A stretch of DNA of 64,000 nucleotides from Asterias rubens (taxonomy: Eukaryota): NCBI RefSeq assembly GCF_902459465.1, contig NC_047065.1, forward strand, positions 22,630,001 to 22,694,000. The letters are read 5' to 3'. A program made the translations under genes and the position numbers. Under the pieces are notes generated by a model. That model made no database searches. It was not told the DNA's origin and was given only the letters and a program-made list of their open reading frames with translations. Each line of letters opens with the position of its first letter. Position 1 is the first letter of the stretch. Of the stretch, positions 1-64,000 are shown in pieces.

Positions 1-697
1 TTTTCGAAGTATTATGATGTGCATTTTAAAGCAATTAATATTAATTAGCGAAAATTAAATTTAACCAGGACGTAATGCCAATAATGTTCACACCAACGCA
101 TGGTCGTACAGTCCACGACTATTCTGCTTAAATAGCGTGTAAAACAGATTTCGGCTGCTCTCAAACTTTTCTACAATGGTATACATGAACTCTGTAACGT
201 TCACTTAAGCCGCAAAACCACAACACACACGCTGTGTGTACATTGGGTAAGTTCACTCAGTCCCCACAAAAAAAGAGAATACCCCAGATCCAACTTGTGG
301 CTTACATCTGTTAAAAACGTTGGGTATTTTGGAATTCAATGTGTTCAATTTATACGTAGCTTCGAAGTTCATGATGACTGGTAGGTCGAAGACCATCCAC
401 AAACTATTGCTGCTGGCAGTGCTTGTAATAATAGCGTTATCCAGATGTTTGGATGTTCCGACCTTAACAAATTTAGTGATTTTTAACCGTACCGCGATGC
501 GAACGAGAAGACACATTGTGTTGTTAACTATGATACAGTCCCTGACTTCGCTGACTGATGCGTGATACCACAGTGGGGATAAATTACCTTAACAAACTGC
601 TTTAGTCAATTTCACACAGAAAAGCTAAACAATATTCGTATTATAACTCGTTATTATTATCATTACTCTTGAATTATATTAACTAACTGTACTTAGC

Positions 698-996
698 ATC
701 TCCGATCATCTTCTACCGCCCACCTGGAATTCAACTCTGGCCCTATCCCTCGCACTCGCTATGGAAACCGCTCCTTCTCAATCGCCACTCCCACTCTGTG
801 AAACAATCTCCCCGTTCATATCCGTGCCTCATCTACACTGGACTCATTTAAAACCGCTCTAACAACACACTTATTTAAATCCATCTAGTCTGTTCTGTTT
901 CTGCTATTTTATCCCACTTTTAATTGTCTTTCTTTTTTTATCATACACTTCCTGTTCAGCGCTTAGAAACCTTGTATTAAGCGCTATATAAATGCA

Positions 997-1036
<40 letters not shown>
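698..1036 (+). mobile_element. 3' end fragment of an L2/CR1-group LINE with (ATT)n tail
   Basis: Translates as ...PRTRYGNRSFSIATPTL*NNLPVHIRASSTLDSFKTALTTHLFKSI*. This matches the typical LINE ORF2 C-terminus (YG-R-FS--AP-LWN-LP...FK--LKTHLF). It is followed by gcgctatataaatgc and about 12 ATT units. Confidence 0.8.
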
Positions 1037-1037
<1 letters not shown>

Positions 1038-1537
1038 GCAGTGTTTAACTACTATTCACTCATCGTTTCATTAAAAACTGCATCAAATGTTGTTTCATAA
1101 GTATATTTTGTTGTTACTTGGTATTTGAAAATCCACAAAAAACAAACTCGACCAAGAATGTATCCGCTTGGCTTCAAACAATTTTTTAATGTCATTTATA
1201 AATTGGGAAATAAGTGCCTATATTTTGTATACTTTCCAAAGAAGTTGTTCAACCATGAGCATCTTTATACATCGTATAATGTTCAAATCCTATCCCTTCA
1301 TACTTTCATGCCTAGCATTGTACTGCACAACTTTTATTCAATTGCCCATTCGATTTGACCGATTATGTTTTCATTAAATGTTTGCATAATAGAGATCAAA
1401 CTACAGTCAAACTTATTCCTTATCAAATTAATATTTGTAGGTCGTAAGGGCGGGTAATGATTAACCTTATCACGGGGAGCATGATGTAAATCGAGATAAT
1501 GTACTACCTGAAAATACCATTGCACCAAATGCTTTAA

Positions 1538-1913
1538 AGGCAGTGGACACTATTGGTAAATTGTCAAAGAACAGTCTTCTCACTTGGTGTATCTCAACAT
1601 ATGCATAAAATAACAAACCTGTGACAATTTGAGCTCGATTGGTCGTCGAAGTTGCGAGATAATGAAAGAAAAAACACCCTTGTCACACAAAGTTGTGTGC
1701 TTTTAGATGCTTGATTTCGAGACCTCAAATTCTAAACTTGAGGTCTCGAAATCAAATTGGTGGAAAATTACCTCTTTCTCGAAAACTAAGTCACTTCAGA
1801 GGGAGCCGTTTCTCACAATGTTTTATACTATCAACCTCTCCCCATTACTCGTTACCGAGTGAGGTTTTATGCTGATAATTATTTTGAGTAAGTACCAATA
1901 GTGTCCACTGCCT
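1538..1913 (+). mobile_element. TTAA-flanked MITE family K1 (Kolobok-like non-autonomous), full copy
   Basis: TIR aggcagtggacactattggta / taccaatagtgtccactgcct, TTAA on both sides, 376 bp, many dispersed copies in the window. Confidence 0.9.
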
Positions 1914-2063
1914 TTAATCGGCGTAATCTTATCGTGGAGCACTGTTGTACCTTGGACCTTACTGATTAATAAGAGTTTTCTAATTTGTGTTCATTTTGAA
2001 ACGCCTAACGAGCATATTGAATACTTTAGTATTTATATGAGTTAAGAGGGCAACTGATGTGTG

Positions 2064-5000
2064 ATGGATGAGGGAAATATTGTCGTCCAAGATGGTGATG
2101 GTAGCGCGTCTGTCAATGGGGTGGAGAAACGTGTGCCGGAGGGAGATGGTGTCTCCTGCAGGAGTCACAAGGAGGAAGACGGGGACGAACCGGTGGCGCT
2201 CAAACGCCAGATCGGTCTGGTGGGTTGCATCGCCTTCGTAGTCGGTACCGTCATCGGCTCCGGGATCTTCATCTCCCCGAAGGGCGTGCTGCAGAACACC
2301 GGCAGCGTGGGGTTGTCTCTCGTCGTCTGGGTCGCCTGTGGGATACTCTCCACCATCGGGGCTCTCTGCTACGCCGAGTTGGGGACGTGCATTACAAAAT
2401 CCGGTGGTGATTTCACGTACATTTTGGAGAGTTTCGGCGCCGTGCCGGCTTTCCTGCGCGTTTGGACGCTCTTAGTGGCCGTGCGTACAGCATCGTTTGC
2501 CGTACTTGTTATTACAGCTGCAACGTATCTTATTCAACCATTTTTCGGTGACTGTGGAGTACCTACGTCTGTAATTCAATTACTTGGAGCTACACTACTC
2601 GGTAAATAACATAATCATCACTATAACAGCCATTGGACACTTTCGGTAATTATGCTACTTATATGATTTGAGTAATTACCAAACGTGTTCAGTATCTTGA
2701 AGAGCCAATAGCTCTCATTTGAAAATATTTATGACTGTGTCATTTACATTTTTATTAAATGCTTCTTTGCTTCATTAATTTGCATATTTGCGTTACAAAT
2801 GAACTCATATGTGGACATTGTAATATTTTAAGGTTTCTTAAAATAGAATACAATCAACACGACGTGAGAATTAAATGTCAATTTGAGTGGTTCAATAATT
2901 GACCTGTTGACCTTTATAAAGCACACTTAATTGGACCAAAAAGGGTCCTAACTGGGGTGCAAAGGAAGCAAATAATTGGACGATAATCGTTCCTTGGGCT
3001 TGAAACGTGTGCATGTTATGTCCCACCTTGTAGCGTTTCGCCTTATGCAAGGGGTTTATAATGACACATCACAACTAAATAACGACAGCGCACTATGTTA
3101 TGTGACCAAAGCATCTGACGGCCACAGCGCGTGCAGTAAACTGGGTTAGAGTTCATAATTCCATGTACGCCCTCTGAACAAGGCCTGCTCTGATTGTGAC
3201 GTGACTCCCCCTTTCAAAGGTTTCGATACATTGTGTAGGTCAAGTGCTTGGACATAACACGAATCCCTACACTGTAAATAAAGAGGTGTATATTTACCCT
3301 TAGAAGTTCAGCTTCAACAGTCGTCAAGTTTTTAGAAAAAAAAATGAAAACCATAACGCAACGTATGAGGCATTTGTACAGGCATTTGTCTCCGTTTAGA
3401 AGAAAACTTTGCTCGTGAAATTGTTTTACTAATTTTTCTAAAACAGCAACTCAGACACTTTCTACTATCATCATCTTAAAACCGTGTTAATGTTATGAAA
3501 ACCCGTGGAAGCTTGTGTGTTGTGAAGCTTCTCTTTAATTTAAGTCACTAGTTTGCTTTAATTTTAATCGACAACGCCCATCCAGTCGTGTCATGATGCC
3601 GTCAATTATGTATATGTGTTGTGACAGTACATCATTGAATTATCAATTAATGAAATAATAAAAAATCAAACATGCTGTGGTGCTATACAGAAACGTTTAG
3701 AACGAAAACCGGTTTTCGTTCTAAATGTTTATAGCACCACAGCATTTGAAAACAGAAATATTTCTTTGCAAAAAGAGCTTTTGACCAATTTAAAACAAAT
3801 AAACAATGCTAAATTGTACTTTGTAAAAATTAATATTATTCAATATTATTATATATAATTATAACATAATTTAAAGTATAGTTGCTAAATACGCCGCGCA
3901 AGAATTTCTAAGGTCGTGGATGGGTTCGAATCCCAACCGAATGATATGCCTGTGATATATATATTATATATATATTTTTTATTTTCATTTTTATTTTATT
4001 TTTTCGGGGGGGGGGGGGGGGGTCACAGTACCCGGTATATAGTGCTTACTCAGATCGGTTTATATGGGTAGAAAACAAAATTAATAATTATTCTTTATCC
4101 CGGATACAAGTTTGCATCTAAGTTAACTTTAATTTTTGGTTGGAGTGGTGTTCACGTATTATCTCTGTTAGCTAATCTTTTTTTCTGATTATCCCTCTCT
4201 GATTAGCTGCCGTGTTCTGCTTGAACAGTGTGAGTGTGGCATGGAGTAACCGAGTCCAGATTATCTTCAGTGTCGCTAAAATACTGGGTCTAGTCATCAT
4301 CATAGTGTCGGGCGTGGTTCTCATGATACAAGGTGATAAGTCCTTATTCAACATTTGTATTAGTTGATTAATAGATAAGAAAATACACCAAACAGTATTT
4401 ACCCTATATGGGTCGTTTTCCCCATTGGATGTTTTAAAGGCAGTGGACACTATTAGTAATTACTCAAAATAATTATTAGCATAACATCTTTCTTGGTGAT
4501 GAGTAATGGGGAGAGGTTGATGGTATAAAACATTGTGCGAAACGGCTCCCTCTGAAGTGCCATAGTTTTCGAGAAAGAAGTAGTTTTACACGAATTTGAT
4601 TTCGAGACCTCAGATTTAGAACTTGGGGTCTCGAAATCAACCATCTAAATGCACACATCTTCGTGTGACAAGGGTTATTTTTCTTTCACTCATATCTCGC
4701 AACTTGGACGACCAATTGAGCTCAAATTTTCACAGGTTTGTTATGTTATGCATATATTTAGATACACCAAGTGAGAAGACTGGTCTTTGACAATTACTAA
4801 TAGTGTCCACTGCCTTTAAGTGTAGAGTGGTTTTAAAAAAAAAACATCAAATACGGGTTCTGGTGGTAGAGTGTTGTCGTTTTGTCAGCCATACCACTCT
4901 CGCAAAAAGCCATATGGAGGAGAACTATTTTTTAGAGTGATAAACGGTACTTTCAAAATTTCACTCATAAAGAGTGAGACAGATTGACTTTCACTCTTAA

Positions 5001-8000
5001 TAGAGTGAAACTGACATCTGTCCACTCGGACAAGAGAGTGGAATTTTCATTCATTTACATTAAGAGAGTGGGTTCGAGTCACGGTCGTGACAGTTGTTTC
5101 CTTGCGCAAGATGCTTTACTATAATTGCAATTCTCTTCACCAAGGGGTATATTTGGGCACCTGCTGTTGTAAAGCTTGATATATATATATTGCATGGAAA
5201 GGCCTTTTGAGCGCTACATACTTGCTCGTGGTAACATGTTTACTCCCCTCCCCCATCATGAAGCTGAGAAAGTATAGAGGAATTTCATTGGCCCAATTGC
5301 ACACAAATTTGTATAGGAAAATTAAATCTAAAGGTGCGATTTTCTCCTGAAGTGCATATCTTGAGCACAGGGCACTATAAATGTAAAGTTCAATGGATTG
5401 GTTATTTTGAATTGCGCTGTATAAGAACTTTTATATTATTGGTGTTTAATACTTTGACACCAAACGTTGACGTCAAAAATACAGCGTAAAATTAACCCTT
5501 TGTAATAATAAAACGTCACCCTAATGACAGGTTTATCAAATTTACAGTTTTATTGGGTTCTGTTCATCGTTATCAATGCACACAAATCATAAAAGGATAT
5601 CCCATAAATTCAATAAATTAGACTCGATGCCAGTTGAGTCCTTACTATTATAAACACGGCAAACATTATTCGTGACTACCTTCACAGCCAAATCTGGTTT
5701 TAAGACCTCAAAGTCTGGCCAAATCCACCTATAAATAGTATGTGTCTGATATGCCAGCTGGTTGTGTCTGATGATGACACAGTTCATTGTTTTTTTGTTT
5801 TTTAATTTTAATAGTGCAATATTACGGTAATAACAAGAAAGATAAATACGACCTTTGCTTAGGTGTAACTGACTCAGTCGTATGCGCCAGTTTTATTTCC
5901 TCACGTAATCAAGCATTAACGAGATAAAAATGATCTAAAAACAAAGACTATAAAGATAACCGCCCTCTCTTGGCCATCGATGACGTCATACTCAACCTTG
6001 TAAAACATCAAATCGTACCGAATATTATCATACGTAGTTATAACGGGACATTTTTAAGTTTGAAAGCAGATTGTGTGTTAAATCGTACTGAAGCATAAAC
6101 ATGTATAGAGACGGGCAAGCGGCTTTAGACCATCAAATCTATAGTAATCGGTGTTGCTGGCCACAGCAGAATAGTAGAGTAATTAAAATATAGTTTACGT
6201 GTTGTAGGCACAACATTCCACTAGTTTACGTCAGGGGGTAGATCATACTCTATCGCTCGGAATTCCAGGGGGGGGGGGGCGGGTTGGTAATTCAACATTG
6301 ACCATTTTTCCTTGGCACATTCGTCCAATAGCAGACAGTGGACGTACATTTTATCAAAAGACTAAAAAGTTGTTACACTTTTGGTGATAATTCCAATATT
6401 TGCTCCATTACAAGTATCGTGCGCATTAAAAAGGAGATCATACTTGATTCGTGTGTGTCTGATTTCAAGATCACAACATTTTTTCCCACAGACGAATTGA
6501 GTTGTCCACAAATTGATTTCCGTGCAAATAGTATATTGATTTTAAATTCCTTTTTTCCCCCCTTTTTTTTAAGGAAATGTTGAGAATTTAAGAGATGGAT
6601 TTACTCCAGCCATCGAGGTATCCGCTTCAGATATCCCGTTGGCGTTCTACTCAGGTCTCTTCGCTTATTCTGGATGGTCAGTACAGGGCCAAATTTCATA
6701 GAGCTGCTAAGCACGAAAATTTGCTTAGCATGAAATTTCTTTCTTTATAAAAACAGGACTACCAACCAAATTTCCATATGTTGCATATTGCTTGTTACTG
6801 GTGTTCAGCTGTTGTTTGCTTATCCTGAAAATCCAACTGAAATTTTGTTGGTAATCCTATTTTTTATCGAGGCAAAAATTTCATGCTAACCAAATTTTTG
6901 GCTGAGCATCTCTATGAAATTGGGCCCAGATGGTTGTTGTTGTTGTTGCTGCTACGCTTTTGCTGCTGTTGTTGTTGTTGTTGTTGTTGTTAATGTTGTT
7001 GTTTTTGGCTCATGCTTTTGGTGTTAAATTTGCATCAGGGGTTAAGAATGGTTGCTGCATTGCTGCTTAAACGAGATGTGAAGGGAGGGGACAAAGATAT
7101 GTTGGGGGTTAGGTTAATGTATAAAACAACTCAATTTCGATTTACATTTTGGGGAATGGGGGGGGGGACGAGGGGATCCGAGTCGACCCTTTCCCCATCC
7201 ACCCCTGGGTACCAGGCAGCCTCGGTGGTAACAATAGCCTGCTCTATAGAATGGCAAAGGTCGTAGTTTCGAATCCCTAGCAAGGAAGAGCTCATGAAAT
7301 TACCAAAGATACTGGAGTTAACACACAAAGTATGGGTAAAAAAAAACCAAGAAAGTTGTTGGTGTTGTTGTCATGAGGTATTCCGGTTACAATTTTGAGA
7401 AATTTATTAAATTTGAAATTACCAATGGTAATTTGCAATATTGCTAATTTTCTCAACTCTTCGATGGTTACAGGCAATTCCTTCCAAGCTTCACAGAGGA
7501 AATTATTAATCCAGCAAGGTAAGAATATTTTAATAACTTTTTGTAACACAAAACACAATGTCCACAGATTTGCACCAAATATACACCGTTTGAAGATAAT
7601 GATAGTAGAAAGCGTATCTTAACATGTTAGTTGCTGAGGTGCTGTAGTTTTTGAGAAATTAGTAAAACAATGTCATAAAAATACGCTTTTATATGCTAAA
7701 ATAAGACGAAATTTATTTTGATGACTAAAGCACCTCAGCAATTAACATTTGCAAGGAAGCTTTCTATCATCGTTATCTTCAAACTGTGTAAGTTTAACGC
7801 CAAATCCTTGGACATTGTGTTTTTTGTCCTACAAAAAGTACATAGACCCTTTAACACCGATGATGATCCTGGGATTGCGTGCCTCTAAAAGTATTTTGCA
7901 ATTTCGTGAAGTACTAATGTTGGTACTTGTACTTGGTACTTGGACTCAAGTCCCTCTGGAGTACCGTTTTGATGGTACTAATATCTCGTACTCATGCAAG

Positions 8001-11000
8001 CAAACTATATTACTCACTCGACACTGGGCGGGAAAAGTAATCTTTTCAAAGAGATGCAAGCCCTGTATACTCTTTACCCTACTGTAAGTGTACTTCGTCT
8101 ACGATGTAATAATTTGTCGTCAACCAAACTGTTATTTGCGTTTTAAATTCTTTGAAGGAATATCCCAATTGGAATTGTCGTCTCTATGACCATTATCACG
8201 GGTGTCTACATCATGGCCAATTTAGCCTACTTTGTTGTCCTGACACCGGCTGAGCTCCTTGCGTCAGAAGCTGTCGCTTTGGTAAGTTGAAACGACGAGC
8301 TAGGCACTGGACACTATTGGTAATATACTCAATGCCCCTTATTTTTGACCGCGCGGGGGCGCTATAAATAGTATTTTGATCACTTCCGGGGGTACAGCGA
8401 CGCCCGCCAATAAAGGCCCTTTGACGCCGTAGTTCATTTGAGTGGATTAACTCCTTTAAGTCTATGTCTGGGTAACCATCAAAAACTTACCAGGCAATGA
8501 GCAATGGGGAGCTATTTATAGTATAAAACAGTGAGAAACGGCCTCCTCTAAAGTCACCTCGTTTATGAGAAAGAGGTAATTTCTCATTCAAGTTATAAAA
8601 GACTTCAGTTGAAGTCATTTAGTAAAATAAAATGCATCTGAAAGTGTTTTTTTCTCTGTCTTTGTTTTCTTGGCAATTCGATGACCAACCGAGCCCAATT
8701 AATGTTCACAGGTTTGTTGTTATACATACGTTGGAATACACCGAGTGAGAATACTGGTACCCACAAGCAATTGTGTTTCACTATATCAAAGTTGGTACCT
8801 TCGAACATCGGGTTTAGTCGAAGGCTGCCACAAGATTAAAGACACTGGACACTATTGGTAATTGTCAAAGACTACACTGTTATTCTCCTGTGTAAAATAA
8901 CGCTGTGTAACTTTTTGTTTAAACAACCTGTGTAATTTTTAAACAAGGTTGTGTGATCATATCCAAGCTGTGTAAATCCTATGTTGTGTAAATGTAGTTT
9001 TATGTTATAAACCGATATTTGCCGCCTAAAATGAACTTGAACAACTGTTGTGTAAACTTTTAAGCACGTGATATGAAAGTAGCCAATCACGACGTCACAA
9101 AAAAGCTGGAAAAATGGCAGACGTGCCGGAGTTGTTAGAGCAGTGGGGATTTGGGGATTTGGTTGAAGTTTTTGACGGTAAGTACAATGTTTCAATTGTT
9201 TTATTAATAAAAAGCACGAACATGAAGTATTGTAGCGTAAACTGTGTGTGATTTTATCACATGGCTTTTGGTAAATTAGCCCAAAATTTATTTCAAGAAG
9301 TTTGCTTACACGGCATCGACGGCACTGCATACAGTAGTGCACATGAAGTTCAACAGGAATATACGTTGATTCTGAACTGAAGGCTCGAAGTTGTTCGAAT
9401 CTTCGATCATATTTGTTCCGTGCAAGTTTATTATGTTTGAGCCAGAATTTACACCCAAAACAATTTTTTATTTGAAGGGTATTCCGTAATAAATGTGTTT
9501 GTGAAATGACTTAATATTAGTACAACCATTTGTGACCAATGATTTTCCGTTTCGGAAAAGTGCAAATTCCGTTTCCGTTTCCGACATAAAAATTCAGTTT
9601 CAACTTTACACGTTAAAAAACTCTCTATTAACCAACGGCCGATTCAGTTCCGGAGTTGGCAATTTTCAAAATTTTACGGATCCAATGTTATAGAGATAAG
9701 CAGTAAAAACAAGTTAGAAACATGCAACAGCCGTTGCGTTATCATTGCACCAAGACAGAAACAGAACGTCAGCCATTTTGTTTTCACTTTGGCGACAAAA
9801 TGTTGAAAGTTTATGGTTGATTTGTGACCTTTATGAGTGAACAATCAATGTGTGAGTTCATATAGAGCAGGGGTAAGCTGGTTTATGTATGGTTGTTGAT
9901 TAAAGGGAGGGATATAATGCAATTTGAGTGAAAAAAAACAGTAAAGAACGTGCCGTGAATGTGATGATTTTGACCTCCAACTCCGTAGTCATGGTATGGT
10001 AGTGTTACTATAAATACCATAGAGCAAGGCCTATGCTAATACATATACTAGCATTGTAAACAACGTGTATTCATTTGTACATCGTTCGTAGGCTGACATG
10101 ACCCTGGTTGAACTGACCGAGTCACAAGGTATGTGTTTGTTTGACCATTACTATTTTTTGACATTTTACACTTGTAAACAGATTTGCAGTTGGTTTTCAC
10201 TGTTTTAACAGATGCATTGTAAACCATATATTTAAACAAATATTGATGGCTTTATCTTGCAGTTCTGAAAAACATAGTTTCCCATGTGACATAGAAACAA
10301 TTGTTTATTTCTCACGGACTATTTCAAGTGAAAGTTTATGATTTATTTTCCAAATGGTCAGTTGTTTTTATGAAGAGTTGTTCTGCCTGCAGCTTTAAAC
10401 AAAATTCCAGTATAGTCAGTACACAATGCACTCCTATTGTAAACCTAGGCCATGAAATAAGTTGTAAGCAAAATGGTTGTTGAGCATAAAAGACAAGTTG
10501 TCATGTTAAGTTACACTCGATGAAATAAGCACTGAAATTCGACGGTTCACAATTTATTTTTATGGTCATTTTTTAGTTAAAGAAGCAATAACATGGATGA
10601 AACATAATGAAGAACCAAAGGCAATGTTATTTGAGTACATGGCCAACACCTGTAAACAACGTTACAACTGGATCAAGACAGATAGCCCAACTACAGCAGA
10701 GATCCTGGAGGTGTATCCTCGGCTGTTAGATCCAGGAATTGTAAGTTGCATGTTTTAATAACTAGCTTTTCTCTTTGTTGCAGTGGTATATGCGTGTTGA
10801 GTACAACATTTAGTAGAATTTAAGTTGCATTAATATGTTGGAATTAGACAGACAAAGATCTCTTTTTTACATATCAGCATCAACAGTGACCTATGGAGCA
10901 ATTATTCTGAATGTTTGTCCATAGCAACAACCTATTGAATCCGATGAAAGTGAAACTTTATTTAAAAGATAACAAATATATTTACTGCCAGAAGGTTAGC

Positions 11001-14000
11001 CAAGAGCATTCAATAGGGTGCAAAACTGTATGGATGTTTGCACAGCACAATTACTTTTATTGGTTGAACTTAGTTCAATTTTGTAAAAATCTAAATAATA
11101 ATTACTGACTATGGCTTTAACATAACAAATAGCCAAATTCAAATTGTGGAAGAAACCTCTAATCCAGTGAAAACTGCACAGGACATTGACACTTATTGCC
11201 TTGTATTATTATTAAGCATAATGTATTGCCTTTACTAACAAATTGCTAATAACTTCAATAAAGGGTAATTATGACAAAAACTTTGAGAGATGCGGTGCGT
11301 AAATAATTAAAAAAGCTGGGAGACTGCATCCTTCTGCAACTGAGTTTTCCAGTTGAGGTTTTTGTGGTGGCTGTAGCGTTTGACACAGTTGTAAAAGCTC
11401 ACCTGATAATTATGTTAAACCATTTATTTATAACTCATTTACTTACTTATTTTCCTTATTATGACAACTTTAGGTTGAGCAAGATTTCCGACTGGCGATC
11501 TCTGAAGAGACTAACCAGCTTTATGCTAAGTGGCCTTCTTTTTCCAAACAAGTGTACAAGTACAACTCGAAGGTACTCGGGATCAATTGGGAAAAGCAGT
11601 TGGATGTAGGAGAGATCGATTTTGGCAACTTGACAGAAGGTGAGGTATATTAAATACCCAACATAATAATTATTCTTAACTTTACCTTATTATATTCAGT
11701 GCAATGTGGAAAAAGAATACTCAACAATTGTAAATTCTGAAAAAGAGTTTTGAAACTGAGCTTTGTAGTAGCCGTTAATTGGATTGATTCCATTTCCATT
11801 ATCGGGTGTATATCTTATATTAATTTATATTGCTACTACTTTCTGACATTTCTTATGACAACTTGGCAACAATTTCTTTTTTTGCTGCTTTAATTAGTTG
11901 CTTTAGAAATTACACACATGAGTGCCCTGAATATGGCCATTTTACAAGTGAACTCAAGGGACTCTTGCATTATTATTTCCATCAACATGTCTGCTCTGCA
12001 AGTGTGTATTTTTAACTGTCCCATTTTTCTCTCTATCCTGCAGTCGATTGACATCATACTTAATTTGTTCATTTGAATTATTTTCATAATTTCAGAGGAG
12101 TGTCAAGAACTGGCTTTCTCAGTTTTGCCATTACTTTTTGTGGGGAGGAGCAAAGGCATGAAAGGGAGATGTACCCCTGCAGAATCCCTGCGATCGTTCA
12201 TCGATATGAAACCAGTAAGCTATTTTTTTAATTTTTGAGAATTTGTTCAATATGTCATTTTGATAAGTGGTTTTTTATTGTCAGACATTGTAAGACGAGG
12301 CTAATTCCTCATTTAGCTGGGGATTAACAAAAGTAAATTTTGTCCAAATCAAGACACTTTTCGTTTGTAGTGTTTGCGACCCTTTTTTAGAAAAGTAGAA
12401 ACCATGTTTTCAGGTCTTCCATTTTACTATTTATTGGGAAAGCACTTCAAGGGTTTCAGTTTCCACTACTCCTGAAAATGCTAACTGATCCCTTTATACT
12501 TACAAATCTTGGTGCTTTTGGGGTTAACAAGGATCCTTTAATTTGATGGATGACAAGATACAATGAAAAAGGAGTCCTCTGGGCAATAGGCCTAGGTGCC
12601 AAAATAAACCAAATACACTTATCTTTAGAGCACACTGGATCCTGCATAATTGTTGAAAACAGACATGGTTTGGGATCCACTAGACCCCTTACATGTTTTA
12701 AGTGCAATCTCAGCTATTCAATTTTGTGCCAAGTGGGCTGTTCTTCTATGTTTAAATTATACCATATATTTTTTAATAGGAAGGTACTGACATCCAAAAC
12801 TACATGGCGAGCATTCCGGCAAAGGAACGCCCACAGCCCTTCATTCTTCTTCTTGGTGGAAGCAGGTTCAGCCCTCAACAAGTCTTCATGGTAGTGGAGA
12901 GAAGGGCTGTTTTATGTTCATCAATTCTTCAAGCAGTAGACATATGCATGAAAATTATCTATGTACTCGATTTGGATTACCAGCCACACTGCAGTGCAGT
13001 GTGGCACATGCTACAACACATGGTGTATATGTTGCCACCAGGTTCCCTGGCAGGTGTCTCATTGATAACTTTCCGAACTTGGCTGAGACATTTGCCAGAG
13101 GCCTAGGTAGGAATCTATTTTCAGATAGGTTATACACACAGCATAAATAAAGAAAATTCCGAAACAAAAATATATGTAATGGCAAAGAAATTATAATAAT
13201 AATGAAGTACATGCATAGTTACAAACAAAAACTGTTTTCAAAGTTTAAAGGCACTGGACATGTTTGGTAATTATCACAGACCAGTATTGTCACTTGGTGT
13301 ATCCCAACAAATGCATAAAATAACAAACATGTGAAAGTTTGGGCTGAATTGGTCATCGATGTTGCAAGAAAATAATGAAAGAAAAAACACCCTTGTTCCC
13401 CAAATTTGGGTGCTTTCAGATGCCTGAAAAAGGCTTCAGGCCTGAAGTCTTTTTATATTTTAGTGAGAAATTACCTCTTTCTCAAAAACTAATTGGTAAT
13501 TACTCAAAATATATATTAGCATAAAAACCTTCTTTGGTAACGAGCAACAGAGAGCTGTTGATAGTATAAAACATTGTGAGAAACGACTCCCTCTGAAGTA
13601 ACGTAGTTTTTGAGAAAGAGGTAAATTCTCACTAAAATAATAAAAGACTTCTGGCCAGAAGCCTTTTATTCCTATCTGAAAGCACACTAATTTGTACAAC
13701 AAGAGTGTTTTTTCTTTCATCATTTTCTTGCAACTTCAATGACCAATTGAGCCCAAATTTTCACAGGCTTGTTATTTTATGCATATGTTGGGATACACCA
13801 AGTGAGAATACTGGTCTTTAACAATTACCAAACGCGTATTGTAAAAGCATGTGAGATAATTGAGTTCTAAATCAACAAATTTGTTTACTTTTTGATGGCA
13901 GATGTGGACATGGGAAACCAGTGGTCAATTCATGACATGACCTGTACAATTTGTAGTCTTATATATTGTATAGTATGTTAATTCATTGACATTACCTGTA

Positions 14001-17000
14001 CAATTTGAGTTGCTTTTAGATGATACATGTATATAGAACACAGAAAACATGAAAACTAATGGTCAATTCATGACTTGACCTGTACAATTTAGTATGTTAA
14101 CACGCAAAACGTGGAAAATAGTAAATTCATTGACACTATACCTGTACAATTTGGGTAAGTTTAAGATTTCAGATAGAACAAGGAAAACATGGAAAATGGT
14201 CAATTCATGACATGACCTGTACATAGCTACATGTATTTTTTGATGAGTGGGATAAGGACAAACGCGATGAGGTTGTGCATGGTCACTGTACATGTAGGTG
14301 TTTGGTGAAGCCAGTGGCATGCAACCACCATAGCCACTACAAATTAAACAGGGAAATGTCTGATTAAAACTGACCCATTGGTGTATGTATAAATTAATTC
14401 TTTGTTTCCTGAATGAAAAGACCAAAGGTTGTTCGTGCATACAGATAAAGGTGTGCTATTTATCTGATTGCAGTTGAAGACAAATTTAACAAAGTTATAG
14501 TTTAAACTTCCTGTCAGAAACTTGTGCATAGCTATGAACAAACGCCACACTATGAGCTGTGGTGGTTCTGGGATGAACTGGTGGTTTAACAAACTTGATG
14601 TTTCGATCAGTGTGCTCTGATTGTCTTCAAGAAAACGAAGAATTCCTCTGAAGAAAATCAAATCACACTGGTTTGAGGCATCAAGATTTAAACCACCTGG
14701 TCTTTTCGAAACTCATGTACATGGTGTTTACTGCAAACCTTACTAGATTGTTTTTCCACTGTGCAATTATTGATTGGGATTTAATGTTTGTTTTTGTTGT
14801 GTTTTTTTTTTGGGGGGGCGGGGGGTAGTGTTTCAGCTTTTGTTTTGTAATTTGAAATGTTTGCCCAATGGCCGCACATACCAGTGCGCATTACTTTTGA
14901 AATTCTTATTTTTTTCACATTATAGAAACAAAAAGGTAAAAACAAAATGTTTCAAATTGCACAAAACGCCCATCACTAACTCCCCCCCCCCCCAAGAAGA
15001 AAAAATGGAAAACAAATTTAGACTGTCAATTATTGTTGTTATAGTTGTTAATTGTATGCCTTCATAAAAATGAATTGTGATGTGAAATGTTATTTGGTGT
15101 AGGCCTAGTTGTGGCTAATAAAACTCACCCCAAAATTTAATTTAAAACCAAGGTTTCTGAATTGTATATTTTTTATGTGTCTTAAAATGGCCATTCCACA
15201 ACTTAAAAGTAATACACAACTATTGTGTAAAACATTAAGCAATAGCTGTGTAAACGATTTACACAACTAATTGTGTAAATTAATCTTACACATTATTGTG
15301 TAGAAATACTACACAACTGTTGTTTACAAATTACACAACTTCGGTTGTGTAAACTGTTTACACAACAGTTGCTAGGTTCATATAGTAAACAGGGGTTGTG
15401 TAAAATTTTACACAACTTGTTGAAGATTTTACACAACCGAAATAACAGTGTAGTCTTCACAGTTGGTGTATCTCAACATATGCATAAAATAACAAACCTG
15501 TGAACATTTGAGCCCAATCGGTCGTCGAATTTGCGAGATAATAATGAAAGAAGAAAAAACCCTTGTGTCACGAAGCTGTGTGCTTTCTTATGCTTGACTT
15601 CGAATCCTCAAAATAATTCTAAACTTGAGGTCTCGAAATCAAATTCGTGGAAAATTACTTCTCTCACGAAAACTACGTCACTTCATAGGGAGCTGTTTCT
15701 CACAATGTTTTATACCATCAACCTCTCCACATTACTAGTAATCAAGTAAGGTTTTATGATGATAACAACTGTCTTTTATTATGCAGACCTTTGCTGAACG
15801 TGTTCTTGGACCTTGGTCTGTGATCATCTCGATAGCTGTCGCCATGTCCTGCATCGGATCGTTAAACGGTGCTCTGTTCTCATTCGCAAGGTACGTATCC
15901 TAATGTCAAACAACTGAGAATTATTTAGTAAATTGTTTTAGCACTTGTTTTCTGCGCTTGCTATTTTTGAGATAAATAAGTTTCCCAGTTTGTTTCCACG
16001 GAAACAGAACAAAAAAGTTCACAGATTTACAAATAACTTACATGTTTTACAGAAGGTTATGGTGAAAGACTTCTCTTGAAATATTGTTCCATGAAATGCT
16101 TTACATTTTTAAGAAAACATTAAAACAAATTTTAAAATGTTCGATATCGAGAATTACAGATTTATTATAAACACATGTCATGACACGGCGAAACGTGCGG
16201 AAACAAGAGTGGGTTTTCCCGTTATTTTCTCCCGACTCCGATGACAGATGAGCCTTAAGTTTCACTGGTTTGTTATTTTTAATATAAGTTATGATACACG
16301 AAGTGTGGGCCTTTGGATAACACTGTTTACCGAAAGTATCCAATGGCTTTAGAGTAAAAACGCTGAGAATTATTTTGTATGGAATTTTCAGCAGTAACAC
16401 CATTCAAAAACTATGCATGTGGTTGTACTTCAGGAGGTGTCTTTGTTCCTGTGCTTAGTAATGTTTTAGCTAACATAAGTTTATCAATTTATTGTTTCAT
16501 AAGCAAACCTTAAGCAAACACAACAGTGTCGCCCCAACGAATGTTTTGCGATTTTGTTAGTATTATTTCATTAAAAAAAGGTAATTTTACCAAAATCAAT
16601 TTTCAATTCTCAATGTGTCAATTTAGTTGAATTTTCCGAATAATCAGCAATCAATCACACAATCACACCTCATCTTTTCACTTTTTTTTCAGAATATTGA
16701 TGGTGTCGTCAAGAGAGGGGGTAATGCCACAAGTTCTTGGCATGATACACATAGATTACAAGTCACCACTTCCAGCGGCAGTTGTTTCGGTAAAAAGAAG
16801 TCCATTACACAAGATTATAAACACATTGTTAAAGGCTTTTCAAATTCATCCGTATTCATAAGGTAAACTGTAGCCGCAGTCGTAGACTTAACCGTGGATG
16901 TAGCCAGTGTCAGATGAAATCAGACATAGATGCATATTAATTGTTAATTTTGTTCTCATGAGCCCCGATATCAAAACACTCACCAACTACCAGAGTTCCA

Positions 17001-20000
17001 CTCGTTTGTTGCTTCTAGTTCATTAATGTGATTGATAAGCTATGATGAGTTTCTTGAGTTTATTTCAATCTCTTGATTTTCACTTTTGATTGATTTACCT
17101 TTCTAGTTCCCTATGTGATTGCTATGCTCATGAGTCCCAATATCAACACGTCACTCAACTACTTGAGTTCACATCACTCGGTGGTTGTTTTGGGTCATTT
17201 ACCCTTCTAGTTCTTTAGTGTGATTGATTTGCTGATGAATTCCTTGAGTTTCTTCCAGCTCCCCAAATTTCACTATAGTTAATTTTATGTTATTTACTTT
17301 CTATATTCCCTATTGTGATTGCTATGCTCATGAGTCCCGATATCAACACACTCATTATTAGCTGTTTCGTAGCGAAGCGCGGCGAAACAGCTCTTGTTTT
17401 CGTTAAAGTTTTTTAAATTATTTTTTAGCTGTTTCGTAGCGAAGCGCAGCGAAGCAGCTCTTGTTTTTGTTAAAGTTTTTTTTAGCTGTCTCGTAGCGTA
17501 GCTCATGCAGCGTAGTGCATCGAAACAGTGTTTAGTAGCGCAGCGCAGCGAAACAGCTACTGTTTTTGTTCGGTTTTTTGTTTGGTTGTTTCAGGATTAT
17601 TCAGTACTCGCATTTTTTTTGCATGGTTCCTAAAGAGCAATTGCAATGAAACTTTCAGTGATGAAGGGCATTGGTGCAAAGAGGGTCCTAAAAGAAATTC
17701 GCCATGATGACGTCATCACCGGTCATCTTAAAGGTGTTTTATTTAAATCTTAGAAAATCTATATCAAATCAACCACAAGAGACCGTAGATTTCTGTTAAC
17801 AAGATTGGGTAGGGAGTAATTGGGTCTTCATTTTATTTTGTGTGCGTGACCTCACATGACCTCTACTTCCGGTCGAAACGGGCCAAAAACGGAAGTGCCC
17901 TGTAACTCAAAAGTGGTAACAGTTACGAAGTTGCTTTCCCTGGACGTAGTGTCTAGCAAGGGTGGGAAGTTAAAAAAAAGTATTGATGACGTCATAAATT
18001 GCAACAGTGCCCTCTAGTGGCAGGTTGAAATTTCTTCAAAATTGACTTTTTGAAGAAGTCTGTGGCGAAGTTTTTTGTAATCACTTAAAATTTTACACAC
18101 ACGTTTACTGTCTGGCAGGCATCATATGTGTGAAGTTTCAGATCAATAACGTCATCGGGAGTCACATGACGCGGTATTAAAGGTGCACTTTTTGAAGTCG
18201 TATAACTCTCAAAGTGATGACGCCATTATGTTGAAACTATGTAGATTGTTAGATATTGGCAAGCTCTCGTGAATTGTGGAATGACGTTATGATGACGTCA
18301 TCACATGATTTTTAATGATTTTTTCAATTTTTACACTTTTAACAAATCAATTGCTATCTGAACATGGTATAATCCAAATTATTTCTTTATTTATGCCACT
18401 TTGGGCAAATTGCTTTGAATACACAACAAATTTAAAACTCAAATGAGAAATTTGAAATGTTATTGACGAAACAGCTATGTATTTGTGCAATGCCATAAGG
18501 TTGCGTGCCATAGCCTCACGCACACATTGCCATGCCAATGTGCGTAATCATTTGTACACGAAAATTGCTTTGAATACACAACAAATTTAAAACTCAAATG
18601 AGAAACTTGAAATGTTATTGACGAAACAATTATGTATTTGTGCAATGCCATAAGGTTGCGTGCCATAGCCTCACGCACACATTGTCATGCCAATGTGCGT
18701 AATCATTTGTACACGAAAATTGCTTTGAATACACAACAAATTTAAAACTCAAATGAGAAACTTGAAAAGTTATTGACGAAACAGCTATGTATTTGTGCTA
18801 TGCCATAAGGTTCCGTGCCATAGCCTTACGCACGCATTGCCATGCCAATGTGCGTAATCATTTGTACACGAAGTACAATGCCATGCCAATGTCCGTAATC
18901 ATTTGTACACACATACCATGCCGTGTCCTTGTACACACACCCGATTGCGTGTATTCCGTATGTAGTTGCATTTTGTACACTTGTAATATTCTCATGCACA
19001 TTCTTAACTGTACACAAGCAATGGATGAAAATCTATATCAAATCAGCCACAAGAGACCGCAGGTTTTTGTTTGCGGGATTGGGTAGGGATAAATTAGGTC
19101 TTCATTTTATTTTGTGTGCGTGACCTCACATGACCTCTACTTCCAGTCGAAACCGGAAGTGCCCTCTTATTCAAATGTGCAAAAGTTATGAAGTTGGTTT
19201 AACGATGATAGTGTCTAGCAAGGGTGGGCAGTTCAAAACAAATATCGATGACATAACTAAACGCAACAGCGGCCACTAGCGGCAGGTTGAAAACTCCTTA
19301 AAACGGACTTTTTGAAGATGTGTGTGGTGAAGTTTAGTGTAATCACTTCAAATTGTACACACACGTTTACTGTCAGGCAGGCATCATGTGTGAAGTTTCA
19401 GATCAATGACGTCATCGGGGATCACGTGATAGCACTTTTTGAAGTCGTATAACTCCCGTAGTAACAATGCGACTTTGTTGAAACTTGGTAGGTTATTAGA
19501 TATTGGCAAGTTCTTGTAAATTACAAAATACCGTTATGATGACGTCATCACACGATTTGTTATAATTTTTTAATTTTTGCACCTTTAAGTCATCAGTTGC
19601 TAACTAAACATGGTATAAAAGGAATTTCTCTTTTATTTATGCCTAATTGGGCTAACTGCTTTGAATACACACACAAAATCTAATTCAGTTGAGAATTCAG
19701 TCTTGTTTTAAGTTATTTATTTTCTAGTTCCCTATTGTGATTGCTATGCTCATGAGTCCCGATATAAACACACTCATTAACTACTTGAATTTCACTCGTT
19801 GGTTGTTTTGATTCATTTACCATTGTAGTTTTTAGTGTGATTGCTTTGCTGATGAATTCATTAAATTTCTTTCAGCTTCCAGAATTTCAATACAGTTAAT
19901 GTTTAATTTTATGTTATTTATTTTCTAGTTCCCTATTGTGATTGCTATGCTCATGAGTCCCGATATCAACACACTCATCAACTATTTGAGTTTCACTCGC

Positions 20001-21619
20001 TGGCTGTTCATCTCAATCGCAGTGGCGTCGATTCCTTACTTCAGATGGAAGTACCCTGATATGCCAAGGCCATTTAAGGTAAGAACTCGGGTCAAAGGTC
20101 ACTGCATTATAATCTATATGTAGCGTGGAGTGATTACGTTCATAATGAAATAAGTACACGGCTTATGTGCAATTAGAAAATACAAACTTGTGTTATTACC
20201 AACTAGACCAACGAGATCCAGTTCAGTTCAGTTCAGTTCAGTACAACATTAAAAGTGATACACACAAATGCAGGAAATTGGGGGGTAACAACCAAGAAAG
20301 CACAGCTTGCTTTAACAGGGAGAGAGTGCCCATACAACGGCAGGATCCAATACAAATACAATATAATTAATACAGACGGAGCAGGTAGATATGATTCGAA
20401 CTGCCTCTAGAATTGCAGAGATCGTGGGTTCGAATCCCAATCGAGTAATATGACTGTTTTTACCGAGCTCAGGAAAGTAGCCTACTGAGTATGCAGTGCT
20501 AACACTATTGGTGAATGGTAAAATCAAAATTTGTGTTACAATTCTTTAAAGGAAGAAACTAACGAGTGAACTTACAGGTACAGCCAAACCTCTTTTGTGT
20601 AAGTATTGGCTCTGAGAAGAGCCGATGTGGTCTCGACGTTTCGAACAGTATACTCTGCCCATCTTCAGGAGAATGCTGGGCTGCTGGATTACTGTTCGTA
20701 ACGTCAAGTCCACACCCGCTCTTCTCGGAGCCAATACTTACACAAAAGAGGTTTGGCTGTACCTGTAAGTAATTTTTTTTAATAGTTTCTTCATATTTAT
20801 CCACAACAGCTTCAAACAATACTTACAACTCTTAACGTTTTGTTTAACAGGTTCCCATCATCCTACCAATCATCTTCATTATATGCGCGTTGTTCGTGGT
20901 AGGCGTCTCCATTTACTCCTCACCAGTAGATGTGGGCATCGGGGCTGCTATAACAGTTGCCGGGGTACCAGTTTACTTCTTCTTCGTCTGGTGGGAGAAT
21001 AAGCCCGTGTGGTTTACCAATGCAATGGGTAAGAAATCGACAATACGCAATATGTTGCCCCCAAAGTTGTACCTATTGTCGCACAGGTCTAAATGCAGCC
21101 CCAAACTTAAAACGTAATGTAGCCCTGACCTAAATGTAGCAAACAAAGTTGTACCTAAATATCGCCCTAATTTAATGTGCCCGCAACGTTGTGTCTTAGT
21201 GTACCCATACCCAAATGTATAGCCAATGAATGTACAGTATATGTTGACCGACCTCATTGTGCCTTCAGATCGCATGTGGACCAATACAATGTATCACACA
21301 TTGTCCATAGGGAAACCTGATTTCTGCTCTACCAGTCAGGCCTCTGATGGATGGTACCCAAGCTGGACTGTAAAAGGGGTAACCCTGTTTCAGCCACATG
21401 AGTGGGTGGCAACGGCCACAGGAACAATTGTTGGGTGTAGCCCACACCTTGAAGTGGCCTTCAGGTTTTGTGTGTATGGCGACTTGCATGAAAAACAAAA
21501 TTTGAGGGTATTTGTTACTTAATAAAAACCGTGTCTTGTGTTTTCTCTTTTTAGATTCCCTCACGTGTTTTCTGCAGAGGTTCTTGTACATTGCTCCAGG
21601 AGCGAAAAAGACGGATTGA
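2064..21619 (+). CDS. SLC7A11-like: SLC7 heteromeric amino acid transporter light chain, xCT/SLC7A11-like, paralog A (509 aa)
   Basis: Exons 2064-2601, 4207-4332, 6574-6676, 7474-7518, 8158-8281, 15787-15890, 16693-16789, 19929-20078, 20851-21028, 21555-21619. All are GT-AG and sum to 1530 nt with no internal stop. Motifs: GSGIFISPKGVL, CYAELG, PFFGDC (heavy-chain Cys), FAYSGW, SFTRWLF, RPFKVP. Family call is firm; the exact ortholog needs a phylogeny. Confidence 0.93.
3672..3745. repeat. Near-perfect 74-bp palindrome (likely collapsed MITE)
   Basis: atgctgtggtgctata...aaacgtttagaacgaaaac-cg-gttttcgttctaaatgttt...tatagcaccacagcat. Confidence 0.8.
3895..4060 (+). mobile_element. tRNA-derived SINE fragment
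   Basis: B-box-like gggttcgaatccc followed by ...gcctgtga. Related copies lie near 7215-7330, 20385-20520 and 23675-23960. Confidence 0.6.
4438..4815 (-). mobile_element. MITE K1, full copy, reverse orientation
   Basis: Same TIRs and TTAA flanks as 1538-1913, with the internal sequence reverse-complemented. Confidence 0.9.
6684..6929. mobile_element. MITE with c(a/t)gggcc(a/c)aatttcatagag TIRs (Harbinger-like)
   Basis: cagggccaaatttcatagag at the left and ctctatgaaattgggcccag at the right. It starts 7 nt after the exon 3 donor. Confidence 0.75.
6931..7002. repeat. (GTT/GCT)n microsatellite
   Basis: Direct reading of the sequence. Confidence 0.9.
7530..7850. mobile_element. TTAA-type MITE family K4 (left end degraded)
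   Basis: Right end ggacattgtgttttttgtcctacaaaaagtacatagaccct|ttaa. Homologous to 49561-49913. Confidence 0.7.
9083..9097 (+). promoter_or_regulatory. CCAAT box plus CRE-like GACGTCA upstream of the transposon-borne gene
   Basis: agccaatcacgacgtcac lies 17-31 nt upstream of ATG 9114. Motif match only. Confidence 0.4.
9114..13106 (+). CDS. Transposon-borne spliced gene, about 279 aa, resembling SAMD3-like proteins of animal CMC/EnSpm elements
   Basis: Exons 9114-9177, 10577-10740, 11474-11639, 12096-12214, 12780-13106 are all GT-AG, phase-compatible and stop-free (840 nt). It begins MADVPELLEQWGFGDLVEVFD and includes EILEVYPRLLDPG and QPFILLLG...FMVVERRAV...AVDICMKIIYVLDLDYQPHCSAVWHMLQHMVY. 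AATAAA at 13146. The join of exon 1 to exon 2 is the least certain part. Confidence 0.75.
13249..13840. mobile_element. Rearranged K1-related MITE pair nested inside the CACTG element
   Basis: ttaa|aggcactggacatgtttggtaatt start, then an inverted second partial copy ending attaccaaacgcg. Confidence 0.75.
13915..14225. repeat. Degenerate tandem repeat (caattcatgacatgacctgtacaattt core, about 5 copies) inside the transposon
   Basis: The core recurs at roughly 70-80 bp spacing. Confidence 0.7.
16000..16348 (-). mobile_element. TTAA-type MITE family K2, reverse copy, one end degraded
   Basis: Reverse complement of 41994-42359; ends accgaaagtatccaatggct. Confidence 0.8.
16930..17357 (+). pseudogene. 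Tandem degenerate copies of the intron7/exon8 boundary of paralog A (pseudo-exons)
   Basis: ttctagttccctat(t)gtgattgctatgctcatgagtccc(g/a)atatcaacac recurs at about 17101 and 17300, with a partial copy near 16955. Period is about 200 bp. Confidence 0.85.
17356..19705 (+). mobile_element. Helentron/HINE-like non-autonomous insertion with internal duplications
   Basis: Starts ttagctgtttcgtagcgaagcgcggcgaaacagct (hairpin, repeated about 4 times). Contains a roughly 650-bp block duplicated (17750-18420 and 19030-19680) and three ~155-bp tandem units (18400-18900). No TIR or TSD seen; classification is inference. Confidence 0.55.
19706..19910 (+). pseudogene. Pseudo-exon copy of paralog A exon 8 start with intact acceptor
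   Basis: Acceptor AG at 19726-19727 has the same context as the real acceptor (19927-19928). It reads FPIVIAMLMSPDINTLINYLNFTRWLF then TGA at 19809-19811. Confidence 0.85.
20570..20824. mobile_element. Penelope-like element terminal fragment arranged as an inverted repeat
   Basis: About 80-bp arms at 20570-20649 and 20690-20770. Contains a hammerhead motif. The tail ...agcttcaaacaatactt is shared with 46227-46393. Confidence 0.7.
20631..20672 (-). ncRNA. Minimal type I hammerhead ribozyme (intact motif)
   Basis: Minus strand TCTC-CTGAAGA-T-GGGCAG-AGTATA-CTGTTC-GAA-ACGT-C-GAGA. Helix I TCTC/GAGA, 6-bp helix II, palindromic helix III ACGT, GUC cleavage triplet. Confidence 0.8.
21320..21500 (+). 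mobile_element. SINE 3' fragment (family of 22785-23100)
   Basis: gatggatggtacccaagc...gtaaaaggggtaacc...cttgaagtggccttc...gacttgcat matches 22930-23095. Confidence 0.65.
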
Positions 21620-22784
21620 GACTCAGATAATTATCCCCAAGCTCTCTGCAGAGGGAGCGCAATAAATGTGTTTTTTTTTTTTTGTTATGTGGCACAGAAT
21701 TATCGCCATATTTTACAGCGGCTTCAAATTCAAATTCAGTTTTGTGATGCATGCACTCATTTTTCAATATATGGTAATAATAGCAGAAGGGGATAAGTTA
21801 CAAGTATCTAACCTCAGCTAGAACGGTGTAAAAAAAAACAGTGGCTGCATATTTTTTACATGGGCATTTTGTTTTTAAAATCAATACAAATTTCGATTAC
21901 GTCACATTTCAAACAATGGTCTCAACCGATTGGTAAGTTCATTCTTAAATGTGAAGGTTTTTTTTCAAAACGGTAATGAACTTGACCTTTTGACTGGCAC
22001 AAAACAATCGGAATGAAACCAATACTCATTATGTTTAAGACGTCCAATAACGTCATGTTTCAAATGTTGCTTCTGAAAGAGTATACAAGTAAAAACAGAA
22101 GAAAAAAAGAAAGAAAAAAAAAGTGCATCACAAAGCTGAGTTGGGCCTTGTGAGTCCCCGTGAATGGGCTTGTTCTATCAATGCAACTAAAATCTGGAAC
22201 CATTTTGTTGAGATGTTCTGCAACCAAAGTAATACTCAAGTGCATTTGTGGATTGCAAACGTTCTTCTCCCTTTCAATTTGTCTTCCAATTCAGGTCAGT
22301 AGGTATGTATTAACCGAAGACCCGTTGGTATTCTTAAGTGCCTTAGTGACCCCAGAGGCTGGTGTGTGGTATGTGGGATGCACGCCTACTACCGAAAGTA
22401 ACCGTTAACTTTATGTAAATACTAAAGCAGATACTGTGAACATAACGAATATGTACAGCATCGAAATCCACAACATTAGGTTTCCAAATCATTTTTATGG
22501 ACACTATTGGTAAATACTCAAAATAATTAATAGAATAAAACCTTATTATGGGGGGGGGGGGGGGGGGTGGGGGGGGGGGTTGATGTCCTAAATATTTGTG
22601 AAATCGACCCCTGGCCGCAGATTTCTGGGTCAGGCTAACTCGGTTGAAACTGGCTTAATATTTGGATTTAAACTTTGATTCTGTCTCAGTTTGACCTATT
22701 CTGGGGTCATTTGACACATACTCTGTTCCAGCCGTAACTATAACCATTTCAGACACACCCCAAACTGAGTTTTCTGGCCGGTTA

Positions 22785-23100
22785 AAAGCACCGGATTCAA
22801 GCTCTGGTGTTTCTGACCAGCACTGAGTGTGGGTTTGACCCCGGGTTGTGATTCCTGTGTCCTTGAGCAAGACACTTGACCATGATTGCCTTGAAAGTTT
22901 GGGAGGTAGTGCTTACTGCTCTACCAACTAGGTTTCTGATGGATGATACCCAAGCCTACAGTCGTATGGAACGTAAAGGGGGTAACCTTGTTTCAGACCC
23001 AGGAGTAGGTGGCAAAGGCCTCTGGAAAATAATTGATTTGTAGCCCACGCCTTGAAGTGGCCTTCGGGCCTTGTGGGTGTGGTGACTTGCATACAAAATA
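22785..23100 (+). mobile_element. tRNA-derived SINE, near-complete
   Basis: agcaccggattcaagctctggtg head, gtgggtttga B-box-like motif, tgtgtccttgagcaagacactt core. A 5' fragment also lies at 38545-38652. Confidence 0.65.
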
Positions 23101-24389
23101 ATAGAGTATCATAGTATTATAATTAATATTACAACTACTTGGTACGTCACAGTACCAAGCAGCAACAGCGCCACCAAGAGATTGCATGTAAGCGTTCATG
23201 ACGTATTCATTGACTGCTTGTTTGAACGGGGGAAACCAACAAGCAGACAAAAGTTGCATAAGCTTTCAATTAGTAGAACAATTGAGTAAGTAACATCATA
23301 AATAAGAGCAAAACAGGACAGTGCATATATTCAAAAAACGGTTAGTACTCATAATCGTTTATCTTTTCACTTTTGGTTAAATGCATAATAACAAGTCGCT
23401 GGAATGAGATGTTAATTTAGTTATTGTCAAAGTACAAACTCAGTCCCATTACTTAGTTTTCGATCAGCACATGGTGATAAAACTGTATCAAATGAAAACT
23501 TAATTGTACCAAACTATGTATGGTTAAAATGATTTTGTTTTATTGTGGCATTTTTCTTCTTCTAAAACCTTATTGTATTCGCATTGTAAATAGTAAGATT
23601 ATGTTCTATCAACGCACTACTAAAGTTGAGTTCACAGTTATTGTTAATAATTATATGTTTTATTGTCTAAAACTATGATTCGAACTGCCTCTAGGAACTG
23701 GGCTATCTCGCAAATTTAGTTGGCAAGACACTGCTTCAGAGTTAGCATTTTTTAGAAGTGGTGGACACTATACGAGTGCACTGTTTGGTTTGGGTGTATA
23801 CAAACACATTTAAGCAAACCTAATAGTGTCGTAGCATTGTGTTTGCCATCTTAAAAAAAGCTTATTGATTATGTCGCGGGTTCGAATCCAACGAGTATTA
23901 TGCTTGCGTTTTTGTTCACAGAACTGCGGAATACACAGAAGTACTGAATACTCATTAACCGAAATTAATACAGTATTATTGGTGTCGTTATATCGTAAGC
24001 AATGTCCAAGTTTATTCGTCTTGTACATGAGTGAGTTTTTGTTAAAATTGAAATCAAAGACATGTTCAAGTGATTTTCTAAACGAATACAAAATAAACTG
24101 TCTTAATTAATAATTATTATTATCATCAGTTGTATGTGTGTTTTGGATAAAATGAAGTAATTGAAGTATTTGTACAAGTCTAGCAAAGAGAGCGGAGACT
24201 TGTTACCAAATTTCAACAATTGAAAACCTCTTTTTCAAAAAAATATTGTTTTCAAACCTCTCGATAATAAAAAATATCAATAGCAATTTGTTATAAACAC
24301 AATTTCAATGTTGTTTGTATAGTACAAACAATTGATTGTAAACAACAATGAAACAAAATTAAACTTGGGCCAAGAATGCTTATAATAAT

Positions 24390-24645
24390 GGGTGCATTCG
24401 TTTAGCTTCCCTGCGTAATCCCCGGTCGTCCCCGGTGCGTTCGAATAGCTTTTGGCGTCATTCCAGGGGCTCACCAAGGTCAGCCCCCAGTGCCCTGCTT
24501 GTGGAGTGGGTCACTCGGGGGCTGGCCCCAGGTAAACTACGTCACTACGAGAGCGGTGAGTGGTCGTTCGATTAGCTCTTCTTGTCAGGGGCTCACCTGA
24601 GTGAGCACCGCGGGGTAGACGCAGTGAAGCTAAACGAACGCACCC
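24390..24645. mobile_element. GGG...CCC MITE with 3-bp AAT target duplication (PIF/Harbinger-like)
   Basis: aat|gggtgcattcgtttagcttc ... gaagctaaacgaacgcaccc|aat. Confidence 0.85.
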
Positions 24646-24806
24646 AATATTTGAGAAACCCCATCTACAGTCACGCCAGAACTGTGTGACAATTCATATA
24701 GTTTAAATGAAAAACGCAAATGACAGTTGGGCAAGATTCGTAAGGTTTTTGATTACAACAGACACAGAAGGGAATTTTTATTCTCTTCGGAATCGTGTGC
24801 AATTAA

Positions 24807-25103
24807 AGGCACAAACACGTTTGGTAATTGTCAAAGACCATTTTTCTCACTTGATGTATCCCAACATATGCATTTAAAACAACAAATCTGTGAAAATTAT
24901 GGCTTAATTGGTCATCGAGTTTGCATGAGAATAAGATGCATAATGACAAACTTCAGCTGAAGTCTTTTATAATTTAAAACTACTTTACTTCAGAGGGAGC
25001 CGTTTCTCACAATGTTTTATACTATCAACAGCTCTCCATCCCTAGTTACCAAGTAAGTTTTCATGCTCACAATTATTTTATAGTAGGTACCAATAGTGTA
25101 CCT
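24807..25103 (+). mobile_element. MITE K1-related, internally deleted
   Basis: ttaa|aggcacaaacacgtttggtaattgtc ... taccaatagtgtacct|ttaa. Confidence 0.8.
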
Positions 25104-25204
25104 TTAAACGCCGTACTACAAGGAAAATAGAAAATGACTCAAATTTCCATATTCTACTCCATAAATCTTTACACCCAAATAATCCAATAACAAGAAAGGC
25201 TTAA

Positions 25205-25578
25205 AGGACCACGTTGCATTGGATCGTACGAGTTGATCTATAAAAAGCGTTAAATAACCGTTTGTTATAGGACAGATATTTTCAAAGTGGAATACACCGA
25301 CCTACTCAAATTTGCCTCGAAATTGCATGTGTTTCCTTTTACTTTGCGAACTAACACGGTCGGCTATTTATATGGGAGTCAAAAATTTGACTCCCATATT
25401 CATGGCCGACCGTATTAGTTGATGAGGTAAAAGTAAAACCACGCAATTTCGAGGCATGTTTGTGTGGATCATTGTATTCTACTTTCACAAACATCTTTCT
25501 ACCATTATGAATTTTATAAGAAACGGTTACAAACGATTTTCAAAGACCAACTCGACCGATCCAAGGCAACGTGTTCCT
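25205..25578. mobile_element. TTAA-type MITE family K3
   Basis: TIR aggaccacgttgcattggatcg / cgatccaaggcaacgtgttcct. Homolog at 32227-32550. Confidence 0.85.
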
Positions 25579-26122
25579 TTTTAATGGAACAGTACTGTCC
25601 TGGCATGTAAACCTTTAGAGCAACTGGATAAAACCGAGCATAAAAGAAATACAGCACCAGTATATAACCTTAATAATCAACAACTTTGATAACGTATACC
25701 CGGGAACTTCTGTAACTACGGTAAAACTATCGCAACTGGTAAATAACAAACGTTTCCCGAGCAGGCCATGTGACTTATAAACAGGCCACAAACGTCTCCT
25801 AATATTCCATCTTTAGAGATAACAAAATAAGACAAGTCCTACTCACTTTTATACTGCACGCACGGGGAATTAACTGGTTGATGGATGAAGATTAATCTGT
25901 GGTTTTAAGTGATTTCGTGGAATTATTGAAGAACATTGATGAAGAACCAGGTGGTTAAGAAAGTGATTGAAATCTTATGGAATTAGGCTGTCGATAGAGG
26001 GCGTTTATATACATCACACCAGCGTTTACATTCTTCACAAAAATGGTAGACTGTGAAAATCAACCCAAATTGATTGGAGCAGTGGCGTTCATGTGTTACT
26101 TTAGATGTATTCCGTGGCTTTC

Positions 26123-26388
26123 TAGACTTGTGACAAGTCGTAATGGTCTGTCGCGCTCGCGTCGAGTCGGGGTGGTTCGTAACGATCCAGGTCTCTGCGA
26201 CCGAATACCACCACTCTCGTGAGATCACTGCTCTCACGCGAAGCTGCTGGTCCTACTCGCTCCCTATTAAATGGGACCGAAGGCGTGAGATCAGTTGTCT
26301 CGCAGGTGCAATCAGTCTCACGAGAATACCGCCAGTGTCACGGGAACGCTGTACCGCGATAGACATTTAAAGACTTTAAACAAGTCTA
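26123..26388. mobile_element. CpG-rich MITE with TAGACTTG...CAAGTCTA ends
   Basis: About 35-bp imperfect TIR (tagacttgtgacaagtcgtaatggtctgtcgcg). Homolog at 59449-59666. Confidence 0.75.
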
Positions 26389-26841
26389 TGTTTTTCAGTT
26401 CTCCAGTCGTGATGGTTATTATTCGGGTTGGGTACACCCCGTAACTTTGGTGAGGACTATGATTGAAATGTTGCTGTCATAATATGGGTGCAAAGAGGTG
26501 TGTGCTCAAGTAAATTTAAAACATCTGTGATTGTACAAAAAACAACCGGCTTAATAATTAAGTGTGTGCCAAAATCCCTCAAACACAACCTTTTTGTAAA
26601 ACTGCCCCTTCCCTTTCCATACCAGGCTAAGGGGAGGGGTTTTAGTTCACCGACCCCAACCCCCCCCCCTCTCCCCCGAGTGCGCCCCCCTCCTCCGAGT
26701 ACAAAAACCCACACCACTTGGGTTGTTGCTCCCCCCTCCCACCGTCACCCCTATCTCGGATACTGGTGGGTCAAAAGTCGTTAGTTGTCGCCATAATTGC
26801 TCGAAACACACGTACGCCATTTCTAGGTGAGTTCATTTTAA

Positions 26842-27112
26842 AGGAACATCACAGAATCGGTTAAGAAAACAAATCGTCTAATTAAACATCCCTTGTAATA
26901 ATTTCTGTCTGAAATGTCATAATTTGATGGGAAATAAATAAAACTTATTTCCCGTCTCGAATTTATCGCTCAGTGAGCGTAAACTCGGACCCAGATGGCC
27001 GATCGTTCTCAAACTTATACAGGCTTCAGTTTATGTATATGGTGGATTACATAAAGTGCTTAATACAACAAATATTTGTTAGCCAAAAAACGACATTTTA
27101 TGTAATGTTACT
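26842..27112. mobile_element. TTAA-type MITE family K6
   Basis: ttaa|aggaacatcaca ... tgtaatgttact|ttaa. Reverse homolog at 46826-47146. Confidence 0.7.
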
Positions 27113-27677
27113 TTAACAGGGTGTTTACCTGTCGGTGTTGATCGTCACCAAGGATACGTCGGGTCCAGTAAATCAGCTTGTGATTACAATGTCCCCTGCG
27201 TCGGCATCAGCAGTTTGGGTTTTATTTCCTCGACGTCAGCAAAATTTCAAAGTGCATATTAAACCAACAATGTCAATACTTGCTTACCAGGCAATTTTTT
27301 TTAAGGCAGACAAAGTATTTGTAAGTATTTGTTTAGCTGAGATCAAACGCTCTCAAAATAGTTTCGTTTATCAAGGGGAAAGTAGTGAAGAGTAGTTTGT
27401 GTTCTGGAAATACCAGATAAAAACTAATATTTTTTTCTCATTATTAATTCTTGTAAAAATAAATATCGCAGTTGAAGCCAAAATATATCAAAATTATTTT
27501 TCTCCACCATGACCATCCTTAGGCCTGCCTAATCCACATAAAGCTGAGAACAAACCTGCAAAAACGTATATTATTAAACTTATCAAAGTCATACAGGCCC
27601 TCGAAACAGTTGTGCTATCTGAAGCAAACTCAGGTGAATATGAACTCTTCTCTAAACTGGTGGTACGATCATTTTAA

Positions 27678-28057
27678 AGGCAGTGGACACTATTGGTAAT
27701 TGTCAAAGACTAGCCTTCACAGTTGGTGTATCTCAACATATGCATAAAATAACTAACCTGTGGAAATTTGAGCTCAATCGGTCATCAAAGTTACGAGATA
27801 ATAATGAAAGAAAAAAACACCCTTGTCACACGGAGTTGTGTGCGTTTAGATGGTCGATTTCGAGACCTCAAGTTCTAAATCTGAGGTCTCGAAATCAAAT
27901 TCGTGGAAAATTACTTCTTTCTCGAAATCTATGGCGAATTCAGAGGGAACCGTTTCTCACAATGTTTTATACTATCAACCTCTTCCCATTACTCGTCACC
28001 AAGAAAGGTTTTATGCTAATAATTATTTTGAGTAATTACCAATAGTGTCCACTGCCT
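27678..28057 (+). mobile_element. MITE K1, full copy
   Basis: Full TIRs, TTAA flanks, 380 bp. Confidence 0.9.
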
Positions 28058-28256
28058 TTAACTTAAAAACAGATGGTCGGACGATCACTCCAACTCATTG
28101 CACAAAAAAATTACTCACGCATATTAAATGATTTATTTGGTTTGCGGTAACACCGTATGGGTATCTACTCGTTTGGTAGATTATGTGTTTTTGGAGAACA
28201 TGTCTCGCTTTTAATGTACACATGGTGTTACTGAAGACCGATTGTAATTATATTAA

Positions 28257-28517
28257 AGGCAGTGTACACTATTGGTAATTGTCAAAGAACAGTATTCTCA
28301 CTTGGTGTATCTCATCATATACAACCCTGTGAAAATTTGAGCTCAATCGGATGTCGAAGTTGTGAGATATTATACTTCTTTCTCGAAAACTACGTCACTT
28401 CAGAGGGTGCCGTTTCTCACAATGTTTTATACTATCAACCTCTCCCTATTACTCGTAATCAAGAAAGGTTTGATGATAATAATTATTTTGAGCAATTACC
28501 AATAGTGTCCACTGCCT
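28257..28517 (+). mobile_element. MITE K1, internally deleted
   Basis: Both TIRs and TTAA flanks present; the central hairpin region is missing. Confidence 0.85.
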
Positions 28518-28849
28518 TTAACCATGCATTGCATCAAATCCCGTACAATAACATAGGATCCTAATATGAGGCAAAACACATTGTTGACTTGCCCCATTAC
28601 CTCATGTCTTGATGAAGGGGGTAGTATTAAAGCAATAGGTATATAGGGGATGGGATGGGGGGGTACTGTTCCACCACAAGAAGAAACAAATCCAAACGAG
28701 TGGGACGGCTCCGAGTGGGACGGCTCTAATGTATGACACATCAATTTTGTCACGGGCCCAACCTTGTTTGATGCAGGGCAAGTTAAGAAAATTTGGGGTG
28801 TAATTGTTTTTCATTTGGTTAAACCTTGTTTGGTAGATATACTATGTGC

Positions 28850-29830
28850 GCTATATTAATATAAGTTGTTAGCCAAAGTTTGGGGCTAAATTTAGGTCCG
28901 GGTTGAATGTACATACAATAGGTGTTAATAGATAAAAGCGTTGTGGTTAGTTAGATGTATGGGTCATATTAAGGTACAGGTTTCGGGCTACATTTAGGTC
29001 AGGGCTGAATGTAGTAAGAATGTAGGCGTAGATTTTTTGATAAGGGGTTGGGGCTACATATACGCAAAGGTAGCATTTATGTATAGGTTTGGGCTGCATT
29101 TGGGGGTAATTTAAGATGCAATGCTGATGTAACGTTAAGGTAAAGCGTTTGGGGTACTTTATGTCTGGGTCACTTTTAAAGTATAACTTTGGGCTACACT
29201 TAGTTTTTAAGTACAATATTGGTGTAGCTATAAGATAAGTGTTTGGACCACATAGATCTGGGTCACATTTATGTTGGTTTTTGCTTCGATTCCATACGAT
29301 TTATTGTTTAACTACAACCTTCAGTGTCAAACAACCATAACATATTAGATCAAAAGTGTATTTCGATTCACCGCTAAAGAGTTTTTATCAGTTATAGTAA
29401 TTCGAACCTTGGAACGCTCTAAAATAAGATAAAAACATGCATTGTTTCAGCAAACAAAAACTTGGTTAATAAAGGAAACACGATGTTTCCTTTATTTACC
29501 AAGTTTTTGTTTGCTGAAACATGGGCATGTTTTTATTTTATTTTAGAGCGTTCCATGGTTCGTGTTTCCTTTATTTACCAAGTTTTTGTTTGCTGAAATC
29601 GCTCTGCCACGACACTTCCACCCAAATGTGACCCAGACGTGCAGCCCAATCGCATTATCTAAAAATTACACCAACATTGTACCTAATATTTAACCGCACC
29701 TAAATGTAGCCCCAATAAACTTGTATAAAACTGGGTGTTTCGCGCCCGGGCCAATGTATAAACAACGTTTGATCAAATTTAGCCCCAAATCATGTACTTA
29801 AGTTTAGCCTGGAGCTAACTGTAGCTCGTA
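28850..29830. repeat. Loose (cc)taaatgtagccc motif arrays in inverted arrangement around a central palindrome
   Basis: Reverse motifs (gggctacatttagg) at 28860-29280 and forward motifs at 29640-29830. The same motif family occurs at 21050-21230 and about 42880-42920. Confidence 0.5.
29403..29598. repeat. About 160-bp palindrome plus a third partial arm
   Basis: 29403-29481 is the reverse complement of 29483-29562. 29563-29598 repeats the start of the right arm. Confidence 0.85.
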
Positions 29831-30150
29831 TAACCTTTAGAATCTATAGACGCGGCTTTACAACTATGGTTCAATGAGTTTTTACTAAAATGACAATCCG
29901 TGTTTTTAATATTTAAATAAAAATAACAGTCCAAGGTGTGCTTTTTGTTATTTGTATACCGGTTACAAATTGACTTAATCTAAGACAACTACTGCATGAC
30001 TCACCTTTGTACTCAAAATGTCAGTAATGGGATGTTTCGGAAAATAAATAGTTCCATTCAGACTTGAGGTTTTGACGGCTTTGAGTGTCTGTCAAAACTC
30101 CATGGGGGATTGTTGTTTCTTTCGACGGGTGGATATCTGTACGAGTCATC

Positions 30151-33100
30151 ATGGATGGCCTGCACATGGCAATACACGAGACTGAAATATCCAGAGCCCA
30201 TATCAAGAGATGGAACCACGATCCAATACCAGTCCGGATATCGCCGGAGCACGTCGCCAAATTCCACCGGGCCGAAGTGACTCTTGAACGGCAGATCGGG
30301 CTCGGTGGATGCATCGCTTTCGTTGTCGGCACCGTGGTGGGCTCGGGAATTTTCATCTCACCGAAAGGAGTGCTGAAAAACACCGGCAGCGTGGGGATGG
30401 CGCTCATGGTGTGGGTCACCTGTGGGATTTTATCGGCCATCGGGGCGCTCTGTTACGCTGAGCTCGGAACGACCATCCCGAAGTCCGGTGGAGACTTCAC
30501 GTATATTCTAGAGACGTTCGGAGCCATTCCGGCATTCCTGCGAGTGTGGACGAACCTGGTGGCCGTTATCACCGCACAGTATGCCGTCATTTCAGTCACC
30601 GGGGTCACCTACATGTTGAAGCCTATTTTTGGAGACTGCGAGATACCGTACTTTTTGATTCAGTTTCTGGCTGTATTATTGCTAGGTAATGTATATATAT
30701 TCCACGACTGAAAAGTGGCGACTCAGTCACAAAAAAGTGTGTTCATACTTTGGAGTCAATGAATATGGGTAAAAATTATTATCCAATAGCTCCTTGTTAT
30801 AACTATGGAAAAAGGACCTTTTCGCAATAAGGTGCATGCTGGTCTAGCTAGGCCGATCAAGTTTGATCGCCAATATATTAGACCAGCTATACTGACCAGA
30901 TAGCTACACCGGCTAGGCCGATCACGTTTGATCGCCAGCCTAGCTAGAAAGCATGCACTTCATTCAACAGTTGGGCAATAGGTATTTGCGAAAGGGTCTA
31001 TAATACAGTAGTAAGCATCCTGCAAAGTTATTTCGCCTAAAATGTCATAGTGATTAGAAATGTAACTCTCTTAAGATCGGCTTTTGGGTTTAAAATTTCA
31101 GTGGTGTCCGTTTGTGAATGCTACGGCCATAGATGCGGTTGGCACTCGCTGTCATCGTGCTTAACCTGGGCCCAAATTCATAAAACCCTTTAAAGGCACT
31201 GGGCACTATTGGTTATTACAAAACTAAATTGTTACCATAACAACTTATCCTTGCATCGAGCAATGGAGAGCTGTTGTTTGTCTAAACATTGTATGAAGTA
31301 ATATCGTTTTGGTGTTTGAGAAAGAGGTAGTTTCTCACTCAAATATTGAAATACTTCAGCTGAATCTTGTTTATTTCTTTCATTATTCTCTTCCAAAGTG
31401 AGCCCAATATTTTGCACAGGTTTGTTATTTTTATGCATATGCTGAGATAAACCAAGCGAGAATGCTGGTCTTTGACAATTACCAAAGGTGTCCATACAGT
31501 GCCTTTAAATTCATTCTAAAAAAAATTTGGTCGCTTTGAGACGCCCTTCGGATTTGCAAAGCGCGCTGTTTACAAACTGATTGTTATTATTATTAGTGCT
31601 ATTAATATTTTCATTATCATCAATGTTAATACTGTTTGTTTCCCAGTGGCTATATTCTGGTTGAACAGTGTGAGTGTTCTATGGAGTAAGCGAGTTCAGA
31701 TTATCTCTACAGTAGCTAAAGTCGTTGAGCTGCTTCTCATCATCGCCTCGGGATTGTATTTCATGTGGCTAGGTATACACATGAATGTCTCTAAATTATT
31801 CTTAGGGGAAGATAAAAGTAGGGGTGAACAAATCATTGCATGAATGTTCATTGTCTGAATATTCATTGGACATTCATCGAATACGCATTTGCTTATAATC
31901 GATGTCCAAATGTTCTGTGCCACTCAATCAAAGAATATTCAGTGCGTGAACATTTTGCTGAATATCCATTGCATGCAAAGCAAAACAACTAATTTTAAAA
32001 TGAATGTCTCAAAGATTTTCTCAAAAACTGACTTTGATGTCACCTTAAGGGGAGATATAAAATGTGGTGAATAAATCATTGTATGAATGTTTATTGTCTG
32101 AAGAATAATTGAATGTTTAAATCAAAGTATATTCATCGATTGAACCTTTTCCTAAGCTAGGGTTAATCTGAAGACGTTAGAACGCATTGAACCAATCTTA
32201 GGACAAGTATAAACACTCATCCTTAAAGGAACACGTTGCCTTGGATCGGTCGAGTTGGTCTTTGAAAAGCGTTTGTTATAAAATGCACATGGGTAGAAAG
32301 ATGTTGTAAAAGTAGAATACAATGATCCACACAAACATGCCTCGAAATTGCACGGTTTTCCTTTTATCTCGTCGACTAACACCGTGTTAGTTCGCACAGT
32401 AAAAGGAAAACCACGCAATTTCGAGGCAAGTTTGTGTGGATCATTGTATTCTACTTTTAAAACATCGTTCCAATCATATGCAATTTAAAGAAAACTGTTA
32501 CAAAACGCTTTTTATAGACCAACTCGTCTGATCCAAGGCAACGCGTTCCTTTAACTAGAAATAGGATTAATCCTAGCGTTTCGTCAAATCGGCTGCTGGT
32601 CTTTTTAGGGGGACTTAACTGTTTATTATTCGTTTTTCTATCCAATGCAGGTCAAACTGGTAACCTAAAGCAAGCATTCAAGCCAGCTGTGTACGTGGAT
32701 CTTAGCAAGCTACCACTAGCTATGTACTCTGGTCTCTTCGCTTATTCTGGATGGTAAAGATCTCACTATGTAATCTTGTTGGCTAGAACTGATTATGTTT
32801 TGGGTAATTGTGAGACTGACCCGTAGTGAATCAGGCTGACCGGGGTATGTCAATCTGACTCAGAATGCGGGTTGGGAACAATGGATATGTCTGACCAGGT
32901 TTAGGGTAAAGGTGACGACAGACCTGTAGCAAGGTCAGGCTCACCGGGGTGTCTCAACGTGACTCAGTATGCGGGTTTCATTTGAACAGTAGGTCTGACC
33001 AAGGTAAAGGACAAGGTGAGAAAGACCCGTGACAGAGTCAGACTGATCGGTGGTGTCTGAACGTGACTCAGAATGTAGGTAACATACATTTAAAGGATGG

Positions 33101-36100
33101 TTCTGACCAAGGTCAGGGTCAGGGTCGTGATAAGACTGACCCATGGCAGAGTCAAACTGAGCATGGGTATGTTTCAATCTGACTCAGACGGTGACATAGA
33201 AATATTTGAAGGATAAGTTTGACCAAGGTCAGGATCACGGTGAGACTGACCCGTGGTAGAGTCAGACTGAATATGAGTATGTTTCAATCTGACTCAGGAT
33301 GCGAGTTAGAATTTAAAACATTTGAAAGATAGATCAGACGCAGGTCAAGGTCGCGGTGTTACTGACCCGTAGCTGAGTCAGGCTGACCAACAAGTATCTT
33401 AATGTGACTCAGGTGTGCAAACACATTAGAAACATTTAAATGATGAAGTTTGAACCGGGTCACGATCAATGTGAGTCAGTTGGTGAGTCTGGATGACTTG
33501 GGACTGTGTTAATGTGATCGTGACACAGGAATCTAGTATCCGGAAACGTGTGCGAAATATTATATTAGACTATAAGGAGATGCCTGTGTTCCTTTTTGTT
33601 TTAACATGTTTCGCTTAATTATTTTCTCTTTTTCTACTTATTTATTTTTTATTTTTTCAATAAAGGTATTTGTGAGTTCTCCCACCATTTAAAATGATTA
33701 TTTAATTTCAATGTCGTTATGATTAATTTTTGCAGGCAGTTTCTACCATCATTTACCGAAGAAATTGTGAATCCTTCAAGGTAAAGTTTATCAAAATATA
33801 ACTATACTCGGGTATAATATGAGCGTTCTACAGTCCTGGCCATATCTCGTTGGGCCCCCTGTCACGCCCCGAGTCGTCTTTCCCCGACCTCGGCGGCCAT
33901 GACCTTCGGTAGTTGTTGGTAGTTGTTGGACAAACAGAGAATTGAAGGCAAAGGAAACAAGTTTGTATTTACAAGAAAAAATACCGATTTATTTACAATT
34001 TACATTAAAGTGTGTCTTCACAAATGTAATAAAATAAACGTTGTCCTATCAATGACTTTCATTAATGGTTGCCGGTTACTACAATCTTCTCTTTCTCTCT
34101 GCGTGTGTCTCTTTCGGTTTTAGCTTAACATCACTCCCATCACGTCTTCCTAGTCTTTGGCACTGGGTCGTATCTCTGCCCGGCCTTCTGTTAGCCCTCA
34201 GTTTAGCACATCAACTCAAGTGTGGCGTTTTAACCCTTGCGGGAAAAACCCTGTAATAAGCAAATACACCCAAATCTACATTTACAAAACTTAAAGTAAA
34301 ATAACACATTATCAACTTATGATCAATGTTTTCTTTACGGTAGTTCGACAACGCACTTCCAATCTTTAACGCACTTCCAATCTTTAACGCATGAATTCAA
34401 ATCAATGCTATGTACAAAACTTTCTTTCCACGACTTCCTCGAACAATTAAATCAAAGTAAATCACAGTTCTATTGAGAAGGGGTTCCACAATTAAATACA
34501 ACAAAACTGAATTTCATTAACACAATCTATTTGAAATAAATAACATTATCAATAGCTACTTACAGGTCGATTTGTCGATCCTGGTTTCTACAGTGGCGGG
34601 TCTCTTCAACAAAATTTCGGTGTGTCTCACTCGCCAGAACAAACTGCGTTTGAAAAAACTATGCAACTAAGGCTGGATGACTGTATACAGGGCACTCAAT
34701 AACCCATAAGCAAAATACAGGAGTTCTCAATAACTCGATCGTCGAGGCTGACAGAGTCCTCTCCTCGGGAATCTCAAAATGCAAAGTCACACACCTAAAT
34801 TTCTGTTCCCCTTAAATTAACACAAAATACATTCCCGCTGTAAGATCTCGTGACTTGCACGCATTCCAAACCTTTAACATAAAAGATGCCTTAAAACATC
34901 CGATGCCTTCTTGGCCAATCAGAACCTTTAAACTGCCCCAAAAGTTTACTAACCTTTACAGAACTTGAACACAATGACAAGAAAATGCCAAGTCATGATT
35001 GCGGCGCTTTGGCCATAACTATTTAAAACCTTGTTTCTTCCTGTATTATACATAACGGCCAGCAAACTGAGGAAACTTAAGTAATTCTTTAAAAAACTTA
35101 TATCACTCCGTGACACCCCCTGCCCCTTTATGTTGGTTCTGATCGTTCGGTCTTTTGCGTTCCAGAGAGCGGTGGGCGGGGGGCAGGGGGAGAGAATGAA
35201 TTTTGTCAGTGGGAACTGTACATGGAATGGTTTTACGAAACGTTCGCAAAGGCGCCCAAGCATTTGGGGCGGGATTGTTGCCCTAATGTTGACGGTATCC
35301 CGATGTTGTCAATAAATTTTTCACTCATGTTCCCTGGCTAAACATATTATTGTATCACAATAAAATCTCCAAAGATAACTGAAATGATAATTTCTTTCAA
35401 TTATTGATTTGTTATATGCAGGAATATCCCTCTAGGAATCATTATATCAATGATATTCGTCACCAGTACGTACCTATTGGTCAACTTGGCATACTTCGTG
35501 GTGCTAGATCCGCTAGAGGTACTGTCTGCGGAAGCCGTTGCCCTGGTTAGTAACAACTGATGTGCTTGGGGAAATAGTTGCTGAGAACGGAGCCTCAAGC
35601 CGAATGAATCCAAAGCTGAAGCCATGGTTTCGAAAAGGCCATATGTTAGCGGTCTCCATATCTTATAAATATCTTAGTTAAAGTCACCTGGAAATAGAAT
35701 TGTATTTCTTTCAAACATAAGAGTATATGCTTACGAACAATAAAACAATTTTTTTAGTAATTGTTTGTCACGATTTATATGTTTAAAAAATATATAAAGT
35801 TGTTTGGGGGCTGACTCCGCCTACCCCTTTTGTGACGTCAATCGAGGCAGACTTTGCCTGCAATGCGTATAGTAAACACACGTGCAAAGTACATGTACAT
35901 GTACGTCCAAGTCGTGTGTTGGTACATTTCAAAAAATGATTTTCTGCATTCAGCAGCAATACACCTGGTCGGCATTGCCGGAAAAAACAAAACATTTTTT
36001 TTGAAACGTACAAGCTCACGACTTGGTCCGTACATGTACTTTGCAATTGTGTTTACATAAGAACTGATTTTTTAAAACCTTAGTTAACTGTTTATTCACA

Positions 36101-39100
36101 TTCCACTCATCAAAACACATATATTAGTGACAAAAGCTTTATTTTGAAAAAAAAAACCAGGTGACTTTAAGGGTGCCAGTTAAAAGCCAGACTCTCCTCT
36201 AAAAGGTATTTTTTTAAATGAGCTCTACCAACTGAGATATCTATGTTAGCGGTCTCCTTATCTTATACATTACCTTAGTTCAGAGTCCAAAAGCCAGTTT
36301 GACCCTCTTCTTAGGTATGTTTTGAAATGAGCTGCAGGTTAGGTTCTCCTCGACGTTTCAAGTAGTGTAATCTAGTGGTCTTCAGAAGATCTTGTTTTCA
36401 TGAAGTCTAGATCACACATTGATGGATGTAGGCTTTGACATTTTTTTGTGCCTTTTTTCTTCTTTTTTAGACGTTCAGCTCACGCGTTCTCGGTAACTGG
36501 GCTCTCGTCATCTCCATCGCCGTACCCTTATCCTGCATCGGATCTATCAATGGACAGATATTCAGCTTTGCGAGGTAATTCGTTTCAGACGTTTTTTTTT
36601 GTACTCTGTTTTTAAGCAAATCAGGGGTCGATTTCACAAAGAGTTAGGACTAGTCCTAACTTAGGACTAGTCCTAGGAGATGACAAATTGCATGGGTAGT
36701 CCTAAGTTAGGACGAGTAACTGGTCCTAACTCGAGACAAGACTAGTCCTAACTCTTTGTGAAATCCACCCCAGGTTGAAACCGTTTTTAAAGAAATCGAT
36801 TCTAGAAACATGTATTCCGTTTTTTAAGGTGAAATTGTTGTCAGACTTTTTTTCCATGGAGTTTGTTTTCAAAAGATGGGTTGAAAACTTTTTTTTTTTA
36901 TAGTAAACGGTTCTGAGATATTCGGATTTGCGAGGCACATTGTTGTTTGACGTTCTTTTTTTAGGACTTTGTTTTTAAGGCGTTTTGTGTTCTTCTCTTT
37001 ATAACCGGATATAGGGAATTACTAATCAGCCGGGTTGGTAGCCGTTCGCATGCCTGGGATTGTTCCTTGGTCGGTGGGCTAGAAGGGCGGCAACCTCTAG
37101 CGGGAAGTTGCTCATCAGCCAAGCAATGACTTGCCTCCAACTGGGCCTAAATGTTACTGTTATGACGTGTTTAGATGGAATGTTATAGCTATAAGTTAGA
37201 AACTCTTGTTACCGGACAAGGGTACATGAAAGTGATGAGCAATGAGCAGGACCATAATGTAATACAGCTCTTGTGCTGATTTTTGAATCCTGTATACAGA
37301 TCATTAAATAAATAAATAAATAAATTGAAATAAATAGCCCAAGAATGGGACCAGATATTTGGAATGCACTCAGTCATTCAGATGTTTTATAATGCACTTC
37401 GAACATTCAGGAATATACACAGAATTTTCATTCCGATGGCATTCTGGTTCATTCTGCCTTTGGTGTGTGACTAGGGTATAACAAATGTGTGCGCCTTGAA
37501 GAAAAGTGTGAAGAGCCATTAAGCCCAACGTAAAGGTGCGGTTTCATGAACGCTTTGTACGGTGCAGGTCATAACATCTCGGAGCGATATGGTCAGATTT
37601 CGGCTGCGTAGATTTCTATCATTAATGTTGAAAACCGATTTATCTTATACAGGATTCTAATGGTATCATCACGTGAGCATTGTATGCCTCGCATTCTGGG
37701 AATGATCCATGTACATAATAAGACACCTCTTCCTGCAGCAATCGCAGCCGTAAGTGAATGGTTTTATTTACTGTAAGTTTGAGCAAGGCAATTACTCAAT
37801 TGTGTTTGGGAGTTTTGATGAGTTTGTCTATATTTTGTGAGAACTGAAAAGGGACAAACGCTATTAAATTGTTTTCACTGCGCCCATCTACTCATTAAAG
37901 GCACTGGACACGCTTGGTAATTGCCAGAGAACATTTTATGCATAAATAGCAATGTGAAAATTTGGACTCGATTGGTCATCAAAGTTGCAAGATAATTATG
38001 AAAGAAGTATAACCTAATGGCACAAAAATATCGTGTTCTTTCAAAAGCCTTACTAGGGTATAATGAGAAAATACGTCTTTCTTAAAAACTACGTTACTTT
38101 AGAGGGAGCTGTTTCTCACAATGTTTTATACTATCAACAGTTCTCCATTGCTCGGTACCAAGTAAGTTTAAAATGCTAAAAACTAATTTGAGTAATGACA
38201 CAAGATCATCCTTTTAGGGATCGTTTCTATAATAGTATGTTTCTTCTTGACCAACGTACGCAAATCAGGACTACGAGTCGTAGTGTTTACACAAAACTGC
38301 ACAATCTGATACGGCAATACAATAATAAAGTCTTTAAAAATTGGTATACAATGTGCTTTTTTTAGTTTCCAATAGCAGTGGCCATGCTGATGAGTAGAAA
38401 TATACAGCAACTTGTCGACTACATGAGCTTCACCACGTGGCTGTTAGTCTCCGTCGCAGTCGCTGTTATACCTTACTCAAGATGGAAGTACCCTGACTTA
38501 CACAGACCATTCAAGGTAAGTAAAGATGCTATAAAGGCGTGTTGTGGTCTAGCTGCTGTTATAAGAGCAGTGAGCACCGAATTCAAACTCTGGTGTCTCT
38601 TTTTATTTAACAGAGTGTGGGTTCGAGTCGCAGTCATGACACCTGTGTCCTGAAAGACCTGCCGGCTTGAACGAAAATGTCAAGTCGTGAACTTTGCTGA
38701 ATTTCACTTAAAATGTTTTTAATGAACAAGAAAATCGAGTCATATGACTATAAATAGATTTCAATTGTGTAAAAAAACAATAATTTCGAATGCCCTTATT
38801 CAGCACTTTTCTGAGAGATTTGAGAAAGCACTCTCAAAACGTCATAGTTGGGAGCTCCAATTTGTAAAGCCGCGTTGTTGCAAACTGCCTGACAAGTGTT
38901 TTTAGTTTTTCAAAACCTTTAGGTTGGGGCTTGATTTTTTAAACGATAATTACGCCGAATTCAGAAGTGTACACATATAAAAATTACATTAAAATAATGA
39001 ACAAGTGCATTTTAAACAAGTTAAAATAACATTTCCGTCGAAAACATTCCGCTCAGGTAGCTGTTGAAGCAATACACTTTAGGAAACCTGTGTAGTTTAT

Positions 39101-41759
39101 TTACATTTGTTAAGGTACTGGACACATGTTCATATATGTTAATTTTGCATCGGGAATAAAGAACATCAATTTTGGTTTTACCCTGACATCGATGTGTGTA
39201 TGGTTTCGAATGGTTTGGGTTTCATTAATAGTACATCGAATAGGTAAACAAATAAACATTATGGGGATTTGGGTGAGAACCAATTTATTGACTTGTTGAT
39301 CGATTAATGACTCATTTAATGAGGTTCCAATCACCATGCAAATCATCTTATTGCATGGTATAACACACATCAAAATTAATAATGTCGGGAACGAATACAA
39401 TACAAAACAAGAATGGTTAGGACTTTACTAATCGATTAATTGATAGATGAATTGATTATTTTGCAGGTTCCAATTATCCTGCCAATCATCTTCATCACAT
39501 GTGCGTTAGTTGTGGTAGCTACTTCGTTGTATTCGTCCCCGTCAGACAGCGGCTTTGGTTTCATCATCGCACTATCGGGGATACCGTTCTACTTTATATT
39601 CGTCAAATGGCAGTCCAAACCAGCGTGGTTTCTGAAAGCAATGGGTAACGTAATTTGTTTACATTTTTGTTTTATTATCGTCAATACTTTTTCACATTAT
39701 GATCTCGTTCTTCTTCTTCTCTCGTGTCCAATGCACTGTCAACGTCCACTGATGTACACACTTTTGTACCCCGCCGCCGGGTGTTCTGTGTCAGGTCAGA
39801 AGGGTCATTGACGTCACCGGACGCCATTTTGAATGTGGCATGGTAGCACTTTATGGTTGCTTGGTGTTCATTGGTGTCACCAGACGCCATTTTGAATCTC
39901 GCATGGTAGCACTTTATGGTTGCTTGGCGTCACACCGGACGCCATTTTGAATATCGCATGGTATCACTTTGTGATTGCTTGGTGTTCGTTGACGTCACCG
40001 GACGCCATGTTGAATGTCGCATGGTAACACTTTATGGTTTCTTGGTGTGCATTGGTGTCACCGGACGCCATTTTGAATCTCGCATGGTAGCACTTTATGG
40101 TTGCATTGTGTTCATTTACGTCACCGGACGCCATGTTTAATGTCGCATGGTAGTACTTTATGGTTGCTTGGTGTGCATTGGTGTCACCGGACGCCATTTT
40201 GAATCTCGCATGGTAGCAATTTATGGTATGGTTGCATTGTGTTCATTTACGTCACCGGACGCCATTTATAATTTCGCATGTTAGTACTTTACAAACGCGT
40301 GCGAAGTTTTCAACCAAAATATATAATGCCCTTAAAAATAACATTGTGGACATAAGTGGGGAAAAAAGAAAAGCAGCTGATAAATCAAAATCATCTTCTT
40401 AAAACAGAAAACACATTGCTTTCTGTATACGTACTTGGTACAGGCCTTCTAAATGGTTTTGTTCATAGGTTGAGTGCTTCTTCCTGTTGCGAGTTTCAAA
40501 ATGGCTACTGCTGTGATGACGACCTAACCGTCTTGCACACGCAATAATAATGTAGGCAGGACTAGCTTTCAGTCAGTAATAACAGCGACTATGTGTTTGA
40601 ATTAATAACTTACAGATTTCCAAAATGGCGACGCATTGGCTGTTTTTTTAATTTCTATCCGGTTCATATCAGATTCAATTACGACTTATAATTATTTTAT
40701 AATACGTTTAATGGTGGCGATGCTATTTGCTAAACGGCAATTCGGTGTGCATTTAGCGGCTAATTTACAATAACGGACTTTACACGTCTGATCGTGGCAT
40801 TAGATCAAAGTGCATGCAACTGTATAAATATTAGTATTAATATACATTGCACTGGAAATCAACAATTCCAACGAACTAATGGTAAACGGTCCACGGTCCG
40901 CAGTTTTTTTGTTCATGTAAACACTTACCTCTGCACTCATGTAAACACTATCAATGTACCTAAGAAAAAATACTGTGTTAGAAGTTTATAATAGGATTTT
41001 TCAAGTTTCACGATTTTACAAAAGTATTGTTCTCTCATAATATTAGATCGTTCATTTTGAGGGATTTTACTGATGGTAACAATGGGTGCGTTCGTTTAGC
41101 TTCCCTGGGTCGACCCCGGTGTGTGGCGGTTTTTTTTTCCAGGACGAACGTGGGTAACTATCTGCACATGTTCGTCCTGGAAAAAACACCGTCACACACC
41201 GGGGTCGACCCAGGGAAGCTAAACGAACGCACCCAATAAACCCCCTTTTCAGAATAATGCAACGCATTTTAGTCAATGTACCAGTAGATGTCTATGGGGA
41301 ATTGTCTTTGTGTGCGTGTACACCATACGGTTGGTTAGCACAGGTTGAAAGAAAGCGATTCAAAAGAGGGCGCTATCAGGTGAAATTGGGAGACTTTTGG
41401 GATGCTTGGTGGCAGCAGACTTACCAGGTAAAATCCATTGTTATCGGTAATGTGCGCATGCTCAGAACTACGTAAACAATGTAAATTTACCTGGTAAGTC
41501 TGCTGCCACCTAGCGTTACAAAGTCTCCCATTCTTCATAATGGGCGGGGGGGGGGGGCAGAACTTTCTGCCAAACCGGTGTTGAAAGAGAACTTGTCCCC
41601 CAGCTTTTACTTTAAACCTCCTTAAATGTTCACCTTTTCTTGGACCATGATAATTTGTTTAACGTTTTTTCTTGATTGTTTTCACCCACTACAGATTCAC
41701 TGACGTGTTTTATGCAGAGATTTCTCCTTGTAGCTCCAGAGGAAAAGAATTCTGACTAG
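30151..41759 (+). CDS. SLC7A11-like: SLC7 light chain, xCT/SLC7A11-like, paralog B (508 aa)
   Basis: Exons 30151-30685, 31647-31772, 32651-32753, 33736-33780, 35422-35545, 36471-36574, 37653-37749, 38366-38515, 39467-39644, 41695-41759. All GT-AG, 1527 nt, same exon sizes as paralog A after exon 1. The start codon is the first in-frame ATG after TGA 30082 and is less certain. Confidence 0.92.
30813..31000. mobile_element. TAGACC...GGTCTA-type MITE
   Basis: ggaccttttcgcaata / tatttgcgaaagggtcta. Related copy at 55746-55897. Confidence 0.65.
31194..31504 (-). mobile_element. MITE K1-related, reverse, degraded
   Basis: ttaa|aggcactgggcactattgg ... acagtgcct|ttaa. Confidence 0.75.
32227..32550. 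mobile_element. TTAA-type MITE family K3 with internal duplication
   Basis: ttaa|aggaacacgttgccttggatc ... gatccaaggcaacgcgttcct|ttaa. Confidence 0.85.
32810..33520. repeat. Degenerate ~105-115-bp tandem array in intron 3 of paralog B
   Basis: Recurrent gactgacccgt...tgactcag...tgaccaaggtcagg. TGACTCA at 32856, 32960, 33064, 33180, 33290 and 33405. Confidence 0.8.
33860..35359 (-). mobile_element. Possible solo LTR or unclassified ~1.5-kb insertion in intron 4 of paralog B
   Basis: On the minus strand it ends ggggcgtgaca and may start tgtgatac, which are LTR-like TG...CA ends. No target duplication could be found. Confidence 0.3.
35682..36166. mobile_element. TTAA-type MITE family K5
   Basis: ttaa|agtcacctgg ... 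ccaggtgact|ttaa, 485 bp. Confidence 0.85.
36348..36389 (-). ncRNA. Decayed minimal hammerhead motif
   Basis: Minus strand TCTT-CTGAAGA-C-CACTAGATTACACTACTT-GAAACGTC-GAGG. Core is intact but helix II is broken. Confidence 0.45.
36622..36773. mobile_element. Near-palindromic MITE (caggggtcgatttcacaaagagttaggactagtc TIR)
   Basis: About 33-bp TIRs with internal ttaggactagtcct repeats. Relatives at 50421-50584, about 45476 and about 22590. Confidence 0.85.
37899..38190 (+). mobile_element. MITE K1-related, degraded
   Basis: ttaa|aggcactggacacgcttggtaattg start plus K1 internal motifs. Confidence 0.7.
39810..40290. repeat. 63-bp minisatellite, about 8 units
   Basis: Unit tcaccggacgccattttgaat...gcatggtagcactttatggttgcttggtgttcattggtg, starting at 39814, 39877 and onward. 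Confidence 0.92.
41084..41234. mobile_element. Near-perfect palindromic MITE with AAT target duplication
   Basis: aat|gggtgcgttcgtttagcttccctgggtcgaccccggtgtg ... cacaccggggtcgacccagggaagctaaacgaacgcaccc|aat. Confidence 0.9.
41388..41529. mobile_element. GGG...CCC hairpin MITE with ATT target duplication
   Basis: att|gggagacttt...ggtggcagcagacttaccaggtaaat ... atttacctggtaagtctgctgccacc...aaagtctccc|att. Confidence 0.85.
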
Positions 41760-41993
41760 AAGACGTCCCAATTTGCAGATTGCATAAATAATCCTTCCCG
41801 GCGAGCTTTAAGTTAAAGATCATCGATGCGGCTTTGAGCTCACTGACGAACAACCGAAAGGGGGTTGTTTGCAGAGTCAAGAGGTCATGGGGCATATAGA
41901 CGATGTGACCTGTGACATCACATGTTTATAAAAGAGATAAACATGACTCCCCATGAAAAATTACATAACCATTATAACCATGTGCAAGTTTAA

Positions 41994-42359
41994 AGCCATT
42001 GGACACTTTCGGTAAACAGTATTGTTCAAAGGCCCACACTTCGTATATCACAACTTATAATATATAAAATAACAAACCTGTGAAAATTTAGGCTCAATCG
42101 GTCATCGGAGACGGGAGAAAATAACGGGAAAACCCACCCTTGTTTCCGCACGTTTCGCCGTGTCATGACATGTGTTTAAAATAAATCCGTAATTCTCGCT
42201 ATCGTGAGAATTGATAATTGTTTAAATGTTTTCTCACAAAGTAAACATTTCATGGAATAATATTTCAATAGAAGTCTTTCACCATTACCTTCTGTAAACC
42301 CTATAGGTTATTTGTAAATCTGTGAACTTTTTTTTTTATTCCGAAAGTGTATAATGGCT
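41994..42359 (+). mobile_element. TTAA-type MITE family K2, full copy
   Basis: ttaa|agccattggacactttcgg ... ccgaaagtgtataatggct|ttaa. Confidence 0.85.
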
Positions 42360-43054
42360 TTAATCTAGACTGAACTAGTATTACAAAAACCCAATTTTGA
42401 TTATAAAATGTTAACAATACAAAGACCATCACTAGAATTGAGTGGACATTTAAAATGGTATAATTGAGCCGTACAGCACTGGCGGCTTGGGCAGAGACTA
42501 CGGTCATGCGTTGCGGGCCACGGCTAACATGGGACAATAGGCCTATACCGCAGCTTCACCACAGATTGGCCACTGCAAAGGCATGTTCTTCAACTAGAGT
42601 AACTCAGTAATCTAGGTGCGAAACCTCCGGAGTTTCTGCTGCCAGGACAACAGCTCACAGGCTCCGTCAGCCGACTTGAAGCCCAATGCCGAAAACGCAC
42701 GTTTTTTTAAAGGAACTACCGGGCCCTAATAAGGCTGAGCGAGCCGATGCAAAAGTCATGTTTTCAAAAAAGGCCATGCTGCAGTCTTAAGGCCAAAGTC
42801 GTTCAGTTCTGACGCGGTCTTTATGACTTCAAATAAAACTAACATATAAGTTTAAGATACCAATTGTCGTGTGTGCGGCACCTAAATGTAGCCCGAGCCC
42901 TAAATGTAGCCTAACCGTGTGATCAAATTAAGCTAGGATATTGCTCATCATATTTCTGTAAAATATTGTATATATAGTTCGTGTGTTTCTTTATATCCAT
43001 GGTAAGTAATGTAAACTTTAATTTCGTCTTTTATAAAGAGGAACATTATATTAT

Positions 43055-43199
43055 ACACATATTGACTGGCAATGAGGTAACTAGTGTACGTCTATTCCCC
43101 CGAGGGACTTTGAGTGACCAGAATAGGGACCTCTTCTTCTGGTCACTCACAGGCCCGAGGGGTACACTAGTTACCGAATTTATGCCAGTCAATATGTGT
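43055..43199. mobile_element. Short hairpin MITE
   Basis: acacatattgactggca...ggtaactagtgtac / gtacactagttacc...tgccagtcaatatgtgt. Confidence 0.75.
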
Positions 43200-43779
43200 T
43201 TTATATCACAGCTCGGTCTTAAAATGTCAAATAAGGACAGAAATTTGGAAACAGAAAGGGAGTTTTGTAGTTGCAGTTCACGGTTCAAGTCAAGAGAGGG
43301 CGCTGTAACCGGGCAATATCTTCAAAGAATAATGCCCGCTCGGGTACTAGTTCCCGCAAACACGCGCGCACGAACACTGGACTACATGTATATTAGTTCA
43401 TCCCACGTGACCTTGTTTCAGCCAACCAGAATACAGAAATAAACAAGAGGTGTGTTATAAAATTAACTAATCGAGAAAAAAAATACACAAATTCTTATCA
43501 ACCTCGGGTTCCCATTGCTAAACGTGTGAAGGGGGAAATCACTGACCAAAATAATGTAAAAAAAAAAAAAAAAAACAAACTCGCGGGACTGACACGGCAG
43601 TTGCGGTAATTGATTACACGTTAATAGAGAAGCATTATTCTAATATTGTCCTATGTTTTGATAATTTTTGGTATGATTCTGTATTATTTCATTGCCATTC
43701 AACTGCATGGGTTGTGTGTGGTGGCACAACTGTGTACATGTTTGCACTGTATAGATGTGTGGTATCAGTATACTGCTGG

Positions 43780-44360
43780 CTGACATGGTACCTTCATCAT
43801 GCAAAACCACACAGTGGATCGATAACGATGGCCAGAGAGATAGGAGGGTTGACAATAGACCTGATGCACATGACGTCATTTCAGTAGGGCGCCCTCACCT
43901 AGAGGTCAAAAGGAGGTTGTTCATTGGCCAATCCTGTGCACCGCGCGTACAAATCTGTGCGTTTCGATTGTTTCGTCACCGTTTTTCCACTAAGATGGCC
44001 GCTGGATGACGTCAATGCATAAGGTCTATCAGTACTGTATATTTTGCTGGCTGGCTCAGTTTCCTTTCAAAAACAAAGGTGGGTGATGTTGAAGAGCCAG
44101 AGAGTAGGAGGGTTGACTGTGTACTGTGTAGATACATTCAGTCCATGATATCATTATTGTAGGCAGGCATAATTATGTGCACTCGTCATTCAAAAACACA
44201 GTGCACGATATAGAATGGTCAGAGCTGCTGGAGGGTTGACTAAGTACTGTACATTATGCTGGCTGGCTCAGTTTATATACCTTTCAAAACCAAGGTGGGT
44301 GGATAATATTGAATGGTCAGGGAGTAGGAGGGTTGACTGTGGTACTGTGTAGATATATGT
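43780..44360. repeat. Degenerate tandem repeat (gctggctggctcag...ggagggttgact) interrupted by a MITE at 43856-44028
   Basis: Units near 43785, 44045 and 44255. The MITE has tagacctgatgcacatgacgtca / tgacgtcaatgcataaggtcta ends. Confidence 0.65.
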
Positions 44361-44926
44361 TCACCACATAATACCATTTGTGTCTTAGTAAAGAATATAG
44401 TATTTGGAGATCTCCAAATCAACCAATGCATATTTGAATGTCGCGATTAAAGTAGCACAATTATTATTGTTATTTACTTTATTTCATTATTAATAAACCG
44501 TTTTTGTAGGTTTGTTTTAACTAAACCGTGACCATCGATGGTGTGTGCTATTACAAAATCTTATGTATTTTCCCTTCAAACCGTGTAAAGTTTAATGTAA
44601 ATCTGTGGACATTGTGATTCGTGTCCTTCAAATGTACAACAATATCATCAAACTAGTTTACATTCAGATTTCAAACGACTGTAAATATGCAATTTTATAT
44701 GTTTAACCTTCTAGACAATAAATACTCATATCTTGACCCTTGTACTGTTAAAGTGTAAAGTTCTTGATACAAGAAAATATTCTGACCCAGATTCAACAGA
44801 TCAGAACTGCTATCTAATTCTAGAGGTGGGAAGTTCCGGGGTATTAAACCCCAATTCTGATCCAATTCACCAACTCTGCTCCAATCGCAACCCAGCAACT
44901 TCCAATAGCTTGCGGTATTGAAGATC

Positions 44927-47900
44927 ATGTCTTCCTCCAGTGATAATGATGGTGTATGTGCGTTCGAGGATGCTTCCTCGGTGGCAAGAAGCAAGGAGGG
45001 CGAGGGTATGGTACTCAAACGCCAGATCGGCCTGGGTGGCTGCATCGCCTTCGTAGTCGGTACCGTCATCGGCTCCGGGATCTTCATCTCCCCGAAGGGC
45101 GTGCTGCAGAACACCGGCAGCGTGGGGTTGTCTCTCGTCGTCTGGGTCGCCTGTGGGATACTCTCCACCATCGGGGCTCTCTGCTACGCCGAGCTGGGTA
45201 CCACCATACCCGAGTCAGGTGGAGACTTCACGTACATCTTGCAAACATTTGGTGTGGTGCTTGCTTTCTTGAGAGTATGGACTCACATTGTCGCTGTGTT
45301 CACGGCTAGCTTTGCTGTGCTTGCTGTGACCGGAGCTACCTATCTCACTGAGCCATTCTTTGGAGAGTGCACTGTACCCACAGTAGTGATACAACTACTC
45401 GCTGCTACACTGCTAGGTTTTTATCAGAGGCTTATTTTAAATCAATCTTAAATTATTAACTCTTTGAACGCATTGGGTGGATTTCACGAAGAGTGAAGAC
45501 TAAAGTCTTATCTCGAGTTAGGATCAGTTACTCGTCCTTTTCTATTGCTTCTGTTATTTGCTGCTTTTTGGTATGAATAAATAGGTCAATAAACAAGAAA
45601 GCCACGGGATAATAATATTTAAAAAAATACATTTTGTTTTATTACAGGTGCTGTATTTTGTCTGAACAGTGTAAGCGTCCCTTGGAGTAATCGAGTCCAG
45701 ATTATTTTCAGTATTGCAAAAGTAACCGGTCTGTTGATTATCATTGTATCGGGCCTGGTCCTCGTCATCCAAGGTAGGAAATATTTTGAATCATATATTA
45801 CATGACGGTTGTCATTAATTTTAATTTTAAGTAAGGTTTGCAGTACATGGTTATTTTACATTGTGTACTGATAAAATCCATGCAAAGTATCAAATCCTAC
45901 CAATGTACATGGTGTTACTGCAAATCATAACATATTTTATTTCCAACATGGAAAGGTTCAATCCTTCTCATGTACATGGTGTTACCGCAAAACTACTTGG
46001 TTGTTTTTCGACCATGCAACGTAAAAACATTAGAAGATCAATTCTTTTCTTTGAAATTCCGCTGTTAAAAGTGTTATTACTATTTCATTCTGAACAGGAA
46101 AATTTGAAAACCTTCGAAGTGGATTCACTCCAGCGATTGATGTTACACCTGACAAGCTCCCTCTAGCGTTCTACTCCGGACTATTCGCCTACTCGGGATG
46201 GTAAGATGGGACCAATAATATAAAGCCTGAAGACGACCAGAGTATCTTCGAAACGTCGAGACCACACCGGCTCAATTCAGAGCACTCTCACACAAAAGAG
46301 ACATACACGTGGTTGTTCCCGCAAGTTTGCTATTTGTTTATATTATAGTTTATTCGTATTTTTCACACCCATGCAAAGCTTCAAACAATACTTCATAAAG
46401 CCTGCAAGCACACAAAAATTGATAAGCACAAAACGGTATTACAACTCGACAAGAACAGGTTACCAGCCAAAGTTACCTTAAGTTTGGATTGTTTTGGCTG
46501 GTACCCTACTTTTTTTGCTGAAAGCAAAGAAATTTGCCAAGCAGGATTTTGATTGCTTAACATTGAGCTTTATGCAGTTGGGCCCTTGGGGTCAAACATT
46601 GATACTAAATGTAATATAATAATGTAATGGACCGATGATAGAATCTTATAATCAAATAGTAAATTTCCTCTATTTGTTTGTACAGGCAGTTTCTACCGAC
46701 ATTCACGGAAGAAATCGAAAACCCTTCACGGTAAGTAAAACACTATTCCTCCATGTGTTAACACAGACGTGAAATATATATTATATATATATTTTACTAA
46801 TTATCGATCAACTCTTTTTAACTAAAAGGAACATTACAGAATTTGTTTTTGCTAATATATTACAGTTGCTGGCAGTGTGCATTTTATGTTATCCACAACA
46901 TACATAAACTGACAAATCTGAGTTTGAGATCGTTTAGCCATCTGGGTCTCGAGAAATAGTGAAAACGTACCGATTGCACATTTTGCATGACATCAATGCA
47001 AAAAAAAATGAATAAACGCGAAATTTGATTATTTATTTATTTATTACATTTCAGACATAACGGGATGTTTTCTACAGTCATCATCATTAGACAGTGTTTG
47101 TTTCATGTTAATCTGTGACCTTGACGAGTTTTGTTGTGATGCTCCTTAAAGGGTGGCTGCAGTGTTTTTTTAAATAATTTAAACGATTAAACATGCCTTT
47201 TAAAACCTGATTTGTTTTATTTTTATTTTATTAAATGCGCAAGTATTTTAAAAATGGTTTTCAAGAGATTAGGGGAACCCACCCCGCCCCTAAACAGGGC
47301 ATAAACGTGATGTCATGTCGGGAACCCGAGCCGTCGGGCCCCCTGGCTGTGTGCATATAGAGATGTGTGCATTGTGTTGCCTGGTACCTAGGCGCGTGTA
47401 GTTAGGGACCAGACTCTTTTTGCCGACGATATGTTTGAATTCTCGACGTGACGTCGATGGTAGGGGGGCGGTAACAATCCACAAAAGGGGGGCATGACTT
47501 ATTCGCTAATTACACAAGAGAGTTATGTCGGGGAAAAAACAAAACACATTTTATTGAGGTTCAATAATACATATATCAGAAATAAATGACAGCAACATTA
47601 ACTGTTTTATTTTAATTCACTGCAGCATCCCTTTAAATGTCAGAAATTTAAGCAACACCAATATGTGCATTAATTATCGATCTGGGTTGTGTGTTATAAT
47701 TATCAGAAATATTCCATTGGGAATTACTCTATCGATGACTCTAATTACTGGTGTGTACATTCTGGTGAATCTCGCTTACTACGTGGAACTCACACCGATT
47801 GAAATCCTCTCTTCAGACGCAGTTGCCTTAGTGAGTATCTTGCAATATTTCCTTTAAAGACACTGTGTACACTATTGGTAATTTTCAAAGACTAGTCTTC

Positions 47901-50900
47901 ACAGTTGGTGTATCTCAACATATGCATAAAATAACAAACCTGTGAAAATTTGAGCTCAATCGGTCGTCAAAGTTGGGAGATATTAATGAAAGAAAAAAAC
48001 ACCCTTGTCACACGTAGTTGTGTGCTTACAGATGCTTGATTTCGAGACCTCAAAATTCTAAATCTGAGGTCTCGAAATCAAATTCATGGAAAATTACTTC
48101 TTTCTCGAAAACTACATTACTTCAGAGGGAGCTGTTTCTCACAATGTTTTATACCACCAACCTTTCCCCATTACTCGTTACCAAGAAAGGTTTTATGCTA
48201 ATAATTATTTTGAGTAATTACCAATAGTGTCCACTGCCTTTAAAGGCACTTGAGACTATTGGTAATTACTCAAAATAATTGTTAGCATAAAAACTTACTT
48301 GGTGAAGAGCAATAGAGAGCTGTTTGTAGATTAAAACATTGTGAGAAACGGCTCCCTCTGAAATTACGTATAGTTTTTGAGAAAGAGGTAAGTTCTCACT
48401 CAATAATATTAAAATACTTCAGGCCTTGAGCCCTTTTTAGGCATCTGAAAGCACAAACAAATTTGTGCAACAAGGGTGTTATTTTTCTTTTATTATTCTC
48501 TTGCAACTTCGATGCACAGTTTGAAATCCTATTTAGAAATCAGTTTACTTACCTGTTTGTTATAGGAGGAGAATCTCGTAGGCAACACTACTATTATTAT
48601 ATAAAATTTGTATCTTATAACTTCATTTGATTTAAACAGAACAAAATAAAGGACGCTTAAGGAACTCAAGACTCGGGTTGGTTTTATTATACACCCAAGA
48701 TTAACACCAAAGATTTCAAACAGAGTGCCGGCGCTCCACCAACTACCCTATTTTGTCAGTCTTTGTTCGGGGTGCCAGTCAGAAACTACTAAACTGCCAT
48801 GTAGCTAGGGATCACACCGAGGTTGACGATATAACTTGAAAAGCAGCAGCCATCAGGGGATCACCTTGTAATTTATTAGTTGATATCTGAAATAAAAAGT
48901 CTCAGCCCCTGGTTGTTTATTATTTGTTTGCTCGAGACCTATGGTGAGCTCAGCCCCTGGTTGTTTATTATTTGTTTTCTCGAGACCTATGGTGAGCTCA
49001 GCCCCTGGTTGTTTAATATTTGTTTTCTTATAGACCTATGGCGAGCGTGTCCTCGGACCCTGGGCATTCATCATCTCAATAGCTGTTGCATTGTCTTGTA
49101 TTGGTTCAATCAACGGATCCATCTTCAGTTTTGCAAGGTAGCCTACTTTTTTGTTTGAATAAGTTCTGTGTTTTTTTTCTTTCTAAACCGTACAGCACAG
49201 CAGCTAAACACAACATAATTTGCTATAACCAGAATGAGGCTACCAGCCAAAATATCATGAAACACATTTTGACTGGTATCCTGCTAATTACTGCTCAGCA
49301 CAAAATCTGTAAGCAAAATAGTCTGCTTATGCATCTCTGTGAAATTGGTGTCCGTTGATCCTTATTTGGTTAGTTTGACACAGAATCCAGGTCACACTGA
49401 CCCATAAATGATTCATACCCACTTGGAACCCAGAATTCTTTAGACTGTTTAGAAAATGATTATCTTAACTTTGAAAAAAATCCAAAACCCATTATTTAAA
49501 AAATAATACTAATGTTTAACCACCGGGGTAATTTAAGCCCAATTTAGTTGTTGTCTTTAAAGGATTTGGTACTTTTTCAAAACGTCCATAGATTTACATT
49601 AAACTTGCAGGGTTTGAAGATGATGATAGTGGAAAGCTTCCCTTCAAATATTACTTACTGAGGTGCTGTAGTTTTTGAGAAGCGAGTAAAACAATGTCAT
49701 GAAAATACGTTTGTAAATGCTTAAAATAATTTTCATCTCATGAGACGAAAATTATTTTCATGACATTGTTTTACTCAATTCCCCAAAAATATAGCACCTC
49801 AGCACAGAATATTTTCAGGGAAGCTTTCTACTGTCATTACCTTCAAAGTGTGATAGTTTAGTGTAAATCTGTGGACATTGTATTTTTTGTCCTACAAAAA
49901 GTACATACACCCTTTAAAACTTTGTGAGAGTACTAAAATTTGGATTCATAATTCAAGAATACTTGTTTTCTCTGTGTTTCGTTTTTTCTGCATTCCCTGC
50001 AGGATTCTGTTGGTGGCTTCCCGTGTGAATTGTATGCCTCAGATTCTAGGCATGATCCATGTTCATAATAAGACGCCTCTTCCTGCAGCAATTGTTACGG
50101 TAATAAAAACAACAGCCTTTTGTTTTATTGTTGAGGTGTTTGTTTGATTGATTGATGTGGCTGTGGCCTGTTTTTTTTTTTGGGGGGGGGGGGCGGTGGG
50201 GTTCAGGGTGTTTGAATGTTTGTTTGTATTGTTCTGCTCTTGTTGTATTAAAAAGAACAAGGGCCACCATTTTTTGGGATCAGCCTTACCCTGGCATGAT
50301 GCCGTCGGGCTTTTATTGGTTCATTAATCGCATTTAGAATCCGAAAGAGTTATTTTCTTGATCTTAAAAAATTAAAATTACATTTGTTCAGAGTGACGAA
50401 GCGCTCCTGTACTGTACAGACTGCCGTCGATTTCACAAAACTCTTCTTAACTTAAGACTAATCTTAGGACTTAAGGACCCCGCACTGTAGCATGCGGACC
50501 TTAAGGTTAATCCTAAGTTAGGACGAGTTGCTCGTCATAACTCAAGATAAGACGGGTCCTTACTCTTTGTGAAATCGACTCCTGTATCAAGTTCGGATCG
50601 AACAGTAACACAATGGTTTACAGTGAAAGAAGAAGAACTAATTATTTCTAACCATAGTTTCTAAAATCACTTTTTGATCTTCCACAGTTCCCCATTGTTA
50701 TTGTGATGCTAATTTCACCCGATGTCAATGCCCTCATCAACTACATGAGTTTCGCAAGATGGTTGCTAGTCTCTATCGCAGTCGCTGTGTTACCTTATTG
50801 GAGATGGAAGTACCCTGACATGGAGAGACCTTTCAAGGTATGAGACAACTGCATCCTTGTTTTAGAGACCAGCCGACAAATTCACCAAACTCTTCCTGGG

Positions 50901-52104
50901 ATTAATCTTGGACTTAGGACGAGTTAAGCTCCGTAACCATAGGCGTTAGGACGCGTTGAAAGGACGAGTTAAAGACAGTGGACACTATTGGTAATTGTCA
51001 AAGACTTGTCTTCACAGTTGCTGTATCTCAACATATGCATAAAATAACAAACCTGTGAAAATTTGAGCTCAATCGGTCGTCGAAGTTGCGAGATAATAAT
51101 GACAGCAAAACACCCTTGTCACACGAATTTGTGTGCTTTCTGATGCTTGATTTCGAGGTTTTATAATGATAATTATTTTGAGTAAACTAAGTCGAGATAT
51201 AATTAATCAGTAAGTTATCCTTGTGGCTTATAAAGCCCGGTTATGCGATAATTTTTTGACGTCACATATTCGTCACGAATTTGCAAATTCAGTTACCTTG
51301 TGCTGAACTCCTGCGAAAGATAAGTAGCAAAAACAGGCCTGTGACGTCAAAATTCGGAACACGCATTTCGCATTCGCAGGAAGTTTGAACCAGGCTTTAT
51401 TTTGACTTTTTTTTTTTATTGATCTATTTTACTTTGTTTGATTCAACAGGTTCCGATAATTCTACCATTCATCTTTATTCTGTGTGCGTTGTTTGTGGTA
51501 GCGGTCTCGATCTACTCTTCACCAATAGATTGTGGCATAGGAGCTTTGATTACACTGTCTGGGGTACCAGTCTACTTTGTCTTCGCCAGATGGCAGGGAA
51601 AACCCGCATGGTTCACGCGGACATTCGGTAACAATTTTATTTAAAAAAACTCCTTGAAATCCTTACAATATTCAATTTTATTAATAAAATAATTTTAAAA
51701 ACGTTTTAAAAATAGTATACAATTTTGCGAGAAACTGCTCCCTCTGAAGGTAGGGCCTACGTCGTTTTTGAGAAAGGGGTAATTTCCCACTTAAATAAAT
51801 ATTTAAAGACTTCAGACCTGAAGCTTTTGTTAGGCTTCTAAATGCACACAAAAGTTTGCAGCAACGTCGTTTCATAAAACACACACAAAAACAGTATGCA
51901 GGCAGTCAAAACATGATGAGCCTGTAATACTGTGACACACGGAAGTTCGCCGTGGAAAGCGCCCTCATGCTGTCAAAAATACGGCGTCTTATTAATAAGC
52001 TTGCTCTGTTCTTTCTTTTGTTTCCCCCTCTATCTGCAGATTCAATGACGTGTTTCCTGCAAAGATTCCTTATTGTGACCCCAGAAGACAAAAAAATAGA
52101 GTAG
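44927..52104 (+). CDS. SLC7A11-like: SLC7 light chain, xCT/SLC7A11-like, paralog C (493 aa)
   Basis: Exons 44927-45416, 45648-45773, 46098-46200, 46686-46730, 47707-47830, 49034-49137, 50003-50099, 50688-50837, 51450-51627, 52040-52104. All GT-AG, 1482 nt, no internal stop. Confidence 0.93.
46227..46393 (+). mobile_element. Penelope-like terminal fragment starting with a decayed hammerhead (46227-46261)
   Basis: CTGAAGA-C-GACCAGAGTATCTTC-GAAACGTC-GAGA, then the same downstream sequence and agcttcaaacaatactt tail as 20690-20824. The 5' strand of helix I is lost and helix II is shortened. Confidence 0.65.
46826..47146. mobile_element. TTAA-type MITE family K6
   Basis: aggaacattaca / tgtgatgctcct ends. 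Abuts K7. Confidence 0.65.
47150..47632. mobile_element. TTAA-type MITE family K7
   Basis: agggtggctgcagtg / cactgcagcatccct|ttaa. Confidence 0.8.
47858..48239 (+). mobile_element. MITE K1, full copy
   Basis: TIRs and TTAA flanks. Shares TTAA 48240-48243 with the next copy. Confidence 0.9.
48244..48515 (-). mobile_element. K1-related MITE, truncated, abutting the previous copy
   Basis: aggcacttgagactattggtaattactc start; the other end is lost. Confidence 0.75.
48901..49045 (+). repeat. 3 x 48-49-bp tandem repeat that includes the acceptor and first 11 nt of paralog C exon 6
   Basis: ctcagcccctggttgtttattatttgttt(g/t)ctcgagacctatggtgag twice, then ...ttcttatag|acctatggcgag at the real exon start 49034. 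Confidence 0.9.
49561..49913. mobile_element. TTAA-type MITE family K4, full copy
   Basis: ttaa|aggatttggtactttt ... aaaagtacatacacccct-like end|ttaa. Confidence 0.8.
50421..50584. mobile_element. MITE related to 36622-36773
   Basis: gtcgatttcacaaaa / tttgtgaaatcgac TIRs with ttaggact/gttaggacgag internal repeats. Confidence 0.75.
50973..51186 (+). mobile_element. MITE K1, deleted and truncated
   Basis: ttaa|agacagtggacactattggtaattgtc start; jumps from gatttcgagg to the 3' portion. Confidence 0.75.
51234..51396. mobile_element. Short MITE with agcc(c/t)ggtt TIRs
   Basis: aagcccggtt ... aaccaggctt, with paired tgacgtca motifs inside. Confidence 0.55.
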
Positions 52105-53116
52105 CCCGGAAGGAACGACTTTTCTGTTATGAGAATCCTTGTGTAGATTTTGTAAAATAAATTTTAACTCAAAGCACGCAGATTGTATACGCCTGCAACC
52201 GTTGACCTTTCGCTCGGCCCCAGCGGCCAGTCTATCCAGGACCGCTGGGATGGGGTAATCGCTTGCACAGATTCTTGTTCAGGAAGTACGTCATGCGTAC
52301 AGTTCGTAGAAATAAAGGTGCAGTGTGAGTGTGATGCATGATGGGACTGCACATTATTAAACCAATGAATCGACAGTGCATGATACGTTTGCCCATCCCC
52401 AGCGCGCCTTTGGTTAAAGCGAGGCGCTGGGGACGAGCGAACCGTTGACCTTTGTCCTTCTTTTGTTTATACTCTCACTTTTTTTCTTTGCAACAGCTCA
52501 CATTGTTTTATGCACGTTTTTTTTCCAACTGTGGACCTTTCCCGAACCATGGACCCTATTATGTTGTCCTTTGTTGTATAGGTCCCTGGTTTGAATGTGT
52601 ATACCTAATTCATGTGTACATTGTGTTGTCACAGGAAATTTGTCCGCTGGAGATTCTGTAGCCTGAACGTCTGACGTCATTCGTCATACTTCGATGCTCG
52701 TGAATAACACCAGATACCGGGCTCAAAAAATTGCAAAACCGGCGTGTAGTTTGACCTCTGACCTGTGTCGTTTCACAACTACGCAGTCAATTCCATTGCG
52801 GACTTGAGAGCAGTGACTATGTCACTGCACGTGCATTGTATCCAATGGGAATCGCTGGATCTAGGCGGCAGCGACCTGTCTTTGCGGATAGAGACGGGGG
52901 CCCAGTCTAGAGATTCTGTCCCACATGGGAAATGTACATTGTCTGGAAGGATGATTCAAAAGATGGCGCTGTCGGATGTAGCTTGTTCACATCTCGCCAT
53001 TTCAGGGGACAGACACTCCGGGGGGGGGGGGGGGGGGGGGGTTGACAGAGTCTCCTGCCACAGAGGCATTCAGCCCTTTATAGTACCGGAATTATAGATT
53101 GGTGCAATAGTTTTAA

Positions 53117-53490
53117 AGACACTGGACACTATTGGTAGTTGTCAACGACCAGTCTCCTCACTTGTATCTCAATGTATGCATACAATAACAAACCTGTGAA
53201 AATTTGAGCCCAATTGGTAATCGAAGTTGCGAGATAATAATGAAAGAAAAAACACCACTGTCTTACGAAGTTGTGTGCTTTCAGATGCTTGATTTCGAGA
53301 CCTCAAATTCCAACTTGAGGTTTCGAAATCCAATTCGTGGAAAATTACTTCTTTCTCGAAAACTATGTCACTTCACGGGGAGCCGTTTCTCACATTGTTT
53401 TATACTATCAACCTCTGCCCATTACTCATAACCAAGTAAGGTTTTATGCTAATAATTATTTTGAGTAATTACCAATAGTGTCCACTGCCT
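53117..53490 (+). mobile_element. MITE K1, full copy
   Basis: ttaa|agacactggacactattgg ... ccaatagtgtccactgcct|ttaa. Confidence 0.88.
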
Positions 53491-54196
53491 TTAAGGATAA
53501 CTTACAGTGTTGTTAATTATTGAAACATTTTATATTGGGGCAGACATATTTTTGCAAGAGGGGCAATGTTTTGAGAAGGGGTTTTTAAATGTATGAGTTT
53601 TGTTAGTTTGGTATGGGTTTTTGCCCCAATATGTAGCATTGAACAATTGTTCTGTGCACCCCATGACGTATCTTGCAAAGAAACAACCGAACAGTAATAG
53701 CGATCGACAGGTTTTGTTGCAACCTCCACCCCCCCCTTCTCGGTACGTTCTCCACATATGATGATATTGACATGCTTTATCCGTAGGCCTTACGTTAAGA
53801 GGGTTTGTTTTGTTGGTGTTTTTTCGACTATTTGTTTATCTAAAAGTGTTGCTGACATGTTCAGGTATTGCCTGCGTTAAGTTTAGCGAACTTATTTGCT
53901 ATATAGTTGATTAACAATCAATCGTGTAAACATGTGCCAACCAGAATTCACTTGTTCTGCAAACTTTCAATGAAATAAAATACCTCACATGATTGTTCGC
54001 ACTGTTGAATATATTTTGTGTGTAAAATTACAAACATGGCTATCTGTATTTGTTTGGCATTTATGGCTTTCCATAGTTTTCCAAGCGGTTGGCAACAATT
54101 TCGAGTTGTGTGACGTTGCGATAAAAAAAGGTATATTATTTTCATGCTGCTGACTTGTTTGTCATCATCCCTTGGCTATGCAGTTAGTGGATGATA

Positions 54197-54718
54197 ATAT
54201 TCAATGCACCAACAGGGACCAGACTAAATCTAATTCCAGCCTCGGTTTTAGTTACATTGATTTACACAAAAGAAAATCAGAATGACCCACACCATGATAA
54301 TGGTATGTAGACCAATGATACCACGTGCGGTATGTCCCTGTACTGCCACCTTAGTCATGTTCCCTGTATCTAGTAACAGCAATGACTGCCATGGTACAAA
54401 CAGGAACCCGGCTAAATCTCAATTCGGCCTGCCTCGGTTTGGTTGCATTGATTTGAATGAAAGAAAATCAGAACGGCCGCACCGTGATAAAGGTAAGGCC
54501 AATGTATAACCTCTTGGGTGTGTCCCTGCACTGCCATCTTAGTCATGTGTCCACGTATCCAGTCAAACAAAGTAAATGCTAATATTCAATGTACAAACAG
54601 GAACCAGACTAAATCTCATTCCAGCCTCGGTTTTGGTTACATTGATTTGAATGAAAGAAAATCAGAACGGCTGCACCCGTGATAATATATGCCAATGATA
54701 CCACGTGCGGTATGTCAT
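54197..54718. repeat. About 2.7 tandem units of a ~185-195-bp repeat
   Basis: aacagg(g/a)acc...taaatct...gcctcggttt...gaaaatcagaa recurs at about 54205, 54400 and 54595. Confidence 0.85.
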
Positions 54719-55745
54719 GTAGCCCGTTTATTATTGAATCTCAGCCAGAAATTATGGCTGGGGTTAAAATCGTAACAGTGTTCCCGAAACAGTGTAAAGA
54801 CTGTTTAAGTGTCGGCCATCATGTCATTGCGAAATTGGTCATTATGTCATTGCGAGTGTGTTTGAAAAAGCCTGAACCTATTTGTTGACGCGGTTTCGAC
54901 AAGGCCTAACAAGTTTTACATACAATGGAGGGGGTTATCTGTAATCAAACTTTGAACTTTGCTAACTCTTTTGTTTATTGAGGGATAGATGACACCCACA
55001 AACTGAACGGAAACATTAGCGAAGGGCCTTTGTGCATGAGTGTATAAGTTTCACAACAAACATAATCTTGTTGGTGAAATAGCTACGACGAAGTGTTCTG
55101 CTTGTCTGACGATTACGCTTTGAGAATATTGAAGTCATGGGTAAGTAGAACAGCTATTACGAGCTGATGAAGGTTGTCAGTTCAAAAGTTATTATCGTAT
55201 TAGAAGCTGATGAAATTGTAGTGAGGGAATCTAAAGGACGTTTATACTAAATCATGACATAAAATCTAGTTTACACCCAATGGCTTTGGAGTATTTAGGT
55301 CCGTTTAGTGTGGGGGTAATATGGAAGCCTTTTTGCAGTTTGCTACCATACAAGGGTTCCTTGCTCTGTGTTACTATACCCGCCAACATTCTCCGCTGTT
55401 TCAATGAAGACTTTATACAGCGTGCCCAGAGAGCATTCCCTTTTCATTGAACGATATAAACATTGGCAAATTACTGGACTTATTATTTGCATTAAGGACA
55501 TATATAACGATAATGCTCATTTATCTATAACTATGTAAAATTTCATCACCACTTGGTAACTTGGGCCATGTGTTTGAAAACAAATTACAAACACTTTTAC
55601 AGAAGTGTTGAAAAATGGATGCATCCTAACAATCTGAATTATTGCTTCATTTGCCAACTGGGGCTAAAGATGCTGACTGGGGAAAAAGGGGCTATCGACC
55701 ACCCCCCCTTCCCCTACCCCCACCCCCCTCTCCTCAACACCCCCA

Positions 55746-55897
55746 TCTACCTTTTCGCAAATACCGGGGCGCGCGCGTAAAGCTTGGAATTAGGTGCATT
55801 GTGGTCTAGCTGGTATCCAAATTTGATCCATATCTATCCCACAATGCACCTCATTCAATAGTCTGCGCTTGCGCATTGGTATTTGCGATAAGGTCTA
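55746..55897. mobile_element. TAGACC-type MITE (family of 30813-31000)
   Basis: ccttttcgcaaatacc / ggtatttgcgataaggtcta. Confidence 0.65.
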
Positions 55898-56325
55898 TGG
55901 TCACTACAGAGGCTGTTGTGGTGAAAATACCTGACTTGGTTCTTAACGGAGGCAACGAAGGCGATTTCATCCATTCAATTCAATTAAATTCAATTCAATT
56001 TTTATTGGTCCTACCATGGAGGAAATTAATTTTGAATACATGCAATACAGACAAAATTATTAAAGCACAATCATAAATAAACTACTGGAAATACATACTA
56101 TTAATTAATCAGAAAACTACATAATAAACCACAACGGAATCATACTGAAAACAACATGGTCATTGCATTGGTGCCCTTGAAATGCTCCAGTAGAACCTTT
56201 GCCTTAAATGGTGCCCTTTAGTAATATCGAACTTCTGAGAAAGCATCAATCTTCTTCTGACAAAAGAAGCAGCAGGGTGCAAACTTTACATGTTTTTGTA
56301 AACAAATTGTCTTTGATTTACAGAA

Positions 56326-59300
56326 ATGAAAGTGGTTTTGCTCCTTCTTGGGTTAGCAGTCTGCGTGTCAGCCGTGGATGCCAAGAGACGCAGTCCACGG
56401 GATTTGTCAGTGGAGTGGTTGTGGGCGAAAGATGGCACTGCCCCAGAACAGGAAAATGAGGTAGGTGTACAGCCTAGAGCATGTTCGGGTGTGGCGACTA
56501 GACTTTACCAGAAACTGGCCTTCAGAATCGATGTTTCACTTTTCACTTTTGTGGATTCTGTCTGATTTTGATTTGCCTTTTGTTCGACTGATTTTAGGAG
56601 TGAATGTTTTTCCGTTCAGTTAATTTCAAAGGGATTAGGTTAATTCGTGAATAAATGTTTCTAAATTAATTCTATTTTGATTTGCGGTTGAATCAAAGAC
56701 AAATTAACTAGAGCGGGTTTTGAACCAACGACCTCCGGAATAACGTGTTGGTGCTCTTCCAACTGAGCCGTGTGTAGCCCTGGGTTTGTGGTCTTTCTAT
56801 TTTGTCAATATTTTTGTTTGGGGTGCCAGTCGGAAGCCATACAACCGTTAACTGTTGTGTCGCCAGGGATCACAAATTTACCTAGTCAGTTTCCCTTGTG
56901 GATTATGTTTGAATTATATGTTGAATGGAAAATTTACTCTCACTCAATCGGTCGCCCACAGGCGCGGCTGGCTGAATGAAAATTGTTATGAATTGCGATT
57001 CGCCATTATTTGGTCAATTCCCGTTTGAGAGTTGATTCAATTCCAACTATTCATGAAATAAAAGAAAAGAAAAGACACCGCATCACAACAATTATTCTAA
57101 TCTTTTGTTGGGGTGTATGATTTTGTTTTCAGGTGACGGAAAAAGAATTGTTGAGAAATAGGACACCTAAAGCAAGTGAGTAATTTAACGGACTTTGATA
57201 TTGACGTCTTGTTACTGAATNNNNNNNNNNNNNNNNNNNNNNNNNNNNNNNNNNNNNNNNNNNNNNNNNNNNNNNNNNNNNNNNNNNNNNNNNNNNNNNN
57301 NNNNNNNNNNNNNNNNNNNNNNNNNNNNNNNNNNNNNNNNNNNNNNNNNNNNNNNNNNNNNNNNNNNNNNNNNNNNNNNNNNTATTTATTCGAATTTCTT
57401 GGTCTAGCTTGCTCAATTCACGGCATCTGGTACAATCAGCTTGGATCCGAAGTCATCATCAACGCAACCACTCAGACCGGGGTTCTGATTGGGGAATTTC
57501 GCACAGGTGTCGAATCGAAAGAGGGCGCTGCCGGTAAGTGTTTTCAAGTCAATTCAATAATTGGTTGTTATAATCTATCGTCTCTATAGCAGCAGAAAAT
57601 ATAAATTGTTTCTTTTTAGACAACTCAGAAGCTCACTGTAAATAAAACGTATACAATAAACAAAAACTTATCGTGTTTGTGCACAGTAACTTATCGTGTA
57701 AGTACACTTTAAAGGCAGTGGGCACTATTGGTAGTTACGCAAAATAATTATTAGCATAAAACCACACTTGGTAACGATTAATGGGGAGAGAGGTTGATAG
57801 TATAAAACATTGTGAGAAACGGCTCCTTCTGAAGTGACGTAGTTTTCGAGAAAGAAGTAATTTTCCACGAATTTGATTCCGAGACCTCAAGTTTAGAATT
57901 TGAGGTCTCGAAGGCAAGCATCTGAAAGCACACAACTTCGTGTGACAAGGGTGTTTTTACTTTCATAGTTATCTCGCAACTCCGATGACCAATCGAGCTC
58001 AAATTTTCACAGGTTTGTTTTTTAATGCATATGTTGAGATACACCAAGTGAGAAGACTGGATTTTGACAATTACCAATAGTGTCCATTGTCTTTAAAGGC
58101 AGTGGGCACTATTGGTAGTTACGCAAAATAGTTATTAGCATAAAACCTTACTTGGTAACGAGTAATGGGGGAGCTGTTGATAGTATAAAACATTGTGAGA
58201 AACGGCTCCCTCTGAAATAATGTAGTTTTCGAGAAAGAAGTAATTTCAAAGCAGGATTTGAAACTTTGCGTGGTCTAAATATAAAATACGAAATGTAAAG
58301 GTTGGTGGTAACACCATTTAATGACTTTCTCTATAATGAGTTGGGGTGGTTCTGAAAATATCCGTTGGTTTCAATTTAGTTAGTTAGTTAGTAAAACTGT
58401 CAACTAAAATATTTGAATTTGATTTCGAGACCTCAGAACTAGATTTTGAAGGGTATTGTTGTCTTCCATTATTATCTCGCAACTTCGACGACCAATTGAG
58501 TTTAAATTTTCACAGATTGTTATTTGGTTCTGGTCTTTGACAATTATCAAAGATATCCAGTGTCTTTAAAGTTCAAACTTCCCTTGTATGTATCACAATA
58601 AGTTGTTGTACGTTTACACGATAAGTCAAAACGTACACGAATAGGACTTCTAGAATTATCGTGTGCGTACATTTATGCATCGTTTACGAACACGATAAGT
58701 TGGTTGATATAAAGTTATTACTACAAGGCTACTGATGACGTTATCTACCCGTATGAGTGCATGCAGTTGGCTGTCTGTAATTTGCATGAACATTTGTTTA
58801 CCTGTGTGATTAAACCCATTGATGTAGACAAACTGTACAACACCAACCAGATCCCCAAATATAATTATGATAACTATTATTTTTTGGGTTATACCATACA
58901 AGGCGTGTCTTCCTCTAAGCTCGTTGGACACACCTCTATAAGCGCTGAGCATGATACCTTTGGCATGACCGTCATGTGGCAGAATGGTCGCTCAGTCACC
59001 AGCTGGACCGGACAGTGTCATATCTGCAACGGCGAAGAGACCCTAATGACCACGTGGATAATGACGTCAAAGGTGGAGACGTGCGAAGAGAACTGGAAGG
59101 CAAACAGGTAATAGTGGGTGCGTTCGTTTAGCTTCCCTGGGTCGACTTTTCGAACAGTATACTCTGCTCGTCTTCAGGAGAAACTCAGGAGAGTTTTAGT
59201 TTTGGTCTGGTAGATATACTTCATAGCGTGTGCAGTGGTCATGACTTTATTAACAAAGCCACCACCAACTAGATTTTACAAGTAATTTTTGTTTCTTATC

Positions 59301-59435
59301 CACCCTTTCAGAATTGGGCAAGACATCTTTAAAAGGTACGAGGTTCGAGACGGTCCCCGCCGGCAAGAGGACACCCACACCCCGAGAGACGTCACTCGTC
59401 AAAACGAGCAAGACGAAGAACAAAAAGATGTTTAA
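56326..59435 (+). CDS. AVD-like: Secreted avidin-family protein (210 aa)
   Basis: Exons 56326-56460, 57133-57175, 57408-57533, 58903-59107, 59312-59435; phases compatible, 633 nt. Signal peptide MKVVLLLLGLAVCVSAVDA. The avidin domain reads CSIHGIWYNQLGS...GEFRTGV...TFGMTVMW...SVTSWTGQC...TLMTTWIM...WKANRIGQDIF. An acceptor at 56322-56323 implies an upstream non-coding exon. The N gap could hide extra sequence. Confidence 0.9.
57221..57382. other. Assembly gap (162 N) in avidin intron 2
   Basis: Run of N. Confidence 1.
57713..58092 (-). mobile_element. MITE K1, full reverse copy
   Basis: TIRs and TTAA flanks. Shares TTAA 58093-58096 with the next copy. Confidence 0.88.
58097..58565 (-). mobile_element. 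MITE K1, reverse copy interrupted at about 58245-58410
   Basis: aggcagtgggcactattggtagttacgc start; the K1 interior resumes at about 58410; ends cagtgtct|ttaa. Confidence 0.75.
59116..59181 (-). ncRNA. Variant hammerhead motif (59142-59181) fused to one arm of the AAT-family MITE
   Basis: Minus strand TCTC-CTGAAGA-C-GAGCAG-AGTATA-CTGTTC-GAAAAGTC-GA. Helix III has a C-to-A change and helix I is truncated at the MITE junction. Confidence 0.6.
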
Positions 59436-59448
59436 GTTACTTGTATTG

Positions 59449-59666
59449 TAGACATGTTAGATGGTCTGTCGCGATGATAGTAAAGTCGTGCAGGTGGCGT
59501 TATGATTTCGGTTTCCGCGATCGAATACTGATACCCTCGTATCGCGAGATCACTGCCTCTCGTGCGAAGCTGCTGGTTGCTGACTTCTACTCCCCTAAGC
59601 CAGTGTCGCGGGAATTGCGGAACGCTATCACCGCGACAGACATTTAACGACTTGTCCACAAGTCTA
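59449..59666. mobile_element. CpG-rich MITE in the avidin 3' UTR region
   Basis: Homolog of 26123-26388; ends cgcgacagacatttaacgacttgtccacaagtcta. Confidence 0.75.
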
Positions 59667-59859
59667 CTCGTAATGATGTGCTGATCGGATCAAAGACTAC
59701 AGAACATTTTTTTTAAGAAAAGGAAATCGATGAAAACAGCTGTAAAACCCAAAATGGCACAACCATGATTTATATAGGACAATGACGTCAGTTGAATTGG
59801 CTCAAGTTATTTTTGGTTGTTTATTTCATACTACAATACCGATACACTGTATACATATT

Positions 59860-60170
59860 CATGTCTTCGTCCTTCGGATGGGACGTTAAGCCGTTGGTTC
59901 TGTTTGCTCTGTTTGTGTTCTAAGGCACGTAGAACAACCCAGTGCACTTTATCGAAAAGATAAGGGGCTCGCCCCAGTATTCCTGGTTTGATTGGGAAAA
60001 TAGAATTGTGCCACAGCACCTTGTAAACCATGATGCTACGTAAAAGGAGTATGTCTCTTAATTCAAAAACGTATAGTCCCCCCATACCTTGCAGGAAAAA
60101 ACTGTTAAAGCGCCTTGAGTATCACCGAGTGACGGATTTGCACGCTAGAAGCCACTATTATTAAGTGTGC
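59860..60170 (+). mobile_element. SINE-like fragment
   Basis: gtccttcggatgggacgttaagccg...ggcacgtag...ccagtgcact body and an aagcgccttgag...(att)n type 3' end. Confidence 0.45.
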
Positions 60171-61155
60171 ATGATTGCGTACAGCTCAGTTCAAAATTTA
60201 CAGTTTAAATGACAATGCAAACATGTTCGTAGTCATTCAAAATGTTTATTGAAAGTATTAGTTTGTGAACGAAAATGAATGTAATAAAACGAAACTCAAA
60301 CTTAATTGGGATATTCTGCCCCAAGTTATTCTAACTAAATAAGCGTCTTGTACATGACAGTGATCGACGAGGCTCCCGGTGGAAATTTAGGCAACTTACA
60401 GAAAGCTTGGGAAACCAATAGCATTGCATTGCACCCATCCACTTGCAGCACCCCCCCCCCTTCAACCTCTTGCATCCAATGAGCCCGAATAAACGAGAAA
60501 TTATGGTTTTATCTGTTCCCCTTTTGGTGCATTCGTCATTATTTTAAGCAACCAGAAACTAAAGTCTAAACTCAACTAAAGTAAGTGATATATTCAGGAT
60601 GTGTTGCACATTTTGCAGGCGGTATCTCATTGGTTAAGTATAATTTATAAAGCCATCTCCCTCGGATTAACTCTCTCACTGCCCTCCTTATATCATTAAA
60701 GAAAGAAGGTTTGCTTTAAACAATTCGAATGGTAGGGCCAGAAAGGAATCTACGATGGATTATACCCTTCAACCCACCCCCCACCCCTCCCCGAGAGAGT
60801 GCCACTGTGTTTCACTGTTGTTGTTTGCATTTTTATGCATAACTTTACTAATAATAATCTTTTTTTGAATAGGCTTCCGTGTAATCCAATATCATACCTT
60901 CAAACTGCCAAAGTTGAATGGCCATGCTAACCCGTTGGTCATGTGTACAAAGCTATAGAGAAAATGGCTGTATTGGACCATGGTTGGACTTTTTGGTGGT
61001 GTGTTTTAAAATGAAATTATTTCAATGCTATTTTTAGCAAACCTTTAGAGTGTCCGTGGCTGTTCATAAAAAAAATCAATAAAAGTGAAAAAGAGGTTAA
61101 ATCCGAGATTATTAGCAAATATGTATACTTATATATATAATAAATAGGGTAGATG

Positions 61156-61194
61156 GCCTTAGCTTTCGATCCAAACCGGACCTTCTTCAGAGGC
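61156..61194 (-). ncRNA. Minimal type I hammerhead ribozyme, second family (intact motif)
   Basis: Minus strand GCCT-CTGAAGA-A-GGTCC-GGTTT-GGATC-GAA-AGCT-A-AGGC. Helix I GCCT/AGGC, 5-bp helix II, palindromic helix III AGCT, CUA triplet. Confidence 0.8.
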
Positions 61195-61521
61195 ATACAA
61201 CAAGTACAAACAAATACATATCCATTTATAGAAAAAGAGAGGGGGAAAGGAATTATGGGAAGGATCCAGAAAGAAGCGGGAAAATAACAGCCAATCAAAG
61301 TTTCTATTTCAGAAACAATATTGGTGGCTATGAACCAATAGGAGTAAAGTGGCGAGGACAAAGGATGTTTAGTATGAAAGGATGGATTACTGGACCATAT
61401 TTCACCATGTAGAACACAACGGCCTCAGGTTATACCGTCTTGCCTTCTACAAAGGAACCTCAACAATCTCATTTCTGTTAAAACTGTAAACCAGAAGTCA
61501 AAGGCAAGCCGATCCAGCACA

Positions 61522-62430
61522 CTTCCATCGATTGCCCTTTTAAACGCCAGATCACTTGTTAGGAGGACTGATGAATTGTCAACGATCCTGAATATTAATA
61601 AAATAGACATTGCAGCAGTTTCCGAAACTTGGTTTCCAGCTAACATTGACACTAGCCATTTGATTTTGACATCCCTGGCTTTAACTTGTATAGCAGACCA
61701 AGGAAACACAAGAGAGGAGGGGGTGTTGCCCTCTATGTACGGGAGAGTATACAAACAATAAATCTGCAGATCATTAACGTACCGGATGAACTTGAAGTCC
61801 AATGGATTTGGGCGCGACCCCCACGTCTACCAAGAACAGTTTCTGGGCTTTTAGTTGCCGTACTCTATCACCCACCATCATCACCGTACGAAGACTTACT
61901 TATTGAACACCTTGTTACAACACTGGACACGCTTCAAATAAAATACCCATCGTCTGGTATAGCCATCCTTGGTGACTTTAACAATCTCGACACTGATACC
62001 ATCAGTCGGTTTACTGGTTTGGTCCAGGTTGTTTATAACAGTGATAAGCCGTGGATGACTCCTGAGATTAAAACTCTTATTGTTAAACGACAAAGGGCTT
62101 TTAACTGTGGTAAATTAAATCTTTGGAAAATACTTCGTAATAAGATCATTAGACTTATCAAGTTAGCCAGGTCTTCATTTTTCAGCTCTAATGTTTCAAA
62201 GCTTAGAGTTAGTAACCCTAGGCAGTTTTAGCACAAACAAATAAAGAAAATGCGTTGTGTTCTTGATAAACCAAATAATTCTGCTGTGTTGATAGCCACC
62301 GATTTTAGTAAGGCATTTGATAGAGTTGTCCACAATATAGTTATTAATAAATTTATTAACCTTGGGGTCAGAACTTCCTTAATTCCTTGGCTATGTGGAT
62401 TTTTATCAGATCGTCTTCAAAAAATATACT
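61522..62430 (+). mobile_element. Heavily deleted L2/CR1-group LINE ORF2 (APE endonuclease plus RT fragments)
   Basis: LPSIALLNARSL...DEL...IDIAAVSETW, RGGGVALYV, YHPP, ILGDFN, PWMTPEIK, DFSKAFDRVVH...WLCGFLSDR. Frameshifts and large internal deletions. Confidence 0.88.
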
Positions 62431-62585
62431 TACAGTCAGAGTAAACAGAATTCGCAATTTTTTTTAAAAGAAAAACAACAAGAGGATAAAAATAGAGTGA
62501 ACTGTTGATTATTTTTTGTTTACATATTTTTATAACCACCAATAGACAATGCATTATGGGCCTTGGCATGTTACTTATTCCTTAA

Positions 62586-62985
62586 AGACACTGGACACTA
62601 TTGGTAATTGTCAAAGACCAGTATCCTCACTTGGTGTATCTCAACATATGCATAAAATAACAAACCTGTAAAAAGTTGAGCTCAATCTGTCATCGAAGTT
62701 GCGAGATAATAATGGGAAAAAAACACCCTTGTCGCACCATGGTCACACGAAGTTGTGTGCTTTCAGATGCTTGATTTCGAGACCTCAAATTCCAAATCTG
62801 CGGTCTCGAAATCAAATTCGTGGAAAATTACTTCTTTCTCGAAAACTACTCCACTTCAGAGGGAGCCGTTTCTCACGTACTACATAGTACAGTTTTATAC
62901 TACCAGCCTCTCCCCATTACTCGTTACCAAGACATGTTTTATGCTAATAATTAGTTTGAGTAATTACCAATAGTGTCCACTGCCT
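62586..62985 (+). mobile_element. MITE K1, full copy
   Basis: TIRs and TTAA flanks. Confidence 0.88.
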
Positions 62986-64000
62986 TTAAAGCAACACCAT
63001 AATAATTAAACTATTGCTTAAAATGTTAGGCTTGACGGAGATCAACATTTAGAGAATCAGCATTTCTGGTATTGAACCCATGTTTGTCAATAAACATCTC
63101 ACTATCATTACAACAACATATTTTTGCATGGGGCTAAACAATTAACACATTTTTACATATATTGCAGGCTAGAAAGTAGACCATTTATAATCGGGCATTT
63201 GTACACGGTCAGTCAATCAAAGTCATGTTAATGTTTTTCGTTTTGAACCCGGATCTTTCACAATAATAATCTCGGAAAACAAAATGAAACTAAAAGTGTT
63301 CAAAAGTGCACCTTTACCCGGAAAACCTGAATCAACCAAAACAACCCGATAAATCACCACACACAAAAATCGGCTGTGTTGAACCCGGAAAAACAAAAAT
63401 GAACATTAAATTCACCCAACACCAACCACTCCAAGCCCCACCAAACACTATCAGTCACTCTACCATCAACCCTTTTCACAATAACAAGTGCCTACATACA
63501 TTAGTCTGAAGTTGTGTGCTTTCAGATGCTTGATTTCGAGACCTCAAATTCCAAATCTGCGGTCTCGAAATCAAATTCGTGGAAATTAATTACTTCTTTC
63601 TCGAAAACTACTCCACTTCAGAGGGAGCCGTTTCTCACGTACTACATAGTACAGTTTTATACTACCAGCCTCTCCCCATTACTCGTTACCAAGACATGTT
63701 TTATGCTAATAATTAGTTTGAGTAATTACCAATAGTGTCCACTGCCTTTAAAGCAACACCATAATAATTAAACTATTGCTTAAAATGTTAGGCTTGACGG
63801 AGATCAACATTTAGAGAATCAGCATTTCTGGTATTGAACCCATGTTTGCCAAAAAACATCTCACTATCATTACAACAAAATATTTTTGCATGGGGCTAAA
63901 CAATTAACACATTTTTACATATATTGCAGGCTAGAAAGTAGACCATTTATAATCGGGCATTTGTACACGGTCAGTCAATCAAAGTCATGCTAATGTTTTT
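62749..64000 (+). repeat. Near-identical direct duplication 62749-63238 versus 63508-64000
   Basis: About 490 bp covering part of a MITE plus unique flank. Differs by one 3-nt indel and about 4 substitutions, separated by a C/A-rich spacer. Confidence 0.9.

What the first reader, a model, noticed from the sequence alone, without database searches (positions are those of the whole stretch)
8875..15450. Russian-doll insertion: a CACTG transposon with an intact spliced gene but no transposase, inside a MITE, inside a transporter intron
Seen: the element splits a K1 MITE exactly at aaagac-TA-gtcttc and duplicates TA. It has CACTGTTATT TIRs and tgtgtaaa subterminal arrays, and itself contains another K1-type MITE pair (13249-13840). 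It encodes a five-exon, stop-free ORF of about 279 aa with a promoter-like CCAAT/CRE and a polyA signal. I found no DDE/TnpD-type ORF. Known: CMC/EnSpm elements have CACT(A/G) ends, subterminal repeats and a second, TnpA-like gene. From memory, SAMD3-like proteins occur in animal members; I could not verify that here. Inference: a non-autonomous element that kept only its accessory gene in working order, possibly acting in trans as a regulator of its family.
Basis: partly seen in the sequence, partly recalled or inferred. Interest (0 to 1): 0.72.

Follow-up and report, generated by a model that had tools for sequence, protein, structure and literature searches.

The report
Deletion copy of an EnSpm-like transposon
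This is a young, non-autonomous deletion copy of an En/Spm-like (CMC) cut-and-paste transposon of the starfish Asterias rubens; its "intact gene" is the back half of the element's accessory gene, and an intact 12.8-kb parent with the transposase sits elsewhere in the genome, so it is a clean but ordinary transposon case.

Summary
Window 8875-15450 has perfect 10-bp CACTG TIRs, TA duplications and dense subterminal TGTGTA repeats. It also holds an inner MITE and a 279-aa five-exon frame. It splits a MITE inside an intron of an SLC7-type amino-acid transporter.

The genome (Asterias rubens) has seven copies about 99.9% identical. Five are short like this one. Two (C2, C15) are 12.8 kb, with 6.26 kb more at window position 10103. 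That extra DNA encodes a SAM-C2H2-DDE transposase with the CMC signature, and also the first half of the accessory gene.

In the RefSeq models of the parent, one transcription unit gives two products that share a 97-aa SAM-bearing N-terminus. One is the transposase (open frame about 921 aa). The other is a 528-aa accessory protein, as in maize En/Spm tnpD/tnpA.

The short copy lost everything from intron 1 to accessory residue 262. Its 251-279-aa products are therefore truncated chimeras and equal one compact C-terminal module of unknown fold. RNA contigs confirm three of the four predicted junctions. They did not list 9177/10577; the exon-2 acceptor joins donors at 10128 and 9872 instead. A regulator role remains untested, and the products are already in RefSeq as uncharacterised proteins.

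The parts
8477..8872 (.). Host repeat (MITE family 'K1'). 8477-8758 matches the loop and right arm of the inner MITE; 8832-8872 is the first 41 nt of the arm that the element split.
8873..8874 (.). Left TA target-site duplication.
8875..8884 (+). 5' terminal inverted repeat, CACTGTTATT.
8885..9060 (+). 5' subterminal array: six direct YTGTGTAA motifs.
9065..9097 (+). Promoter-like motifs (CACGTG, CCAAT, GACGTCA) just upstream of the ATG. Their function is untested.
   Evidence: sequence only
9114..9177 (+). Exon 1: ATG plus 21 codons and one base. It is the first helix of the SAM domain, shared by the transposase and the accessory protein in the parent. RNA contigs break exactly at 9177.
9178..10103 (+). 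Remnant of parental intron 1. It holds alternative 5' exons with donors after 9851 (RefSeq isoform X3, ATG 9833) and after 9872 (RNA contig in run X1).
10101..10103 (+). Deletion joint with ACC microhomology. 6,264-6,265 bp of the parent are missing between 10103 and 10104. An in-frame ATG lies at 10098-10100 and starts RefSeq isoform X2 (268 aa).
10104..10128 (+). Last 25 nt of the bisected accessory exon (parent residues 263-270). The donor after 10128 is joined to 10577 in RNA contigs.
10577..10740 (+).
11474..11639 (+). Junction 10740/11474 is seen in runs X1 and X2.
12096..12214 (+). Junction 11639/12096 is seen in runs X1 and X2.
12780..13106 (+). Last coding exon, with stop TAG at 13104-13106. 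Junction 12214/12780 is seen in X1 and X2, plus a loose end in X4.
13146..13151 (+). AATAAA. RNA contigs continue to 13272, so it is not an obligatory transcript end.
13241..13840 (.). Inner MITE of the same family as the host repeat, with 230-nt arms. It is present in all seven copies, so it inserted before the family amplified.
15200..15440 (+). 3' subterminal array: 14 TGTGTA motifs, 7 on each strand, several as inverted pairs 2-4 nt apart.
15441..15450 (-). 3' terminal inverted repeat.
15451..15452 (.). Right TA target-site duplication.
15453..15786 (.). Rest of the split host MITE arm and loop.
8156..8287 (+). Upstream exon of the host SLC7-type amino-acid transporter (AA_permease_2 profile 217-255).
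15766..15900 (+). Next host transporter exon (AA_permease_2 profile 259-299).

Best explanation
Window 8875-15450 is one of five copies of a 6.6-kb internal-deletion derivative of a 12.8-kb CMC (CACTA/EnSpm-Mirage-Chapaev) DNA transposon of Asterias rubens.

The parent has one transcription unit. This rests on RefSeq models that map with GT-AG at every intron; the RNA joints specific to the long copy were not checked.
- Exon 1 plus the start of a long second exon encode a SAM domain and an acidic linker (97 aa).
- Reading on through that exon gives the SAM-C2H2-DDE transposase.
- Splicing from a donor inside it (after ..DADE) to eight downstream exons gives a 528-aa accessory protein. This is analogous to maize tnpD/tnpA.

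One deletion with 3-nt microhomology, presumably from abortive gap repair, removed everything from intron 1 to accessory residue 262. It left both TIRs and both subterminal arrays.

Shown: the short form then inserted at five or more separate TA sites.

Inferred: it was moved in trans by the transposase of the intact parent.

The remaining exons are still transcribed and spliced from makeshift 5' ends. They can encode 251-279-aa proteins that equal the compact C-terminal module of the accessory protein, without the SAM domain or the N-terminal helical domain. I take these products to be by-products of the deletion, about 60%. A selected regulator role is possible but untested.
For: Copies:
- Seven copies with unrelated flanks exist, six of them with TA TSDs.
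- They differ at about 20 sites in 6.6 kb, and all five short copies share one breakpoint.
- The long copies carry an extra 6,264/6,265 bp at window position 10103, with an ACC overlap.

Transposase:
- The extra DNA holds a transposase ORF: open frame 921 aa in C15, frameshifted in C2.
- It has homologs across echinoderms, Lingula, fishes and insects.
- D389, D483, C503xxC506, H709xxxH713 and E733 are invariant or nearly so in 31 homologs. This is the CMC signature described in PMC12730594.
- 7 of the 31 homologs hit PF02992.

Accessory protein:
- P0275 (528 aa) maps exactly on the C15 copy, with GT-AG at every intron. Its first 97 aa are the transposase N-terminus.
- Sea-urchin homologs P0122 and P0124 align across the deletion joint, so the long form is ancestral.

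RNA contigs from two studies:
- They join 10740/11474, 11639/12096 and 12214/12780.
- They join 10128/10577 (both runs) and 9872/10577 (X1 only).
- In run X2, whose downstream introns have zero depth, a contig runs 9709-10128 across the short-copy joint.

Folding: the 268-aa product folds with pLDDT 93 and pTM 0.91.

Paired layout: besides the two long copies of this family, about 17-18 diverged paralog loci have the accessory domain about 5-7 kb (one about 10 kb) downstream of a transposase ORF on the same strand.
Against: - The splices specific to the long copy (exon 1 to element 1977, and 2204 to 5316) rest on RefSeq models and canonical sites. I could not lay reads on them.
- All laid runs are contigs, so depth, starts and the copy of origin are uncertain.
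- At 9415, the window copy's only private base (G), both RNA runs read T. Transcription of this particular copy is therefore not shown.
- The transposase itself gives no Pfam hit.
- Transposition in trans is inferred, not observed.
- The seven copies are too alike for any dN/dS test.
Confidence: 0.85

Rival explanations
1. The short element kept a working accessory gene, and its product acts in trans as a regulator of the family, for example as a competitor or poison subunit like the KP repressor of P elements or maize TnpA.
For: - The retained part is a complete, confidently folded module, and the deletion ends at a disordered linker (residues 237-262).
- Exons 2-5 are spliced and expressed.
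- Short copies outnumber long ones 5 to 2.
- Exon 1 and the bisected exon are both phase 1, so the 279-aa frame is open.
Against: - Half of the protein is missing, including the SAM domain and the N-terminal helical domain.
- The 9177/10577 joint was not among the listed RNA joints. The joints that were seen give heterogeneous 5' ends, some with upstream stops.
- Exon reads cannot be told apart from those of the two long copies.
- The copies are too young to show selection.
- A 5:2 excess of deletion derivatives is usual for DNA transposons.
Confidence: 0.15
2. The ORF is an ordinary host gene, or a fragment of one, captured by the element in the way Pack-type elements capture genes.
For: No Pfam family and no known fold for exons 2-5. 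RefSeq names the products only 'uncharacterized protein'.
Against: - It shares its first 97 residues and its promoter region with the transposase in the parent.
- The same domain lies downstream of diverged transposase paralogs at about 17-18 further loci.
- It is fused to the transposase in Holothuria models P0041 and P0099.
- Its relatives are multi-copy in sea urchins and fishes.
Confidence: 0.03
3. The short form is ancestral, and the 12.8-kb form arose by insertion of a 6.26-kb segment with a 3-bp ACC duplication.
For: ACC stands on both sides of the extra segment.
Against: - The extra segment completes the SAM domain begun in exon 1.
- It also completes the exon cut at the right joint. 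Homologs from other echinoderms read straight across that joint.
- The segment has no TIRs of its own.
Confidence: 0.02

Closest known systems
Maize En/Spm (CACTA) and its dSpm/I deletion derivatives
   Same: - CA..TG termini with a CACT core, and short TIRs.
- Arrays of a short subterminal motif in both orientations.
- One transcription unit whose large transposase ORF lies in what is an intron of the accessory transcript (tnpD/tnpA; PMC2613891).
- Internal-deletion derivatives that are moved in trans.
   Different: - The TSD is 2 bp (TA), not 3 bp.
- The two products share a coding N-terminus with a SAM domain.
- The accessory protein gave no Pfam hit beyond weak SAM matches, so no plant TnpA-type family was found.
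- The host is an animal.
- DNA binding of the accessory protein to the TGTGTA motif is not shown.
SmTRC1 of Schistosoma mansoni and other animal CACTA-superfamily elements (DeMarco et al. 2006, PMC1636069)
   Same: - An animal element with a Transposase_21-type transposase and a 2-bp TSD.
- Several alternatively spliced transcripts, including short ones that lack the transposase domain.
- That paper already noted transposase relatives in sea urchin and zebrafish.
   Different: - SmTRC1 ends in CCC, not CACTG.
- Its short products had no detectable relatives in other animals. The accessory protein here is conserved from echinoderms to fishes, Lingula and a springtail.
- The N-terminal SAM domain is not described for SmTRC1 in the passages I read.
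Mirage/Chapaev branches of CMC, and ESTA (EnSpm-like elements with TA TSDs, fungi; PMC12730594)
   Same: [quoted passage not shown]
   Different: I did not place the transposase in a tree with Repbase EnSpm, Mirage, Chapaev or ESTA sequences, so the branch is open. ESTA is fungal and carries TET/JBP genes.
Chordate SAMD3-like proteins
   Same: A SAM domain followed by a body of about 430 aa. The Atlas model of P0275 aligns to a 'SAMD3-like' cluster with TM 0.66/0.59 over 360 residues and a feature score of 0.86.
   Different: - This is only a lead.
- No sequence or profile comparison with a SAMD3 protein was possible here.
- None of the 20 named clusters I looked up carries that name.
- The window's own product lacks the SAM domain.

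Membership tests
CMC (CACTA/EnSpm-Mirage-Chapaev) DNA transposons | Termini 5'-CA..TG-3' with short TIRs. | tested here: met
   CACTGTTATT / AATAACAGTG, 10 of 10 complementary.
CMC (CACTA/EnSpm-Mirage-Chapaev) DNA transposons | Target-site duplication of 2-5 bp. | tested here: met
   TA on both sides in 6 of 7 copies at unrelated sites. Ungapped empty-site alignment.
CMC (CACTA/EnSpm-Mirage-Chapaev) DNA transposons | [quoted passage not shown] | tested here: met
   This holds in the autonomous siblings, not in this copy. D389, D483, C503xxC506, H709xxxH713 and E733 are invariant or nearly so in 31 homologs. The criterion comes from PMC12730594.
CMC (CACTA/EnSpm-Mirage-Chapaev) DNA transposons | Match to Pfam Transposase_21 (PF02992) at its curated threshold. 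| tested here: inconclusive
   The element's own transposase has no hit at E<=1. 7 of 31 homologs hit at E<=0.01, best 4.9e-7. Where scores were shown (P0026 21.8 bits, P0041 19.2 bits) they lie below the 28.6-bit cut-off.
CMC (CACTA/EnSpm-Mirage-Chapaev) DNA transposons | Placement in a transposase tree (EnSpm, Mirage or Chapaev branch). | not tested
En/Spm-type two-product system (tnpD/tnpA) | One transcription unit, alternatively spliced into a transposase and an accessory protein. | tested here: inconclusive
   RefSeq models P0275 and P0276 map with GT-AG at every intron and share 97 aa with the transposase ORF. RNA contigs confirm only the downstream junctions.
En/Spm-type two-product system (tnpD/tnpA) | The accessory protein binds the subterminal repeats. 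| not testable with these tools
   The repeats are present. There are no binding data, and no DNA-binding fold was recognised.
En/Spm-type two-product system (tnpD/tnpA) | Sequence homology of the accessory protein to plant TnpA. | tested here: not met
   The Pfam scan of P0275 at E<=1 gives only weak SAM_1/SAM_2 matches. No TnpA-type family was hit.
Non-autonomous deletion derivative | Same termini as an autonomous element, internal loss of the transposase, several independent insertions. | tested here: met
   The copies are 99.9% identical outside one 6.26-kb gap, five copies share one breakpoint, and the flanks differ.
SAMD3-like proteins | N-terminal SAM domain. | tested here: not met
   The window's products keep at most 21 residues of it. 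The full-length parent protein does have it: Pfam E 0.002 and fold Z 10.5.
SAMD3-like proteins | A body homologous to that of SAMD3. | tested here: inconclusive
   Atlas structure TM 0.66/0.59 and feature score 0.86 to a SAMD3-like cluster. There was no sequence-level test, and the second Atlas call added nothing.

The most novel reading that the evidence does not exclude
The 251-279-aa C-terminal module made by the five deletion copies is not a by-product. It would be a selected trans-acting modulator of the family, a KP-repressor-like poison or competitor of the full SAM-bearing accessory protein, which would help explain why the deleted form outnumbers its parent. In addition, the accessory family (SAM plus a body of unknown fold, conserved from echinoderms to fishes) may be the stock from which chordate SAMD3-like genes were domesticated.
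Probability: 0.15. Interest if true: 0.6.

Novelty: new member of a known kind. Interest (0 to 1): 0.4.

Why it matters
- It documents an apparently still-active cut-and-paste transposon in an echinoderm. One autonomous copy is intact, one is freshly broken, and five deletion copies are near-identical and all inserted at TA sites. That is raw material for a homologous transgenesis or mutagenesis tool in starfish.
- It gives a clean animal parallel to the maize tnpD/tnpA arrangement, with a twist: the two products share a SAM domain. SAM domains often polymerise, which suggests that the two proteins co-assemble.
- The accessory protein is a widespread family with no Pfam family beyond the SAM domain and no recognised fold. 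Genome annotations list it as many 'uncharacterized' host genes, so flagging it as transposon-borne would clean up annotation.
- For this particular window the result is mostly corrective. The gene is truncated, not intact, and its models are already in RefSeq.

Tried and rejected
- **Pfam on the five exons.** Each was scanned by reference: nothing, apart from one chance-level PriCT_2 hit.
- **My own first idea.** I took 10091-10128 (..DMTLVELTESQ) for a decayed second SAM exon. The long copies show that it is the deletion joint plus the tail of an accessory exon.
- **Word-index protein searches.** Searches with P0122 and with alignment A1 found only 4-6 close relatives and no informative name.
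- **Fold searches of the full accessory model.** They matched only the SAM domain.
- **Fold searches of the high-confidence 268-aa model.** Foldseek gave nothing at E<=0.001. The best VIA hit was Z 5.4 on the first 75 helical residues. Faint restriction-endonuclease rows were dismissed, because the conserved D..K sits in a helix rather than in a PD-(D/E)xK strand.
- **SAMD3 link.** No named SAMD3 protein turned up in 20 clusters or in the papers.
- **dN/dS among copies.** This was abandoned: only about 20 differences exist, two of them in the retained exons, namely one E-to-D change in C11 and a 1-nt deletion in C2.
- **Joined spliced model.** The joined products used here are database proteins that the tools returned (P0270-P0277).


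Full report
**What is in the window**

- A perfect 10-bp inverted repeat, CACTGTTATT, closes both ends.
- TA stands outside each end.
- With the element and one TA removed, the flanks align without a gap through AAAGAC-TA-GTCTTC to both arms of the repeat at 13241-13840. The element therefore split a MITE of the same family that it carries inside.
- The TGTGTA core occurs 6 times in the first 239 nt, all direct. It occurs 14 times in the last 251 nt, 7 on each strand and several as close inverted pairs. Only 4 occurrences lie in the 6,086 nt between.
- The exons at 8156-8287 and 15766-15900 match consecutive stretches of the AA_permease_2 profile, and 2061-2609 is a clear SLC7-type first exon. 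The whole nest therefore lies in an intron of an amino-acid transporter, in the same orientation as that gene.
- The five exons read open in the stated phases.
- No ORF of this copy resembles a transposase.

**Copies in the genome**

The genome is 417.6 Mb, and names and contig lengths returned by the protein tools identify it as Asterias rubens.
- Both ends and the last exon occur seven times at 100% identity.
- All seven copies have different flanks. Six have TA|element|TA and one (C11) has GT|..|TG. These are transpositions, not segmental duplications.
- Aligned in full, the copies differ at about 20 positions in 6.6 kb. The family is therefore very young, and dN/dS has no power.
- Five copies, including the window's, are 6,575-6,580 bp long.
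- The copies on C2 and C15 are 12,842 and 12,846 bp. They carry 6,264/6,265 extra bases at window position 10103, with ACC on both sides of the joint.
- All five short copies share that breakpoint, so the deletion happened once and the deleted form then spread.

**The parent element**

The extra DNA holds a long ORF. It is intact in C15 (open frame 921 aa) and broken by a 1-nt deletion in C2. The C2 copy also has a 1-nt deletion in accessory exon 3.
- Pfam does not recognise the ORF.
- It has more than 120 relatives in echinoderms, Lingula, fishes and insects.
- 7 of 31 aligned relatives reach PF02992 Transposase_21 at E<=0.01, and others reach DUF4218 and Plavaka.
- Two aspartates, a CxxC, an HxxxH and a glutamate are invariant or nearly so in that alignment. 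This is the arrangement given for CMC/CMCT transposases in PMC12730594, together with CA..TG termini and 2-5-bp TSDs.
- I therefore place the element in the CMC superfamily. The branch (EnSpm, Mirage, Chapaev or ESTA-like) was not tested.

**Two products from one unit**

RefSeq proteins returned by the searches give the gene structure.
- P0275 (528 aa, from the C15 copy) maps exactly on the element with GT-AG at every intron.
Its second exon starts at element 1977 and ends at a donor (GTAATA) after residue 97.
- The transposase is the same exon 1 and the same second exon read on through that donor to the stop at element 4679.
- Transposase and accessory protein thus share 97 residues: a SAM domain (weak Pfam match; fold Z 10.5 to solved SAM domains) and an acidic linker.
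- The transposase ORF lies in what is an intron of the accessory transcript. This is the layout of maize tnpD/tnpA (PMC2613891).
- Short transposase-less splice forms have been reported before for the animal CACTA element SmTRC1, which also makes 2-bp duplications (PMC1636069).
- I could not lay reads on the junctions specific to the long copy, so this step rests on the RefSeq models and canonical splice sites.

**What the window's copy lost**

The deletion runs from intron 1 (element 1230) to the middle of the exon that encodes residues 202-270 (element 7494).
- It removed the second half of the SAM domain, the zinc fingers, the whole catalytic region and accessory residues 22-262.
- Sea-urchin homologs P0122 and P0124 align straight across the right joint. 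The long form is therefore ancestral.
Its product is identical to RefSeq isoform X1 (P0270, 279 aa).
- RefSeq lists three more isoforms for the same loci:
  - 268 aa, from an ATG at 10098 right at the joint;
  - 264 aa, from an ATG at 9833 with a donor after 9851;
  - 251 aa, from an ATG at 10597.
- The gene is thus a truncated chimera, not an intact accessory gene.

**RNA evidence**

Only assembled contigs were available, from four runs laid on 8875-14874.
- Two runs of the same organism label, from two studies, join 10740/11474, 11639/12096 and 12214/12780. A seawater metatranscriptome shows the exon-4 tail as a loose end at 12780.
- The exon-2 acceptor at 10577 is joined to the donor after 10128 in both runs. 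Only 26 nt lie upstream of that joint, exactly the part that long and short copies share.
- In one run the same acceptor is joined to a donor after 9872.
- Contigs break exactly at 9177, as expected if that donor is used.
- In run X2 the downstream introns have zero depth, which argues against DNA carry-over. There a contig runs 9709-10128 across the short-copy joint, so short copies appear to be transcribed.
- At 9415, the window copy's only private base, both runs read the T of the other six copies. Transcription of this particular copy is therefore not shown.

**The accessory protein**

- HMMER over 1.8 billion representatives found 363 relatives of the last exon.
- Full-length relatives occur in all echinoderm classes sampled and in zebrafish and other teleosts, Lingula and a springtail. 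All are named 'uncharacterized', and several are multi-copy within a genome.
- In this genome, besides the two long copies of this family, about 17-18 diverged transposase paralog loci have this domain about 5-7 kb (one about 10 kb) downstream on the same strand. Two Holothuria models fuse the two parts. It is therefore the element's own gene, not a captured host gene.
- The full protein models as SAM, a disordered linker, a helical domain (123-236), a second linker (237-262) and a C-terminal module.
- The 268-aa short-copy product is exactly that module. It folds with pLDDT 93 and pTM 0.91.
- Neither Foldseek nor VIA-align finds a solved relative for it; the best VIA hit is Z 5.4 on 75 helical residues.
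- The ESM Atlas gives a chordate 'SAMD3-like' cluster as a structural neighbour of the full protein, with TM 0.66/0.59 over 360 residues and a feature score of 0.86. I could not run a sequence-level test.

**Verdict**

- The element is a non-autonomous deletion derivative of a young, probably still active CMC transposon, and its autonomous parent is present in the same genome.
- 'Intact spliced gene' is wrong. 'Accessory, TnpA-like gene' is right by position and by splicing logic.
- A regulator role for the truncated product remains speculation.
- The kind of system is known from plants and, in outline, from Schistosoma, and the proteins are already in RefSeq.
- What may be new is the shared SAM N-terminus and the breadth of the accessory family.
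Exons were searched singly by reference, and joined products were taken only from proteins that the tools returned.

Noticed in passing
G000:C15:5109166-5122011 (loci L022 and L024, minus strand): The only fully intact autonomous copy is 12,846 bp with TA TSDs. Its transposase frame is open for 921 aa and all accessory exons are open. A Logan contig (L025, run ERR12120957) is 100% identical to it over 4,041 nt. An ENA protein (P0280) differs from its transposase by four residues, so variant copies exist in other samples.
   Followed up: partly
G000:C2:6656085-6668926 (loci L021 and L023): The second long copy is freshly broken twice: a 1-nt deletion in an A-run of the zinc-finger region of the transposase, and a 1-nt deletion in accessory exon 3 (window equivalent 11485). 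RefSeq models it as 321/369-aa proteins (P0271, P0279).
   Followed up: yes
genome-wide, e.g. C4:16847289-16868419, C3:13105789-13126519, C15:12895401-12903285: There are 59 or more matches to related transposases (26-53% identity), many with open frames of 750-940 aa. At about 17-18 of these loci the accessory C-terminal domain follows on the same strand. This is a diverse and partly intact CMC clade in the starfish genome.
   Followed up: partly
genome-wide, e.g. C1:1851396-1851560 and more than 60 others: A 55-aa fragment that is 36% identical to residues 45-100 of the last exon recurs more than 60 times with the same score. It is probably a high-copy non-autonomous element that carries a piece of a related accessory gene.
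   Followed up: no
window 13275-13874: The inner MITE has a summed word depth of 10^5 to 7x10^5 in the two starfish RNA runs, against about 100-200 for the exons, and many non-canonical joints. The MITE family is extremely abundant in transcripts.
   Followed up: no
window 13915-14227: Four copies of a 38-nt unit (..GGTCAATTCATGACATGACCTGTACAATTT) lie 54-137 nt apart in the element's 3' non-coding part. Their purpose is unknown.
   Followed up: no
window 14802-14826 and 14979-15003: A T/G-rich run and a C/A-rich run form a 25-nt inverted pair, 84% complementary, 152 nt apart, and the run lengths vary between copies. A contig at depth about 676 in run X1 covers 13821-14784, just upstream of the first run, while run X2 has almost nothing at 13875-14474.
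   Followed up: no
window 30085-30708 and onward: A second SLC7-type transporter paralog starts about 9 kb after the first one ends. This is a tandem pair.
   Followed up: no
run X8: A run labelled as a different organism (organism B, 2024) holds 98% of the sampled words of 9000-13300. The near-identical element therefore also occurs under a second species label: a sister species, mislabelling or horizontal transfer.
   Followed up: no
P0118 and Atlas rows: Arthropod relatives of both the transposase and the accessory protein carry PF15992 (DUF4769), sometimes with SAM. That Pfam 'domain of unknown function' may be the arthropod version of this transposon-borne accessory protein.
   Followed up: no
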